DNA from: Chloroflexota bacterium
GTDB taxonomy: Bacteria; Chloroflexota; Dehalococcoidia; Lucifugimonadales; JADFKI01
NCBI GenBank assembly: GCA_027623195.1
Contig: JAQBUT010000005.1
Location: 64,001-128,000, forward strand
Length of the DNA stretch: 64,000 nucleotides
Direction of reading: 5' to 3'
A model generated the notes under the pieces. The model was not told the DNA's origin, ran no database searches, and was given only the letters and a program-made list of their open reading frames with translations. Shown here piece after piece: positions 1 through 64,000 of the stretch. The first letter of the stretch is position 1; each line of letters starts with the position of its first letter. Both the position numbers and the translations under genes were made by a program.

Positions 1-492
1 GACGACTTCAGGTCTTCCCTGGCGCTACGAATAGAGGCTCAAAACCACGCTCTGGCCAACATCCCAGAGGAGCAGGTGCGGTTCCACCTGTGCTGGGGCA
101 ACTACGAAGGCCCGCATACTGAAGACGTGCCCCTAAAAGACATCGTAGACATAATTCTGAAGGTAAACGCCGGTGCATACTCTGTGGAGGCGTCCAACCC
201 CCGTCATGCCCATGAATGGCAAGTGTGGCAGGATGTGAAGCTGCCGGACGGCAAGACCCTAATCCCAGGCGTTATAGACAGCACTACCAATTTCGTGGAG
301 CACCCGGAGGTGGTGGCAGAGCGCCTCACCCGTTACGCAAACCTGGTGGGCAAAGAAAACGTCATTGCCGGGACGGACTGTGGCTATGGCACCACTGCCG
401 AGTTGGCCAGAGTACACCCCACGGTCATGTGGGCGAAGTTCCGCTCGCAGGCGGAAGGCGCACGCCTGGCCAGCGAACGGCTGTGGGGCTAA
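1..492 (+). CDS. Cobalamin-independent methionine synthase II family (MetE C-terminal-like) protein, 5' end outside window
   Basis: Frame is open from base 1. Zn motifs HLCWGN and GTDCGYG; PGVID and VEHPEVVAERL signatures. Confidence 0.85.
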   Translation, partial: DDFRSSLALRIEAQNHALANIPEEQVRFHLCWGNYEGPHTEDVPLKDIVDIILKVNAGAYSVEASNPRHAHEWQVWQDVKLPDGKTLIPGVIDSTTNFVEHPEVVAERLTRYANLVGKENVIAGTDCGYGTTAELARVHPTVMWAKFRSQAEGARLASERLWG

Positions 493-596
493 AAGGCTTT
501 TTCATATATCGGGCGTTGGTGATTCAAGACAGACAGGAAATCTCGGTAGTCCAAAAAAGCTGATCGACCCCAGCCATGTGCTGTAACTGCCAGATT

Positions 597-631
597 AAAA
601 AAAGGGCCCTGGCCGCATTTGGCCAGGGCCC
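597..631 (-). terminator. Intrinsic terminator downstream of the MCP
   Basis: Perfect 11-bp stem GGGCCCTGGCC/GGCCAGGGCCC followed by T7 on the minus strand, between convergent genes. Confidence 0.75.
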
Positions 632-680
632 CATTTCCGCTTTGCACGATTAGACTGCGCTAAGCTTAAGAGTCGTCCTG

Positions 681-2708
681 CTAATTAGAGTCGGAGGCCA
701 GGACCGCCAGCCTGTCGGTCGTCTGCCCGGAAGCGACATCGCTATCCAGACGGAATGCTGCCACTGCCCCTTGGAGAACTCGCGTCATAGCGTCCAGCTC
801 CTGAGTCGATGCCACTACTTCTTCGACCTGGGCGCTCATCTCCTCAGCAGATGCGCTCATCTCTTCGGTAGCAGCGCTGTTTTCCTCTGAAACTGCAGTG
901 ATGCTCTCGATGGCCTTGGAGACTTCAGTGCTATTGGCGGCCATTTCTTCGCTTGCCGCGCTGTTTTCTTCAGTTATGGCGCTTACTTCGCCCATGGTCT
1001 TCACCATGTCGGCGCTGGAGGCAGTGACCTGCTCGGCTGATGCGGAGATCTGCTCGATCTGATTTCCGACACCCTCAACAGATTCCATGATATTGGCCAG
1101 AGCCTTGCCTGCCTCTTCGGCAAGCTTGACGCCCTCGGCCACTTCCTGGGTTCCGTCCTCAGCTGCCTTTATGGACTCCGCTACGCCCTTCTGGATGTTA
1201 TCTATGAGGCCAGCGATTTCCTTGGTTGCGTCGGTGACTCGCTCTGCCAGGCCCCTAACTTCGTCGGCCACAACCGCGAATCCTCGACCCTGCTCACCCG
1301 CTCGCGCCGCCTCGATTGCTGCGTTTAAGGCCAGAAGGTTGGTCTGAGCCGCAATGTCGTCGATGACGGCGACGATCTTGCCTATCTCCTCGGACTGTGC
1401 GCCCAACTGGGTGATCTGATTAGAAGCCTCAGCCATTGCCGAGCTGATCTTGCCCATGCCGACGATGGTCTGATTTACCATTTCGCCGCCGTTCCGGGCC
1501 GCTTCGCTGGTCTGGCGTGAACCAATTGCAGCCTCCTGCGCACTTCGAGCAACTTCACTGATGGCCGTGGACACCTGGTCTACGACGCTGGAGGCTTGCT
1601 CTACGCCCTGGGCTTGCTCCTGGCTACCCTTGGCTATCTGTTCTATTGCGGCAGAGAGCTGCTGCATGGACTGGGTAGTCGCCTGGATGCTCTCGGTCTG
1701 CTGACTGGTTCCCATGGCCACCTGCTGACTCACCTGGGTAATACCTGTGGTGGCCTGACCTGCCTGGTCGGCAGCACTGGCTAACTGTGAGCTCGCCGCT
1801 GCCAAACCAGTGGCAGTGCTCCTTACCTGACCGATAATCTCCATAAGGTTGTCGACCATCTGATTGGTGTTGCCGCCCATGTCCACCACCTCGTCAATCA
1901 TCTTGTTAAAGGCAGTGGCCATGTCACCTATTTCGTCTTTGGATTTAACTTGCACATGTTCCATTTGGACGTCGGCTTTCACAGTTAGGTTGCCATCGGC
2001 CACTTCCCTTGTTACCCGTGACAGGGCTGGCAACAGTCGTTCTGCCAGTTCAGTGGCAGCATCGCCGACACTACGCACGCCATTGGATATGCTCCGAGAC
2101 AGCAGGAATCCCATAACCATGGCGACGACTGCAGCGAGTACCGAAATGACGATTATGAGTGTGATTGCTGTCTGCTCGGTGGACTCAGCAGCGGCGAAGG
2201 ATTCTTCCATTTCCAGCTCTATGAGGTGGACGAGCTCTGCAAGCTCCACCTCCATCTCCTCTTCCTCAGCGACCATGATGTGAAGGGAGTTCAGTCCGCC
2301 TGCCGCGTCGCCTGCCCTATACAAGCTTGCGAGGAGTTCACCCGCTATAATGAACTCTTCGTACTGGTCCTCAACTAGGAAGAGCAAATCCAGAGCTTCG
2401 TCGTTGCCTCGCAACTGGTCCTCCAGCTGTGCGGACTCTTCATGAATCAGGTCCGTCTGATGCCTGGCTTGTTCAAGGACGGCCTCGTCCAGGGTCAGGG
2501 CGTACTCGAAGTAAAACTCGGTCTGGAGGGCAAGCTGCAATTCCAGATCCTTAGCCTCCTCGACTTGGGGCAGCGACTCGTGCACTATGTGGTCTGCGGC
2601 GGCTCCCATAGAATTAAGGCCGTTCCAGCTTACGCCGAAGACCACCAGCAGCATGGCAACTACTACTAAGAAGCCGCCAATCAATTTCGCTCTAATATTC
2701 AACTTCAT
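681..2708 (-). CDS. Methyl-accepting chemotaxis protein
   Basis: Two TM helices around an acidic helical sensor domain, HAMP ([13 protein letters not shown]), and the signalling tip [43 protein letters not shown]. Confidence 0.95.
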
Positions 2709-2744
2709 GACTCGGTCACTCCTCCTATTTGTGTGGGTGTATTT

Positions 2745-4505
2745 TTAGAATTCCCCAATGGTCCGGCTATTCAACGGCTGAACTGGCCGTGCGTTGCCTC
2801 CGAATATCGACATGAACTTATCCATCTGGGCCTTGGAGGCCTGTACCGGCTCCTGTACTACGAACCACTTAACGCCTTCCGAACACGGGGGGGTGGTAAG
2901 CGAACCATCGAACGCGAAGTATTGAGCCTCGCTAGGGAGGATGTCCGTAATGCTGATTCTAAGGTCCGAAGCTACGTTGCCCTCTTCTCTGGGAAGGAAG
3001 TCCCAGAACTTGGCGAAGAGAGGGTTCTCCTCGCCGCTTTCGAATAGCACGCCGATGACGCCAAGACCGCCCCCGGCGTTCTTGTGGACCAGGTGCATTT
3101 CCATGGGGTACCTGCCGCCGTCCACGGAGTTTTCGCTAGGTGTATGGAAATGGAACTGCAGAAGGTCGTACTCTCCACCGTCCAGGTAGGCCACGCTGCC
3201 TGAATCGTAGTTAATCTGGATTGTGTGGCCGTTGTTAAGAATTGTTACGACCGTATCGCCGTAGTTAGTGAAGACGGAATTATCGGCGCCGACTGTAAAT
3301 CTCGAGTCGATGTCAATTGGAGATTGCTCCACCCCGGTCTTGCAGGCGATGTAGTCGTCGGCCAGGTCTCCCCAGTAATTCGGGCCCGAATTGCCCTCGT
3401 AGGTCCAGTGAGGAGGGCCATCACCATGATCACCATTGCTAACCGTGGTGTCTCCGTGGTCAGGAGCGACCCCATGGGCATCGCCAGTGCTCCCGCCGGA
3501 AATGAGTCTTGCATGCAGAGGCTGCACCGGGCGATTGTTGTGCCCCAATATTCCGTTGAAAGCCGAGATCTGATCCCCGGACATCTCGATTGGGGTGCTC
3601 ATGACGTTCCAGTTCACGCCTTCGCTGCATGGCGGCGTGGTGAGGGAACCGGAGTATGTATAGATCTCCCTGTCGTGAGGTAGCATGGACTCGACGTTTA
3701 CGTTGACGCCATGAACCTCTTTTACCTCACCTGCGCCGTGAGGCAGGTTTGCAACAAGCGACTGGAAGAAGGGGTTGGAATGACCCTCTTCGATGAATAC
3801 GCCAACTACGGCCAGTTCGCCGCTCGCGCTCTTATGTACCAGGTGTCCCTCCATAGGGTAGTTCTGGGAGCTAACCTGATGCTCAGAAGGCGTATGGAAG
3901 TGGAACTGAAGCAGCTCGTACTGCTCGTGGTCGATGACTATCGAGCTGCCGGGCGCGTAATTCACCTGCAAAGTGTGGCCGTTGTTCAGGATGCTCAACG
4001 GCACGTCGTTGTAGTTGAATTGAATGCTCGCTGGCTGGGCAAAGGCCGAGCCGGCAATGTCAATTGGCGACTGGCTGGTGCCCGCCTTGCAGGCGATGAA
4101 CTCGTCTGCCAGGTCTCCCCATTTGCTCGGACCGAGGTCTCCCTCGTAGGCCCAGTGGGGCGCGGCGCTGCCATGATCCGTGCTGGCAGGAGCGGCATGG
4201 CCCGTAGCAGGTGCTGCATGGTCTGTACTGGCTGGTGCAGCATGGCCCGTAGCGGGAGCGGCATGGCTGTCGGCGGGAGCAGCGTGATCCGTGCTGGCAG
4301 GTGCAGCATGTGTATCTGAGGTCGCGACGCGCGACACCCTGGTCCTAGTCCTGGCACCGCTTTCCGCATCGCTGCTATCGGCAGCAGAAGCGGAAGTGCC
4401 ACAGCCCGAAAGGACTAACAAAAGGGCAAATGCCAGCGCCGATAAAGCGATGGCATACCCTTTGCCCTTAAAAAGGGCCGTTCTAAGGTTTTGATCACTG
4501 ATCAT
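2745..4505 (-). CDS. Lipoprotein with two alpha-carbonic anhydrase domains and a His/Ala/Pro repeat linker
   Basis: Lipobox LSGC. Two copies of HWxYEG...QSPIDI...NNGHT...QFHFHTPSE...ExHLVH...GSLTTPPCSEGV...NxRPVQPL. Confidence 0.93.
   Translation of the reverse strand: MISDQNLRTALFKGKGYAIALSALAFALLLVLSGCGTSASAADSSDAESGARTRTRVSRVATSDTHAAPASTDHAAPADSHAAPATGHAAPASTDHAAPATGHAAPASTDHGSAAPHWAYEGDLGPSKWGDLADEFIACKAGTSQSPIDIAGSAFAQPASIQFNYNDVPLSILNNGHTLQVNYAPGSSIVIDHEQYELLQFHFHTPSEHQVSSQNYPMEGHLVHKSASGELAVVGVFIEEGHSNPFFQSLVANLPHGAGEVKEVHGVNVNVESMLPHDREIYTYSGSLTTPPCSEGVNWNVMSTPIEMSGDQISAFNGILGHNNRPVQPLHARLISGGSTGDAHGVAPDHGDTTVSNGDHGDGPPHWTYEGNSGPNYWGDLADDYIACKTGVEQSPIDIDSRFTVGADNSVFTNYGDTVVTILNNGHTIQINYDSGSVAYLDGGEYDLLQFHFHTPSENSVDGGRYPMEMHLVHKNAGGGLGVIGVLFESGEENPLFAKFWDFLPREEGNVASDLRISITDILPSEAQYFAFDGSLTTPPCSEGVKWFVVQEPVQASKAQMDKFMSIFGGNARPVQPLNSRTIGEF
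4165..4320 (-). repeat. Coding tandem repeat, six HAAPA units in the carbonic anhydrase linker
   Basis: SDTHAAPASTDHAAPADSHAAPATGHAAPASTDHAAPATGHAAPASTDH; boundaries approximate. Confidence 0.85.
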
Positions 4506-4605
4506 GATTCACCTCTAGCATAGTTTTGTTCTTCAAAGGTCGGATTCTGCTCGACACTCAGAATCAGGTAAAAGCTATATTTAAGGTCCCTCGGCTTATC
4601 CGAAG

Positions 4606-4621
4606 GCCACGAACATGCCAA
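4606..4621 (-). promoter_or_regulatory. Possible sigma-54 (-24/-12) promoter for the CA-MCP pair
   Basis: TTGGCATGTTCGTGGC has GG-N10-GC spacing as in TGGCACG-N4-TTGC (2 mismatches), about 100 bp upstream of the ATG. Confidence 0.3.
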
Positions 4622-5093
4622 CTAATTTCAATCGCTATGAAAAGTCGTTGCATTTTTTTGACGATGTAGTCTCATATAAACGACAGAAACCGTCATAAAC
4701 GTGATATCTGTACTTGTATGGGAGACTAACGGCTGAGGCTATTACCTATTTCTGCGCGAGGGGACGGCGGCGGTGACATTTCCCGCCGGGCACCGACTCA
4801 AGGGTCCTGGGCATAGGCTGGAGGCACTTAATGGGTTTCACTGAGTGCGCGACAAGGCCTTTTCCCATCCGAATCTCAGTCTGGCCTGAAGGGGCTGTGG
4901 GCGCGACTTAAATCCGTTGAGCAATTCACAAATGCTTCCTACACGGAGGAAGTCGTTCTCGGATTTACCAGACCTAGAACGTCTCGTCAGGAAATTGACA
5001 CCAGTCCAGAGCGGGTGCTACGGTCTCCGCATCCTACACGTGCTTTCAGACGTCAGAACAATGCACATGGAATATCGATCAGAGGGAGAGTTC

Positions 5094-5906
5094 ATGGTTT
5101 CACAAGGCAAGCGGTTGCAGGGAAAGGTCGCCATAGTGACCGGCGCAGGTTCAAGGGGACCGGGAGTTGGGACCGGCAAGGCCACGGCTACGCTTTTCGC
5201 GCGGGAGGGGGCCAAGGTACTCCTGGTAGACAACGTAATCGCACGAGCCGAAGAAACTCTTGCTTCCATACTTTCCGAAGGGGGCGAGGCATCAGTCATA
5301 GAGGCCAACGTAACCGTCGAGGCGGAGTGCGAGCAGATCGTTCTCCAGGCTGTGGAGCGCTACGGCGGACTTAACATCCTCTTCAACAACGTTGGCATTG
5401 GCGCGCCAGGCACGGTGCTGGACGTGACGGAGGAGGATTTCACGCGAGTCATCGATACGAACCTCAAGAGCATGATAATGCTGAGCAAATACGCTGTGCC
5501 CAAGATGATAGAGGCGGGGTCCGGCTCGGTTATCAATATGTCGTCAATTGCCGGCATAAGAGCGGGAAGCAGCGGGGCCAGCATTTCCTACGCCGTTTCC
5601 AAAGGTGGCGTAATAGCGCTCACAACTCAGATGGCTGTGCACCACGGACGACAGAACGTTCGCGTGAATTGCATAGCGCCAGGACCGCTTTACACACCCA
5701 TGGTGGCACATCGGTTGTCCGAAGAGGCACGGGAGCTGAGACGAAAGAGCAATCCCCTGGGATTAGAGGGGACAGCCTGGGACATCGCGTGGACGGCGCT
5801 ATTCCTGGCCAGCGACGAGGCTCGATGGATTACGGGCGTTACCCTGCCCGTAGACGGAGGCGTGCTGGCAACAACACCTCTCTCAATGCTGGAACACCTG
5901 CGGTAG
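5094..5906 (+). CDS. SDR family NAD(P)-dependent oxidoreductase
   Basis: VAIVTGAG..GVG, NNVG, YAVSK, VNCIAPG, LPVDGG. Start placed at ATG 5094 after AGGGAG. Confidence 0.93.
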   Translation: MVSQGKRLQGKVAIVTGAGSRGPGVGTGKATATLFAREGAKVLLVDNVIARAEETLASILSEGGEASVIEANVTVEAECEQIVLQAVERYGGLNILFNNVGIGAPGTVLDVTEEDFTRVIDTNLKSMIMLSKYAVPKMIEAGSGSVINMSSIAGIRAGSSGASISYAVSKGGVIALTTQMAVHHGRQNVRVNCIAPGPLYTPMVAHRLSEEARELRRKSNPLGLEGTAWDIAWTALFLASDEARWITGVTLPVDGGVLATTPLSMLEHLR

Positions 5907-6104
5907 AGAAGACGTACAACTAGCCTTGGAACGCCACAATTTCCCGCACTAGTTGCGTCCCGTATTCGCTGACGTCTGACATATGCATGTTGTTGCCATC
6001 GCGCAACCAGCCTGAGTAAGATGTCACCTGCATATACGAGAAATCGCCATTACTATGTTCGCCGTTTGACTTAGCGGCGCCCTATTTTCAACAGGAGGAT
6101 TCGC

Positions 6105-6662
6105 ATGGCAAGAACACCTATAGTCACCCGGGATCAGGTGCCTGCGCAGTTTAAAGATGCCTTCGACAGGGAAACCGCCGACAGCGGCGGAGTGGTGGAT
6201 GCCGGTCCGGGATCGGTAATGATCAATAGCCCCGATATGCGAGAGCGTGCCAACAATCTGGTCAAGTATTTCAGGGAAGTGTCGGATCTCCCTCAGAGGA
6301 TTCAGGAACTGGCGATGGTGCTAACTGCCCGGCATATGGACTGCCAGTACATCTGGTATGCCCATTCCGCCCGCGCACGCCAACATGGATTGAGTGACGA
6401 ATTGGTGGATGCTTTGCGGGACAGCAAGCCGTTGCCAGCACTACCTGCCGATGAGGATGCCGTAGTAAAATATGCGACCGAGTTGTTCACCAATCACAAG
6501 GTCAGTCAGGCAACATTCGACACGGCTCTGGAACTTTTCGGCGCGCAACGATTGACCGAGTTGACCACTATGATGGGTTACTACACTCTGCTGGCGTTCA
6601 ACGCCAACGCCTTTGAAATCGATCTGCCCAGCGGCGGCACCGAGCCATTGCTTCCCATCTGA
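6105..6662 (+). CDS. Carboxymuconolactone decarboxylase/AhpD family protein
   Basis: QELAMVLTARHMDCQYIWYAH...ARQHGL and ELTTMMGYY patterns; RBS AGGAGG. Confidence 0.82.
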   Translation: MARTPIVTRDQVPAQFKDAFDRETADSGGVVDAGPGSVMINSPDMRERANNLVKYFREVSDLPQRIQELAMVLTARHMDCQYIWYAHSARARQHGLSDELVDALRDSKPLPALPADEDAVVKYATELFTNHKVSQATFDTALELFGAQRLTELTTMMGYYTLLAFNANAFEIDLPSGGTEPLLPI

Positions 6663-6766
6663 ATAGCCAGGGCGTCCAGGATAGGCGATGTACCTATCCA
6701 ACCTGCTCCTCAATTTAAGATGTAAGGGGGCTGGCAATAAGCGCCTAAACCGTGTGCATCACGCCG

Positions 6767-7450
6767 TCAATCGCGCGTAGCCGTCCATACGATGTGTTGT
6801 CCGCCGCCTTTACCCAGACCTTTCCCTCGCGCCGACACCCTGACTTCGTTCAACTCGAAGCCAGCATGGCGCAACCGCTGGGAAAACGCTCCATCAGGAC
6901 CAGGGGACCATATGGCCAATACCCCCTTCGGTCGTAATGCATTGAAGGCTGCGTTCAACCCCTGAAGGCCATAAAGCCAGTCGTTGCCCTTTCGGGTCAG
7001 CGCCTGTGGGCCGTTGTCAACGTCGAGGAGGATAGCATTGTAGTCACCCTTGGCCACCCTTATCATTTGGGCAACGTCGGCTTCATGGATTGTGACCCGG
7101 TTGTCATCCAGAGGACTGTCAGCCAGATGGGCCAGGAATCTCCGGTTCCAACTGACCACGGCAGGCACCAGTTCGGCCACGACTACCTCGGCCTCAGCTT
7201 CAAGTCCATTTAGGGCCGACCTCAAGGTGTATCCCATACCCAGGCCGCCAATGAGAACGCGAGCTTGCGGTTCTTTTGTGATTTCTCGACATGCAAGATT
7301 GGCCAAAGCATCTTCGGACCCATGAATACGACTGTTCATGAGTTCATAATTGCCCGCCTTAATTGAAAACTCAGTGTCACGCTGATGCAAACTAAGTTCT
7401 TCCCCATTCCCAGGCGTTTGCGCCGTGTCGAGTAACTTCCAGGGAATCAT
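6767..7450 (-). CDS. Spermidine synthase-like SAM-dependent methyltransferase
   Basis: VLIGGLGMGYTL, VAEL, AILLDVDNGP motifs. Confidence 0.85.
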   Translation of the reverse strand: MIPWKLLDTAQTPGNGEELSLHQRDTEFSIKAGNYELMNSRIHGSEDALANLACREITKEPQARVLIGGLGMGYTLRSALNGLEAEAEVVVAELVPAVVSWNRRFLAHLADSPLDDNRVTIHEADVAQMIRVAKGDYNAILLDVDNGPQALTRKGNDWLYGLQGLNAAFNALRPKGVLAIWSPGPDGAFSQRLRHAGFELNEVRVSARGKGLGKGGGQHIVWTATRD

Positions 7451-7660
7451 GGGGTCCTCTCGTGATACATTTTCGCTTTCACTGGGCTCATTTCAGGTCG
7501 AGTATTCAACGAGGTCGACCTTCGGGGAAGTGGGCTGGCAAGGCGTGGAGTTGATTGATTTCCGGTGGCATTCTCGGCTACGAGCGTTTAGCGACCAGTA
7601 GAGTATCAGGGGTCGAAGGGGATTTCCATTTCAGGACTTAACGGTGCGGTTTGGAGGATG

Positions 7661-7712
7661 TTTTGGTCGGGGAGACTGGATTTGAACCAGCGGCCCCTTG
7701 CACCCCATGCAG
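7661..7712 (-). repeat. Duplicated 3' part of tRNA-Pro (att site)
   Basis: 52 bp matching 16785-16836 with one mismatch; covers anticodon arm to CCA only. Confidence 0.92.
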
Positions 7713-7959
7713 TTTAACGCCCCAAAAAGCTAAGTGCCTGTTTAGACTGCTTCACGGGCCATGGAAACGCCTGCCATTTAACATATGCAGGCAGGGATTC
7801 GGCTTGCCACGTACTCCCGTATTTGCTGGCCTAATTCTACACCATGGCCTGCCAGACATCCAAGGGAATCAAATTAGTTAGGATGAACCCTAACAGATGA
7901 TCTGCTGATACCGATTCTCCCCATTAACAATCTGCCCCACTTTCGCTGAAGGTCTACAG

Positions 7960-8448
7960 TCAGAGTGATTCCCCTCTCGCGATCCTGTCTGCTTCCTTCA
8001 AGAACAGTTCCTTTCGGGACTCAGACAGTCCTTGGAAAGTACGCACCAGACGCCGTTCGTCATCCAGAGGGTGTTCCTGGGGGTTTTGCCGTTTCTCTAT
8101 CAGAGCCTCGATTCGCTCGAGGAAATTTTCCACATCGAAGGGCTTAATCAGAAAATCGTCGGCATCGATCTGTTTACTCTGGAGTACTGAAAATTCACTT
8201 GATACACCGGACATCATCAAGATCGAAGCGTCCGAGACACCGCGAGCCGCTCGGCAAAATTCATGTCCGTCCATTCCAGGCATCCAGACATCAGAGACTA
8301 TTATGTCAGGGCTGTAGTTCTCCAATATCTCAAGCGCCCGTTCCGCTGATTCGGCAACCTCAGTCTTGTAGCCGGCATCCTCCAACACGTCCTTGAGTAT
8401 TTCGCGCAAAGCCTGCTCATCGTCAACGATAAGGATATTATTTGGCAT
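7960..8448 (-). CDS. Response regulator receiver protein with short C-terminal helical tail
   Basis: ILIVDDE, SDVWMPGMDG (phospho-Asp), DDFLIKPF. Confidence 0.9.
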   Translation of the reverse strand: MPNNILIVDDEQALREILKDVLEDAGYKTEVAESAERALEILENYSPDIIVSDVWMPGMDGHEFCRAARGVSDASILMMSGVSSEFSVLQSKQIDADDFLIKPFDVENFLERIEALIEKRQNPQEHPLDDERRLVRTFQGLSESRKELFLKEADRIARGESL

Positions 8449-8712
8449 GATTTTACCTCTCCCAATTGCACTGCTATGGACAATCTGTAGATTGGCAATA
8501 TTGAGTCGGATAAAACCACATGGACGCCAGGGGTTTCAAATGACGGGAACGTCGCATCTTCTCAGATCCCGTGTTTCCTTCGCTGGTTCGTGGATAGTCT
8601 TGCGCGCGACCGTTAGGGACACCCCTTATTCCATCAAAGCCAGCAGGTACAGCGTGCGTTGCAAAATATAGTTAATGTCGCTGTTTCTCCGTAACAGACT
8701 CCGCAATTCTTA

Positions 8713-9867
8713 TTACTGCAGAATCTCCAGAAGCAGCTTGATTACCTGCTCTGGCTGTTCCTGTTGGACCCAGTGTCCGGCCCCTTCAAGCAGGTGAACG
8801 CCCTTCATCTGTGTGCAGGCTGTAGTCTTCATTTTCTCCAAAGCGCCTGGCCTCTGGAAGCTTCCCCAGTCACTGGCCCCGGCGATGAAATACGAAGGCA
8901 CATCAATCGTTGATCCAGAGAACATCCGCAGGTCGTGATTGTACCTGGGGTCGGTACCGCAGCGGTATGAGTTCAGTCCGCCCTGGAATCCGTTTCGGGA
9001 GTATTCGTTGCTGTAAACGGCTAATTCGTCGTCTGTGAGCCAACTGCACGCTACCACTTCGGATGCCGATGGCATCTCGGGCGCGACTGTTTCCGCCATA
9101 CCCTTTTCCAGGTCCATAACGTAATAAGTGGGAAGCTTGGCTAGTTCGGATGCGCTCCACGACTCCAGAGGGAAAGGTTTGTTCTGCATCCAGTCTGCAC
9201 TTTTGAAATGATAATAAGCGCGAAGGAAGTCGTGAACGCCCTGAGGGCAGCTGCGCATGTTCTCATCGGCCTCGCGTGTCGAGTAGTACCACTGGTAATG
9301 CTTGCGAGGTGGAAGTAGGTTGGCGAGATCAGCATGAATGTCGGGCTCGGCGATTATCCCGGTTGCAGGCTCGTCATTTGCAGAATTGAAGGGCATTGGC
9401 GGTAGCCCCGCAAAGGGAGCGCTCATCATCACCACCGAGCGGAACACATCTGGCCGAATGAGGGAACACCATGCGGCGACGGGCGAACCGTAGTCATGGC
9501 CTACCACCGCGGCCACCGAGCGGTATCCCATAGCGAATACTAGTCCCAAGGCATCCTTAACAATATTGGGCATGCGAAAGGAACTTACGTCGCCGTCGTA
9601 GCTGCTATCCCATCCCGTGGTTCGGCCGTAACCTCTCTGGTCGGGAGCGACAACGTGGAACCCCGCTTGGGAGAGTGGCAGCATCAGCTTTCTCCAACTG
9701 TACGCTAGCTCTGGAAAGCCGTGCAGCAGCAAGACACAGGGACGGCCATCCGTCTCGAACCCCGCCTCGAGAACATGTACGGTGAGACCATTATTGTTCT
9801 CCACGAACCGCGATCTTATCCCTGGAGGAAGCGTAGTTTCGCCGTAGGCTACATTCTTGTTAATCAT
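8713..9867 (-). CDS. Alpha/beta hydrolase, epoxide hydrolase-like
   Basis: HGFPE, APDQRGYG, GHDYG (Asp nucleophile), AGHWVQQEQP. Confidence 0.92.
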   Translation of the reverse strand: MINKNVAYGETTLPPGIRSRFVENNNGLTVHVLEAGFETDGRPCVLLLHGFPELAYSWRKLMLPLSQAGFHVVAPDQRGYGRTTGWDSSYDGDVSSFRMPNIVKDALGLVFAMGYRSVAAVVGHDYGSPVAAWCSLIRPDVFRSVVMMSAPFAGLPPMPFNSANDEPATGIIAEPDIHADLANLLPPRKHYQWYYSTREADENMRSCPQGVHDFLRAYYHFKSADWMQNKPFPLESWSASELAKLPTYYVMDLEKGMAETVAPEMPSASEVVACSWLTDDELAVYSNEYSRNGFQGGLNSYRCGTDPRYNHDLRMFSGSTIDVPSYFIAGASDWGSFQRPGALEKMKTTACTQMKGVHLLEGAGHWVQQEQPEQVIKLLLEILQ

Positions 9868-9936
9868 GTTTCTTCAATTTGGATAACCCCATGTCCCAAA
9901 CTCTCGATTCAGAATCTCGATGATTCACTGCGAGCC

Positions 9937-10917
9937 TTAATACCACTTCGACTTGTCTACTACGTTGGCCATGGGTTCGTCATTTAGGAATCGCCTGGCG
10001 TTGTCGATTAATATCTCGTAGCGTCGCTCAGGGATGTTGCCGGCGTCGCGCACAGCCACGTGAGGCGTCAGCAGTACATTGGGCAGCCCCCAAAGTTTGT
10101 GCTCGGATGGCAGCGGCTCCTCTTCGAAAACGTCGAGCCCACATCCTGCGATCTGACCAGACTCGATTGCATCCGCTAGATCGTTGACCTTGCACACTTT
10201 GCCTCGCCCCACGTTAATGAAGTAGGAGGAGTTCTTCATGAGCTGGAAGCGCTTTGCATCGAACATACCCTCAGTCTCTGGCGTATGAGGCACCGTGGTT
10301 ATCACGAAGTCGGCCCGTCCTATCACGCTGTCAAGTTCGTCAGGCGTGTGGAATTCGACGTACGGCAGTTCGAACTCCCGGCGCGGCTCGATACCTATAA
10401 CCTCCATACCTAGCTCGTGGCAGATCCTGGCCGTCTCGTGACCTATGCCGCCCACGCCATTAATGAGCGCCGTTGACTCCGACAGGTTAAGGTATGGGGA
10501 CTTGCGGGCGTCCTTATCCCACTTGCGCTGGCGCTGAGCGTCTACGTACCAGGGAAGGCCTCGTGACAGCGCAAACACGAACATCATGATGTGATGGGAA
10601 ATATGGTCGAAATAAATGCCTCGAGGATTGGTTATCGTTAACGGGTGCTCGACCAACTCAGGGTAGTAGTAGCCGAAGAAAGGCCCCGCGTCGGGGTTGT
10701 GCAGCCATTTCAGCTTGCCGGCGACCTCAAGGGCGGCGGGCGGCACCCATCCGAAGGCGCCGTCTGCGTCGCGGATTGCCTCGATGGCTTCCTGGTCGGT
10801 TTCAGGTGAGGCAACGTCGAGTTCGGACAGCGTGTCGCTCAGCCTGGCCGCAAATGAGCGTTTTAATTCATCCTGGGGCGGCATGAAAACAAACTTGGGA
10901 ATAGGATCACCTCTCAA
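9937..10917 (-). CDS. D-2-hydroxyacid dehydrogenase family protein
   Basis: GVGGIG, PHTPET, INVGRG, LDVFEEEPLP, LTPHVA. Confidence 0.92.
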   Translation of the reverse strand: MRGDPIPKFVFMPPQDELKRSFAARLSDTLSELDVASPETDQEAIEAIRDADGAFGWVPPAALEVAGKLKWLHNPDAGPFFGYYYPELVEHPLTITNPRGIYFDHISHHIMMFVFALSRGLPWYVDAQRQRKWDKDARKSPYLNLSESTALINGVGGIGHETARICHELGMEVIGIEPRREFELPYVEFHTPDELDSVIGRADFVITTVPHTPETEGMFDAKRFQLMKNSSYFINVGRGKVCKVNDLADAIESGQIAGCGLDVFEEEPLPSEHKLWGLPNVLLTPHVAVRDAGNIPERRYEILIDNARRFLNDEPMANVVDKSKWY

Positions 10918-11492
10918 TGTAAGACGAATGTATCGTCTGGTTCTCGTAACTTAAGCAGATCGGCATCGCTTTAGGAATCTGCCTTATCGGCCCGCATTAT
11001 ATCGGCATACCGTGCCGCTTTCCATTCCCACCAACTTTCGCTCTTTGGCATTAGCTACTAAAGGCAGCAGTACGCCTTCAGGGGCAGCACGAGGTTGGCA
11101 CATGGGATGGATAGCTAAGGCTTTAAGTAGATGGGGTTCTGAATGCATATTCCCTTCCAGCCGCGACGCCAGTGCCGTCGAATATGTGTCCTTTCAACAA
11201 AAGGTAAGGCTGGCTTTCTGCAATGGCAACCTCCCCATGCCAAGGGGCGGTAGGACAGGCAAGAAAATGGGCACCAGCCTTAACGCTTTGCAAGTCCGGT
11301 GACAGCATGCACCGATCCACCACTCGGTAACGCCACGGTCAATACGAGATGGGCGTTAGCTCGAATTTGACAGCCTTCTGAGGCGTAAATATAATTCCCC
11401 CAACACAAAGTGCTCCCTCCTGCTGTGATATAGGCCGTTCGGCAGGAGGTGTTTTGAAGGAGCTTTTACCAGAATCGAAGAGGTATATCTGG

Positions 11493-12494
11493 ATGGCTAT
11501 ATTCGGCAGTGGCGATCATATGTACGAGGTGGTGGAGGGTTTCTTCAAGCGCCCACGGGGGTGGCCTTTCGTGGAATGTGCCGATGTAGCCGTGGACAAG
11601 GATGATAACGTCTACGTCTTCAATCGTGGTCCCTATGCCGCCGTCATGATTTTCGACAAGGATGGGAACTACCTCGATGGCTGGGGAAGGATCGGTGGAA
11701 GGCCGGAAACTGGCTTCGACTTCCAGGTCCCCCACGGCATAAGCGTGGGGCCTGACGGCTCCGTGTACACCAGCGACACGGGAGACCATACAGTGCGACG
11801 GTGGAGCAAGGAGGGGAAACTCCTTCTCACGATTGGGACGCCCATGAGCAGCGCGCCTGCGCAGAGTGGAACGCCATTCAACCGGCCCACCCACCTGACG
11901 GTCGCCTCCAACGGGGACTTTTACGCCTCCGACGGCTATGGTAACTCACACATTCACTGCTTCGACCCCTATGGCAAGCTCCGGTTCTCCTGGGGTGGCC
12001 ACGGCAGCGGGCCCGGACAGTTCGATACCGTACATAGCGTCTTTATCGACGTGGAAGACGGCGACAAAGTGTACGCAACCGACCGCTACAACAATCGCGT
12101 GCAGTTTTTCACACCGAAGGGCGAATTCCTCGGCGAGTGGACTGGGCTTAACCTGGCGAACGCGGTCCGTAAGGGGCCCGATGGGAATTTCTACGTTGCT
12201 GAATTGGACCACCGCGTCAGCATCCTGAGCCCAGAGGGCCAGTTGTTAGCCCGCTGGGGCGAGACAGGTGCCGAGCTAGACGACAGCGAAACCGGCGGCG
12301 GGCTGCCCACCTCTCCCAGCCGCAATCCTATGATTAAAGGGAAGGTGATGCACGAGCCGGGGCCCGGACTCTTCGGTGCGCCCCACGGGATAGCGGTGGA
12401 TTCGCAAGGGAGCTTCTACATCGCCGAGGTCAGCGAGACCTTCCTGGGCTTCGACCGGGGGGACCGGAGTGTGCAGAAGTTCGTCCGCGTCTGA
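11493..12494 (+). CDS. NHL-repeat protein (peptidyl-alpha-hydroxyglycine lyase-like beta-propeller)
   Basis: VYVFNRG, PHGI, FNRPT, SDGYGN, DRYNNRVQ repeats; start placed at ATG 11493. Confidence 0.88.
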   Translation: MAIFGSGDHMYEVVEGFFKRPRGWPFVECADVAVDKDDNVYVFNRGPYAAVMIFDKDGNYLDGWGRIGGRPETGFDFQVPHGISVGPDGSVYTSDTGDHTVRRWSKEGKLLLTIGTPMSSAPAQSGTPFNRPTHLTVASNGDFYASDGYGNSHIHCFDPYGKLRFSWGGHGSGPGQFDTVHSVFIDVEDGDKVYATDRYNNRVQFFTPKGEFLGEWTGLNLANAVRKGPDGNFYVAELDHRVSILSPEGQLLARWGETGAELDDSETGGGLPTSPSRNPMIKGKVMHEPGPGLFGAPHGIAVDSQGSFYIAEVSETFLGFDRGDRSVQKFVRV

Positions 12495-12651
12495 GAGAGG
12501 ATACGCTACTTCTTCGGTCAAGGCCCTCTCAGCCTCTCTTTGCCGGGCGCGTCGGGCAGGCATGGCTGGCCTCCGAGGGGGTTAGTGGCACCATTAGCGT
12601 GAACCGCTCCCGCAGGTTAACGTCGCGTTGCTCTTCAAAGTTCATATTGCA

Positions 12652-13887
12652 TCACCTTTCTATCTCGATGTCGAACTCCCCGGCCTCGATGACAGCCGCA
12701 TCTTCCAGCCCGATGTCAAACCGTCGCCGCCAGCGCATCAGGGCGGCCAGGAACTCCAGCCATCTCCTCTCTAGCTCGGAGGCTTCTCCGGCCCGCAGCG
12801 TTTCCTCCACCCATGCCAGGTCTTCGACAGTAGTCTGCCCGATGGGCAGGAAACTCAGGCGCGATAGTTCCGACGTCCACAGCCGCACTGTCCCGTCACC
12901 GCCTCCGCTGGCCAGCACTCGCCCATCAGGGCTGACCGCCAGACAATTGACCCAACGCCCGTGTCCTTCCAGCGTCCTCAGGTGCTCCCCATCAGGCAGG
13001 CTCCATAGCCGCACCGTCTTGTCATCGCTTCCGCTGGCCAGCACTCGCCCATCAGGGCTGACCGCCAGACAGGTGACCGAATTCTCGTGTCCTTCCAGAA
13101 CAGCTTTGAGGCCCGCTAGCTTACCCAGAAGAGGCCTGTCCACCTCCAGTCCCTCCGCCAGACTAGCCAACTCCCCATAGCCCTCTAGCTCATCATCGCC
13201 TGCAGCCCATCCTACACTGCCAAGCCTTCCAAGCAGCCGTGCACTCCACATCGGCGGCGCTTCCTGCGCAAGTCGCCACATCTCACTCCACCGCCTGCTA
13301 CCCTACAGCACAGCCACCACCGCCTCCCACTCCATCTCGCCCATCTCACCCAGCCGACGGCTCTTCCTCCCACCTACGGCGGCGCCTATCCACTCCACCC
13401 GCCCATGCTGCCTGGCCTTGTCTGCGACGCGTCTGCGCAGGCTCTCATCTGCTGCCATGTACACGGCTTCGAGGAGCGAGTGGTCGAAGTCGAGGGAGTC
13501 GTAGCTGTCCCACTGCTCGCTCAGGAACAGGAACAGCGCACGCTGATGCTCATCTCTGGGTGCGTAGTGAGCGGCGACAGCGGTTTCGAGGGCGCCTGCA
13601 TGGGCATACTCAATCACGAGGCGGCATAGCGACTCCTGCGCGCCAGTGTGGCCCTGCTCGGCGAGTTTTCGCAATGCCTCGAGCGACGCGGCTCCTTCTC
13701 GTCCATCATCGCTGTGCGATGCGGCCTCTTCCAAAACGGCCAACGCCTCAGGCGAGCCGTCTCTTGCCAGCGCCTGCGATGCTCTCAGCCCGCGCCAGCC
13801 CCCTATCAGCGGCATCCGGCTGTAAAGCCGTTGTCGCAGCTTTTCCACTCGCCTCGTGTCGCCTTGCGATACAGCGATTTGCTTCAT
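12652..13887 (-). pseudogene. Helical N-terminal domain plus WD40-repeat protein, in-frame TAG, only two WD40 repeats
   Basis: ORFs 13303-13887 and 12652-13281 share a frame (VAVL*GSRRWSEMWRL); two LEGH..V.CLAVSPDGRVLASG..D.TVRLW repeats. Confidence 0.75.
12904..13071. repeat. 42-bp exact direct repeat at 126-bp spacing (WD40 units)
   Basis: TCCGCTGGCCAGCACTCGCCCATCAGGGCTGACCGCCAGACA at 12904-12945 and 13030-13071. Confidence 0.9.
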
Positions 13888-13890
13888 TTA

Positions 13891-14648
13891 TCACCATCTC
13901 AGGGGGTCAATGCCGCTTATCATGACCTCACCTTCTGGGGTGATGATGGCTTCTGCAAGCGGCAGGTTCAGAGCACCCGCCCGTTCCACGGAGCCGGGAT
14001 TCCCGCCCACCGCAATCCAAACAGGCAAAGGGTCTTGGACGGGCCTAGGGTACACGCCCTGGTCATTCAGGGAGGCCCGAAACTTGCCACTCCAGCTAAT
14101 CCGCTCATTCTTGCGAATCTGTAGCAGCAGTTCAAATTTTTCCGCAAATAGCTCGTCATAGTCCCTCAGGTCGAACCCGAAAAGAGGGAAGGACTCTGTG
14201 AAGGAGCCGCGCCCAGCCATGATCTCCGCGCGACCTTCTGAAATAAGGTCAAGACTGGCGAAGTCCTGAAAGACACGCACGGGGTCGTCAGAACTAAGCA
14301 CTGTCACCGCGCTGCTAAGACGAATAGACTTGGTATTCCTAGCTGCGGCTGCCAGGATAACGGCGGGTGACGGGGACAGGAAGTCCGGACGGTGATGCTC
14401 TCCCAACGCAAAGACGTCGAGTCCCACCTGCTCCGCAATTTAACTGACTCGATCAGATTACGCATGCGATCCACCGGGCCAATTATCGTGCCTGTAACGG
14501 GATCTTGCGTTAGTTCGACAAAGGAGTACAGGCCTATTTCAAAGTGGCTCGTCGAAGGGGATGATTCTGCATCCTTAATCTCATCCACTTTGAGGGGCGA
14601 ATTATCTGTCAATCTGGTACTCTCCCTTGACTGAAACGATCGGTCCAA
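13891..14648 (-). pseudogene. LLM-class flavin-dependent oxidoreductase, frameshifted (~14436) and C-terminally truncated
   Basis: FEIGLYSF...RMRNLIE in one frame continues as [18 protein letters not shown] in another; LLM similarity stops at LPLAEAII. Confidence 0.8.
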
Positions 14649-15155
14649 CTCGCAGGCCTATTAGTCAGGTATATGCTGCGCAACGCTTGATACAAAACTT
14701 CGACATTAGTTTCGTCAGGGTGACGTGTGAATATGTCTTCCATCTTGCGAAGGATCAGACTGCCAGATAGTTCGCCAGGTCTCCCCTTGACATACCGCGG
14801 TCGGACTTGTCGTTCATATGCACGGGCACATCAAACCATTCTAAAGGCTTCAATGGGTCGCTGCCCATACAGCTGTGGTCTCAATATCCGAGCAGGAAAA
14901 TTGTGTTTCTAATGAAAACGTTTGTTGATGGCCCACTAAAAGTGTACCGGCGAGGCGGCATTCGCCTTTGGCATAAAACGGCATATTAGCTACTCCATAT
15001 TTAGTGGTGCGTCCACAGTAAATGTGAACCTCGGCGTCACAGCATATTCCTACTTGGGGCAGGGCGCAGGTGGTTTTGCGAGACACCCTGCACCAAGAGG
15101 CCAGGCGTGTCATTACGAGCTTCCACCATAGTTATTCCGTTGCTAAATCAGCAGA

Positions 15156-16049
15156 TTACCAAGGCATAGTTCTTCCCATTTCTTTTCTCAAGGTGTCTGC
15201 CACCGCTGAATCGGGAACATGAAGAATCCTCGCACCGACCTCAAACAAAGCGTGACGCGCACGCTCCTCGATTGTCATGCTAGGATCTTGCCAACTGCAG
15301 AGGAAAGTAAGCCCAGCTTTGTCGCATGCACTTTTCACTATATGCCGTGCGTTGTCCATTTCCGGAAGGTAAGGAGGGTCGTGTTGTTCAGGGTCGCCAA
15401 ACGACATGCCCATGTCCCCCGGACCCCATTCAGCGAAGGAGAGACCTGGGACCGCCGCGATATTATCGGCGTCAGGTAGGCAGAATCTATCCTCTATCTT
15501 AAGTCCCAGCATTAACTCCCCGTCTGGATTCAACGGCCAGGGATCGGCTTTCCGCATATAATCGACCGGGTCCAGCCCCCAAATAGCGGCCGGTTCTTTT
15601 TGGCCTCCTCCGCCTCGGAGACCCTCAGGAATGCCCTTGTCTCGGCCGATCGTCTGGAAAACGTATCGAGACGCAGCCACGAACGTAGCAACTGCGTCAG
15701 CCCTTCGCGTATGAGTGTGAAGGATGCCGTGCACGCCGGTTGACAGGACGTGTCTGGCCTGCCAAGCGTTGTATATCATTTCTTCGGGCGTCATACAGTT
15801 TGAAGGCAGCGTGGTTATGACTGTTGGTGTGCGGTGTCCGCTCGGAGTGGGGCCCCCATCTCGTAGCCCCTTCATAAACTGCGACAGTCCAACCGTATCG
15901 AACGGACTATGCTCGAAATCAAATTGAATCATGTCGGCCCATGTCTGCGACATCTCTTTGCCGGATTCGTAGGTCAGTTCCGGGGCTGAGATTGAAAAGA
16001 TTGCCTGATCTTGCTCTATAAGGTCTATGCATTTGTTGATTCTAGCCAT
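15156..16049 (-). CDS. HpcH/HpaI aldolase / citrate lyase family protein
   Basis: DFEH, LGLKIED, AVPGLSFAEWGPGDMGMS motifs. Confidence 0.82.
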   Translation of the reverse strand: MARINKCIDLIEQDQAIFSISAPELTYESGKEMSQTWADMIQFDFEHSPFDTVGLSQFMKGLRDGGPTPSGHRTPTVITTLPSNCMTPEEMIYNAWQARHVLSTGVHGILHTHTRRADAVATFVAASRYVFQTIGRDKGIPEGLRGGGGQKEPAAIWGLDPVDYMRKADPWPLNPDGELMLGLKIEDRFCLPDADNIAAVPGLSFAEWGPGDMGMSFGDPEQHDPPYLPEMDNARHIVKSACDKAGLTFLCSWQDPSMTIEERARHALFEVGARILHVPDSAVADTLRKEMGRTMPW

Positions 16050-16364
16050 TGAGTTCCTTCCGATCCAAAACGAATTTAGGACGTATTTAATCAACAATTA
16101 ACGCTGTAATCAAGAACGCAATTCGGTTAAGACATAATGCGCCTTTGTGCCGACTAGAACAGATTCATGATGAAAAATAAGAGGTGGTGGCAATTATCTT
16201 CCCGGACTACCTAATCGATTAGACCAGACGACAAGACGGTCTCGCATGCAACACACTAAAGTTTGCTCAATTCGAAACGCCGAACCCAGAACGTTGATGT
16301 CGTCTGTGTATCTAATACGCCTACTCCTCTTCGCCTTCTACGTGCTTATAGCAGATTTTTACCG

Positions 16365-16613
16365 AGTGCCATACCTGCTGTAATACGCAATGAACTGCCT
16401 TATCACCATCTCGTCCAAGTTTTTAAAAGACGTCGACGTCTGTCCGTCTTCCAACCAAACTTAGAGCATCCCGAGGACTTCGTTTTACCACTTTACGGTT
16501 CTAGGGGACTTGCCTTCGGTCTTGTTGTGAACCTCAAAGTGTTTTATGAATATGGAGAGGTCAGAGTTACCCTTATCAATCGCTTCCCACCCTGCGTATC
16601 GGCCATCTCCCAT
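16365..16613 (-). pseudogene. Tyrosine integrase N-terminal (SAM-like) remnant
   Basis: Manual translation: MGDGRYAGWEAIDKGNSDLSIFIKHFEVHNKTEGKSPRTVKW*NEVLGML*VWLE...LDEMVIRQFIAYY. The EGKSPRTV motif is typical of integrase core-binding domains; it lies next to the tRNA. Confidence 0.65.
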
Positions 16614-16728
16614 GATAGATACTATCCTCCGTTCCGGTAATAGTCTGTCAGGCGAGCAACCGGGTCGGAAACAGAAAACTACGCATATGCCGGAGGTCGG
16701 ATTAGGATATTTGGACAGAAATCAAAAG

Positions 16729-16754
16729 AAAAAGACCGCCTCAATAGGCGGTCT
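16729..16754 (-). terminator. Intrinsic terminator after tRNA-Pro
   Basis: Stem AGACCGCCT/AGGCGGTCT with a 4-nt loop and a T-tract on the minus strand. Confidence 0.75.
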
Positions 16755-16787
16755 CTACGAGTTCATTAAGGGGTGCAATTCATTTTT

Positions 16788-16864
16788 TGGTCGGGGAGAC
16801 TGGATTTGAACCAGCGGCCCCCTGCACCCCATGCAGGTGCGCTACCATGCTGCGCCACTCCCCG
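16788..16864 (-). tRNA. tRNA-Pro(GGG)
   Basis: 77-nt cloverleaf CGGGGAG...CCTGC-ATGGGGT-GCAGG...GGTTCAAATCC...CTCCCCGACCA. Confidence 0.97.
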
Positions 16865-16996
16865 ACCTTGGACACCGCTAGGATAGCACAGGCATATCAG
16901 CCGTTCAAGATTTCCAGAGTGTGGAAGGTATGAGTATTTGGAACGTCAGGCCGTTACCTTTTCACGCTAAACCGTCTATCCCCACATGGGTGTAGC

Positions 16997-17848
16997 CTAG
17001 CCTTTGTCCTGTAGCCGTCTGCCGTGGAAGAGGTACTGATTGGCGTAGCCGGCGTAGGTCCCAAAGAACTCCTGAGCCCACGGACGCATGGCCTTGCGCG
17101 TCAGCTTCTGCTCGACGACCTCTGGGTACCACTCTTTCAAGGCCCGGTCAATCCAGACATCGACGGGAAAGGCTTGCGGCTTATCCAGCGAGAAGAGCAG
17201 GACGCAGTTGGCCACCTTATCCCCAATACCCGGTAACTCTATCAGGGCTTCCAGCGCCTCGTCGTAGGAGGCTTCCCGCAATGAATATAAGTCCACATCA
17301 CCGCGCGCAATACGTTGGGCGGCCCCGGCGACGTACTTGGCGCGAAATCCCAGGCCCAGGTCTCTAAGCTTCTGCTCACCCGCGTCAGCCAGAGCACTGG
17401 GAGAGGGGAAAATGCTTCGTACCTGCCCATTCATCTCAAGAGCCTGACCGAAGCTCCTGGCCATGTCCTCCACGTTGGTTGAGATACGCGGGATGTTGGA
17501 GTTGGCGGAACATATGAAGGAAACCATGCACTCCCACGGCTCCTGCCGAAGAATGCGAAGCCCCTTATACTTGTCAACGGCTGCGCTGATCTGCTCGCCT
17601 TTGCCTATGGAATCACCAATGGCGTCGAGGTCGTCGTCCAGCCGCAGGTAATCACGGAACAGTGGCGCGATGACCGCCTCATCATCTGGGGCGCAGAGGA
17701 ACTCAACGCCCTGGGCCAGTTGTCTGGTTCGAATGATGTTATTGAACAGTACACCGTTGAACCAGCCATCCTCAAGACGCCATCGAAAAGCCTGCCCGCC
17801 AAGGAGCATGCTTTCTAGGTCCAGTATTCCATCAAAGGGTATTAACAT
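16997..17848 (-). CDS. 8-oxoguanine DNA glycosylase (Ogg1-type)
   Basis: GQAFRW, GLRILRQEPWE, GLGFRAKY, HhH LPGIGDKVANC, FPVDVW, AGYANQYLF. Confidence 0.92.
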   Translation of the reverse strand: MLIPFDGILDLESMLLGGQAFRWRLEDGWFNGVLFNNIIRTRQLAQGVEFLCAPDDEAVIAPLFRDYLRLDDDLDAIGDSIGKGEQISAAVDKYKGLRILRQEPWECMVSFICSANSNIPRISTNVEDMARSFGQALEMNGQVRSIFPSPSALADAGEQKLRDLGLGFRAKYVAGAAQRIARGDVDLYSLREASYDEALEALIELPGIGDKVANCVLLFSLDKPQAFPVDVWIDRALKEWYPEVVEQKLTRKAMRPWAQEFFGTYAGYANQYLFHGRRLQDKG

Positions 17849-17924
17849 AATTTTTTAGACCGGGCCAAGCACTACTTAAATTATTAATGCCAATTTGCCC
17901 GAATTTCCTGCCTTCAATATGGTA

Positions 17925-20780
17925 TTACCTGTTCATCCAGTCCCTGATAACCGTATCCAACTCGTGCAAATCGCATGAGGTGAACTTGGCCGGGGGCAAC
18001 GATTTCAGGAAAGACTGGCCATATCGCCGGGACACAAGACGCTTGTCCAGTAGAATGGCCACGCCTCGATCACTCTTGGTACGGATAAGCCGACCGAAGC
18101 CCTGCCGTAGTCGCAGAATGGCCTGTGGCACCGCGTATTCCATAAATGAGTTCTCGTATAACTCCGAACGAGCGGCGAACACAGGGTCCGAGGGTACGCT
18201 AAAGGGAAGTCGGGTAACGAGCAAAACCTTCAACGCGTCACCCGGCAAGTCCACACCTTCCCAGAAGCTGGCGGTGCCAATAAGCACCGACTTCGGGTTA
18301 TCCATGAAGCGTTGGACTAGCTGCCTGGGCGAGCCGTCTGTGCCTTGGGCTAGCACGGTTATTCCTCTGGACTGAAGGTCCTCCCGCACAGCGGAGGCTG
18401 TGGCCTGAAGGCCTGCATAAGAGGTGAAAAGAGCCATAGTACGCCCGTCCACGGCTATGGCAGCATCTTTCACGGCCTGTTCGACGGCCTCCTGGTACGC
18501 ATAGGAGTTGGGCTCGGGCATGTCCTGAGGCACGCAGATTAGCGCCGAATTCGGGTAATCGAAAGGTGAGCCCAGCAAAAGCTCCTCTGCATCGGTAAAA
18601 CCGGTGCGCTCCACCACGTGACTAAAGCTGTCATTGGTGCTTAAGGTCGCGCTGGTGAGCACCACGCAGTCTTTTGTGGAGAACAGGATCTCCTCCAGTG
18701 TGTCGCCTACGTGAAGCGGTGCGGAGTAGAGGACCAGCTCCTGATTTCTGCCGAGGCGCCGCGCCCAATAAATACCGTCGCTCTTCGGATTTGGCACGAA
18801 CTCCTTCAGCTTGTCTCGCAGCTCCGTGTTGGTCTGAAGGTTGTTGTATATCTCCATAAGGAGACCGTCGTAATTGAGAAGGTTTGCATCTTCTAGGCCT
18901 TCCAGCGAAACATTAAGGCGACGAATCTCCGTGCCAAGCTCGGACAGCATAACGTCGGCGTTCTGCCACTGAATCTCCAAGTCGGACCAACCCGGCTGCG
19001 AACGCGTGCCCGCCGTGACCCGCACCTCCTGACCTTTGCCGTTATCGGAGGCCGAGTCCATGACCGAGCCAATGCCTGCGAAAAGCTGTGCCACGTTATC
19101 TCGGACCCTGGGCAGAAGCTCCGTTATCTTGGCCGCCTGCTTTTCTACGGAATCTTTACGGCCAGCGGAGGCTGTTGCGGTCCTGAAGGCGTTTATCGAC
19201 TCGTTCAGCAGCCCACGCTCTCCGCTCAGAGACTGCGTATGGTCATCGAAACGGGCCTGGCTCAACTCAAATCCGAGGTGACGCGTGGCCTCCTCTTCGA
19301 GGTGATGAGCCTCGTCAATAATCAAAAGGTCGTATTCCGGGATGAGCGTGCCGCCAGCCGTGAGGTCCGAAAGAAGCAGGGCATGATTCACGACAACGAG
19401 ATGGGACGCCGCCGCCTTCTCCCTGGATGCACGTAAAAAACACGGACCGCCTGAACTCAGGCAGTCCGTGGCGCCCTGAGCGGAGAGCCTGTCCCACGGC
19501 GCGGCGGTGTTGCGGCTACCCAGATTCAACTCGCTACGGTCGCCGGTTTCCGTAGTCTGCAGCCATACCATTATCTTGGCCAACATACGGGCTTCGTCTT
19601 CGTCGATGCTATCGTTCGAACGCAGGTGGTTCCATCGGCGCAAACAAAGGTAATTTGCCCTGCCCTTGAGCTGTGTGAATTTCAGTTCCTCAGCGTTTAG
19701 CCCCTCAATGGCCGACAGCGCCTGCACCAGGATAGGCACGTCCTTGCCCACAAGTTGTTCCTGCAACGCGATGGTGTTGGTAGAAACCACAACACGCTTG
19801 TTGTTTGCCAGGGCATAAAGAGCGGCAGGCAGCAGGTAGGCCAGCGATTTACCTACACCGGTTCCCGCCTCGACCAGCAGACGCTGGCCCTCGTTAATGG
19901 CCTTGGTTACGGCCTTTGCCATCTCCGCCTGTTCGGGTCTGTGGTCAAAACCAGGCAATGCCTGGGCCAGAGGGCTTCCCTCACTAAACAGGCTCGTCAC
20001 CAGGTCTTCATCGACCTTGGTGACATCCCTGCTCGGGCGCAACGACCGTTCTCGTTGTAGCCTCTTCTCCAGGTCGCCGGTATCCAGGCCGCTGATGTCC
20101 ACACTGGTTCTGAACTTAGGGGGAAGAGCCGCCATACCAGGCATTCCAGAGCCGTTCCCTGATGGGTTCGCTCCCAGGCCACGCAGCAGGTAGCCCAGAA
20201 CCCACGACGACCTGTCAGCCAGGCGCTGCATCTCCGCCACAGAATTGACATCTAGTTTCGCAGCGTCCTTGAGAAGCTCGACGAAAAGCTCTTTAGTAGC
20301 CAGGGCGTCATCGATTGCTCTGTGGGGTCGGTCGTGCGTCAGCCCCATACGGTCCGTCAAGCGGGAGAGGGAATACTCAGGCATACCAGGGTGCAGCACG
20401 TAGACCATATCCCAGGTGTCGCAACGTGGGTTGCTGAGCTTGAGGCCCGCCTTCTCCAGAAAGCCGACGTCGAAGGCAACGTTGTGACCGATAATTGGCG
20501 CGTTGCCTAGAAAGGCGGCCAGGCGGCCCACCACCAGTTCAAAGGGCGGCGCTTCATCCACCTGCTCCTGGGAAATGCTGGTGAAACGCTTGATAAAGGA
20601 CGATAGCTTTCGACTGGGGTTAACAAAGGTCTGGAACGTATCCAGGACCTGTTCGCCCTGAAACTTGACCGCGCCAATCTCTATGATGGCTTCCTTATCA
20701 ACGTTCAGGCCGGTGGTCTCGAGGTCGATGGCTACCCACACGTCTTCAAAGGGCGAAGTGTGGAGAGGGAAAAGAGTCAT
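17925..20780 (-). CDS. dinG: DnaQ-like exonuclease / DinG helicase fusion
   Basis: DEDDh (DLETTG, HNVAFD, HRAIDDA), EAGTGVGKS, DEAH, SATL, QGFGRLIR. Confidence 0.93.
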   Translation of the reverse strand: MTLFPLHTSPFEDVWVAIDLETTGLNVDKEAIIEIGAVKFQGEQVLDTFQTFVNPSRKLSSFIKRFTSISQEQVDEAPPFELVVGRLAAFLGNAPIIGHNVAFDVGFLEKAGLKLSNPRCDTWDMVYVLHPGMPEYSLSRLTDRMGLTHDRPHRAIDDALATKELFVELLKDAAKLDVNSVAEMQRLADRSSWVLGYLLRGLGANPSGNGSGMPGMAALPPKFRTSVDISGLDTGDLEKRLQRERSLRPSRDVTKVDEDLVTSLFSEGSPLAQALPGFDHRPEQAEMAKAVTKAINEGQRLLVEAGTGVGKSLAYLLPAALYALANNKRVVVSTNTIALQEQLVGKDVPILVQALSAIEGLNAEELKFTQLKGRANYLCLRRWNHLRSNDSIDEDEARMLAKIMVWLQTTETGDRSELNLGSRNTAAPWDRLSAQGATDCLSSGGPCFLRASREKAAASHLVVVNHALLLSDLTAGGTLIPEYDLLIIDEAHHLEEEATRHLGFELSQARFDDHTQSLSGERGLLNESINAFRTATASAGRKDSVEKQAAKITELLPRVRDNVAQLFAGIGSVMDSASDNGKGQEVRVTAGTRSQPGWSDLEIQWQNADVMLSELGTEIRRLNVSLEGLEDANLLNYDGLLMEIYNNLQTNTELRDKLKEFVPNPKSDGIYWARRLGRNQELVLYSAPLHVGDTLEEILFSTKDCVVLTSATLSTNDSFSHVVERTGFTDAEELLLGSPFDYPNSALICVPQDMPEPNSYAYQEAVEQAVKDAAIAVDGRTMALFTSYAGLQATASAVREDLQSRGITVLAQGTDGSPRQLVQRFMDNPKSVLIGTASFWEGVDLPGDALKVLLVTRLPFSVPSDPVFAARSELYENSFMEYAVPQAILRLRQGFGRLIRTKSDRGVAILLDKRLVSRRYGQSFLKSLPPAKFTSCDLHELDTVIRDWMNR

Positions 20781-21064
20781 AGGTGACGCTCACTAGAATG
20801 GCGGATGAGTTGGCTTCTGTTCACGTAACCATGCTAGCAAATTCACGGGCCTAAAGTCTGCGACGAGGGATGCGGATTTCATGCGTCGATGTGGTAATAA
20901 ACAGGGCTACGCTCTTTGAAATCTTATCCGTGGAGTGTAGAAGAGATGAACTGGATTGAACCTATGGCAGTCGGGACTAATGGAAGAAAAAGAGGAATTT
21001 CGCCGAGGAAATTTAATGGCCAAACGCCTTACCGGCTAATTGCCCGGATAGGTCAGGCAAATCA

Positions 21065-21169
21065 TTAGACTCCGAATGAACGCAAGGCGCCCATAATCAA
21101 CACCAGTCCCAGGAAACCCAAAAGGCCAAAAGCCAATGAGAGCACAAGGAAAGAGATAGTAAGCTCCAT
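21065..21169 (-). CDS. Putative small single-TM protein (34 aa)
   Basis: Manual translation MELTISFLVLSLAFGLLGFLGLVLIMGALRSFGV; below the ORF-track cutoff. Confidence 0.4.
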   Translation of the reverse strand: MELTISFLVLSLAFGLLGFLGLVLIMGALRSFGV

Positions 21170-21727
21170 GCTGAACCTGATACCCCTACTCAACACTGTT
21201 TGCAACATCGCTTACCCCCCCCGAGTTTGATCACGTTTATAGTCCTGCCCAACACTAAGTGAAGTTACTAGGTTGCGTAGGCCCTAACCACTCGATAGGT
21301 CGTCCAGCCCAACATACACAGCAGGGGCATAATCATGACCAAGATGCCGTAGGCCATCCAGCGCTCAAAATAGTAAATCCAATTTGGACTGACCACACCA
21401 AACCGAAAGGCATTGCTCTTGGATGTCCAAACGCCCAGAAACAGCAGCAGGGACCATAAGAGACCGGTCCACTGTATCTCCTTGAGAGAGTAGCCTGACG
21501 ATCCAATTCCTATTGCGCTAAGACACATTTACAAGTTTCCAATTTGTTTGGCCTGATAAAAGGCATGCGAAAACTCACCCACAAAACACACAGCGTCATC
21601 GTCCCACTAAGCCTTCGCATACCCGGGATGAAATTCTTACGTTCAAGCATCGGGTATTGGATTGAATATCTTGGGGGCTGGCAGGTCGCTATGCGGTTAA
21701 TTTCAAGTGAACTAATGGGGACATCAT

Positions 21728-22333
21728 GTGACCGTAACGTTAGGGAAGGATCAAACGTCCGAACGAGCGGAGAAGGCCGTAGTCTTTGGTCCTTCCTACG
21801 GAGGCTTCGTGGCGCAGGAGTTTGCCCTTCGCCATTCTCATAAGGTCGCTCTTCTAATCCTATGCGACACCGCCCCTGGACAGGTCGGGCGGAACCAGAC
21901 TGCTGAGGAGGCTTTTGGGCCGCCGCCACCGCCCGAATATCTGGAGATGCTGGCCAACCCGCCCCAAACGGACGAGGAGTTGTCCACAGTTATGAACGGC
22001 ATGATGCCCTTGTACCTCCACAAGGCCAAAGCCTCCGATCACCCCCCGGCTCTAGAGGGAACGATATTCAGCATTGCTGCGATGAATCGAAGTTTCGAGG
22101 TCACTTCTATTTGGAGCGCCCTGGACCGTCTGTCGACCATAACGGCCCCAACGTTGCTTTTGGTGGGCAAACACGATACATTCACATCGCCTTCGCAGAC
22201 CTACCGAATCGCTCGGCAGTTACCCCATGCCGAAATGGTGGATTTCGACGAAAGCGGATATATGCCCTGGATGGGTGAGCCGAATAGGTCTTTCCAAGTG
22301 GTGGGCGACTGGCTCCAAAAATGTGAGCTTTAA
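21728..22333 (+). pseudogene. Alpha/beta hydrolase fragment (proline iminopeptidase-like), N-terminally truncated
   Basis: GPSYGG nucleophile elbow only ~20 aa from the start; PTLLLVGKHD; the expected catalytic His reads SGY. Confidence 0.65.
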
Positions 22334-22398
22334 TTTCTTGGGTATCTATTAATAACATTGCGCGGTCCCGCGCCGTAAATGATTGAATTGAGAGGTAA

Positions 22399-23478
22399 AT
22401 GATGAGTCTAGATTTCGTCACAAATGAAGAGGTGATTCAGGCAGCGAGAGCGAGGCTGCCCCAGAGCGCCTGGGATTATCTTTCCGGCGCATCCGAGTCG
22501 GAAACGACCATGCGACGCAACCGACTGGCATTCGACAAGGTAGCGTTTCGTCCCAGGGTGCTGGTAGATGTCTCCAGCGTAGACCCCTCAACGACCTTCC
22601 TGGGCCACAAGCTCCGCATTCCCGTCATGCCTGCACCTGTGGGTTCATTGCAGGAATTCACGCCGGAAGGCGGAGCCGCCACCACAAAGGCGTGTGCCGA
22701 GTTCGGAACCATGCACGTTGTCAGCTCCGTCACTGAGCCTAGCCTGGAAGCCATCGCTGAGAGCGGCGATAATCCCAAAGTATTCCAACTCTACGTCCAC
22801 GGCGACTGGGAGTGGACAAAAGACCTGATAGACCGGGCAAAGGCGGCTGGCTACGTGGGACTGTGCACAACTGTGGATACCGCCCATTACAGCCGCAGAG
22901 AAAGGCCTCTGCGCGGCCGCTGGGAACCACCTACGCGCAGGGTAACCAGAGACCCGTTCTGGTCAGCGTCGGTTACGTGGGACTCCATTGACAAGTACAA
23001 GGCTCATTCCGGGTTGCCGTACATGCTTAAAGGCATCGCCACCGCCGAGGACGCCAAAATCGCGGTGGACCATGGCGTGGATGTCATATGGGTGTCGAAC
23101 CACGGTGGCCGCCAGCTAGACCACGGACTGGGCACCATGGACATGCTCCCCGAAATCGTCGAGGCCGTGGACGGGCGTGCCGAGATCGTTCTGGACGGTG
23201 GCATTCAGCGAGGAAGTGATGTGGTCAAGGCCGCAGCCATGGGAGTTAAAGCTGTCGCAATCGGCAAACTCCAGTGCTGGGGACTGGGCGCCGCAGGCAA
23301 GGACGGCTTGGTTCGCGTGTTGGAAATCCTGGAAGAGGAGATGATCGTCGCCATGGCCCTGATGGGCGTCACCTCCCTTGACCAGTTAAATTCGAACTAC
23401 GTCACAAAAGCAGATCTCGTAACCATGCCTCATGAGATGAGCACATGGGTGAACAAGCCTGTGGACAGGATTCTTTAG
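22399..23478 (+). CDS. FMN-dependent alpha-hydroxy acid oxidase/dehydrogenase
   Basis: RPRVLVDVS, FQLY, LKGI, VSNHGGRQLD, DGGIQRGSDV. Confidence 0.95.
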   Translation: MMSLDFVTNEEVIQAARARLPQSAWDYLSGASESETTMRRNRLAFDKVAFRPRVLVDVSSVDPSTTFLGHKLRIPVMPAPVGSLQEFTPEGGAATTKACAEFGTMHVVSSVTEPSLEAIAESGDNPKVFQLYVHGDWEWTKDLIDRAKAAGYVGLCTTVDTAHYSRRERPLRGRWEPPTRRVTRDPFWSASVTWDSIDKYKAHSGLPYMLKGIATAEDAKIAVDHGVDVIWVSNHGGRQLDHGLGTMDMLPEIVEAVDGRAEIVLDGGIQRGSDVVKAAAMGVKAVAIGKLQCWGLGAAGKDGLVRVLEILEEEMIVAMALMGVTSLDQLNSNYVTKADLVTMPHEMSTWVNKPVDRIL

Positions 23479-23487
23479 GCAACTAAA

Positions 23488-23523
23488 TCAGGCCGCTTGG
23501 ACAGCCATGTTCAGGCGGCCTGA
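23488..23523. terminator. Hairpin between convergent genes
   Basis: TCAGGCCGCTTGGACA/TGTTCAGGCGGCCTGA stem with G-U pairs; no long U-tract. Confidence 0.5.
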
Positions 23524-23539
23524 ACGACCCTTAACCTGT

Positions 23540-24565
23540 CTACAACGCCGCTCGTACCTTGGGAATCACCTCTTCAGCGATAAGATGCAGCGTTTCCAGT
23601 ATCAGGCCCTGCGGCATGCCACCCCACTCGATGCTCATAATCAGATGGTTGATGCCTATGCTCTCGCGTATGCCCAGAATCTGCTCCGCCACCTCGTCGG
23701 GCGACCCAATGAGAAACCGGTCCCCGAAAAGCTCCTCGAACTCTCCGCCCAGGTCGTTGTCGCCCTCGGGCATCTGACGGTCCTGGCCCCAGCTGTGATA
23801 GGCCGCGTACTTCTTCTCGATGAAGGGACCGCAGACCCGCATGGCCTCTTCCCGAGTTCGCGCCACGAATAGCTCGCGGCGCATGGGCAACTCTTCCGGA
23901 AATGGCTTGCCTACTCTGTCCAGGGCCTGGCAGTAAATCTCCATCTGCCGCTTTATGGTGCCTATGCGGTTGTGAGGATTGATGTACCAGCAGTCGCCCA
24001 ACCGGGCCGTGCGATCAATGGCTGCGTCGGCGTTGGCTCCAATCCAGATTGGCGGATGGGGGTCCTGCAAAGGCTTTGGCAGGCAAGACGCACCAATCAG
24101 TTCGAAGTGGTCCGCCTTCATGTCCACCGACTCCTCGGTCCAGAGCCGCTTGATGGCGATAAGGTTTTCCTCGAAGCGCTTGCCCCGCTGACTCATAGGC
24201 ACGCCGAACGCCTTGAACTCGACATCGCGATAACCCAGCGCGGCGCCGAATATGATGCGCCCTCCGGACATGATGTCTAACGTCGCGAACTGCTCGGCGA
24301 TCTCCAGGGGGGTGTACAGCGACAGCAACACGATGCCTGCGTTCAGTCGGACATTGGGGGCCTCCGCGCTGAGCCTGGCCAGCATAGGTATCTGCTGAAA
24401 GGACTGGAATGGCGGCGTGCTGAAGTGGGACGTGGCGGTCAAAGAGTCAAAGCCTAAGGCATCAGCAGTCCTGGCCTGCTCCAGTATCTCCTCGAAGCGC
24501 ACGCCGATATCGTCGCCCATGGGGTACTGCCCACGCAGCACCAACCCAAATTCAAAATCTTTCAC
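23540..24565 (-). CDS. LLM-class flavin-dependent oxidoreductase
   Basis: ADALGFD, AEQFATLDIMSGGR, PKPLQDPHPPIWIG, IGSPDEVAE. Confidence 0.92.
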   Translation of the reverse strand: MKDFEFGLVLRGQYPMGDDIGVRFEEILEQARTADALGFDSLTATSHFSTPPFQSFQQIPMLARLSAEAPNVRLNAGIVLLSLYTPLEIAEQFATLDIMSGGRIIFGAALGYRDVEFKAFGVPMSQRGKRFEENLIAIKRLWTEESVDMKADHFELIGASCLPKPLQDPHPPIWIGANADAAIDRTARLGDCWYINPHNRIGTIKRQMEIYCQALDRVGKPFPEELPMRRELFVARTREEAMRVCGPFIEKKYAAYHSWGQDRQMPEGDNDLGGEFEELFGDRFLIGSPDEVAEQILGIRESIGINHLIMSIEWGGMPQGLILETLHLIAEEVIPKVRAAL

Positions 24566-24741
24566 TTTTTGAAATTACTCCCCTTCGCGGTCGCTGAAGT
24601 TCTTGTAGGCTATGGGACCTCGCGCGAAAAGTGCCAAATCCGAATGTCCTGTCATGGGTAAACTCAGGCAAATTCGAGTCCCAACTAACGCGTCCAAAAC
24701 CCATCGCTACCTAATCCTCTTGTGAAATTGGTAAAGCTAGC

Positions 24742-26652
24742 CTAGCCGCCACCCAGGCTGGCCTTCATAGCCTGCCAGGCCTGACGGGCCTCCTCCACAG
24801 AGCCTTCGTCTTCGATGGTCGTTATGTCACCGGGATCCTGGTCCAGGACGACGGCCTTGAACACGCGACGCATTATCTTGCCGCTACGAGTTTTCGGCAG
24901 CATATCCACGAAATTCAGCTCACCAATAACCGCGATCGGGCCTAGCTCTCGGCGCACCGCCTGTAGCAGTTCGCCCTTCAACTCATCAGAGGCGGTGTAG
25001 TCGTTCTTCAACACCACGAAGGCGGAGATAACCTCCCCACGAAGCTGGTCAGGACGGCCTGTTACGCCTGCCTCGGCCACGGCGGTATGAGTCAGCAGTG
25101 CAGACTCCACTTCAATGGTGCCAAGCCGGTGCGCGGCGATCTTGATGACCTCGTCGGCGCGCCCGGCGAACCAGACGTAGCCGTCCTCATCGATGTGCGC
25201 CGAGTCTCCGGTGAAGTACACCTGCGCCCCTGGAATCTTGCCCCAATAATCAGAAGCGTAGCGTTCCTCTTCGCCCCACAGCGTTGGCGTAAGGCTAGGG
25301 AAGGGCCGCGTGATTACCAGGATGCCCTTTTCGCCCGTCTCGCATGGCTGGCCCTCGGGCGTCATGACGGCGGCCTCTATCCCCGGCATGGGAACGCCCG
25401 ACGACCCCGGTTTTATGGGTAGCATGGACAGTCCGTAGGGATTTCCTACCATCGGCCCGCCGGTCTCCGTCTGCCAGTAATGATCGATTACCGGAATGCG
25501 ATCATCCAGGATGTCCTTCTGAAGCCACTCCCACGCAGGAGGATTCAAGACCTCGCCCGCGCAGAATATTTTAGTCAGGGAATGCATTGGCGTCTTGGGC
25601 CGGGCAACATCGCCGTAGCGCATCAGCAGCCGGACTGCCGTGGGTGACGTAAAGATGCCGGTGACCGCGAACTCCTCCGCTATCTGCCAGATGAGATCGG
25701 GGGCGGGATGATCCACCGCTCCCTCGAAGGCGATGGTGGTGCATCCGGCCAGCAGGGGCCCGTACACAATGTAGCTGTGCCCGACGATCCACCCAATGTC
25801 CGAGGTGGCCCACCAGACGTCATCGGGTTTGAGATCAAAGGTCCATTTACCCATGCTGTGCACGCCAACCTGGTAGCCGCCGTGAGTGTGGACTGCCAGC
25901 TTGGGCTTTGCCGTGGTGCCCGAGGTAGCCAGTATGAAGGCCGGCTCGTTGGACTCCATAACCTCATGGCTGTCGTCCTGTCCCTGTCCGCGACTCAGGA
26001 AATCGTCCCAGGTGATGTCCCGGTCCGGGGTCATGGGCACATCGTCGCGCCGATTCAGGACCACGACGTGCTCCACCGTTTCGCCAGCTATCTCCATGGA
26101 AGCGTCGATGATGCCCTTCAGGGGAATGTCCTTACCCTTGCGGTAGGTGATGTCCGTGGTGAAGACCAGCTTTGAGCCGCTGGCCTGGATGCGGTCCCCT
26201 AACGCGCCCGAGCCAAATCCGGCAAACACGACAGAGTGTATCGCTCCGATTCTCAAGGTAGCCAGCATGAGCATAATGGCTTCAGGACACACCGGCATGT
26301 AGATAGTCAGGCGGTCGCCTTTCTTTATGCCCATTCCCCGAAGAGCGGCGGCCACCTGCTTGACGCCGTGCAGAAGCTGAGCGTAGGTCAGCACTCGCCT
26401 CTCGCCGCGTTCCGTGACGTACGCTATCGCAGCGTGCCCTCCCCGACCATTCTCGACGTGCCGGTCTACGCAGTTGTAAGCCAGGTTGGTCTGCGCCCCC
26501 AGAAACCATCGAAACTTTGGAAAGTCCCATTGAAAAACCTTGTCCCATTTGCGGAACCAGGGAAGCTGGTCGGCTGCTCTTGCCCAAAAACCTTCTGGAT
26601 CAGCGGTCGCCTCTGCGCGCCATCGTCGTGCGATAGGGTTAACCGTTTCCAT
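24742..26652 (-). CDS. acs: Acetate/short-chain acyl-CoA ligase
   Basis: TSGTTAKPK, DIGWIVGHSY, YWQTETGG, LPKTRSGKIMRR. Confidence 0.9.
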   Translation of the reverse strand: METVNPIARRWRAEATADPEGFWARAADQLPWFRKWDKVFQWDFPKFRWFLGAQTNLAYNCVDRHVENGRGGHAAIAYVTERGERRVLTYAQLLHGVKQVAAALRGMGIKKGDRLTIYMPVCPEAIMLMLATLRIGAIHSVVFAGFGSGALGDRIQASGSKLVFTTDITYRKGKDIPLKGIIDASMEIAGETVEHVVVLNRRDDVPMTPDRDITWDDFLSRGQGQDDSHEVMESNEPAFILATSGTTAKPKLAVHTHGGYQVGVHSMGKWTFDLKPDDVWWATSDIGWIVGHSYIVYGPLLAGCTTIAFEGAVDHPAPDLIWQIAEEFAVTGIFTSPTAVRLLMRYGDVARPKTPMHSLTKIFCAGEVLNPPAWEWLQKDILDDRIPVIDHYWQTETGGPMVGNPYGLSMLPIKPGSSGVPMPGIEAAVMTPEGQPCETGEKGILVITRPFPSLTPTLWGEEERYASDYWGKIPGAQVYFTGDSAHIDEDGYVWFAGRADEVIKIAAHRLGTIEVESALLTHTAVAEAGVTGRPDQLRGEVISAFVVLKNDYTASDELKGELLQAVRRELGPIAVIGELNFVDMLPKTRSGKIMRRVFKAVVLDQDPGDITTIEDEGSVEEARQAWQAMKASLGGG

Positions 26653-26794
26653 GCTGCGCCTCCTGTGAAAATTCCGAGGGTTATTTACCAAGCCACCAAT
26701 ATGGCGAAAGGATATCGCCGTACGTCAGGGATAGCAAATATTTCTGGGTTGTTGGCGACACTGGGGGTCGTGCCACAAGCAATACAGAGGGGAA

Positions 26795-27484
26795 CTACAG
26801 GCGGAAGGGCTGGATGTCGCCTATGTGCAGGTTTTGCGCAGGAGTGAAGGCTTTGGCCTTGAGAGCCTCGATGAGGTCCGACTCGCCGCTGATGTCGCCG
26901 TCGAACATAGTGACGCACTTGCCCAGGCCGTGCGTCGAATGAACATCGCTGCCCCCTGTGCCGCCCAGGCCAAGCCTGGCTGCGACGTCCAGCGTGAACA
27001 GGTTTTCCTGGTCTGTGTTGGAACCGTTGGCCACCTCGATATCGTCTACCAACTGAAACAACGGATGCCCGGATGCCTCCTCGGCCGTCTCAGGTTGCAC
27101 GGCGGAGCCCTTGAAAAGAAGGTTCACGTTGTACGGAGGTTTGTTGAAGAGGTTCCGGAAAGGGTGTGCGGAAACCATGACTCCCCCTGCCCTGTTGACC
27201 GCCTTACGAAGCTCGTTGGCCTTGTGCATGCCGCTGGTGTAGCGGTGAAGGCCAAAAACAAGGATGTGCCCCATGTCTGTGTCGACTTCCAAGGCCCGTA
27301 TTACGGTAAGGCCCGCACCACGAAACGTAGACACCAGTTCGGGTGTTTCCCAGCCACCTCCATGTTCAGTGAGACACACGCCGTCCAGACCTATCCTTTG
27401 GGCTTCCGCTATTAGCTGATCGGGCGTGAGGCTGCTGTCGCTGCTGCCTCGGACGGTATGTACATGTAGGTCAAATACTGCCAA
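26795..27484 (-). CDS. PHP-domain metal-dependent phosphoesterase
   Basis: DLHVHT, TEH, GHIL, AHPF, GGSDVH. Confidence 0.9.
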   Translation of the reverse strand: MAVFDLHVHTVRGSSDSSLTPDQLIAEAQRIGLDGVCLTEHGGGWETPELVSTFRGAGLTVIRALEVDTDMGHILVFGLHRYTSGMHKANELRKAVNRAGGVMVSAHPFRNLFNKPPYNVNLLFKGSAVQPETAEEASGHPLFQLVDDIEVANGSNTDQENLFTLDVAARLGLGGTGGSDVHSTHGLGKCVTMFDGDISGESDLIEALKAKAFTPAQNLHIGDIQPFRL

Positions 27485-27916
27485 ATCTTTTGGAAACTCC
27501 GATTCAATTTGTTATGGACGGCTTTGCGGACGAGCAATAGCGCTCTAGAACCATTCTAATTGCGAGGCTTATGAACGGTCAATGCAGCCAGGTAAAGGCC
27601 TTGAACGGAGATATTGGGCAATCAAGAAAGGTGGATTTATTATCAGTACATACTCATATATTGACACTTAACTTAATGAAAACATCTTATTATGCTCTGC
27701 AAACTTAGCTTAACACTTACTTATCTTGTTTTATGAGTATAGGTGTTTGTGAGTATTGCACTCCCAATATATTGCGGGTTTAAGAATTTCGCACTGGCTG
27801 TTAAGAATTCAATTTTCAGAGTAATGCAAAGTTTCGTTCATCTCAGGACGATCAATCTCCATCACCCACGAATAACCGCTAGACCGACATCAGTAACGAG
27901 GAAGGAGCGTAACGCT

Positions 27917-29501
27917 ATGAAACAATCGGAAGTTCACTGCGTTGTCCCGGCGGACCCAGACACCCAAGCCATAATAGATCGTTCGAGAAACCGCGTAATT
28001 GGCGGCGAGGCACTGCCCGGCGAGGTGCCAGGTGGCTCGGACATACTCGACAGTCGCAGATTCACCTTAATCTCTAGTCGCCCCGCAAAAACCAGAGCCG
28101 ATACGTTCCTGGCAGGCGCAGCGGATTTCGCACCAATCACCGGCACCAAGAACGTGCTTGTGCTTCTTGTCGATTTTTCGGACTTCCCAGGCACCAGGCC
28201 GCAAAATGACTTTTCGGATCTTCTCTTTTCCAGCGGGACCTATGCCACGGGAAGTATGAGGGACTTTTATCGGGAGGCCTCCTACAACAAGCTCAACGTC
28301 ACGGGCACTGTAAACGGAACCGGCGGAGGCTGGTATCGCGCGCCCCAGCCGAAGAGTTTTAATGCGGACAACAACTACGGCATTCATGGCGCTTATCCAA
28401 AAAACGCCCAGAAATTAGTAGAAGACGTTATCGACCTCGCCATTGCAGACCCAAATGTGAATTTCGCTAACTACAGCAACGGCACCGGCGCCGTGGAGGC
28501 TCTGGTAGTTATCGCCGCAGGCATTGGGGCAGAGCAGACGTTGAACACAGGCGACATCTGGTCTCACAAATGGACAATTTCATCGCCTCGGACCATTGAT
28601 GGTGTACAGGTAAGCAAATACTTCATCGCACCGGAGAACGGGCGCGTGGGGGTGATGGCCCATGAATTGGGTTCATCTGTTAATGGGATGGCCGGACCTT
28701 TACGACACTGACGGGAGCTCTCGCGGCACTGGCAGGTGGGACCTGATGGCCGGTGGAAGCTGGAACGGCAATCCTGCAGGGGACACTCCTGCGCACCCGA
28801 CGGCGTACCTAAAAGCTCGGGCTGGCTGGATAAGTCCACCGACTATCACCAACGCTCAACAGGACGTGACCGTCCTGCCTTACGGCAGCAATGCTCAGGC
28901 CTACAAGCTGCCCGTGGGTAGTTCCAGCAGCAAAGAGTACTTTCTGCTATCCAACCGCCAGAACATAGGGTTCGATGCGGCTATACCGGGACAAGGGCTG
29001 ATTATCGAGCACATTGATGAGAATCAGTCCAACAACAGCGACGAAAACCATTACCTGGTCGATATAGAGCAGGCGGACGGCCAACGAGACCTTAACATCG
29101 CAGCCAATTCCGGGGACGCCAACGACCCCTACCCCATTGCGAGCAACAACGCATTCACAGGAAGTACCAGCCCCAACAGCAATGCATACAGCGGATCGAG
29201 TTCCAACATATCGGTGACCAACATTCAGCGAGCTGGCGCCAACATCACTGCGAGAATTAACGTCGGGGGTGTGGCCGCCAAATCCTGGTACTACAACAAA
29301 ACTGTGCAGGCCACATACGCCACATACGTAACCCAAGTGGCATATGGCAATTTTAGCGGGCTGGGCTGGAGACGCATAGCCCCTGGATCCAGTGACGCAG
29401 TGACCAAACTGTTGGACCTGCTAAACGAGGCATGCGCAAACGGTCGCAAGGTGCACGTGTACGGGGACGGGACCTCCATATACAACGCATATATGGTCTA
29501 G
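27917..29501 (+). pseudogene. M6 (immune inhibitor A-like) metalloprotease with C-terminal ~70-aa domain; one extra base at ~28672
   Basis: VLLVDFSD, SMRDFYREASY, IWSHKW, WDLMAGGSWN, KEYFLLSNRQ. Removing one T restores HELGHLLMGWPDLYD. May be a true lesion or a sequencing error. Confidence 0.88.
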
Positions 29502-29573
29502 TGATTGATCGGCGGACAAAATGAGGGATCGAATCGTAGAGAAATCTGAAAATTACACCAAAAGGAGCAAGTT

Positions 29574-29801
29574 ATGAAGTGGTATACCAACAAGAAAGTG
29601 TTGGCAACGTATGGCAACTCCAGCTCCCAAGTCGCGTATGCGAATATCAGCGATGTAGGGTGGATACGAATAAAAACCGGGGCTACGGATGCTGTGACGA
29701 ATATATTTTCCATGATGAACGCCGCCTGCGCCAACGGCAAACTGGTCCACGTAGGGGCTGATAGCAACAATCAAATAGTTTTGGCCTATTTACTGGCTTA
29801 G
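29574..29801 (+). CDS. 75-aa protein paralogous to the C-terminal domain of the upstream M6 protease
   Basis: RBS AAGGAG. WYTNKKVLATY/WYYNKTVQATY, QVAY/QVAY, GWIRI/GWRRI, DAVT/DAVT, ACANGKLVHV/ACANGRKVHV align. Confidence 0.88.
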   Translation: MKWYTNKKVLATYGNSSSQVAYANISDVGWIRIKTGATDAVTNIFSMMNAACANGKLVHVGADSNNQIVLAYLLA

Positions 29802-29899
29802 GGCAGCCAGAGAGCATTATTAGAGGAACTCTTGTTGCTGCTAATTGATTTATGCACATCTGGCCGCGACGCGCGCGAATTTCTACTGGAGGGCTGATC

Positions 29900-30697
29900 G
29901 TGGACGCACAAGTGATCATAAACATATCTGGAAGCCCTGGGGACCAGGCCGGTTCTGTCGAATCCGAAGCACCCCTAAGCCTCGAACGTTTGGCCGCCAT
30001 GGGCGGAGCCGAGGGTTCCGACGATTTTGCTGCACCCATGGAGTTAGAAAGACTGGCTGGCGCGGCGATGGGAGGAGGCGATTGGTCTGCTCCGTTGGCG
30101 CTGGAGGATTTATCTCAGATGGCCGCCAAAATGGATGAAGGTGAAGGTACCCCGCCCGTGAAACTGGAATCTCTGGCCGCGATGGCCGATGGCCAGGAAA
30201 TCGGGGACGGCCTGGCACCGCCACTAGACCTGCAGGAACTAATCGCTATGACCTCGGGAGTGGCCAATATCAGCGCGGCTGTACCCGCAGAACTATCCGA
30301 ATTAGCCGCGATGGCGTCCGGCACAGCAGGTGATGCCGAAGGAATCCCAATGGAGCTAGAGCAGCTTATCGCTATGACTTCTGGCGGAGCGTAAGCCGAT
30401 ACGGGAATGCCGCTGGAACTGGAGCAGCTTGCCGATATGGCTGTCGCCTACGGAGAAGACGCTGGACTGCTAGCCCACACCGAGCTTCACGAGTTGGAGG
30501 CGATGGCGGCGAACGCTGGTGAAGGCCAGATACCCGAAGACCCTTTGCAACTGGAGGCCCTAGAGGAAATGGCTTCTTCTGAGGAGACCGATGACGGCCA
30601 TGAAGATGATCAATCGCAGGGGGTCGAGGACCACGCCAACGAAGGACTTAATCATCCGCAGTCTAGCTTTATCCTCTATTTAAGGGGTAAACGTTAG
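29900..30697 (+). pseudogene. Acidic repeat protein (~10 PxxLExLxxM units), interrupted by in-frame TAA at 30392-30394
   Basis: GTG after GGAGGG. ORFs 29852-30394 and 30407-30697 share a frame and the repeat register continues across the stop. Confidence 0.72.
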
Positions 30698-30707
30698 AAA
30701 GTGGTAC

Positions 30708-30756
30708 ATACGAGTTCCATCTGCCGAGAAGCCCTCTCGGCAGATGGAACTCGTAT
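30708..30756. repeat. Perfect 22-bp inverted repeat (5-nt loop) after the M6 module
   Basis: ATACGAGTTCCATCTGCCGAGA-AGCCC-TCTCGGCAGATGGAACTCGTAT. Confidence 0.9.
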
Positions 30757-30856
30757 TAATGACAGATTCATTTCCCCGCCCAACCGCCGAGTTCTCAAGC
30801 GTCCGACAGCCTTCGACGGACCGACCATCTTATAGTTCTGGACAGGGGGTGCCGTA

Positions 30857-31323
30857 TTGCTGGCACGTGCCATTCTATATATCATTGCATCGACAGTTGC
30901 GGCTGGTTGCTCTGCGAATGCATTGCCATCACCCGGTATATCTCCCTAACTTCGACGCCGTTTGTTGAAGAACCAGTTGAAGAACCAAAGGTTGAAATCT
31001 CCAAAGGACCTACGATGGAAATAATCGGAGTGGTGGTTAGCGGCGGTGACGTAAGCCCAACGGGAATTTCCGATGGCCCGCACAGATTTCAATATGATGT
31101 GCGACTACAGGATGGCTCTGTCGTAAAGCTGGCCTACACTGCCTTCCCACCATCGCCTGCCGGAGACATTGAGAACGCAAAGATAATGCTGAATTTCCAT
31201 GAGGGCGTCATTAAGCCGGGACATCATGTGCAGGCACAGGGGACCTACAATCCCGATTCCAACACACTGACTGTCAAAGACGAAGGCAACTTCATTGAGA
31301 CCTCCTCAGATGCACCTGGATGA
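30857..31323 (+). pseudogene. Putative lipoprotein with small beta-barrel-like domain, frameshifted near 30945
   Basis: TTG-started LLARAILYIIASTVAAGC (lipobox-like) stops at 30947-30949; the body continues in ORF 30907-31323. Confidence 0.5.
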
Positions 31324-31349
31324 AACGACGGGTGTTCCCAGCCAGCCAA

Positions 31350-31751
31350 CTACCTGACGAAGTACGGCATTAACCAGCCGAAAAGACCTATAAAGGTAAT
31401 GGTGAGGGCCACCACGCCCCATATGGCCCGGCGTAGCAGAAACATAATCGGCGCGGCCATCATCAAAGATGCGACGACGACAGCAACCGTGAATACCATA
31501 TTGGGACTGCCTAGGCCTCCTCCGGGGGCCTCCCGTGCGCTGATGAAGTACAGAAGCGCTAACAGGGCTCCCAGTCCGGACCAGGTGGGATAGGCCAGGG
31601 CCACAATTGCCATTGCCAATCTCGCAGGAGGAATCTTTTCGAAGAAGGGCTCCATGGCCGGTGTGCGGTTCTTGTACAAGGAGAACAGTATTAGCTCGCC
31701 CACGGTAATGAATACAGAGGCCATCAACATGCCTATCATGGCGCCGGACAT
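31350..31751 (-). CDS. Hypothetical membrane protein (~4 TM)
   Basis: Four hydrophobic stretches; follows ispE on the same strand. Confidence 0.7.
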   Translation of the reverse strand: MSGAMIGMLMASVFITVGELILFSLYKNRTPAMEPFFEKIPPARLAMAIVALAYPTWSGLGALLALLYFISAREAPGGGLGSPNMVFTVAVVVASLMMAAPIMFLLRRAIWGVVALTITFIGLFGWLMPYFVR

Positions 31752-31759
31752 TATCAGGT

Positions 31760-32674
31760 CTAGGATTGCCCGGTCTCGCTTGCAGTGTCTCTAGCGCCCA
31801 CCAGCGACACCAGTTTGGCGTTCCACCCGTGCCGATGCTGCAACAGAAGCTGCACGGCAGAACCTATCTCCCTCTTAGAAACCGGCGCGTAAATAGTAGG
31901 CCCACTTCCAGACAGATGAATCTCCCTTGAGCCCAGAGCATGCATGGTATTCCAGTAAACGTCCAGGCCCGGAAACGCCTCAAAGGCCACGCCGTCGAAG
32001 GCGTTGAAAAGGAACTGCGGTGGCACGTCTCCACCACCCCGTATGCGGGCCTCCAGCTTGCGGGTTAGCGCGCCTCTGGTGTAGTTCGCCTCGGTGAGAC
32101 TTCGGTACAGGGTGGCCGTCTTGTCTTCCAGGCGAATGTCCGGCGAAAGCACAACCAGCCACTCCAGGTCGGCGGGCGGCAGGGAGCGAATACGTTCGCC
32201 TCGACCGAGGGCAATGGCCGTACCGCCGCTCAGCAGGAACGGCACGTCGGAGCCCAGCTCGGCAGCGATCTCTGACAACTCCTCATGTGAGAGCCCCACG
32301 TCCCACATCTGGTTCAGCCCTATCAGCGTAGTTGCAGCGTCACTGCTTCCGCCACCCATGCCAGCCGCTAGTGGTATGCCCTTGTGGATCTTTATGTGTG
32401 CCCCACAAGTTGTCCCCGTCTTGTCCTTGAGCAGGTGGGCGGCCTTGAAAGCCAGGTTATCCTCCGCGGCCAACTCTGCTACGTCGCACTCCAAGGTGAT
32501 TTCGTTTGATGGCTCCAGCGTCACCGTGTCGTATAGATCGATGGTCTGCATTATGGAGGCGACGTCGTGGTAGCCGTCATCGCGGCGTCCCAGGACCTCC
32601 AGGGTGAGATTTATCTTGGCGTAGGCCTTTAAGGTTTTTACAGGTTGTTCAGAAATGGTGCTCACAGATTCCAT
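31760..32674 (-). CDS. ispE: 4-diphosphocytidyl-2-C-methyl-D-erythritol kinase
   Basis: AKINLTL, GYHD, KGIPLAAGMGGGSSDAA, LGSDVPF, LSGSGPT. Confidence 0.96.
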   Translation of the reverse strand: MESVSTISEQPVKTLKAYAKINLTLEVLGRRDDGYHDVASIMQTIDLYDTVTLEPSNEITLECDVAELAAEDNLAFKAAHLLKDKTGTTCGAHIKIHKGIPLAAGMGGGSSDAATTLIGLNQMWDVGLSHEELSEIAAELGSDVPFLLSGGTAIALGRGERIRSLPPADLEWLVVLSPDIRLEDKTATLYRSLTEANYTRGALTRKLEARIRGGGDVPPQFLFNAFDGVAFEAFPGLDVYWNTMHALGSREIHLSGSGPTIYAPVSKREIGSAVQLLLQHRHGWNAKLVSLVGARDTASETGQS

Positions 32675-32770
32675 TTTAGCCGAATTGTGCGGTCGGAGCA
32701 GAAAAGCCTTTGAGATATGGAGGGGCGACTTAAATCCTAGCCTTCCCAATTCGCCGGAGAAGGGGCAGAT

Positions 32771-33601
32771 TTAGTTAGAAGCTGCGAGATGCTGGCAATA
32801 CTCGTCATACAAAAGGCCCCAATCATTCAGGCTAAGCGTCTGGGGACGGCGCTTGGGGTCGATGCCTGCCTTGTCTAGCATCTGCTCCGCAACAGGCCTG
32901 GAGAGGTCCAACCCATGTTGCAAGCAGTTGTGCACCTGCTTCCGAGGCGCTGAGAAGCCGGCACGCACCAGCGTAAAAAAGCCTTCAATAGAATCCAAAG
33001 CCAAAGCGGGCTGCTCGTAGACGTCGATGCGGACGATGGCGGAAGTAACCTTGGGCGCTGGACGGAAGGCCCTTGGCTGCACGCTGGCCATGATACGCGG
33101 GTTGCCGTAAAGCTGGGTGGCCACCGAGAGAAGACTCATATCGCCGGGAGCAGCGATCATATTGCGGGCGACCTCTCGCTGGACCATGAAAACCATCAGA
33201 GAGGGCTTGCGCTCGGCCTCCAGGAACCGCCGCACGATGGGCAGCGCGGCGTAGTACGGCAGGTTCGCTACGAGCTTGTACGCGCTCCCGGGCCTGGCGA
33301 GGCTACCGATGTCCACTTCCCTCGCGTCGGCGTGAAGGATTTTTACATGATGCTGGCCAGCGAATTCCACTGCAAGGGCTTCCGAAAGATCGTCGTCCAA
33401 CTCAACGGCCACTACCTCTGCGGCAGTTTTGGCCAACTCGCGAGTCAAGATTCCCCGGCCTGGGCCAATCTCGACCACGACATCCTCCGACATAATCTCG
33501 GCGGCGTTTATGATTCGTCCAAGCACACGCCTGTCAACCAGGAAGTTCTGGCCTAGAGATTTCTTGGGGCGGGACTGGTGAGTTTGAGAGGAGATGAGCA
33601 A
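32771..33601 (-). CDS. rsmA: 16S rRNA m6,2A1518/1519 dimethyltransferase
   Basis: KKSLGQNFL, EIGPGRGILT, VANLPY, MVQREVA, FRPAPKVTS; start codon uncertain. Confidence 0.95.
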   Translation of the reverse strand: MLISSQTHQSRPKKSLGQNFLVDRRVLGRIINAAEIMSEDVVVEIGPGRGILTRELAKTAAEVVAVELDDDLSEALAVEFAGQHHVKILHADAREVDIGSLARPGSAYKLVANLPYYAALPIVRRFLEAERKPSLMVFMVQREVARNMIAAPGDMSLLSVATQLYGNPRIMASVQPRAFRPAPKVTSAIVRIDVYEQPALALDSIEGFFTLVRAGFSAPRKQVHNCLQHGLDLSRPVAEQMLDKAGIDPKRRPQTLSLNDWGLLYDEYCQHLAASN

Positions 33602-33617
33602 CGCTCCGATAGGGATT

Positions 33618-33656
33618 CCCCCCCACCCTAGCCTTCCCCCGTCGAGGGGGAAGGGA
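33618..33656. repeat. REP-like palindromic element
   Basis: CCCCCCCACCCTAGCCTTCCCCC-GTCGA-GGGGGAAGGGA; a degenerate copy (CCTAGCCTTCCC...GAGAAGGGG) lies at ~32736-32765. Confidence 0.5.
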
Positions 33657-33726
33657 TTCTTAGCATTGCAGCTATGGGGTATGGCAATGATAGAACAGGG
33701 CTTGGGCAGGAGCATTTAACGAAGGA

Positions 33727-33998
33727 AAGGCCGTGCACCCCCGTTCGTTCGCTGCCTTTGGCATATCAGGTGAAACCGACTCGAGTCAGGCGAACCTACG
33801 GCACCCGGAATATGCCACTTACCGCTGCTTCCTTCCGGATCTGACGGGATTCGCGGCCAACCGCCGCGCAGGACCCAACTCTCAACACCGGGATCCACCG
33901 ACAGAGACCCCAGGCAAACGCCCTCTCGGAGGAGTTCAGTCTCGCTAGAGCGGATTGCGAGTACAGGGCACCGCTATCTCCCCACCTAGCACGACCTT
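33727..33998 (-). ncRNA. ffs: Signal recognition particle RNA, large (Alu-containing) bacterial type
   Basis: 5' GTCGTGCTAGGTGGGGAGATAGCGGTGCCCTGTA (Alu domain); helix 8 GTCAGATCCGGAAGGAAGCAGC; complementary termini; ~270 nt. Confidence 0.95.
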
Positions 33999-34100
33999 GT
34001 TTAATGTTAGATGAGGTGTTGTGGAGTGTCAACGACGCACTAGTTATTAGTTCTCGGTTTTAAGTTATTAGTTCCAGCCCCCAAAACCATCAACTAATAA

Positions 34101-35924
34101 CTAACGACTAACCTTCAATATGCTAAGGAAGGCCTCTTGGGGGATTTCGACGCTGCCGACCCGCTTCATGCGCTTCTTGCCCTCGGCCTGCTTTTGCAGC
34201 AGCTTGCGCTTGCGGGTGACGTCGCCGCCGTAACACTTGGCCAGAACGTCCTTGCGCAGCGCGCGAATGGTCTCGCGTGAGATGATATTACGGCCTATGG
34301 CAGCTTGCAAAGGCACCTCGAATAGCTGCCTGGGTATCAACTCTTTCAGCTTGGCGACAAGCTCGCGGCCCTGGTGGTAGGCGTTGTCTCGGTGCACGAT
34401 GATTGAAAGGGCGTCCACCAACTCGCCATTGACCAGAATATCCACCCTGGACAGTTTGCCAACTTTGTATCCGGAAAGCGAATAGTCCATGGACGCGTAA
34501 CCTTGAGTCCGGGCCTTTAGCTGGTCGAAGAAATCCATCAGCACTTCGGACAGCGGCACGTTGAACTCCATAAGTACCCTGGGCGAGGCCGTTCCGGCGT
34601 TGGACTCGTTCTGCAGGTATTCCATTCTTTTGTGCTCACCGCGACGCGCCCGCACTAGCTCTATGACAGGGCCAATATAATTGGCTGGCGCGATAATGCT
34701 CAGGTCCAGCCACGGCTCCTCAATAGCCTCGATGTAGGAGGTATCCGGCAGCTTGGCCGGGCTATCTATCTCCTCCATGTGGCCATCGGTGAAAATGACG
34801 TTGTAGGCTACGCTAGGCGAGGTTGCCAGAAGTGTAAGGTCGTATTCGCGCTCGAGCCGCTCTTGAACGATGTCCATGTGGAGCAGCCCCAAGAATCCGC
34901 AGCGGAATCCAGAGCCCAGCGCCGTGGAGTTCTCCGGCTGGTAGGTTAGGGCCGCGTCGTTAAGCTGAAGCTTCTCCAAGGCCACGCGAAGGTCCAGGTA
35001 CTCCTCACCGTCGGCCGGGTAAAGCCCCGCGAAAACCATGGGCTTAAGAGGCTGGTAACCCTTCAATGGCACCGTCGCGCCATAGTTGGCCAGCGTGATG
35101 GTGTCTCCAACAGGCGCATCACCAACGCTCTTGAACCCGGTAGCGATGTAGCCGACCTCGCCCGCACTCAACTTTTTGACACTGGTGGGCTTGGGCTTGA
35201 AAACGCCCACCTCCAGGACGTCGCTCTGCTTGCCGCTGGACATGACGCTAACGCGGCTGCCGGACGGCACCTGGCCATCCATAACCCGCACATATGCGAT
35301 AACGCCCTTGTAAGTGTCGTACTTGGAGTCGAATATCATTGCCCTTAGCGGGTCCGCATCCGAACCCTTTGGCGGCGGGACACGCGCCACAATAGCCTCA
35401 AGGATGTCCTTTACGCCGACGCCAGACTTACCAGACGCGAAAACCACCTCGTCGTCCTTAAAACCAAATGCCTGCGTAACTTCGTTGGCCACGCGCTCCG
35501 GCTCGGCTACGTCCAGGTCGATCTTGTTGATGACCGGGATGATCTCCAGATCGTGCTCCAGCGCCAGGTAGACGTTTGCCAGCGTCTGCGCCTGGATTCC
35601 CTGCGTGGCGTCCACAATCAGCAGCGCGCCCTCGCAGGCGGCCAGACTCCTGGAGACCTCGTAAGAGAAGTCCACGTGGCCGGGAGTGTCGATGAGGTTG
35701 AGCTGGTACTCCTGCCCGGATTCGCTTTTGTAACTCAGGCGCACGGCCTGGGATTTGATGGTTATGCCGCGCTCACGCTCAAGGTCCATGCTGTCCAGGA
35801 CCTGTTCGACCATCTCCCGCTCCTCAACGGCGCCCGTGAATTGCAGCAGGCGATCGGCGAGGGTCGATTTGCCGTGGTCGATGTGCGCGATTATGCAGAA
35901 GTTACGAGTGAATTTAGAATCCAT
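34101..35924 (-). CDS. lepA: Elongation factor 4
   Basis: [50 protein letters not shown]. Confidence 0.98.
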
Positions 35925-36132
35925 GTAACCATGGTAACACCGGTAGGCAGAGGTGGTCTATGACATTTTAGATAAGGACTTTACATCCCAACGCCCCTTG
36001 ATCGTTTTAGGATTCCACCAGAGGCAAAGCCGCACTTATTTGATACGATGAAACAATGGGCGATTTCCTTCCGTTTGTTACGACGGCATTGTGGTCCTCG
36101 CATCCGCCAATCAAGCACCAAAGGAGCCTTCG

Positions 36133-37437
36133 ATGAAATCCGCTTTCGCAGCAGCCGCACTGTTATTTTTAGCACTGGCTTGCGGCGTTCCGCAGGAGCA
36201 GTTCGACGCCGTGGCGAGCGATTTGCAGACAACGAAGGCCGACCTGGTTTCCGCACAAGAGCGAATTTCGGAGCTTCAGAATGCATCAACGGTGACCACC
36301 AGCGTGGTTCTGGCGTTGGAGCGGGATGTTGCCGAACTGCAAATCGAATTGGGGAAGAGCGATTCCTTCCTCAGCGAGGCGAACGCCGATCTTGAAAACG
36401 TCTCCGACGAGTTAGCCCGGAAGGAGTTGACGATAGCGACCCTGTCCAGCGACTTGGAAACCCGAGGCGACGTTATCGAAGGTCTCCAGCAAGAGGTAGC
36501 CGACCTCCAAGACGTAGCAACAAAGAGCGCAATCGCCATCTTGGCCCTGAACGAAACCCTCGCCAATAAGGAGGCAGCCTTCCAGGACAGCCTGCAGGAG
36601 GCGGTGGACCTGGGCGTTGAATTGACGCTGGCGAATGCGAAGAATGCGGACCTCCAGAGGCAGATCGTGGCGCTGCAGGCCAAAGTTGACGATGGCTCGT
36701 CGGAGGCCATTCAGGCGGATATCAAGGAACTCAAAAGCCAACGAGACGCCCTTGCTGCCAAGGTAAGCCTGCTGGCCACGCTGGTGGAGCAATACACCTC
36801 AGACCCCGACGTGGAGACCACTTCCTCAGGGCTTGCCTGCACCGGAAGCATGCTGCCCCTGCTGCACTGCGGCGACATAGTGATAATGCAGACCAACCTG
36901 AAGCACCGCGACATCCAGGAAGGCGACATCATCAGCTTCAGGCGCCGGGACTGCACCACGGGGCGCTCCGTGACGGACAGCATCACGCTGCACCGCGTTG
37001 TGGATATAGACGCCGGGTGGTTCGTGACCCGGGGTGACAACAACTACACCGTGGATAGCTGCCGATTGCCGCTTATCAACGTCACGGGCAAGCTGCTCTC
37101 CTACATTGAAGACATCTACCCCGAGCATTACATGGAGACCGCCAGCTACGAGGCCATCAAGACCCAGTACAACGACATGCAAGGGCGGTTCGACAGGGAC
37201 CTGGCGGCGTTCCAAGAGCAGCAGGACCTCCTAGACGATGCCGAAAACGACTACAAAGATGGCTATATCAGCTATTCCCGGTACGTCCAAATTTGGGAGG
37301 ACACTGAGGACGACCGCCTGGCCCTGTTAGAGATGATAGGCGAACTGAACGATGTAGAGGATACTTTCTTCGCCCTGCAGGACTTGATTATCGAGGGCAA
37401 CTACAATGACGCTGACTGGTCGCAACTGGTTAACTAG
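36133..37437 (+). CDS. Coiled-coil lipoprotein with internal S26 (SipW/S26B-like) peptidase domain
   Basis: RBS AAGGAG, lipobox LALAC, ~200 aa heptad region, then TGSMLPLLHCGD...ISF...LHRVV...TRGDNN..VD. Confidence 0.8.
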   Translation: MKSAFAAAALLFLALACGVPQEQFDAVASDLQTTKADLVSAQERISELQNASTVTTSVVLALERDVAELQIELGKSDSFLSEANADLENVSDELARKELTIATLSSDLETRGDVIEGLQQEVADLQDVATKSAIAILALNETLANKEAAFQDSLQEAVDLGVELTLANAKNADLQRQIVALQAKVDDGSSEAIQADIKELKSQRDALAAKVSLLATLVEQYTSDPDVETTSSGLACTGSMLPLLHCGDIVIMQTNLKHRDIQEGDIISFRRRDCTTGRSVTDSITLHRVVDIDAGWFVTRGDNNYTVDSCRLPLINVTGKLLSYIEDIYPEHYMETASYEAIKTQYNDMQGRFDRDLAAFQEQQDLLDDAENDYKDGYISYSRYVQIWEDTEDDRLALLEMIGELNDVEDTFFALQDLIIEGNYNDADWSQLVN

Positions 37438-38627
37438 CGCGCCTCTGAATTTGGAGGCACCACGTCATGCGCGTCCACGCCATTGGTGCGTCTGCTGTCC
37501 CGGTCGTCCATATTGCGCACCGGCAGGTAGCCATCTTCCGTGGGCAATACCAACTTGCGCACCGGGTAGTTGATTTCGATACCTTCTGCTTTGAACCTTT
37601 CATGCAAGCTTTTGATAATTTCGCTTCGTATCCTGAAACTGCCAAACCTGTCCGTTGCCTGCACGATGACTCGGAAGTTGATGTTGGAGTCGGCGAATTC
37701 CCTGAACAGCACTATAGGCACGAAGGTCTTCACCGCGAACTCGGAGTGGTCCACAACCTCCTGAGCGACCTCCAGGGCAACGTACTCCACGTACTTGAGG
37801 TCCGAATCATAACTAACGCCGTTTTCCACCAATGTCGTGACGATGGGCGTGGGTGTAGTGTAGTTCGTGACGATGCTATCGGTAATCTTGCTGTTGGGTA
37901 TGATGACGATATTGTTGGTGAAACTGCGTATAACGGTGCTTCGCCAGCCAACGCTCATCACCCAACCAGATGTCTGGCCCTCGATCTCGATAAAGTCGCC
38001 CTCTTTTATCTGGCCCTCGGTAACTATGTACGTGCCGGCTATGAAGCTGGATATGGTCGGCGTGAGGGCAAGCGCTACGGCCAGTCCACCAATGCCAAGA
38101 CCAGCCAGCAACGGGCTTATAGGAATACCGATGATGTCCAGGGCGACCAGCGCACCCACCGAATAGACAATTATGGGCAAGAGACGGTCTATAGTAGGGC
38201 CGAGCTTCGTATCCAGCACTGTACGGGCGTCCTGGCTGGACTTATGAACGTACCAGCGAAGCAGGGCCTGCAATACATGGGATACCACGTAGCCCACCTG
38301 TATTACAATGGCCACCAGCCAGACTTTGCGTGCCCAGTCGCTGCTAGCGCGCACCGCGTCGAATAACGGATTGCCGACCTGCGTGAGGGAAAGGAATCCA
38401 AGGAAAAAGCCTGCCAAGATCAGCGTCAGGACTAGGGGGCCCTGGATGGCCTCGAATATCTCAAGTTCTAGAGATTCCTGCCCTACCTCATGCCTGGCCT
38501 TTCGTAGCTTCAGCAACATCCGCAGGGCGATGTTGGCAAGGGCCGCAAGCAACAGAAATAGCGCCAAGATACCCAGGGCGAATACTGGTCCAAGTACAAG
38601 CGATTGAGCTACGGCGTCAGGCAGCAT
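37434..38627 (-). CDS. Small-conductance mechanosensitive channel (MscS family)
   Basis: LLAGLGIGGLAVALAL, GDFIEI, GWRST, IPNSKI, GVSYDSD, GIEINYP. Confidence 0.93.
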   Translation of the reverse strand: MLPDAVAQSLVLGPVFALGILALFLLLAALANIALRMLLKLRKARHEVGQESLELEIFEAIQGPLVLTLILAGFFLGFLSLTQVGNPLFDAVRASSDWARKVWLVAIVIQVGYVVSHVLQALLRWYVHKSSQDARTVLDTKLGPTIDRLLPIIVYSVGALVALDIIGIPISPLLAGLGIGGLAVALALTPTISSFIAGTYIVTEGQIKEGDFIEIEGQTSGWVMSVGWRSTVIRSFTNNIVIIPNSKITDSIVTNYTTPTPIVTTLVENGVSYDSDLKYVEYVALEVAQEVVDHSEFAVKTFVPIVLFREFADSNINFRVIVQATDRFGSFRIRSEIIKSLHERFKAEGIEINYPVRKLVLPTEDGYLPVRNMDDRDSRRTNGVDAHDVVPPNSEAR

Positions 38628-38737
38628 GTCAGGACTCCTCTAGACATAACGACGCCTAATTCTAACAATTCAGGAGGTTTGACACCAGTTGCGCGCCTGT
38701 GAGCAGGGTTTGGGGTGAGATAAAGGAAGTGAAAACA

Positions 38738-38779
38738 CGAAAAAACGAACGGGCCAACTAAGAAAGCCGGCCCGCTCGT
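38738..38779 (-). terminator. Probable intrinsic terminator after the DUF5666-like gene
   Basis: ACGAACGGGCC...GGCCCGCTCGT stem next to an A-tract (T-tract on minus). Confidence 0.55.
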
Positions 38780-38817
38780 CGATATGGAAGTGAAAGGAAA
38801 TATCTTGTTATGTGCTA

Positions 38818-40281
38818 CTAATCGTCATCCTCGCCATCGTCATCTTCCTTCTCATCGTCTTCAGGCAGCCCCCCGCCTATAGCGTCAATGACATCCTGGT
38901 CTATATCGTCAGGACTGAAAGTGCCAATGCTAATCAGGTCAACCAGACCTTCCGCCGGCTCTTCCCGCACCATGCCAACATTCGGGCAATAGTACTTATT
39001 TTCCACCGAGCCGCCTATCGGATCAGAGTCCTCGGTCTTGATGCATCCGCTCCAGGAACCAGCTTCAGTGGTCACGCTCAGTCCCGCCGCGACGATGCTG
39101 GAACGGTCCTCAGCTATTCCAGGCGCCCGCTCCTGCTCGAACTCGTCCCCAATTTGAGGGTTCGCAGGCATGAACACCCCAGGCAGATTGTCGCCATCGC
39201 CCGCCAGCCACTGACCGCCGTGATCTGTCATGACGCCCTCGTCGAAGTTGTCCACCAACTCGCCCATGTAGTAGACCACGCCGTCCTCATCCTGCGCGTA
39301 AAAGTCCAGTGTCCGCTCGACCAGTTCACCGTCCTCGTATTCCTCTACCAGGGCAACGCGAACGTCTACATCCGCGACTTCCATGGTCTGCCCCAGAACG
39401 CGAGTCTCGACTCGTATCTCCAGGATTTCGCCTTCGTCTTCCTCCTCGCCCTCTTGCACAGATAGGGTAAAGGGGACCAGAGGGAAGAACGAATTGTCGA
39501 CGTTTGCATCTAGCTCATCCAAGACGATGCCGCCCAACTCTTCCAGGTCGTCTTCCTCATCTTCGGCCTTGGCTGTGCCTTGCGACTTGCCCGATGATGC
39601 GCCTACGACAATTTTCTTGGCCAGGAACCTTCCTTGGGATATCTGGAAGGTTATCTGCGCACTGTCCCCCACCTGAGGGTCGCCCACGATGATCGTGTCG
39701 TCGCCAATATTGAAGCCGAAGCCGTTGCTTAGCCTTATGTTGGTAGCGGAAATGGCTGCGACCGATCCGCTAAAAGTGGGGCCAGCTACTTCTACGTCGG
39801 CCCCGTCATCGTCGACTTTGTCATCGTCAACGCCGTCAGCGTTCGCGTCGTCATGTGCCTCCACCGCGTTGTCCTCGTCCTCATCGTATGCTTCGATTTC
39901 CACGGCCAGGAGAACAGCTTCAACCTCTACGCGGTCGCCGATTTCAATCCCCGCGTCAATCTCGGTGTCGTCGTCGAAAACGAAGGTGGTCCCGTTATCC
40001 AGCACCAGACGCCCGTTGCCTATCGAGATGACTACGCCCTCATAATCCTTCCCATCCTCGTCATCGTCATCATCTGAATCCGAGTCGTCATCCTCGTCGT
40101 CAACGCGGATCTGCGAGGAGAGGAGAGCCTTCTGGAGATCAAACTCACGCCAGTTACCTGGACTAAAAATTGCTTCGCCACTTTTGGCCGGCGCCCGAAT
40201 TCCGAATACTGTGCTGCCCATCAAAAACAGCGATGCAATTGCCATCATTAGAACGACTGCGAAAATGTTCTTCTTACCCAT
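38818..40281 (-). CDS. Exported, very acidic protein with two DUF5666-like domains and a C-terminal beta domain
   Basis: N-terminal signal-like segment; EGVVISI..GTTFVFDDDTEI..IGDRVEVE pattern twice; Asp/Glu tracts; TLDFYAQDEDGVVYYMGE domain. Confidence 0.75.
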   Translation of the reverse strand: MGKKNIFAVVLMMAIASLFLMGSTVFGIRAPAKSGEAIFSPGNWREFDLQKALLSSQIRVDDEDDDSDSDDDDDEDGKDYEGVVISIGNGRLVLDNGTTFVFDDDTEIDAGIEIGDRVEVEAVLLAVEIEAYDEDEDNAVEAHDDANADGVDDDKVDDDGADVEVAGPTFSGSVAAISATNIRLSNGFGFNIGDDTIIVGDPQVGDSAQITFQISQGRFLAKKIVVGASSGKSQGTAKAEDEEDDLEELGGIVLDELDANVDNSFFPLVPFTLSVQEGEEEDEGEILEIRVETRVLGQTMEVADVDVRVALVEEYEDGELVERTLDFYAQDEDGVVYYMGELVDNFDEGVMTDHGGQWLAGDGDNLPGVFMPANPQIGDEFEQERAPGIAEDRSSIVAAGLSVTTEAGSWSGCIKTEDSDPIGGSVENKYYCPNVGMVREEPAEGLVDLISIGTFSPDDIDQDVIDAIGGGLPEDDEKEDDDGEDDD

Positions 40282-40370
40282 AAATACCCTCTCTCAATGT
40301 CCTTGCGAATACGGTCAATCCCATATTCGGTCGACCGTCTACTTTATTGGCTTCAGGTTACAGCACCTAA

Positions 40371-40399
40371 ATGAGAAAGCCATGAAAGAAATATGAGAA
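40371..40399. promoter_or_regulatory. Triple direct repeat ATGAGAA/ATGAAAG/ATGAGAA at 11-bp period, putative OmpR-type binding site
   Basis: Units at 40371, 40382 and 40393; a matching pair lies upstream of the response regulator. Confidence 0.6.
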
Positions 40400-40419
40400 A
40401 GCTCTTAACGGCTGTGCGT

Positions 40420-42039
40420 CTATGAGGTTCCCTTCGGCAATGTTACGGTCACGGTGGTGCCCACCCCTACGTTGCTCTGAGCGTCGATAGAACCGCCATG
40501 ACGCTGCGCTATCTCGCTGGCTATGGCTAAACCCAGCCCGGTCCCGCCCTCTTCACGCGAGCGGGCCTTGTCCACCCTGTAGAAGCGTTCAAGAATGTGG
40601 GCGAGGTGCTCCGAAGATATACCCGGACCTTCGTCTGTAACGGACACGTCTACCTTGCCGTCACGCTGTTCAGCGTGTACGGAGACCACTGCGCCGGGAG
40701 GTGAGAACTTTACGGCATTATCCATAATATTAAGGAACAGACGTATCAGGTGATCAGGGTCGCCTGTGATTCTCATTTCAGAAGGTATGTCTTCCACAAG
40801 GGTTACGGATTTCGACTCAGCCAGAGGGCCAAGTTGGTCGTTTATGGATGCCAAGAGATGCTTGAGACTAATCTCGGTGGGTTGCCAGGAGAGGTGCCCC
40901 TGCTCCAGGCGAGCCAGGTAAAGCAGTTCATTGCTCACCCGAATTAAGCGGTCCACCTCACCGTTCATGTCTTGCATGGTTCGGCGATACTCATCAGGCG
41001 TACGATGGCTACCTAGCGTTACGTCGAGCTTGCCCTTTAACGCAGTGAGGGGTGTACGCAATTCGTGGGAGGCATCGGCAATGAAACGTTTTTCGCGCTC
41101 AAATGCAGATTCCAACCTGTCCAACATCGAATCAAAGGTTGTCGCCAAGCGGCCCACTTCGTCTTCGGGGCCTTTGAAATCGATGCGGCGGTTCATGGCG
41201 CTGCCGGTTATAGACTGGGCAATGCGTGTTATCCGACCGATTGGCCTGAGGCCACGGTCCGCAAGGAAAAAGCCGCCCAGCCCTGCCAGCCCAATGGCCA
41301 GAGGCACGGCCAAATATAGCTGAGTCCGCAGGCTTTCCAGGGCGTCGTCGATACCCTCCATTGAGGCTGCCGTTTGCAGCCATCCCAATGTTCCGCCCTG
41401 TTCCGAGGTGAGAGGAAGATTGTGAACACGCCAATGTCCTGAGTTCGCCGTTGCGAGATCTAGAAAGCCCTGAACATCTGGGATAGGGAAATCGACAGCC
41501 CAATAATCGCCCATGCCATGGTGAATAAAGCCGTTGCCGTCAACTATCCGAAATATAAATTCATCTGTGTCCAGCAAATCATCTGAAACCAGATCAGTGT
41601 CTATGTCTTGTTCCCATTCTTTCTTGGCTGCGCTGATTTCGTGGGCCGCAAGTCCAAACTCCGTTTCAAGGGCGTCGATTTCGACGTACTGACCCTCAGC
41701 CAGGACAACGCTTACCTCAGTTCGAGGGCCGATCACGATGGAGGTGCCATCACCCAGTACCAACCCATTGGGTGAAATACTGGCTATCTCACCTGAAATT
41801 TCCAGAAGCTGATCTCCAAAAACCATGCGTCCTGTACTGGTCTCCATGTCGGAAAAGGCTTGCGCGCTGGCTATTTCTATAGAGGAATCTAGCTGAGACC
41901 TAAGGTTGTCTTCCAGCCGGATATGAAGGTATACGCTGAACACAGCCAGCGTGGCCGCCACCAGCACTACGTACCATACGGTGATACGCGTTCGGAGACT
42001 CCAGGACATCCAGGGGATTGGCATCCGATAACCTCTCAC
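40420..42039 (-). CDS. Sensor histidine kinase (HAMP-HisKA-HATPase, CusS/CzcS-like) with DUF5666-like insert
   Basis: Two TMs, DEVGRLATTFD, ADASHELRTPL, NIMDNAVKF, DEGPGI, GTGLGL. Confidence 0.95.
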   Translation of the reverse strand: MRGYRMPIPWMSWSLRTRITVWYVVLVAATLAVFSVYLHIRLEDNLRSQLDSSIEIASAQAFSDMETSTGRMVFGDQLLEISGEIASISPNGLVLGDGTSIVIGPRTEVSVVLAEGQYVEIDALETEFGLAAHEISAAKKEWEQDIDTDLVSDDLLDTDEFIFRIVDGNGFIHHGMGDYWAVDFPIPDVQGFLDLATANSGHWRVHNLPLTSEQGGTLGWLQTAASMEGIDDALESLRTQLYLAVPLAIGLAGLGGFFLADRGLRPIGRITRIAQSITGSAMNRRIDFKGPEDEVGRLATTFDSMLDRLESAFEREKRFIADASHELRTPLTALKGKLDVTLGSHRTPDEYRRTMQDMNGEVDRLIRVSNELLYLARLEQGHLSWQPTEISLKHLLASINDQLGPLAESKSVTLVEDIPSEMRITGDPDHLIRLFLNIMDNAVKFSPPGAVVSVHAEQRDGKVDVSVTDEGPGISSEHLAHILERFYRVDKARSREEGGTGLGLAIASEIAQRHGGSIDAQSNVGVGTTVTVTLPKGTS

Positions 42040-42707
42040 TTACCGCCCATGCGGTAACCAACGCCCCGTACGGTTTGAATAAGTCCACTGCCATCCCCAC
42101 CGGCAATCTTCCGGCGGATATAACCGATATAGACATCCACAACATTGGACCCGCCGTAGTAGTCGAAATTCCAGATGTGCTCAGCGATCTGAGTTCTCGT
42201 GAGTACCTGACCAGGGTGGCGCATAAGGTACTCGAGCAAAGAGAACTCCCGTGGACTTAGCTCGACAGCCGAGCCGCCTCGTGTGACCTCGCGCCGGGCG
42301 GCGTCAAGCTCCAAATCACCTAACTGGAGCAGCGTATCCATCTGCAGCGGCGGACGACGTAGTAGGGCGCGCATGCGTGCCAGCAACTCTGGAAAGGCAA
42401 AAGGCTTAACGAGGTAGTCGTCCGCCCCAACGTCCAGACCCCGCACCCGGTCATCCAGGCTGTCGCGGGCCGTCAGCATTAGCACGGGCGTCGTGTCGTC
42501 CTGGTCTCGAAGCTTGCGTAGCAGCGTCAGCCCGTCCATACGAGGCAGCATAATATCCAGGACCATGGCGTCGTACTCGGATACGGAGGCGAAGGCCAGG
42601 CCCTCTTCTCCATCTTGAGCAACATCCACGGCGTATCCCGCCTCGGTCAGGCCCTGCCTAAGAAAGCTTGATATGCCCGGCTCGTCTTCCACAACCAGGA
42701 TTTTCAT
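42036..42707 (-). CDS. OmpR-family response regulator
   Basis: ILVVEDE, LDIMLP, GADDYLVKPF, SNVVDVYIGYIRRK, TVRGVGY; 4-bp overlap with the kinase. Confidence 0.96.
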   Translation of the reverse strand: MKILVVEDEPGISSFLRQGLTEAGYAVDVAQDGEEGLAFASVSEYDAMVLDIMLPRMDGLTLLRKLRDQDDTTPVLMLTARDSLDDRVRGLDVGADDYLVKPFAFPELLARMRALLRRPPLQMDTLLQLGDLELDAARREVTRGGSAVELSPREFSLLEYLMRHPGQVLTRTQIAEHIWNFDYYGGSNVVDVYIGYIRRKIAGGDGSGLIQTVRGVGYRMGGK

Positions 42708-42754
42708 CTCGCAATACCTCGCTCCGCGCCTATACCTCATTTTAGCGTAGAGAT

Positions 42755-42772
42755 ATAAGAAAACGATGAGAG
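42755..42772. promoter_or_regulatory. Direct repeat ATAAGAA-N4-ATGAGAG, putative autoregulatory site
   Basis: Same motif, orientation and 11-bp period as 40371-40399. Confidence 0.5.
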
Positions 42773-42884
42773 TATTTTGGATTTCCTTGGACTTCCAGGG
42801 AGAGGGATTCTGGGGTAAGGGGGGTATATTGTCGTCTGCGGGCTAGACGGTCACTGCGAGCGTTAGGTTCGGCTAATGCGAGGG

Positions 42885-43466
42885 TTAACTTTCGGGAGGA
42901 CCTGCCTTGCCTCTACCTAAGTAAACCTGGGAAACAAGGTCGCCGACACTCCAGACCAGGCCCCACAGGATGAGAAACACCATCAGAGCTACCCACACTT
43001 TGGTAATCAACTGGAAAGCCACGTCCCGGGATTCCCAATTAACGTCCGAAACCAGCATGAGCAGCACCAGGAAGCCCATGCAAAAGCCCAGCCAGAGACC
43101 GGTTTTCCCCGCCTTGCTTTGCCTCAATGTGCGTATGTTCAGCAATCCGATGGTGCCATGCGACTGCTGTGCCTCAGTGGGATAGGCCGCCTCCGCCCGA
43201 GCGGCAGCCTGCTCCGCGAAATGCGGGTCATGCCTCGCGCTGGTCACAGAGCTCATGCCTGTAACGCGAGCGCCGTCGTACTCCCTGCGGCGCATCGGGT
43301 CGCCAAGAATTTCGTAGGCGCCGTTCAGACGCCCCATGGCTTTTGCAGCGTCGGGGGATGGATTCAGATCTGGATGGTACTTTTGCGCCAGAACGCGGTA
43401 AGCCGCCCGAACGACACCGGGGTCGGCCTTGGGGTCAACTTGCAGAATCCTGTATAAATCTTCCAT
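42885..43466 (-). CDS. J-domain (DnaJ-like) membrane protein
   Basis: DLYRILQV, AYR, KYHPD, LNGAYEILGDP..RREYD; two C-terminal TM helices. Confidence 0.88.
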   Translation of the reverse strand: MEDLYRILQVDPKADPGVVRAAYRVLAQKYHPDLNPSPDAAKAMGRLNGAYEILGDPMRRREYDGARVTGMSSVTSARHDPHFAEQAAARAEAAYPTEAQQSHGTIGLLNIRTLRQSKAGKTGLWLGFCMGFLVLLMLVSDVNWESRDVAFQLITKVWVALMVFLILWGLVWSVGDLVSQVYLGRGKAGPPES

Positions 43467-43693
43467 TTTTTGGATATCCGGCAAAGGTCCGTCGGGGAAA
43501 TAGACTGTAGATTGAGCTAACTACTCTTTTGCAGCGTAAATGGGGAATGCTTTTAGGCGTAAGGGTGCAGCCATTCACGTAGCTAAGGGTTTACACGCCT
43601 GTGGTAATTCCTCGATAGGTTTGCCAAACGACTCAAGTGAACCGAAGCGCGGTGTCAACGAGGTGAGCGGAGACGCCAAATTATTTCAGAAAG

Positions 43694-43775
43694 TGGGGAA
43701 GGAGGGACTCGAACCCACACGCCCGAAGGCACATGATCCTAAATCATGCTCGTCTGCCAATTCCGACACTTCCCC
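43694..43775 (-). tRNA. tRNA-Leu(TAG)
   Basis: GGGGAAG...TGGCAGA...CATGA-TTTAGGA-TCATG, long variable arm, GGTTCGAGTCC; CCA not fully encoded. Confidence 0.95.
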
Positions 43776-43951
43776 ACGTTTGCGGCCAATGTGGCCTGCC
43801 TTGTGGCATCGGCGCTGAATAATTATATCGTTCCCCGTCGCGAGATGTCGATGTGATGTTGTACATTGACCGCAATATTCGGATAGATTGCCGGCGCGCC
43901 TTACGCTATGCTGACCATAATTGCCAAGAACAGTAGAAGTGAAGGAGCCGC

Positions 43952-45022
43952 ATGGTCACGACAGCAGGCGAGCTAACGGTAGAGCAGGACGCTCAATGGG
44001 CCGCCATACTCGCACGCGACACTTTGTTAGACGGGTCCTTCGTGTACGCGGTGACAACGACGGGCATCTACTGCAAGCCCTCGTGCCCCAGTCGAAAGCC
44101 ACAAAGGAAGAACGTATCTATATTTGTGGTGGCGGAGCTAGCGGAGGACGCCGGTTTTCGGGCGTGCCTACGCTGCCAGCCTGACGAACATCCATCCGAC
44201 GATTCGCAACTGGCTCTGGTCCGTGATACCTGCCGTCTGATACAGCAGCACGCCGACGTAACGACACTTGAATTGCTGGCGCAGCGGGTCCACGTAAGCC
44301 CCCACCATCTGCAAAAAGTGTTCACTAAGGTAGTTGGCATATCGCCGCGCCAGTTCGCGGACGCCCATCGCCTGGGGGCGCTAAAGCAGGCGTTGTTAGC
44401 GGGTAGCACTGTGGCGGACGGACTCTACGAGGCAGGCTATAGCTCCACAAGCAGATTGTACGAAAAATCCTCTGCCCAGCTTGGAATGACCCCTGCCACA
44501 TACCGAAAGCGGGGCCTCAACATGCGGATACGGTACGCGTTGGCAGAGTTCGCACTGGGCCAAATGCTGGTGGCGGCCACGGACAGGGGCATCTGCGCGG
44601 TAAGCCTGGGCGACGAACAGGCATCGCTGGTTAATGACTTGAAGCGTGAGTTTCAGGCGGCTGAGATATCGCAGGGAACCGACCTGGCTCTCAAAGAGTG
44701 GCTTAACGCCGTATTGAATGCACTAACGGGGAAACGGCCCCACGGTCGCCTGCCGCTGGATGTGCAAGCGACGGCCTTCCAGCGCATGGTTTGGGAGGAG
44801 CTGCAGCGCATCCCACCGGGGGAGACCGCAACGTATGGAGAGGTAGCGCGAAATCTGGGCAGACCTGGCGCCGCCAGAGCAGTCGCCAGAGCATGCGCCA
44901 CCAATCCTGCGGCGGTGGTTATACCATGCCACCGGGTGGTGCGCGGCGACGGCGGTCCAGGCGGGTACAGATGGGGCCTGGAACGCAAGGAGGCGCTACT
45001 TAAGGCCGAGAAGTCTGACTAA
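43952..45022 (+). CDS. ada: Bifunctional Ada regulator / O6-methylguanine-DNA methyltransferase
   Basis: TTGIYCKPSC, GFRACLRC, AraC HTH, IPCHRV. Confidence 0.96.
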   Translation: MVTTAGELTVEQDAQWAAILARDTLLDGSFVYAVTTTGIYCKPSCPSRKPQRKNVSIFVVAELAEDAGFRACLRCQPDEHPSDDSQLALVRDTCRLIQQHADVTTLELLAQRVHVSPHHLQKVFTKVVGISPRQFADAHRLGALKQALLAGSTVADGLYEAGYSSTSRLYEKSSAQLGMTPATYRKRGLNMRIRYALAEFALGQMLVAATDRGICAVSLGDEQASLVNDLKREFQAAEISQGTDLALKEWLNAVLNALTGKRPHGRLPLDVQATAFQRMVWEELQRIPPGETATYGEVARNLGRPGAARAVARACATNPAAVVIPCHRVVRGDGGPGGYRWGLERKEALLKAEKSD

Positions 45023-45046
45023 GACAAGCTCCGAAACACGACGGAC

Positions 45047-46345
45047 CTAAAGCGCCCGCATCAGTTTTCGACCGAATGCCATGGGGCTACTTTTCTCTAT
45101 CACCAACGTCTCGGCGTTATGGAAACGCAGAAAATCGCGCATGGCCTCCGCAACATCTGCCACTAGGTCGTCATCAGGCTTAACCCCAGGCTCCAGGTAT
45201 AGGTTTTTCAGACGCAACGTCTTTTCTTTGCGTTCCAGCTTCGGGTCGAATCGACCTACTAGCTGGCCCTTGTGAAGGATGGGCAGGCAGAAGTAGCCCC
45301 ACTCCCGTATCCCCTCCGGCTTGTAGGCCTCTAGTATCTGCCGAAAGCCCCAGAACTCCATGTCCCTGTCCTTAGCCCAAAACAGACTGTCGAATGGACT
45401 GAGGAACGTCGTGTGGGCCGGCGCCAGATCGCGGTCGGCGGCTCGCTGCAAGAGACCGACGTTGTCTCGGTGCGTAACCAGGCCCCGTACGCTGCCGTCG
45501 ACAGTCTGTCCTCTTATTTCCACGAACGTGCCATCTTTGACAAGCGCTTCTATTAAGGGTCTGGACGCGGTGCGCTTCATGTGAAAGTAGTCCCCTACCT
45601 GAGCCGGGCTACAGACCCCTAGCGACCTCATAGAGATGTCCAGCAGATGCGACCCGGCCTCTTTGTGGGTGGGCAAACTCTTGTCCACCCAACTGGGGAT
45701 GACTCTTTCAGGCGTGTCGTAAACGCGCTGGAATTTCAGGCGGTTGGCTATGGCAAGCTCTCCGGAGTTGTAGAGGTGCTCCAACGCCCTCTTGGCCGGC
45801 TTCCAATCCCACCAGGGGCCTTGGCGCTTTTCGTTGCTCTCGAAATCCGCGGAACGTCGGCTGCCGTTCTTTTTAATGAATCGAAGAACTTCTCTCGTCA
45901 GCTTCAAGTTCTCAGGCTGCTCGGCCCAGTTCCGACGCCAACCTGCTAACCCATCTCGATGCGCCTTCATGGCTGGCAGCTTATACCTGTATTCCGTGAG
46001 CGGGATGATGCAGGCCGCATGCATCCAGTATTCGAACATCTGGCGACCATTCTCCTGAGAGGCGGCGCCTTCATCGAAAACGAGACGATCAAAGTCTGCG
46101 GTATCGTAAGACCCCAGGCGGCTCCACATGGCTAGGTACTGGCTTCGCTGGACCATCTGCAACGTGTCGATCTGAACCCACCCTACCCGCTTCACGACAT
46201 CCAATATGGCCTGAGAGTCTGGTGGCGACCCGCCCGTTTCTCGCGCACTCAAACCCTGGCAATACACCGACAGGGCGCGCAGGGCATCCAGAGAATATGG
46301 CGTTGTGGACAGGGGCGACGAGGTCAAATTAGCATTTCCATTCAA
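45047..46345 (-). CDS. YcaQ/AlkZ-family winged-helix DNA glycosylase (crosslink repair)
   Basis: QIDT (QxD), SRLG, FEYWMH, LSPFDSL, GYFCLPIL, VGRFD. Confidence 0.88.
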   Translation of the reverse strand: MNGNANLTSSPLSTTPYSLDALRALSVYCQGLSARETGGSPPDSQAILDVVKRVGWVQIDTLQMVQRSQYLAMWSRLGSYDTADFDRLVFDEGAASQENGRQMFEYWMHAACIIPLTEYRYKLPAMKAHRDGLAGWRRNWAEQPENLKLTREVLRFIKKNGSRRSADFESNEKRQGPWWDWKPAKRALEHLYNSGELAIANRLKFQRVYDTPERVIPSWVDKSLPTHKEAGSHLLDISMRSLGVCSPAQVGDYFHMKRTASRPLIEALVKDGTFVEIRGQTVDGSVRGLVTHRDNVGLLQRAADRDLAPAHTTFLSPFDSLFWAKDRDMEFWGFRQILEAYKPEGIREWGYFCLPILHKGQLVGRFDPKLERKEKTLRLKNLYLEPGVKPDDDLVADVAEAMRDFLRFHNAETLVIEKSSPMAFGRKLMRAL

Positions 46346-46525
46346 ATAAGTTGCGGAGAATCTTGACAGCGAGTCTACCTGTTTCGCCTGCTCTATTCAA
46401 TTCATTCAAGCCAAGTTTCAATAGATGAACCGCGCCACGTTGACCTCCTGTATGCCAGTTTGTACGATACCGCAAATAGCGAAAACGCTCGATAAACGAA
46501 ATTCCTTTTTTGGCGGGGGAGAATA

Positions 46526-48265
46526 ATGTCTTCCGAAAACTCAAGCGACAGGGTGATGGTTGATACAGGTGGTGAGGCCTTCGTGGAGATGATGAACTCC
46601 AACGGAGTAGATTGCCTGTTTCTAAACTCAGGCACGGACACTTTCCCAATACAGGAGGGAATCGCCAAACTTCGCGATCAGGGAAGGCCAACCCCCAAGG
46701 TAATCCTTTGCCCGGACGAAGGCACGGCCATCGCGGCGGCCCACGGTTACTACAACGTGACGCGCAAGCCGCAGGTGGTGCTGGTCCACGTGGACGCGGG
46801 TACCATGCAGTTGGGCGGCGGCATGCATAACGCACAGCGAGGCCGCGCCGGCATCGTGCTCTGCGCTGGCCGTGCCCCCATGACATTCGAAGGCGAAATG
46901 GCTGGCGGCAAGGACATGAACATCCACTGGATACAGGAGCAGCTTGACCAGGCTGGCGCATTAAGGAACTTCACCAAGTGGGACTACGAGATACGCCGCA
47001 CCGAGAATATGCAACACGTAATGCAGCGAGCATTTCAGGTGGCGGGGTCCGAACCAACCGGCACTGTATACATGATGCTGCCACGAGAGGTCTTGATGGA
47101 GCGCATGCAGGGAATGCCCTCCATCCCGGCACGTCGGCACGGCGCCCCAACGACACCTCAGGCCGACCCTCAGGCGCTACAAAACACAGCCGAAGCGTTA
47201 GTTAACGCACAGCACCCGCTGATCATCACCGGATACTCGGGACGGCACCAGTCCACAGTGGCAGCCATGGTCGAATTGGCAGACCGCATTGGCGCGCCTG
47301 TAGCCTCTGACCCCATACACATGTGCTTCCCATCGAGCCATCCTATGTATGCAGGCAGGTATGCGGAGCCGTACATATCGGATGCCGACGTCATTCTAGT
47401 CGTCGACCAGGACATCCCATACATACCCGCGCATGGAAAGCCAAGGCCGGACGCTCGAATAATTCAGATCGATATCGACCCCGTGAAGGAAAGCATACCT
47501 TTGTGGGTGTTCCCCACCGACGAGATGATTCACGCAGACTCGTCCAAGGCGGTGCCGGCCCTGGTAGAGGCCATCGACGCTCTCTTGACGCCGGCAGACC
47601 AGGCACGGGTGGACGAGCGATACCAGCTTATAAAAGAGCGTCATCTGCGCCAGCGGCAAGAGGCTCGTGACCTGGCGCTTTCCCATTCGCAGCGAAGTCC
47701 AATCACCCCGCAATGGCTCAGCTACTGCATCGGACAGGCGATAGACGAGGACACTATATTAATTGACGAATGCGTCACCAATGGCGGCCACGTTGATACT
47801 TATATACCAAGGGACAAGCCAGGCACTCTGTACCGCAGTGGCGGCTCCAGCCTGGGTTGGGGACTTGGGGGCGCAATGGGCACAAAGCTGGCAATGCCCG
47901 ACAGCACTGTAGTGGCAGTAGTGGGAGACGGCTCATTCATCTACGGGCACCCCACCTCTACGTTGTGGGCCTCCGACGTACACGACGCCCCATTCCTCAC
48001 GGTGATTTACAACAACCAGTTGCATAACGCAGCAAAGCAATCGCTTATACGAGGATACCCCGACGGGGTCTCGGTTCGACAGGACAATTTCGTTGGCGTG
48101 AACCTTGGCCCGTCCGTGGACTACGCAATGCTGGCGCAGTCGTGCAGAGCATATGGGGAAAAGGTAGAAGACCCGTCAGAGGTTAGGCCCGCATTAGAGC
48201 GCGCATTGGAGCAGGTCCGTGGAGGCAAATCAGCGGTTCTGGATGTTAGGATAGAGCAGCCCTAG
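46526..48265 (+). CDS. Thiamine pyrophosphate-requiring enzyme
   Basis: FLNSGTD, PDEGTAIAAAHGY, TKWDYE, GDGSF...NN TPP motif. Confidence 0.93.
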   Translation: MSSENSSDRVMVDTGGEAFVEMMNSNGVDCLFLNSGTDTFPIQEGIAKLRDQGRPTPKVILCPDEGTAIAAAHGYYNVTRKPQVVLVHVDAGTMQLGGGMHNAQRGRAGIVLCAGRAPMTFEGEMAGGKDMNIHWIQEQLDQAGALRNFTKWDYEIRRTENMQHVMQRAFQVAGSEPTGTVYMMLPREVLMERMQGMPSIPARRHGAPTTPQADPQALQNTAEALVNAQHPLIITGYSGRHQSTVAAMVELADRIGAPVASDPIHMCFPSSHPMYAGRYAEPYISDADVILVVDQDIPYIPAHGKPRPDARIIQIDIDPVKESIPLWVFPTDEMIHADSSKAVPALVEAIDALLTPADQARVDERYQLIKERHLRQRQEARDLALSHSQRSPITPQWLSYCIGQAIDEDTILIDECVTNGGHVDTYIPRDKPGTLYRSGGSSLGWGLGGAMGTKLAMPDSTVVAVVGDGSFIYGHPTSTLWASDVHDAPFLTVIYNNQLHNAAKQSLIRGYPDGVSVRQDNFVGVNLGPSVDYAMLAQSCRAYGEKVEDPSEVRPALERALEQVRGGKSAVLDVRIEQP

Positions 48266-48372
48266 CGTTTCTGAGAAACGCGTGTCAGTTTTAGTGAGCA
48301 AGGTCTAGGACGGGCACCGGACCGAAGCCTTCATTTCGGCTCCCGACCTGCCCTGTTTGCCTTGAACGTATT

Positions 48373-49131
48373 ATGTTCATCTTGAGCCCATCACCCCAAT
48401 TGAGGATAGCATTAGGCCTGCCCTGCCTGATCGTTCTTTTGGCCGTGGCCTTCGCCTGCGCCACAACGCCAGAACCAGACAGGAACCGGCAAGGACCGAA
48501 CGACGTATTGCCGGTCACGTCCCCGGTATCAGGTGAGCCAGGGTTCGTGCCGCACATTCGGACCTTTCGCATAGTTCCAGAAGCGTCGGAGGCCCGGTAC
48601 GAGGTCGACGAAGAGCTCATATTCCTGGGCATATCTCTGAACCGGGCAATTGGTCGTACCTCGGAGCTAAGCGGCGAATTCAGCTTCTACCAAGACAGCA
48701 CGGATGAACAATTTCTCGTGGTCACGTCCGGTCATTTCCAGGTGGACCTCAGCAAGCTGAAAAGCGACGATACACGCAGAGACGAACGAATTCGAGACCA
48801 GTGGCTTGAATCGTTCCGCTTTCCACTGGCGGTCTTCGAAGCGAAAGAGGTAGGGGAGTTCCCAAATGACGTTCTGGGTGTGACTACAAACGCCGTTAAC
48901 TGGACATTTGAACTCAAAGGAGACATGACCGTGCGAGAAGTAACCAGGGAAGAGACCCTGGTGGTGCAGGTAAATATAATCGACGGAAACATGGATGGCA
49001 CCGTAACCACGCATCTGAAGATGAAGGATTACGGTTTCAGCCCTCCGAATATATCCGGACTAATGAAAGTCGAAGAGGGCGTTGATGTCGTTGTGGAGTT
49101 CCGCGCCGAAGAGCTATTAGCGTCTCGATAA
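48373..49131 (+). CDS. YceI-family lipoprotein
   Basis: Lipobox-like AFAC; SEARYEVDE, LKSDDTRRD, FPLAVF, GDMTVREVT, DYG. Confidence 0.85.
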   Translation: MFILSPSPQLRIALGLPCLIVLLAVAFACATTPEPDRNRQGPNDVLPVTSPVSGEPGFVPHIRTFRIVPEASEARYEVDEELIFLGISLNRAIGRTSELSGEFSFYQDSTDEQFLVVTSGHFQVDLSKLKSDDTRRDERIRDQWLESFRFPLAVFEAKEVGEFPNDVLGVTTNAVNWTFELKGDMTVREVTREETLVVQVNIIDGNMDGTVTTHLKMKDYGFSPPNISGLMKVEEGVDVVVEFRAEELLASR

Positions 49132-49157
49132 TAGCGTATGGTCCGAAGACAAACGGC

Positions 49158-49622
49158 TTATGATGCCTCGGAAAGGCTGATTCGAATATTCAACCTGCCT
49201 GCTTCACTGTTAAATCTAACCAGCACTGGTGAATCCCCAGGCGTGACCATATTTCTACCGGCTGGCTCGATGATAACGGGCGGAGCTATATCGCAGACGT
49301 ATCCCTCCGAAGCTAACTCCGTTGCGGCGTTACCCGTAATCATATTCGCTAGCTCCCCCAGTATGGACAGGCAGACATCGTCTACCTCCTCCACTGGCTC
49401 GCCCATCATTTTACCGGCAATTGACAGAGCAGAGGCGCTTCCAAAGCCATAGAGTACATTTCCCTGAAGTTTGCCGCTTATACCTATAACAGCGATAATG
49501 TCCTCTGGTGTGTTGACCTCTGGCACAGGTCCAGCGTCCAAAAGCTCCAGTTCCATACCTAGCTCTTTTTCCCACACGAGCTTCGCCGGATTCAGGAAAG
49601 CGTTAACGTATTCCTGTTTCAT
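49158..49622 (-). CDS. cheX: Chemotaxis phosphatase CheX family
   Basis: EYVNAF, IGISGKLQG, GELANMITGNA (ExxN), DIAPP. Confidence 0.9.
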   Translation of the reverse strand: MKQEYVNAFLNPAKLVWEKELGMELELLDAGPVPEVNTPEDIIAVIGISGKLQGNVLYGFGSASALSIAGKMMGEPVEEVDDVCLSILGELANMITGNAATELASEGYVCDIAPPVIIEPAGRNMVTPGDSPVLVRFNSEAGRLNIRISLSEAS

Positions 49623-50138
49623 GATCACCTTTTCCGTTGGCATATTCCTTGCAAGCTCGTGCTGTACCCTGAATTGGGACGCATTTACGCAAATCGCCAT
49701 AAATTGCGTCTTTGCGTAACAGACAGCACCATTACCCTATCCCAATAAGCCTTCCACCATACCCAGGAAACTCACAGTCGTTTGTACTCCGGTATGACTA
49801 CATGCAGGGCTTTGGACCTGTGTATACTCGCGGTGTTGCCATATTGCCTCTTCGCCTCGCTCCGGCCCTTGTAAGGTGTAAAATGAGGCCGCATCCGAGG
49901 GATTAATGCATAAAGTAACACCAAGTCATTGGCTGCCGTGCCGAAAGGGTATGTTTATTTTGGCTAATGTCCTTTCCCACACGAACCTTATACCTAATCC
50001 AAGACATCTAATAAATTGCCCAGCCTTTCCGGTGGGATGCGCCTGTGTTATAGTTTCTTAGAGTATCAGGTGACGTAAACGGCCCCTGTTCACAGCATGG
50101 GAAACCGGTTCGGCACATATCAGGAGAGCAACCAAAAT

Positions 50139-51635
50139 ATGGGATTGAGGAGCGCAATTGGGCCACTGCTTTCGACGCCTCAGCGTCGTGCAGTGCTAAT
50201 AGCTCTAACGTCTGCATACATGCTGGTGCAGCTCTCGAGCCTGCCCGTGGCACTGGCACTACCTAGCCTGGCAGACTATTTCGACACAGGCCTGGATGAG
50301 GCCGCATGGCTGGTCATCATCTACCTTCTGGCTCTGGGAAGCTTTGTCCTGTTGGGCGCGCGCCTGGGTGACCGATACGGCCATGCGAGGGTCTTCTTCG
50401 TCGGCCTGATATTTGCCACGGCGGCATCCGTCTTAATCGCCACGTCCACCAGCCTGCTTCAGGTCATTATCTGGCGTGGAGTCACTGGGTTGGGCTCCGC
50501 TCTGGTCATGGGCAATGCCAATGCCATACTGGCTGGAGTGTTCCCAGCGGAGGAACGCGGTCGAGCATTCTCCATACCTATCGTTGGCGCCAGGTTCGGC
50601 ACTCTTGCCGGTCTGGCCTTATTCGGTTTCTTTCTGACATTCCTCAGCTGGCGACTGGTCTTCTTCTCCTTCTTGCCCCTCGGTATCATCGCGTTAGTCC
50701 TGTCTTATCCGATGCTAAAGAGCTTGAAGCATGAGAAGCCCGTCAACCCAGGGCGAATAGATATCTTGGGGGCTGTTCTGCTGATAGGCACAGCAGCCGT
50801 CCTGATACTGTCCGGCAACCACCTGCACGGGGGCGAGGAGACCTTCGTTAGCAACGAAGGTCTTGGGTACCACCTGCCGATGCACGGTCTGTTCATAGTT
50901 ATGCTGGGCGTCTTCATTCTTGTGGAGCGAAAAATAAGCAGTCCCATCGTGGAGTTGCACCACTTCAAGAATAAGTACTTCTCCATGGCGCTGATCTCGA
51001 ACACGACGTACCACCTGTCCATGTTGGCGACGATGACAATGGTGCCCATCCTGGTGGAGCGAGGTTTCGGCATGGCGCCACTGTGGGTTGCCGTAGTGCT
51101 TCTCCCAAATCAGATTATGGGCATGATTATGCCTTTTGCTGCAGGTTGGATCTACGACAGGTATCAGCCCAAGTTACTTCGGCCCGGGGCTATGATTGCC
51201 ATAGCTGGTGGCTTCCTCATCTTGGGCACATTCGCCGGTAGCGTGCCGATCTGGGGTCTTCCCTTGCTTATGCTGCCAATATCAATAGGCACATCTATAT
51301 TCAACCCTATCAATAACGCCGCAGTGATGAGTTCACTTTCGGGGGATGCCAGAGGCTTCGCATCCGGCATGTTGGAGACGACACGGGAGATGGGTCACGC
51401 CCTGGGCGCGACGCTGTCTGCCACCGCGCTGGCCATGGCGCTGCCAGTTGGTATCGTCCTGTTGTCGGACCTTGAAGCCCAGCCCTTCTACGTGCAAGGA
51501 TTCCAGCTGGCTTCTATGCTGGTTGTGTTGACTCTTCTCGCAGGCGGAGTCATCGCCTACTTCCACAAAACAAGCGCCCAGATCATGAGCGCTTCACCGG
51601 CTGCGGCCAGCGCATCAGCGGGCGGCGACGACTAG
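50139..51635 (+). CDS. MFS transporter (DHA2-like)
   Basis: GARLGDRYG, RGVTGLG, ERGRA, WRLVFF; many TM helices. Confidence 0.92.
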   Translation: MGLRSAIGPLLSTPQRRAVLIALTSAYMLVQLSSLPVALALPSLADYFDTGLDEAAWLVIIYLLALGSFVLLGARLGDRYGHARVFFVGLIFATAASVLIATSTSLLQVIIWRGVTGLGSALVMGNANAILAGVFPAEERGRAFSIPIVGARFGTLAGLALFGFFLTFLSWRLVFFSFLPLGIIALVLSYPMLKSLKHEKPVNPGRIDILGAVLLIGTAAVLILSGNHLHGGEETFVSNEGLGYHLPMHGLFIVMLGVFILVERKISSPIVELHHFKNKYFSMALISNTTYHLSMLATMTMVPILVERGFGMAPLWVAVVLLPNQIMGMIMPFAAGWIYDRYQPKLLRPGAMIAIAGGFLILGTFAGSVPIWGLPLLMLPISIGTSIFNPINNAAVMSSLSGDARGFASGMLETTREMGHALGATLSATALAMALPVGIVLLSDLEAQPFYVQGFQLASMLVVLTLLAGGVIAYFHKTSAQIMSASPAAASASAGGDD

Positions 51636-51746
51636 TACAGCCTTCAGCGAAATCGCGAAATGCTGTCCACGCCTATCTCCAAAAGTCCCTTTCACTCATA
51701 TTTACCAATTGACAACCCCTGACGCCCAAATATAAAGTGCGTAGCG

Positions 51747-52873
51747 TTGTTTAGGCCAACCTTTTGGCCAGTTCAGAACATACCTCACAGCCACGGACCA
51801 ACAAACTTGAAATATAGATGGCGGTCTTATGCAGCAGCATTTGTCGGCATTTCCCTGGTTTTTGCACTGGGGACTCGTGGCGTAGTACAAAGTCTGACCG
51901 GGCCGGGTGACGTTGGGCTAACTACGGACTCCAGCCACTACAGTGTCGGGGACACCATTATCTTTAGCGGTAACCTGGATTTTGCCATCGGCGAGGTGGC
52001 CACCACCACTTTGGTACTGCTGGACCTTTCTGGACCACAAACCATGACCACAGGTATACCAATGCTGGCGGGTAGCCACGACCTTTCGAATCGTGCGAGC
52101 GTTCCCGGTCAGTTGCAGGTTGACGTGACATTCGTTGACATTTGGGATTTCGGAGGGGGAACCAAGGCATTCAAAGGCTTGGCCGCAGGAGCAAGAATTT
52201 TCATTCATGCGGCATGGACTCCAGACCAGGTCTCCGCATCATCAGGGGCGTACAGAGCCAGCCTTTCCGCCGATATGGAAGGAGAGCGACCATACCGCTT
52301 ACCAGTCCTGAAGCGCAGTTCACGATCGCTGCAGACCCAACACCCCCTTCAGGTCAAAGCGGAGCCATTAAGGCTGCTACCAGAACCCCCACGCGCACTC
52401 CAAGGCCAACACGAACACCAACGGCTATAGCCAGCAAGACACCATCGCCAAGCCCGACTTCGACCTCAACTGCGGAGCCCACTGCCACGCCAACGCTGAC
52501 AAATTCGCCAACCAGTTCGCCATCCCCCTTACCAACGTCTACGCCACCGCCCCCGATTACGCCGATTGCAGTCAAATTTAACGCCAGCGACCTGTTGCAG
52601 TCGCCAACCTCCACGGCGACGCCTACGGCATTGGCATCACCAACGTCGTTGCCAACATCGACGCCTATCGCTTCTGCTATTGCGGCCCTTTTCACCGCAA
52701 ACGACACAGCCACTCCCGTGCCGACCCCAGTCATTTCAGTAGTCCCACAGAGCCTTGGGAATGACATCGCAGAGACAGGTTTAGGGGCACGGGCCATAGC
52801 CCTACTTGTATTGGGAGTCGCTGTCAGCGCGGGGCTGGTTTCCGTCGTAGGTATACCCCTGCTCAGAAGGTAG
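51747..52873 (+). pseudogene. Surface protein with Pro/Thr-rich stalk and C-terminal membrane anchor, frameshifted at ~52283
   Basis: Signal-like segment and beta domain in 51747-52430; PT-rich region, IAETG, TM and RR in 52142-52873. Confidence 0.65.
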
Positions 52874-53071
52874 GGTAGACCCGGAATATTTTCCGAGTAA
52901 GGGACAGGCTTGAACCTAACCCCAACCAGCCGTCGTTTCTGAACTCGGTTGCCACCAAGATACCTTTTGGTATACTCTTGGCCCAACCAAAGCTGTGGCA
53001 AGAACTTGCGTCTATAACGCCACTTAGTGATTTCACGTTAAACAGTCTAATGACCTGCAAGGAGCGATATT

Positions 53072-53935
53072 ATGGCAACCGTTGGTTCCGGAGATTACAG
53101 GTACGAACTGGTACCATCATGGCCGAATCTTCCCAAGTACTGGGAGATGGGCCTGGCATCCGACGGAGCGGTCAATTCCAAGGACGAGGTGCACATTTTC
53201 AGTCGAGGGCTGCACCCCGTAACCATTTGGGACACCGACGGCAACTTCATCTCTTCATGGGGCGAGGGAACGTTCTCTGCCAATCCTCACGGCATCTTTA
53301 TACCCGCCAACGACAACGTATGGCTGGTGGACCGAGACTTCCACATCGCCACAGAATACACACCTGGCGGTCAGGAACTGCGCACGCTTGGTGAAAAGCT
53401 GGCTCCGTCCCCATCCTTCCAGGGCATGCCTTTCAACATGCCGTCCGGGTTGGCATACGCGCCTAACGGAGACATGTTCGTATCCGACGGGTACGGTGGC
53501 CACCGGGTGCATCGATTCGACTCCCAGGGCAACCTTCTTCTTTCATGGGGCAAGGAGGGCACCGGCCCAGGGGAGTTCGCACTGCTACACAACATCTGGG
53601 TGGACAGCCGCAGTCGAATATTCATATGCGACCGGGAGAACGACCGCATCCAGATATTCGACACCGAAGGCAACTTCCTGGAGGAGTGGACGGATGTGGT
53701 TCGACCAGGGGACGTCTACTTCCTGGGGGACCTCGTTCACGTTATAGAATCAGGCCCCGAGGGCGGGGTAAGCATATGGGACCTGGATCATAACCTCGTT
53801 ACTCGGTGGAGTTGCAACGAGCCGTCGCCAGGCACCCTCCTGGGCGGCCACGGCATTTGCGTAGACTCTCATGGCAGCATATACGTTACGGAAATTGGGC
53901 AGGGCAAACGCGTCACCAAGTTCCAGAAGATCTAA
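53072..53935 (+). CDS. NHL-repeat protein (peptidyl-alpha-hydroxyglycine lyase-like)
   Basis: PHGI, FNMPS, SDGYG, DRENDRIQ; paralogous to 11493-12494. Confidence 0.88.
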   Translation: MATVGSGDYRYELVPSWPNLPKYWEMGLASDGAVNSKDEVHIFSRGLHPVTIWDTDGNFISSWGEGTFSANPHGIFIPANDNVWLVDRDFHIATEYTPGGQELRTLGEKLAPSPSFQGMPFNMPSGLAYAPNGDMFVSDGYGGHRVHRFDSQGNLLLSWGKEGTGPGEFALLHNIWVDSRSRIFICDRENDRIQIFDTEGNFLEEWTDVVRPGDVYFLGDLVHVIESGPEGGVSIWDLDHNLVTRWSCNEPSPGTLLGGHGICVDSHGSIYVTEIGQGKRVTKFQKI

Positions 53936-54041
53936 TTTTCGATGCCCGGCGGACCACTCATGCCTGCGAAATGGGCCATTAAATGCCGTCCAAATGCTAT
54001 TGGGCGTTAGCGGCGCATTCGGTATAAACGGAGAGATTGTT

Positions 54042-55121
54042 TTGAGATTTGGAGCGTTCTGGCAGGTGCCGGGCTCAGAGGGCCAATCAATAGCCCGAAG
54101 GCACTGGCAAACTGTCGACGAGATCGTCCTGGCTGAGGAGTTGGGTTTCGAGACGGCATGGTTGGCGGAGTCTCCTTTTTACCCGGCTCGCCAGATGTCC
54201 AACCCTCTGATGGTGGCCGTCGCCGCTGGACAGCGCACGGAGCGAATAAGGTTCGGGACGCTGGCGGCACAGGCCCCCTTACACCACCCCTTCGACATGG
54301 CCACTCAGGCCGCCACATGCGACATATTGACCAATGGCAGGCTGGACCTTTGCCTTGGAGGACGTTGGGGCTCCCCAGCCAGCCAAAGCATTGGTCATTC
54401 GGCGGACATACCGATTGAGGAGAGCCGAGGACGTGTAGCTGAGGCCATCGAGCTCATTCGGCTGGCATGGACAGAGGAACGAGTGAACTTCGTTGGGGAT
54501 TACTGGACCGCCAAGGATTTACCAGTGCTCCCTCATCCCGTGCAACAACCGCACCCCCCACTGCTGCTAGCGACAAATAGCGACTCCACATTCCAATACG
54601 CGGCAAAGCTGGGCGTCGGCATGATCGCCACCAACATGATTCAGCCAACACCAATGCTGGCGAAGCGCATGGATGACTTTCAAGCAATGAAGGTTCCGAA
54701 CCAGGTGGGCCAGTACCAGCCTGCCCACGTGGCGATCTCTTTTTTCGTGGCCGAAACGAAGGAGAAGGCTCGTGCCATTGCGAGAGAGAATTGGCGTAAT
54801 GAAGACATCCTGCTGGAGGCCCCTGGACAGGCGGCATCGGTTGTCGGCGCGACTAGGCCAAATTTCTCCTCAGGCGCTGGCAGTTGGGCCACATGGGACT
54901 TCGAAGAGGCGGAGAAGCACTGCATTTACGACGACGCCGCAGGCTGCGTTGAAAGGCTCAACGAGTTGCAGCAGGCCCTGCCTCATATGGACCAGTGCAT
55001 CCTGGAGTTCAACCGGCGCGGCAGGATTCCCAGCGAGTTGGTCATGGAGTCGATGCGCCTGTTTTCGGAAAAGGTGAAACCTGAATTGGGGCAGCAAGCT
55101 AGGCAATCCTCCAAACAATAA
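54042..55121 (+). CDS. LLM-class flavin-dependent oxidoreductase
   Basis: AEELGFETAWLAE, RTERIRFGT, DILTNGRL, PVQQPHPP; start placed at TTG 54042. Confidence 0.9.
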   Translation: MRFGAFWQVPGSEGQSIARRHWQTVDEIVLAEELGFETAWLAESPFYPARQMSNPLMVAVAAGQRTERIRFGTLAAQAPLHHPFDMATQAATCDILTNGRLDLCLGGRWGSPASQSIGHSADIPIEESRGRVAEAIELIRLAWTEERVNFVGDYWTAKDLPVLPHPVQQPHPPLLLATNSDSTFQYAAKLGVGMIATNMIQPTPMLAKRMDDFQAMKVPNQVGQYQPAHVAISFFVAETKEKARAIARENWRNEDILLEAPGQAASVVGATRPNFSSGAGSWATWDFEEAEKHCIYDDAAGCVERLNELQQALPHMDQCILEFNRRGRIPSELVMESMRLFSEKVKPELGQQARQSSKQ

Positions 55122-55144
55122 ACCTGAACAGGAGCTAAAAAGAA

Positions 55145-56113
55145 ATGAAAGCTATTCAGATAACCGAGACTGGCGGGCCAGAGGTTATGAAGTACGTAGA
55201 CCTACCAGACCCCACACCTGGGCCCGGACAGGCCGTGGTGGAGCCCAAGGCCCTGGGCGTAAACTTCACAGACGTATATACCCGTGCCGGCATGAACCCA
55301 CCGGCATCTCTGCCTGCAGTGATTGGCCTTGAGGGAGCAGGCGTGGTGACCGCGCTGGGCGACGGGGCAACCGGCGTGGCAATTGGAGACCGAGTTGCGT
55401 GGTCCAGCATTCCCCAGTCTTACGCCGAGAAGGTAGCGGCACCGGCCGACAAGCTAGTGAAGTTGCCTGATAACGTGAGCTTCGAAGATGGCGCCGCTGT
55501 CATGCTGCAGGGTATGACCGCGCACTATCTTTGCCACAGCAGCTATCCCGTCAAGCCAGGCGACACCGCGCTAGTGCATGCGGCTGCCGGAGGCGTAGGA
55601 CTGATCTTGACGCAGATGATCAAGGCGCTGGGAGGCACGGTCATCGGCACCGTATCCACCGACGAGAAGGCTGAGTTGGCCAAGAACGCCGGCGCGGACT
55701 ACGTCATCAAGTACACAGAGCAGGACTTCGAGGAAGAGGTCGGCAAGATAACCGGTGGCGCAGGAATCGAGGTAGCCTTCGACTCCGTTGGCCTAACTAC
55801 CTTCGACAAGAGCGTGGCTTGCCTGAAGCACCGTGGTTATATGGTCCTCTTCGGCGCGTCCAGTGGCCAGGTCCCGCCAGTCCCCATTCCGGTCTTGAAC
55901 GCCAAGTCGCTTTTCTTGACCAGGCCTGGTCTTGGGAGCTATCTCCTAAACCGTGAGGAGTTGGAGCAACGAGCAGGCGACGTTCTAGACTGGGTGGCCT
56001 CGGGCAAACTCAAGCTGCATATGCACGGAAGCTTCCCCCTGAGTGAAGTCGCGGAGGCACATCGCCAGTTGGCCGGACGGCTCACGACGGGAAAGCTGCT
56101 CCTCATCCCCTAA
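55145..56113 (+). CDS. qor: NADPH:quinone oxidoreductase (MDR family)
   Basis: GVNFTD, LQGMTAHYL, HAAAGGVG, FGASSG, TTGKLLL. Confidence 0.92.
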   Translation: MKAIQITETGGPEVMKYVDLPDPTPGPGQAVVEPKALGVNFTDVYTRAGMNPPASLPAVIGLEGAGVVTALGDGATGVAIGDRVAWSSIPQSYAEKVAAPADKLVKLPDNVSFEDGAAVMLQGMTAHYLCHSSYPVKPGDTALVHAAAGGVGLILTQMIKALGGTVIGTVSTDEKAELAKNAGADYVIKYTEQDFEEEVGKITGGAGIEVAFDSVGLTTFDKSVACLKHRGYMVLFGASSGQVPPVPIPVLNAKSLFLTRPGLGSYLLNREELEQRAGDVLDWVASGKLKLHMHGSFPLSEVAEAHRQLAGRLTTGKLLLIP

Positions 56114-56133
56114 TAGCGCGGCAGCCACGGAAA

Positions 56134-57156
56134 ATGGAGCGGCAACACTTGTCTGAATCAAAACCCAGAATCAGGATCGTAGCCACCGGTGGCAGCATCG
56201 CGGGGCTCGGTCCTGACCGCCTGGATTACATACTGTACCCTGAGGTCGGGGGACACCTGACCATAGAAGAATCCCTTGCTCGCATACCCGAAGCGGGCGA
56301 CATTGCGGACATTTCCAGCGAGGACATTGTCAGCGTTGGAAGCACGGCGATAGGACCTGGCGACTGGCTCAGCCTCGCCAATCGGATCAACAAACTGTTC
56401 GCTGAGGATTCGGAGCTTGCGGGTATCGTCGTCACCCACGGCACGGCAACGCTGGAGGAGACGGCCTACTTCCTGCACCTCACGGTGAAGTCCACCAGGC
56501 CAGTGGTAATCACCGGCGCGATGCGTCCGCCCACGGCCCTGGGCACCGATGCGGACCTTAACCTGATGGACGCGATACGACTGGCGTCCAGTCCGAACGC
56601 GGCGGGCCTGGGCGTTCTGACCGTGCTCAACAACGAGGTCCACTGCGCCAGGGATGTCACCAAGTCCAACACCTACAGAGTGGATACCTTCCGGCCCAAC
56701 GAGTTGGGTTTCTTGGGATACGTGGACTCTGACGGCCAGGTGATGATTTACCGCAAGCCAACGCGAGCACACACCGTGGAGACTCCCTTCGACGTCAGCG
56801 GTCGAGAGACGTTGCCAAGGATCGATATCATATATGCCTACGCGGGCGCCGACGGCATGCTCGTAGATGCTGCAAGGAACGGAGGCAGCGAGGGGCTGAT
56901 TCTGGCTGGATTTGGCGGAGGCACCTTCCCGCCCGCATTCTTGGAGGCCGGCGTTCGAACCGCAAATCAGGGCCTCCCCGTGGTCCTGGCTTCCCGATCA
57001 ACGGCGGGTCGAGTTATCTTGACGCCCAGAAAGGCCGAGCGTGGCTTTATCGTCAGTGACAACCTGCCGCCACAGAAAGCCCGCATTCTGCTTATGCTTG
57101 GCCTCACTGTCACCGAAAGTAAGGGCGAAATCCAGGACTTTTTCTACCAACACTAA
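56134..57156 (+). CDS. Asparaginase family protein
   Basis: ATGGSIA, VTHGTATLEETA, TGAMRP, RDVTK, PQKARILL. Confidence 0.9.
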   Translation: MERQHLSESKPRIRIVATGGSIAGLGPDRLDYILYPEVGGHLTIEESLARIPEAGDIADISSEDIVSVGSTAIGPGDWLSLANRINKLFAEDSELAGIVVTHGTATLEETAYFLHLTVKSTRPVVITGAMRPPTALGTDADLNLMDAIRLASSPNAAGLGVLTVLNNEVHCARDVTKSNTYRVDTFRPNELGFLGYVDSDGQVMIYRKPTRAHTVETPFDVSGRETLPRIDIIYAYAGADGMLVDAARNGGSEGLILAGFGGGTFPPAFLEAGVRTANQGLPVVLASRSTAGRVILTPRKAERGFIVSDNLPPQKARILLMLGLTVTESKGEIQDFFYQH

Positions 57157-57201
57157 CCCCCGGCATTCCGCCTTCACATACAAGAAAACAGGAGTTTGGA
57201 A

Positions 57202-57720
57202 ATGAACGTATACGACTGCATCCGAACCCGCCGAACGGTGCGAAACTTCAAGCCCGACCCGGTGCCGCCGGAGCTGATCCACCGATTGCTGGAGGTTGCG
57301 CGATGGTCACCCACGTCCAGCAACACGCAATCCTGGCATTTTGTCGTGGTCACCGAGCCTGAAACTATAAAGAGACTAGGTGAGATAGCCACTCAAGGAC
57401 CATTCATCGGGGATGCTCCGCTGGCCATCGCTGTGGTCATGGAAGAGACCAATCGCCCGGCCCTGGACGCCGGTAGGGCCATACAGCAAATGGAACTGCT
57501 GGCCTGGTCAGAGGGATTAGGCACCTGCTTTGTGGGCTTCCGGGACCTGTCCCAGCAGGTGGCGGTCAAGGAACTGCTGGAGATTCCTCCGAAGATGGAC
57601 CTAATAACCGTCCTGCCCTTCGGCTACCGTGGCGAAAGGCCCAAGGGTACGGGCGTGCCCCGCAAGCCCATGTCGGAAATGGCGCACCAGGGTAAATTCG
57701 GCGTGCCATATCCCGGATAG
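57202..57720 (+). CDS. Nitroreductase family protein
   Basis: RRTVRNF, SPTSSNTQSWHF, EGLGTC, FGY. Confidence 0.92.
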   Translation: MNVYDCIRTRRTVRNFKPDPVPPELIHRLLEVARWSPTSSNTQSWHFVVVTEPETIKRLGEIATQGPFIGDAPLAIAVVMEETNRPALDAGRAIQQMELLAWSEGLGTCFVGFRDLSQQVAVKELLEIPPKMDLITVLPFGYRGERPKGTGVPRKPMSEMAHQGKFGVPYPG

Positions 57721-57863
57721 TATGCGCCCATTGCCTGTTGGATGGGGTCGGCCTCAACCCCTGGGGTGAGGTTGCCTCCATAAGGGGCTAAGTCTATAAT
57801 GCCGACAAAGTCGTGGTCACGTGGACGGCTGCAGCTTCGGAGAACAACAAGAGGTGGACAATC

Positions 57864-59033
57864 ATGGCTTTGCCAGAGCGAATGAAATTCGGAATCTTCC
57901 TGGGGCCTTTTCATCGCGTCGGGGAGAACCCAACGCTGGCCATAGACCGCGACTTGGAGTTGGTCCAGTGGTTGGACTACCTGGGATACGACGAGGCCTG
58001 GATAGGCGAGCACCACAGCGCCGGTTGGGAAACCATCTCATCACCAGAACTCTTTATGGCCGTGGCCGCTGACCGCACCAAGCACATAAAGCTGGGCACC
58101 GGCGTTCTGAGCCTGCCCTATCATCACCCATTGATGGCGGCCAACCGCATGGTACAGCTAGACCACATGACTCACGGCCGTGTGATGTTGGGCGTTGGCC
58201 CTGGCGCTCTGCCCGGCGACGCTTACATGCTGGGCATCGACCCCACCACGCAGCGCGAGAAGATGGACGAGGCCTTGGGAGTCATCTTACGCCTGTTCAC
58301 CGAGACAGAGCCCATCACCTACAAGAGCGACTGGTTCGAGTTAAACGAGGCCATGCTTCAGCTAAGGCCCTACCAGAAGCCTCATATGCCAATCGCTGTG
58401 GCGGCCGTGCAAACCCCTGCGGGAGTGGCGCTGGCTGGCAAGCACGGGGCGTGGGTGCTGACGATTACTGTGCCACGAGACCCTTCCAGCGGACCCTCCA
58501 ATTTGAAGGGCCTGTGGGACATAGCAGAGGAGTCGGCTTTGGAACATGGAAAGACCATGGACCGCAACGAGTGGCGGCTGACCATCCCGGTGCACTTGGC
58601 CGATACTCGCGAGCAGGCCTTCGAGGATGCGCGATTGGGAGCAGGCCGGTTCCTGCGTGAGTATTCCGAGGGAACAAACGGGCGCAAGGCAGGCTACGAC
58701 GGACCTCTGGAGAGCGTCATTGACGCGATGGCGGAAAACGGCTCCTGGATAATCGGCACCCCCGACGACTGCATAGAGGCCATCAACAAGCTGGACGAGC
58801 AGAGCGGTGGGTTCGGCGGGTTCCTGGTGCAGGCCGTGGACTGGGCGCCCAGGGAGAAGCTCCTCCATAGCTTTGAGTTGCTGGCACGCTACGTAATGCC
58901 CCAATTCCAAGGGTCTACGGCGGGTCTAGCCGCATCAAATAGCTGGGCCACAGGCAGACAGCAGGAACTTGTCGATGGAAGAGTACGCGCTCTGGACCGG
59001 GCCAAGCAGGTCTACGCCGACAGGCCCAGGTAG
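57864..59033 (+). CDS. LLM-class monooxygenase (limonene monooxygenase-like)
   Basis: FGIFLGPFH, GYDEAWIGEHHSAGWE, LPYHHP, GPGALPGD, IGTPDD. Confidence 0.92.
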   Translation: MALPERMKFGIFLGPFHRVGENPTLAIDRDLELVQWLDYLGYDEAWIGEHHSAGWETISSPELFMAVAADRTKHIKLGTGVLSLPYHHPLMAANRMVQLDHMTHGRVMLGVGPGALPGDAYMLGIDPTTQREKMDEALGVILRLFTETEPITYKSDWFELNEAMLQLRPYQKPHMPIAVAAVQTPAGVALAGKHGAWVLTITVPRDPSSGPSNLKGLWDIAEESALEHGKTMDRNEWRLTIPVHLADTREQAFEDARLGAGRFLREYSEGTNGRKAGYDGPLESVIDAMAENGSWIIGTPDDCIEAINKLDEQSGGFGGFLVQAVDWAPREKLLHSFELLARYVMPQFQGSTAGLAASNSWATGRQQELVDGRVRALDRAKQVYADRPR

Positions 59034-59047
59034 AGTAGGCAGCTAAC

Positions 59048-59284
59048 ATGGCAAACGCCATAGATATTCCAATCGTCTACACGCTGACGGTCTGCCCAAC
59101 TTGCGACAGTCTTCGTGAGGCCTGGGCCGAAGAAGGCGTGGAGTACGAGGAACGCCGTGTCGACCAGAGCCAGGATACCCTGGACGAGGCGTTGGATTAC
59201 GGCGATACGGTGCCCATCATCGTGCACCCCGACGGTCGCGTGGAGGTAGGCTTCGGCGGTCGCACGGGTTGAGAGATCGGCTAA
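59048..59284 (+). CDS. Glutaredoxin-like protein, probable selenoprotein (UXX-star-like; TGA at 59270-59272 read as Sec)
   Basis: CPTC; VPIIV...VEVGFGGRTG-TGA-GAG-ATC-GGC-TAA; stem-loop right after the TGA. Ends at 59272 if not recoded. Confidence 0.7.
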
Positions 59285-59341
59285 CGAGCCGTTGGCTCTT
59301 TTACACCAGAACATCAACGAAACCAGATAGAGGCCGCCAAG

Positions 59342-59959
59342 TTGCTAACACGCGAAAAGTTCGAACAGGGCATGAAGCCGCAGCAGTACATCGACCAGAT
59401 CAAGGTCAACAAGCAGCCATTTATCGATATCCACGACGCAGTGGAGGTCCCTACAGGCGTCTTGCAGCAGTTCGACGGCTTGTCCGAACCACTGAATCTG
59501 ACTATCTTCACGGCGGACTGGTGCGGCGATGCCATGAGCACTACGCCAGCAATCCTCAAGCTGGCAGAAAGCACCAAGGGCCTTATGGTGAACGTTTTCA
59601 ACAGAGACGACGAGCTTGAGTTGAGCAACAGCTTCCTGCCAGAGAACCGACAGGGCACGGTCCCCGTCTTCGTGGTCTGCGACTCCTCTATGAGCGTAGT
59701 GGCGAAGTTTATCGAGACCGCGTTCGAACTGGTGCCGGATATCGACGCAATGGACGGCAATATAGACCGGGAACTTGAGAATGAGCCCGAGGACAGCGCC
59801 AGGCGTCTGCGTCGAGGCAAGCGCACCGAATACAGGGTCACCCACGCCCGCCAGTGGGGAGAGGTAATTCTGAAGTCCTTCGCCAACACGGTAGCCGACG
59901 GCCTGTCCCGTTCCCCAGAGCAGCGTCCCGCCATCGGCGGCACCAAGTGGCCGCCATAG
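59342..59959 (+). CDS. Thioredoxin-family protein (single-Cys WCGDA)
   Basis: TADWCGDA, NRD, TVPVFV (cis-Pro loop). Confidence 0.82.
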   Translation: MLTREKFEQGMKPQQYIDQIKVNKQPFIDIHDAVEVPTGVLQQFDGLSEPLNLTIFTADWCGDAMSTTPAILKLAESTKGLMVNVFNRDDELELSNSFLPENRQGTVPVFVVCDSSMSVVAKFIETAFELVPDIDAMDGNIDRELENEPEDSARRLRRGKRTEYRVTHARQWGEVILKSFANTVADGLSRSPEQRPAIGGTKWPP

Positions 59960-60104
59960 GGTTAGCCGCCACGCTCACGCCCTAGTTACCCGTACTGTAG
60001 GTACCATACTCTACCCGTAAGACTGGTTATGCCAGCAACCCATCCAAGAGCCTTTCGCTGGAAGCAGGCATAGGATACACTTGCCTTCATTCCTGGAGGT
60101 TTTC

Positions 60105-61319
60105 ATGCAAGAGCAAGCCCTGTCCGACGTGCGGGTCCTCGACTTCACCCAATACGTAGCGGGACCCTACTGCACCAAGCTGCTGGCGGACTACGGCGCG
60201 GATGTCATCAAGGTTGAGCGTCCAAAGGCTGGCGATGGCGCGCGTCGAATGGGCCCCTTCCCCAAAGACGAGCCGCACCGAGAAAAGAGCGGCCTCTTTC
60301 TACACCTGAACACAAACAAGCGCAGCCTCGCCCTTGATCTGAAAAGTAACAAGGCTCGAGACATCGCCCTGCGACTGGTAGAGGACGCGGACATCGTCGT
60401 GGAAAGTTTTAGGCCGGGGACTATGAAGCGGCTAGGGCTGGACTACGAATCGCTGAAGTCCGTCAAGCCCGATCTCGTATATGCCTCCGTCTCCAACTTC
60501 GGCCAGACCGGTCCCTATAAGGATTACATGTTGTCGGACGTGATGGCCTACGGCATGGGTGGCGAGATGTACTCTACTGGCCTTGAGGCACGGGAACCGC
60601 TGAAGCTAGGCGAGAACGTGGTGCTTTACCAGGCAGGCGCAGTGGCGTCGGTTGCGACCATGGGCGCTCTCTTCGCCTCGCGGCTACAGGGCATTGGGCA
60701 GCATGTAGACGTATCCATAATGGAGACGCAGGTGGGCACCATAGACCGGCGCATGAGCATGCTTCTGGCCTACCAGTACAACGGCGAAATATCCAAGCGC
60801 AACGCGGTTGTGACAGGGAATGGCTACCCGTCAGGTGTGTATTTGTGCGCGGACGGCTACATCCAGATCAATGGCGGAGGAGGCTACTTCAAGCGGGTGG
60901 TGGATATGATGGGCCAGCCGGCTGAGCTTGACGATCCGACCTGGTACGAGCCGGAGTCGCAGTACAATTCCGACCTTGCCCTAATATTTCACGAATACTT
61001 CATACCCTGGTGCCTGGAGCGCACAAAAGAGGAGATCTGGGCTGCCGGACAACAATCCAGAGTCCTGTGCGCGCCCCTCAACACCATCGAAGAACTGGTG
61101 GAAGACCAGCACTTCAACGAGCGCAGGGCCTTTGCCGATATCGAGCACCCGGAGGCTGGCCGCCTGCTGTACCCCGGCAGGCCGTTCGTCATGAGTGAGT
61201 CACCGTGGTCTATCCGAAGGCCGGCACCGCTGCTTGGGCAGCACACCGTCGAGATTCTAGGCAGCATCGACTATGACGAGAAACGCGTAAGACAACTGCG
61301 ACGGGAGGGCGTGGTCTAA
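60105..61319 (+). CDS. CaiB/BaiF family III CoA-transferase subunit
   Basis: AGPYCTKLLADYGADVIKVE, NTNKRS, FGQTGPY, APLLGQH. Confidence 0.93.
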   Translation: MQEQALSDVRVLDFTQYVAGPYCTKLLADYGADVIKVERPKAGDGARRMGPFPKDEPHREKSGLFLHLNTNKRSLALDLKSNKARDIALRLVEDADIVVESFRPGTMKRLGLDYESLKSVKPDLVYASVSNFGQTGPYKDYMLSDVMAYGMGGEMYSTGLEAREPLKLGENVVLYQAGAVASVATMGALFASRLQGIGQHVDVSIMETQVGTIDRRMSMLLAYQYNGEISKRNAVVTGNGYPSGVYLCADGYIQINGGGGYFKRVVDMMGQPAELDDPTWYEPESQYNSDLALIFHEYFIPWCLERTKEEIWAAGQQSRVLCAPLNTIEELVEDQHFNERRAFADIEHPEAGRLLYPGRPFVMSESPWSIRRPAPLLGQHTVEILGSIDYDEKRVRQLRREGVV

Positions 61320-62617
61320 TGGCCAAGCTTCCTCTGGAAGGCCTCCGAATCCTCGACATGACGGTGGTGTGGGCCGGAACCTACTGCACCACGCTTCTGG
61401 CAGACCTGGGCGCGGAGGTAATTCGCATAGAGTCGATTCAGACCATGCAACCCATAACTCGCGGTTCGATGGCCCATCCCTCAAAGACCGTTATCGAAGG
61501 AATGCAGCCTTTCGTGGCAGCCATGCCAGATCGGGAACCCGGCCAGCGCCCATGGAACCGCTACCCCCTCTTCAACGCCCACGCGCGCAACAAGCTTAGC
61601 ATGACAGTCGACCTCCTACGCCCCGAAGGGATGGATATCTTTAAGAAGCTGGTAAAAATCAGCGACGGTTTCGTGGAGAATAACGTTACGGAGACTATGG
61701 ACAAGCTAGGGATATCCTACGAGACGCTCCAAGAGCAGAATCCGAAGCTAATCATGTTACGCATGCCTGCATACGGCAACAGCGGACCGTACAGCAACTA
61801 CCGCTCGTTGGGCGTACACATGGAGGGCGTTATCGGCCACACGTTGCTGAGAGGTTACGCGGACAGGGACCCCTCAGGCAACACAAACGTGTATGCGGCT
61901 GATGCGGCAGGAGGCGTGCAGGGAGCATTCGCGGTGATGGCTGCGCTTCACTACCGCAACCGCACCGGCAAAGGACAGCTAATCGAGCTTGCTCAGGCCG
62001 AGAACATGGTGCCTTACATGGGGCAGTTCTTCATGGACTATTCAATGAACGGCCGCAAGCACTCCACCATCGGCAACCGGCACTCCACAGCAATTCAGGG
62101 CTGTTACCAGTGCAAGGGCGACGACCGCTGGGTGAACATCACCATATCCACCGACGAGCAGTGGCAGGCGTTCACGAAGGTCGCCGGTCTGGGGCGCTTC
62201 GTGAACGACGATAGGTTTGCCACCGTCGATTCTCGCCGCGCCCACCACGAAGAGATCGACGGTTACATTACGCAGTGGACTCTCGAGCTTGACCACTACG
62301 AGGTCATGGAAGCGCTGCAACGGGTGGGCATCGCAGCCGGCCCTGTCATGGACCAGCGAGACGCCTTTAACGATCCGCACCTTCAGGCACGCGGTATTTT
62401 CGAGGAGGCCTCACAGGAGGACGTGGGCACTCACCTGTATACCGGCGCGCCCTACAAGATGTCGGAGACGCCGATCAAAATCAGGCGCGGGCCGGTGCAG
62501 CTAGGACAGGACAACGAGTACGTATACAAGACGCTGCTGCAGATGTCGGACGAGGAGTACGCAAGGTTGGAGCGAGAAGGTCACATAGGGATGGATTTTG
62601 CCGACCACGTTCCCTAG
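61319..62617 (+). CDS. CaiB/BaiF family III CoA-transferase subunit
   Basis: WAGTY..LLADLGAEVIRIE, RNKLS, YGNSGPY, YAADAAGG; TAATG overlap with the previous gene. Confidence 0.93.
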   Translation: MAKLPLEGLRILDMTVVWAGTYCTTLLADLGAEVIRIESIQTMQPITRGSMAHPSKTVIEGMQPFVAAMPDREPGQRPWNRYPLFNAHARNKLSMTVDLLRPEGMDIFKKLVKISDGFVENNVTETMDKLGISYETLQEQNPKLIMLRMPAYGNSGPYSNYRSLGVHMEGVIGHTLLRGYADRDPSGNTNVYAADAAGGVQGAFAVMAALHYRNRTGKGQLIELAQAENMVPYMGQFFMDYSMNGRKHSTIGNRHSTAIQGCYQCKGDDRWVNITISTDEQWQAFTKVAGLGRFVNDDRFATVDSRRAHHEEIDGYITQWTLELDHYEVMEALQRVGIAAGPVMDQRDAFNDPHLQARGIFEEASQEDVGTHLYTGAPYKMSETPIKIRRGPVQLGQDNEYVYKTLLQMSDEEYARLEREGHIGMDFADHVP

Positions 62618-62691
62618 TAGTCGGTCTGACACTCATCCACGCAGCCGTTCCCCTTATCCCTGTTCCAAGATGCCTGCTGCTTGGCCTTCGA

Positions 62692-63891
62692 CTAAACTAT
62701 CACGCCGCGCTGACGTAGCTCGGGAAGCTCCTCTTCAGTCACACCTAACAGCTCTGTGAGAATTTCCTCCGTATGCTGGCTGTAATGGGGAGCGGACTTC
62801 ACTATCACGGGAGACTTCTCCAGCTTAATCGGGCAGCCAATCATCTGGTAGTCGCCGCGTACACTGTCCGGCACGTTGACCACCATCTCCCGCGCGATAA
62901 GGTGCTCGTTGGTCAGGACCTCCTCGGGCGTTACGACCGCGCCACACCATATGCCAAAAGGCGCCAGATGCTCAAAGGCCTCGAACTTGTCACGTTGCGA
63001 AGTCCAGGAATTTATCAATTCCTCCACCTCGTCGGGGTGCTGCTCGCGTGTCTCATCCGTAATGAAGCGTTCGTCCTCCAAAATATCTTCGCGCCCGATG
63101 GCAATCATCAGCGTCTCGAAGGCCTGCCCCCTGTTGTGGATCATTATGTAGTCGTCTGAGCCGCCAGGAGCGCATTTGTAGACGCTAGGAATGCCGTTGG
63201 CTCCCTTATATCCGGTACGCACGTTAGGGCCGCCGACGCTAATGCTGCGGATGAGCCGATACCGCATCAGGTTTACGATGCCATCCTGCATGGATACCTC
63301 GACGTGCTGACCCTCCCCAGTGTCGTTACGCTGATGTAGGGCCGCCAGGATGCCGATAGCCGTGTGCAGGCCGGTGCCAGAGTCTCCTACGCCAACGGGG
63401 GTTGCCATAGGCGGTCTATCAGGGTATCCATTGGCCGCAATGGCCCCGGAAGAAGCCTGAGCCGCCAGCTCGAAGCTCTTGAAGCCGCTCCATCGGCCAT
63501 ACTCCCCAAATCCCTTAATACTGGCATGCACCACCCTGGGATTGATCTCTCTAAGCTTTTCGTAGCCGAACCCCAGACGTTCCATCACGCCTTTCGAGAA
63601 ATTCTCCAGTACCACGTCGGCCCACTGAACGAGCTTGGTGAAAAGCTCTCTGCCTTTGTCATCCTTGAGGTTAAGGGTTATGGCTCGCTTGTTGTTATTG
63701 AAAATAGTGAAGTAGACGCTGTCGACACCATCCTGGTGTGCCTGTTCCCATCGGGTGTTGTCCCCGCCGGCTGTGTCTTCGAGCTTTATGACGTCAGCCC
63801 CCAGCCACGCCAAAAGCTGGCCGCAAGAGGGACCCGCCTGAACTCGGCTCATGTCCAAGATTTTGAATTTGCCTAATGCTTGTCCTGTCAT
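62692..63891 (-). CDS. Family III CoA-transferase, formyl-CoA transferase-like
   Basis: VQAGPSCGQLLAWLGADVIK, SIKGFG, GDSGTG (catalytic Asp), VSMQD. Confidence 0.9.
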   Translation of the reverse strand: MTGQALGKFKILDMSRVQAGPSCGQLLAWLGADVIKLEDTAGGDNTRWEQAHQDGVDSVYFTIFNNNKRAITLNLKDDKGRELFTKLVQWADVVLENFSKGVMERLGFGYEKLREINPRVVHASIKGFGEYGRWSGFKSFELAAQASSGAIAANGYPDRPPMATPVGVGDSGTGLHTAIGILAALHQRNDTGEGQHVEVSMQDGIVNLMRYRLIRSISVGGPNVRTGYKGANGIPSVYKCAPGGSDDYIMIHNRGQAFETLMIAIGREDILEDERFITDETREQHPDEVEELINSWTSQRDKFEAFEHLAPFGIWCGAVVTPEEVLTNEHLIAREMVVNVPDSVRGDYQMIGCPIKLEKSPVIVKSAPHYSQHTEEILTELLGVTEEELPELRQRGVIV

Positions 63892-64000
63892 ACCTTATTC
63901 TCCCCACAGAGTACTATATTCTTGTCAATAACCGGTTTCCTGTATGAGGCGACTGATGCTCACATATAGGAATCTAGTCCTTGACTCCCCGCCTCTCCAG

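Follow-up and report, generated by a model that had tools for sequence, protein, structure and literature searches.

Interchangeable proteases fused to a small AB5-B-like OB domain in a sporadic bacterial gene module

Protease-carrying AB5 toxins include the subtilase cytotoxin SubAB and EcxAB/CfxAB, and AB5 toxins bear Sec signal peptides on both their A and their B subunits. A second described carrier of related fold is CipA from Photorhabdus (PDB 7XHS), a cytoplasmic tetramer. Its helices form a bundle at the axis, a layout shared by the LT-IIb pentamer, and an N-terminal arm lends stability to its lattice (PMC9530169). The protealysin-emfourin operon encodes an intracellular protease together with its own inhibitor and has been proposed to act in interbacterial competition (PMC9505478). 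In the Cry2Aa operon an acidic tandem-repeat helper, Orf2, is encoded with the toxin and was proposed to be an assembly framework (PMC5371835). The effector-associated domain (EAD) is a small domain that is found attached to effectors as well as encoded by a second gene, and it has been read as a homotypic adaptor (PMC7159879).

The module described below shares with AB5 toxins the B-type OB fold (TM 0.74-0.81 between the free domain and AB5 B subunits, Z up to 10.8), the position of an enzyme gene beside a small B-like gene, and subtilase and metzincin cargoes. It differs in that its enzyme is fused to a B-like copy, whereas the AB5 A subunit is a separate, non-covalent chain; its proteins have no signal peptides and cover at least seven cargo families; a repeat gene and a cargo-matched partner gene are added; and its hosts are environmental bacteria of several phyla, with 7-19% identity to the solved structures in the top rows of the search and no Pfam family in common. 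With CipA it shares the strand-helix order, the cytoplasmic location and a Z score of 9.8, the ring of the module being a predicted one. The N-terminal arm of CipA is absent from the OB domain family, the first strand of the domain model beginning at residue 2, and the enzyme fusions of CipA are, in the cited account, engineered only, whereas those of the OB family are natural protease fusions. Since the enzyme is not a separate A chain and neither the signal peptides nor the N-terminal arm are present, the module is a member of neither group, and its carrier works most like an AB5 toxin or CipA.

The other described systems resemble single parts of it. Protealysin-emfourin encodes a protease with its inhibitor, as the module may do, and a protealysin-like M4 cargo occurs among the fusions of the module, but that operon, as far as its account goes, has one cargo family and is described without an OB carrier, free subunit or repeat protein. 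The Cry2Aa operon offers an analogy only, its cargo being different and no ring subunit being named in the source. EAD systems also have the small domain fused and in a second gene, with copies closest to own-lineage paralogues, but the cited account places them around MoxR/vWA, STAND or GTPase cores, whereas the module has no recurrent core and its adaptor is an OB fold. None of seven proteins matched the PADLOC anti-phage models. The initial annotation had not recognised the genes as a described system, and no description was found in the literature searched, a scope that ended at subscription journals and supplements; the domain could be listed in neighbourhood tables that supplement comparative-genomics papers. 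The folds themselves have been described before; what appears to be new is the system, with its unannotated domain and the logic by which cargo and partner are paired.

The analysis started from a window of 64,000 nucleotides, by which we mean the whole stretch of DNA that was analysed. The features of the locus are listed here.

27485..31349, no strand: accessory islet, whole module; the flanking genes are 174 bases apart in congener G002
27560..27916, + strand: AT-rich leader, probable promoter region (GC 0.40-0.42 against about 0.57)
27917..29501, + strand: gene for a metalloprotease of the M6 family that has a Cys-bearing propeptide and, at its C-terminus, an OB domain (Pfam Peptidase_M6 matches both pieces)
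29283..29498, + strand: OB (B-subunit-like) domain in its fused copy, which is 54% identical to the free ORF
29574..29801, + strand: intact 75-aa protein, the free OB-fold copy, which falls into the structural class of AB5-B and CipA (AF2, Foldseek, VIA)
29900..30697, + strand: acidic low-complexity repeat gene with an N-terminal alternating hydrophobic strand and 10 PxxLExL-type repeats
30708..30756, no strand: perfect inverted repeat of 22 bp that separates the third gene from the fourth and is specific to the window locus
31015..31323, + strand: fourth gene, encoding 102 aa with a generic OB fold; a candidate for the cognate inhibitor of the M6 protease cargo

Most of what had been read from the letters alone was borne out. 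The three co-oriented genes start at 27917, 29574 and 29900, each behind a Shine-Dalgarno-like site; the leader is AT-rich; the protease tail is paralogous to the 75-aa ORF (54% identity over 61 aa, E 3e-24); 10 repeats of the PxxLExLxxM type were counted in the third gene; and none of the genes has an N-terminal hydrophobic stretch of signal-peptide strength by a hydrophobicity heuristic. Promoter-like sites in the leader were as frequent as expected by chance (4 against 3.9). A hairpin had been described as closing the unit: the perfect inverted repeat is there (z -9.6), but it is not the end, since the co-oriented fourth gene lies beyond it. As a conserved terminator the hairpin was rejected, with no terminator call and a stem of at least 12 bp at the same place in only 1 of 57 relatives. 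A 12-bp tandem duplication lies at 30964-30987 upstream of the fourth gene (ORF4), and one of its copies is missing in a second strain, from an estuary study.

The M6 gene of the window is split in two by a frameshift near 28670-28680, within the zinc-binding motif, so the intact HExxH of its relatives is not found here; intact relatives of this protease have 514-531 aa, and an intact relative, P0020, matches TIGR03296 with E 1e-69. In the repeat gene a stop codon interrupts the reading frame at 30392-30394. An assembly error as the cause of the frameshift was ruled out, because no indel was seen at the site in contigs of 4/4 runs from two studies (one run possibly being the source sample). 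Programmed frameshifting was also rejected: no slippery run was visible by eye, the relatives are continuous, and the second strain carries a further nonsense change of its own in the same protease gene. In that strain the repeat-gene stop is absent and an indel lies near the 3' end of the repeat gene. Between the two strains the islet shows 13 non-synonymous or nonsense coding differences against 5 synonymous ones, near the neutral expectation. Judged by these lesions, the window copy is a decaying islet that no longer makes active protease, and its function has therefore to be read from relatives.

Homologues of the domain were collected with a two-row profile search, which returned 131 cluster representatives (128 true, 3 spurious), whereas a word-based search started from the 75-aa protein alone gave back nothing but the query. 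Proteins of 85 aa or less made up 76 of the 128 representatives, and in 48 of the 52 longer ones the domain is C-terminal. The domain had no match in Pfam, NCBIfam or a PDB sequence search, nor in viral contigs, plasmids (one query) or phages (one query). An AlphaFold2 model from 64 rows reached pLDDT 96, with the order strand-strand-strand-helix-strand-strand. Among the Foldseek matches listed, all were AB5-type B subunits, the best being LT-IIb B (E 6.6e-4, TM 0.78), and SLT_beta and subtilase-cytotoxin B are among the nearest named clusters of the Atlas (0.76), which serves as no more than a lead. In a wide VIA search four folds were tied: LT-II B (Z 10.8, rmsd 2.4, 75 aligned), a pertussis subunit (Z 10.0), CipA (Z 9.8, rmsd 2.0, 73 aligned) and the OB prodomain of pro-protein-glutaminase (Z 9.8), followed by SilF (9.1) and generic OB folds (at most 8.1). 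As the prodomain and SilF score in the same range, the fold is no proof of a ring.

The fused and free copies track each other within loci. For 56 of 79 fused copies the free copy of the same locus ranked in the top tenth of 82 free copies, and mean identity was 0.49 for own-locus pairs against 0.37 otherwise, although the loci compared are not independent and recent duplication alone could give this similarity. A quick, weakly resolved tree placed fused and free copies in paired clades and had a single carrier lineage bearing different cargoes. Given a ring-forming fold class and copies that track each other, co-assembly of fused and free copies is plausible. In the alignment, helix positions 49-50 and position 61 vary with the class of copy, often Cys-Glu and Tyr in fused copies and often Ser/Thr/Asn-Ala in free ones, hinting at separate roles in a mixed ring.

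The proteins to which the domain is fused are protease-like. A Pfam family was assigned to 74 of 93 longer homologues, and every one is a peptidase: subtilase (S8) 23, M6 21, matrixin (M10) 15, astacin 9, thermolysin-like (M4) 3, papain 2 and PF13529 1, the last of which we take to be C39-like. Among the fusions found in loci, 45 of 53 matched a peptidase family; seven of the other eight form a second M6-like subtype (M6b) with an intact HExxH, and one is an unclassified protein. The profile and the listing of fusions that the initial annotation had proposed thus yielded 128 domain carriers and a protease cargo in most locus fusions, yet its framing as an M6 system had to be given up, M6 being only one of at least seven interchangeable cargoes. 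By a crude N-terminal hydrophobicity heuristic, not SignalP, 0/45 full-length fusions reached the level of three control leaders, and the free ORF scored 0.7. An N-terminal Cys motif in 16/17 cargoes of the first M6 subtype (M6a) is in line with a cysteine-switch zymogen, as far as a motif can suggest it. Peptidoglycan-binding domains occur on 14/15 M10 cargoes, which is weak support for a weapon because matrixin propeptides have this fold anyway. Three proteins (P0104, P0098 and L047:3-1007; alignment A10) share a cargo of about 365 aa with conserved His-Gly and Cys motifs and had no Pfam or PDB match and no solved relative; it is probably an unclassified cysteine peptidase, and from the His-Gly and Cys motif only we presume it to be C25/caspase-like.

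Loci were selected by the domain motif alone and not by their neighbours, a procedure by which two-copy loci are likelier to be picked up. They comprised 12 from named genomes and at least 121 from metagenomes; 42 short ones were excluded, 91 with flanks (L013-L103) were analysed, and dropping nine near-duplicates left 82. Two domain copies within 200 bases were present in 75 of these 82, typically a protease-fused copy followed by a free one, with a median gap of 49 bases. Where there was room after the free copy, an acidic, Pro-rich and aromatic-poor ORF followed in 61/70 cases against 4/104 control gene ends, so the three-gene neighbourhood that had been suggested for checking turned out to be widespread. 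The named-genome hosts are Rhizobiaceae, Pyrinomonadaceae, Halomonas maura, Nitrosomonas marina, other Gammaproteobacteria, Hyphomicrobiales, Granulicoccus and Arthrobacter, and by phylum the hosts belong to Pseudomonadota, Acidobacteriota, Actinomycetota, Bacteroidota and other lineages. Intact loci are available in cultured isolates of Halomonas maura, Nitrosomonas marina, Granulicoccus phenolivorans and Arthrobacter sp. The module is sporadic across phyla and lies in unrelated contexts: the domain was found in 1/400 genomes of the phylum and in none of 60 relatives, and all domain copies were confined to a single locus in 5/5 named genomes tested. Among 89 flanking ORFs of 31 longer loci no export, lysis or membrane-crossing gene recurred, nor did any sensor, NTPase, vWA or nucleotide-signalling gene, modifying enzyme or transporter.

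Some copies stand outside the module. L053 and L078 have a free copy without a protease, that of L078 together with a repeat gene, and L076 and L087 have a fused copy without an adjacent free one. Upstream of its M6 module, L029 has another free copy (4761-5385, minus strand), which is divergent, is accompanied by a short repeat gene of its own and lies behind a peptidoglycan-binding enzyme. Extra peptidase-like ORFs (by eye) without OB tail were noticed downstream of the repeat gene in L024, L092 and L096.

A fourth gene follows the repeat gene in many loci, and its family goes with the cargo. Counted over 51 de-duplicated rows (10 dropped) from loci with a partner match or room for one, a chagasin inhibitor was found in 6/6 papain loci (Inhibitor_I42, E 3e-18), a YbaY/YscW-like gene in 10/11 astacin loci and one of two small OB families in 14/15 M6a loci, fractions that are inflated because short loci were kept when the partner was present; none of these families was found in 10 M6b, two S8, one M10 or two M4 loci. 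An inhibitor next to the protease is thus indicated by family in the papain loci and by position only for M6 and astacin. Four loci with both an M6 and an astacin protease (L013, L016, L018 and L021) have both partners with one free-domain gene and one repeat gene, which indicates that the latter two are shared and the partners belong to each enzyme. ORF4 of the window has a homologue in the same slot after the M6 module of L029 (E 1e-22) and belongs to a family of 16 members; ORF4 was not found in 400 genomes of the phylum. Its model (pLDDT 84) matched generic OB folds, and the matches listed named no known inhibitor, a result that leaves room for one. From its position alone, in two loci, it is a candidate cognate inhibitor of the M6 cargo.

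The other M6a partner family ('APN') is unannotated and has an Ala-Pro-Asn motif; a relationship to ORF4 was considered and rejected, no homology being detectable (hhalign probability 0.2). The signal-less YbaY/YscW-like family and the Ala-Pro-Asn family are candidate new protease inhibitors; examples of the three partner families (chagasin, YbaY/YscW-like and Ala-Pro-Asn) are L019:7092-7445, L021:4397-4741, L021:6501-6803 and their relatives. Most partner genes are cytoplasmic by appearance, and L029 carries a lipoprotein-type relative of ORF4.

The repeat gene varies in type between loci. An N-terminal alternating hydrophobic strand was found in 55 of the 70 cases and a basic tail in 36/61 complete repeat ORFs, and no conserved core was seen in the repeats. 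The helical motif occurs 2.3 times per 100 aa in papain loci and 0.08 times in M6a loci; repeat type appears partly to track cargo or lineage, which speaks against a purely generic scaffold. The initial annotation had also considered the repeat protein as a protease inhibitor. This role is now unlikely, because a separate cargo-matched fourth gene exists and the two-protease loci carry two partners and a single repeat gene, and a protease-specific inhibitor is accordingly disfavoured.

We suggest tentatively, with a little less than even chances, that the module is a mobile, cargo-swapping protease delivery device, in which a cytoplasmic ring would be bundled by the repeat protein, silenced and released as a weapon. 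Its steps differ in probability. Co-assembly, taken alone, is likely: free OB subunits and at least one protease-tethered subunit would join in the cytoplasm. The product would be a ring of four to five members, comparable to the pentamers of AB5 B subunits or the tetramers of CipA; in this 'A-B plus free B' particle one protomer would carry the enzyme through a covalent link. It is evenly balanced whether the disordered, multivalent repeat protein would then bind the rings and bundle them into a larger stored assembly, replacing the N-terminal arm that cross-links CipA rings. The propeptide and the cognate inhibitor would silence the enzyme in the producer and its kin, which is highly likely for the papain-chagasin pair and moderately likely for the others. 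Exit by lysis or vesicles, without a dedicated exporter, after which the ring would bind a surface and the protease would attack neighbouring microbes or grazers, has slightly better than even prospects. Two stand-alone relatives of the domain (P0033 and P0079) have apparent signal peptides and a low-complexity linker; together with the lipoprotein-type ORF4 relative they indicate that parts of either kind are able to function extracellularly. Against a weapon stand the lack of a recurrent export or lysis gene among the flanking ORFs, the mostly cytoplasmic partners, and the lack of a partner for M6b, S8, M10 and M4 in the loci counted.

The same parts could be arranged otherwise. The free OB protein might form a CipA-like crystalline or condensed inclusion into which fused copies load zymogens, with the repeat protein as a crystallisation factor like Cry2Aa Orf2, the enzymes, once released, serving nutrition or matrix turnover and no receptor being bound by the ring. 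CipA is, with its Z of 9.8, tied for the best non-toxin match, and the cargo fusions have no signal peptides; CipA is cytoplasmic and accepts engineered enzyme fusions (10.64898/2026.05.10.724141), and Orf2 is described as an acidic 11-repeat protein required for regular Cry2Aa crystals (PMC5371835). Such a depot is nonetheless unlikely, as the free domain is without the arm to which the cited text ascribes the stability of the CipA lattice (PMC9530169), and a protease-only, often partner-matched and sporadic cargo looks to us more like conflict than housekeeping. The OB domain could also be an EAD-like homotypic adaptor in an intracellular proteolytic switch for dormancy or cell death on stress or infection, the repeat protein clustering zymogens for proximity activation or titrating them. 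All parts without signal peptides and mostly cytoplasmic partners would suit this, and fused and stand-alone copies that are nearest own-lineage paralogues match the EAD logic (PMC7159879). We hold the switch to be about as improbable as the depot, for no sensor, NTPase or nucleotide-signalling gene recurs, the PADLOC models were matched by 0/7 proteins and some domain and ORF4 relatives carry export signals. The cargo families are moreover, as we assume, typical degradative zymogens and not caspase- or trypsin-like effectors.

Most improbable is a pair of enzyme and substrate without a ring. Here the OB domain would act as a monomer in recognition or as a chaperone, the repeat protein would be a substrate cut at many sites or a source of peptides, and the free copy would compete or assist folding. 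The pro-protein-glutaminase prodomain at Z 9.8 and the variation of repeat type with cargo or lineage are consistent with it, as are four proteins (P0067, P0124, P0130 and P0082) in which an acidic Pro-rich segment is fused ahead of the domain. It is opposed by the finding that seven chemically different protease families go with the same kind of repeat gene and that two proteases may share one, by repeats without a conserved core, and by the lack of a recurrent modifying enzyme or transporter. A bolder form of the delivery reading, possible but rather doubtful, is that the module is a widespread, polymorphic and non-secreted cousin or forerunner of AB5 toxins: at least seven protease warheads would be plugged into a B-type ring through a fused protomer, the rings would be strung on the disordered repeat scaffold as a multi-protease particle, a counterpart of the cellulosome, and an immunity gene would come with each warhead, three new inhibitor families among them (one YbaY-like, for astacins, and two of OB type, for M6).

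With these data an unannotated domain family and a system of three to five genes are defined across several phyla. Should the ring exist, it would connect CipA and the B subunits of AB5 toxins with a device by which environmental microbes naturally load cargo, and it would open the origin of the AB5 design to testing. Independent of the ring, the fourth genes predict inhibitors that act on M6 and on bacterial astacin proteases, and they predict what cytoplasmic YbaY-like proteins do.

Two further observations concern variants of the module. P0067, P0124 and P0130 form a divergent subfamily of the domain, to which a papain fusion without an adjacent free copy (L147, in G227) and P0105, a papain with two tandem domains, also belong. 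In L017, a locus of the two-protease type, the place of the astacin is taken by a tail-only fragment (3186-3476), which suggests decay of the module in other genomes too.
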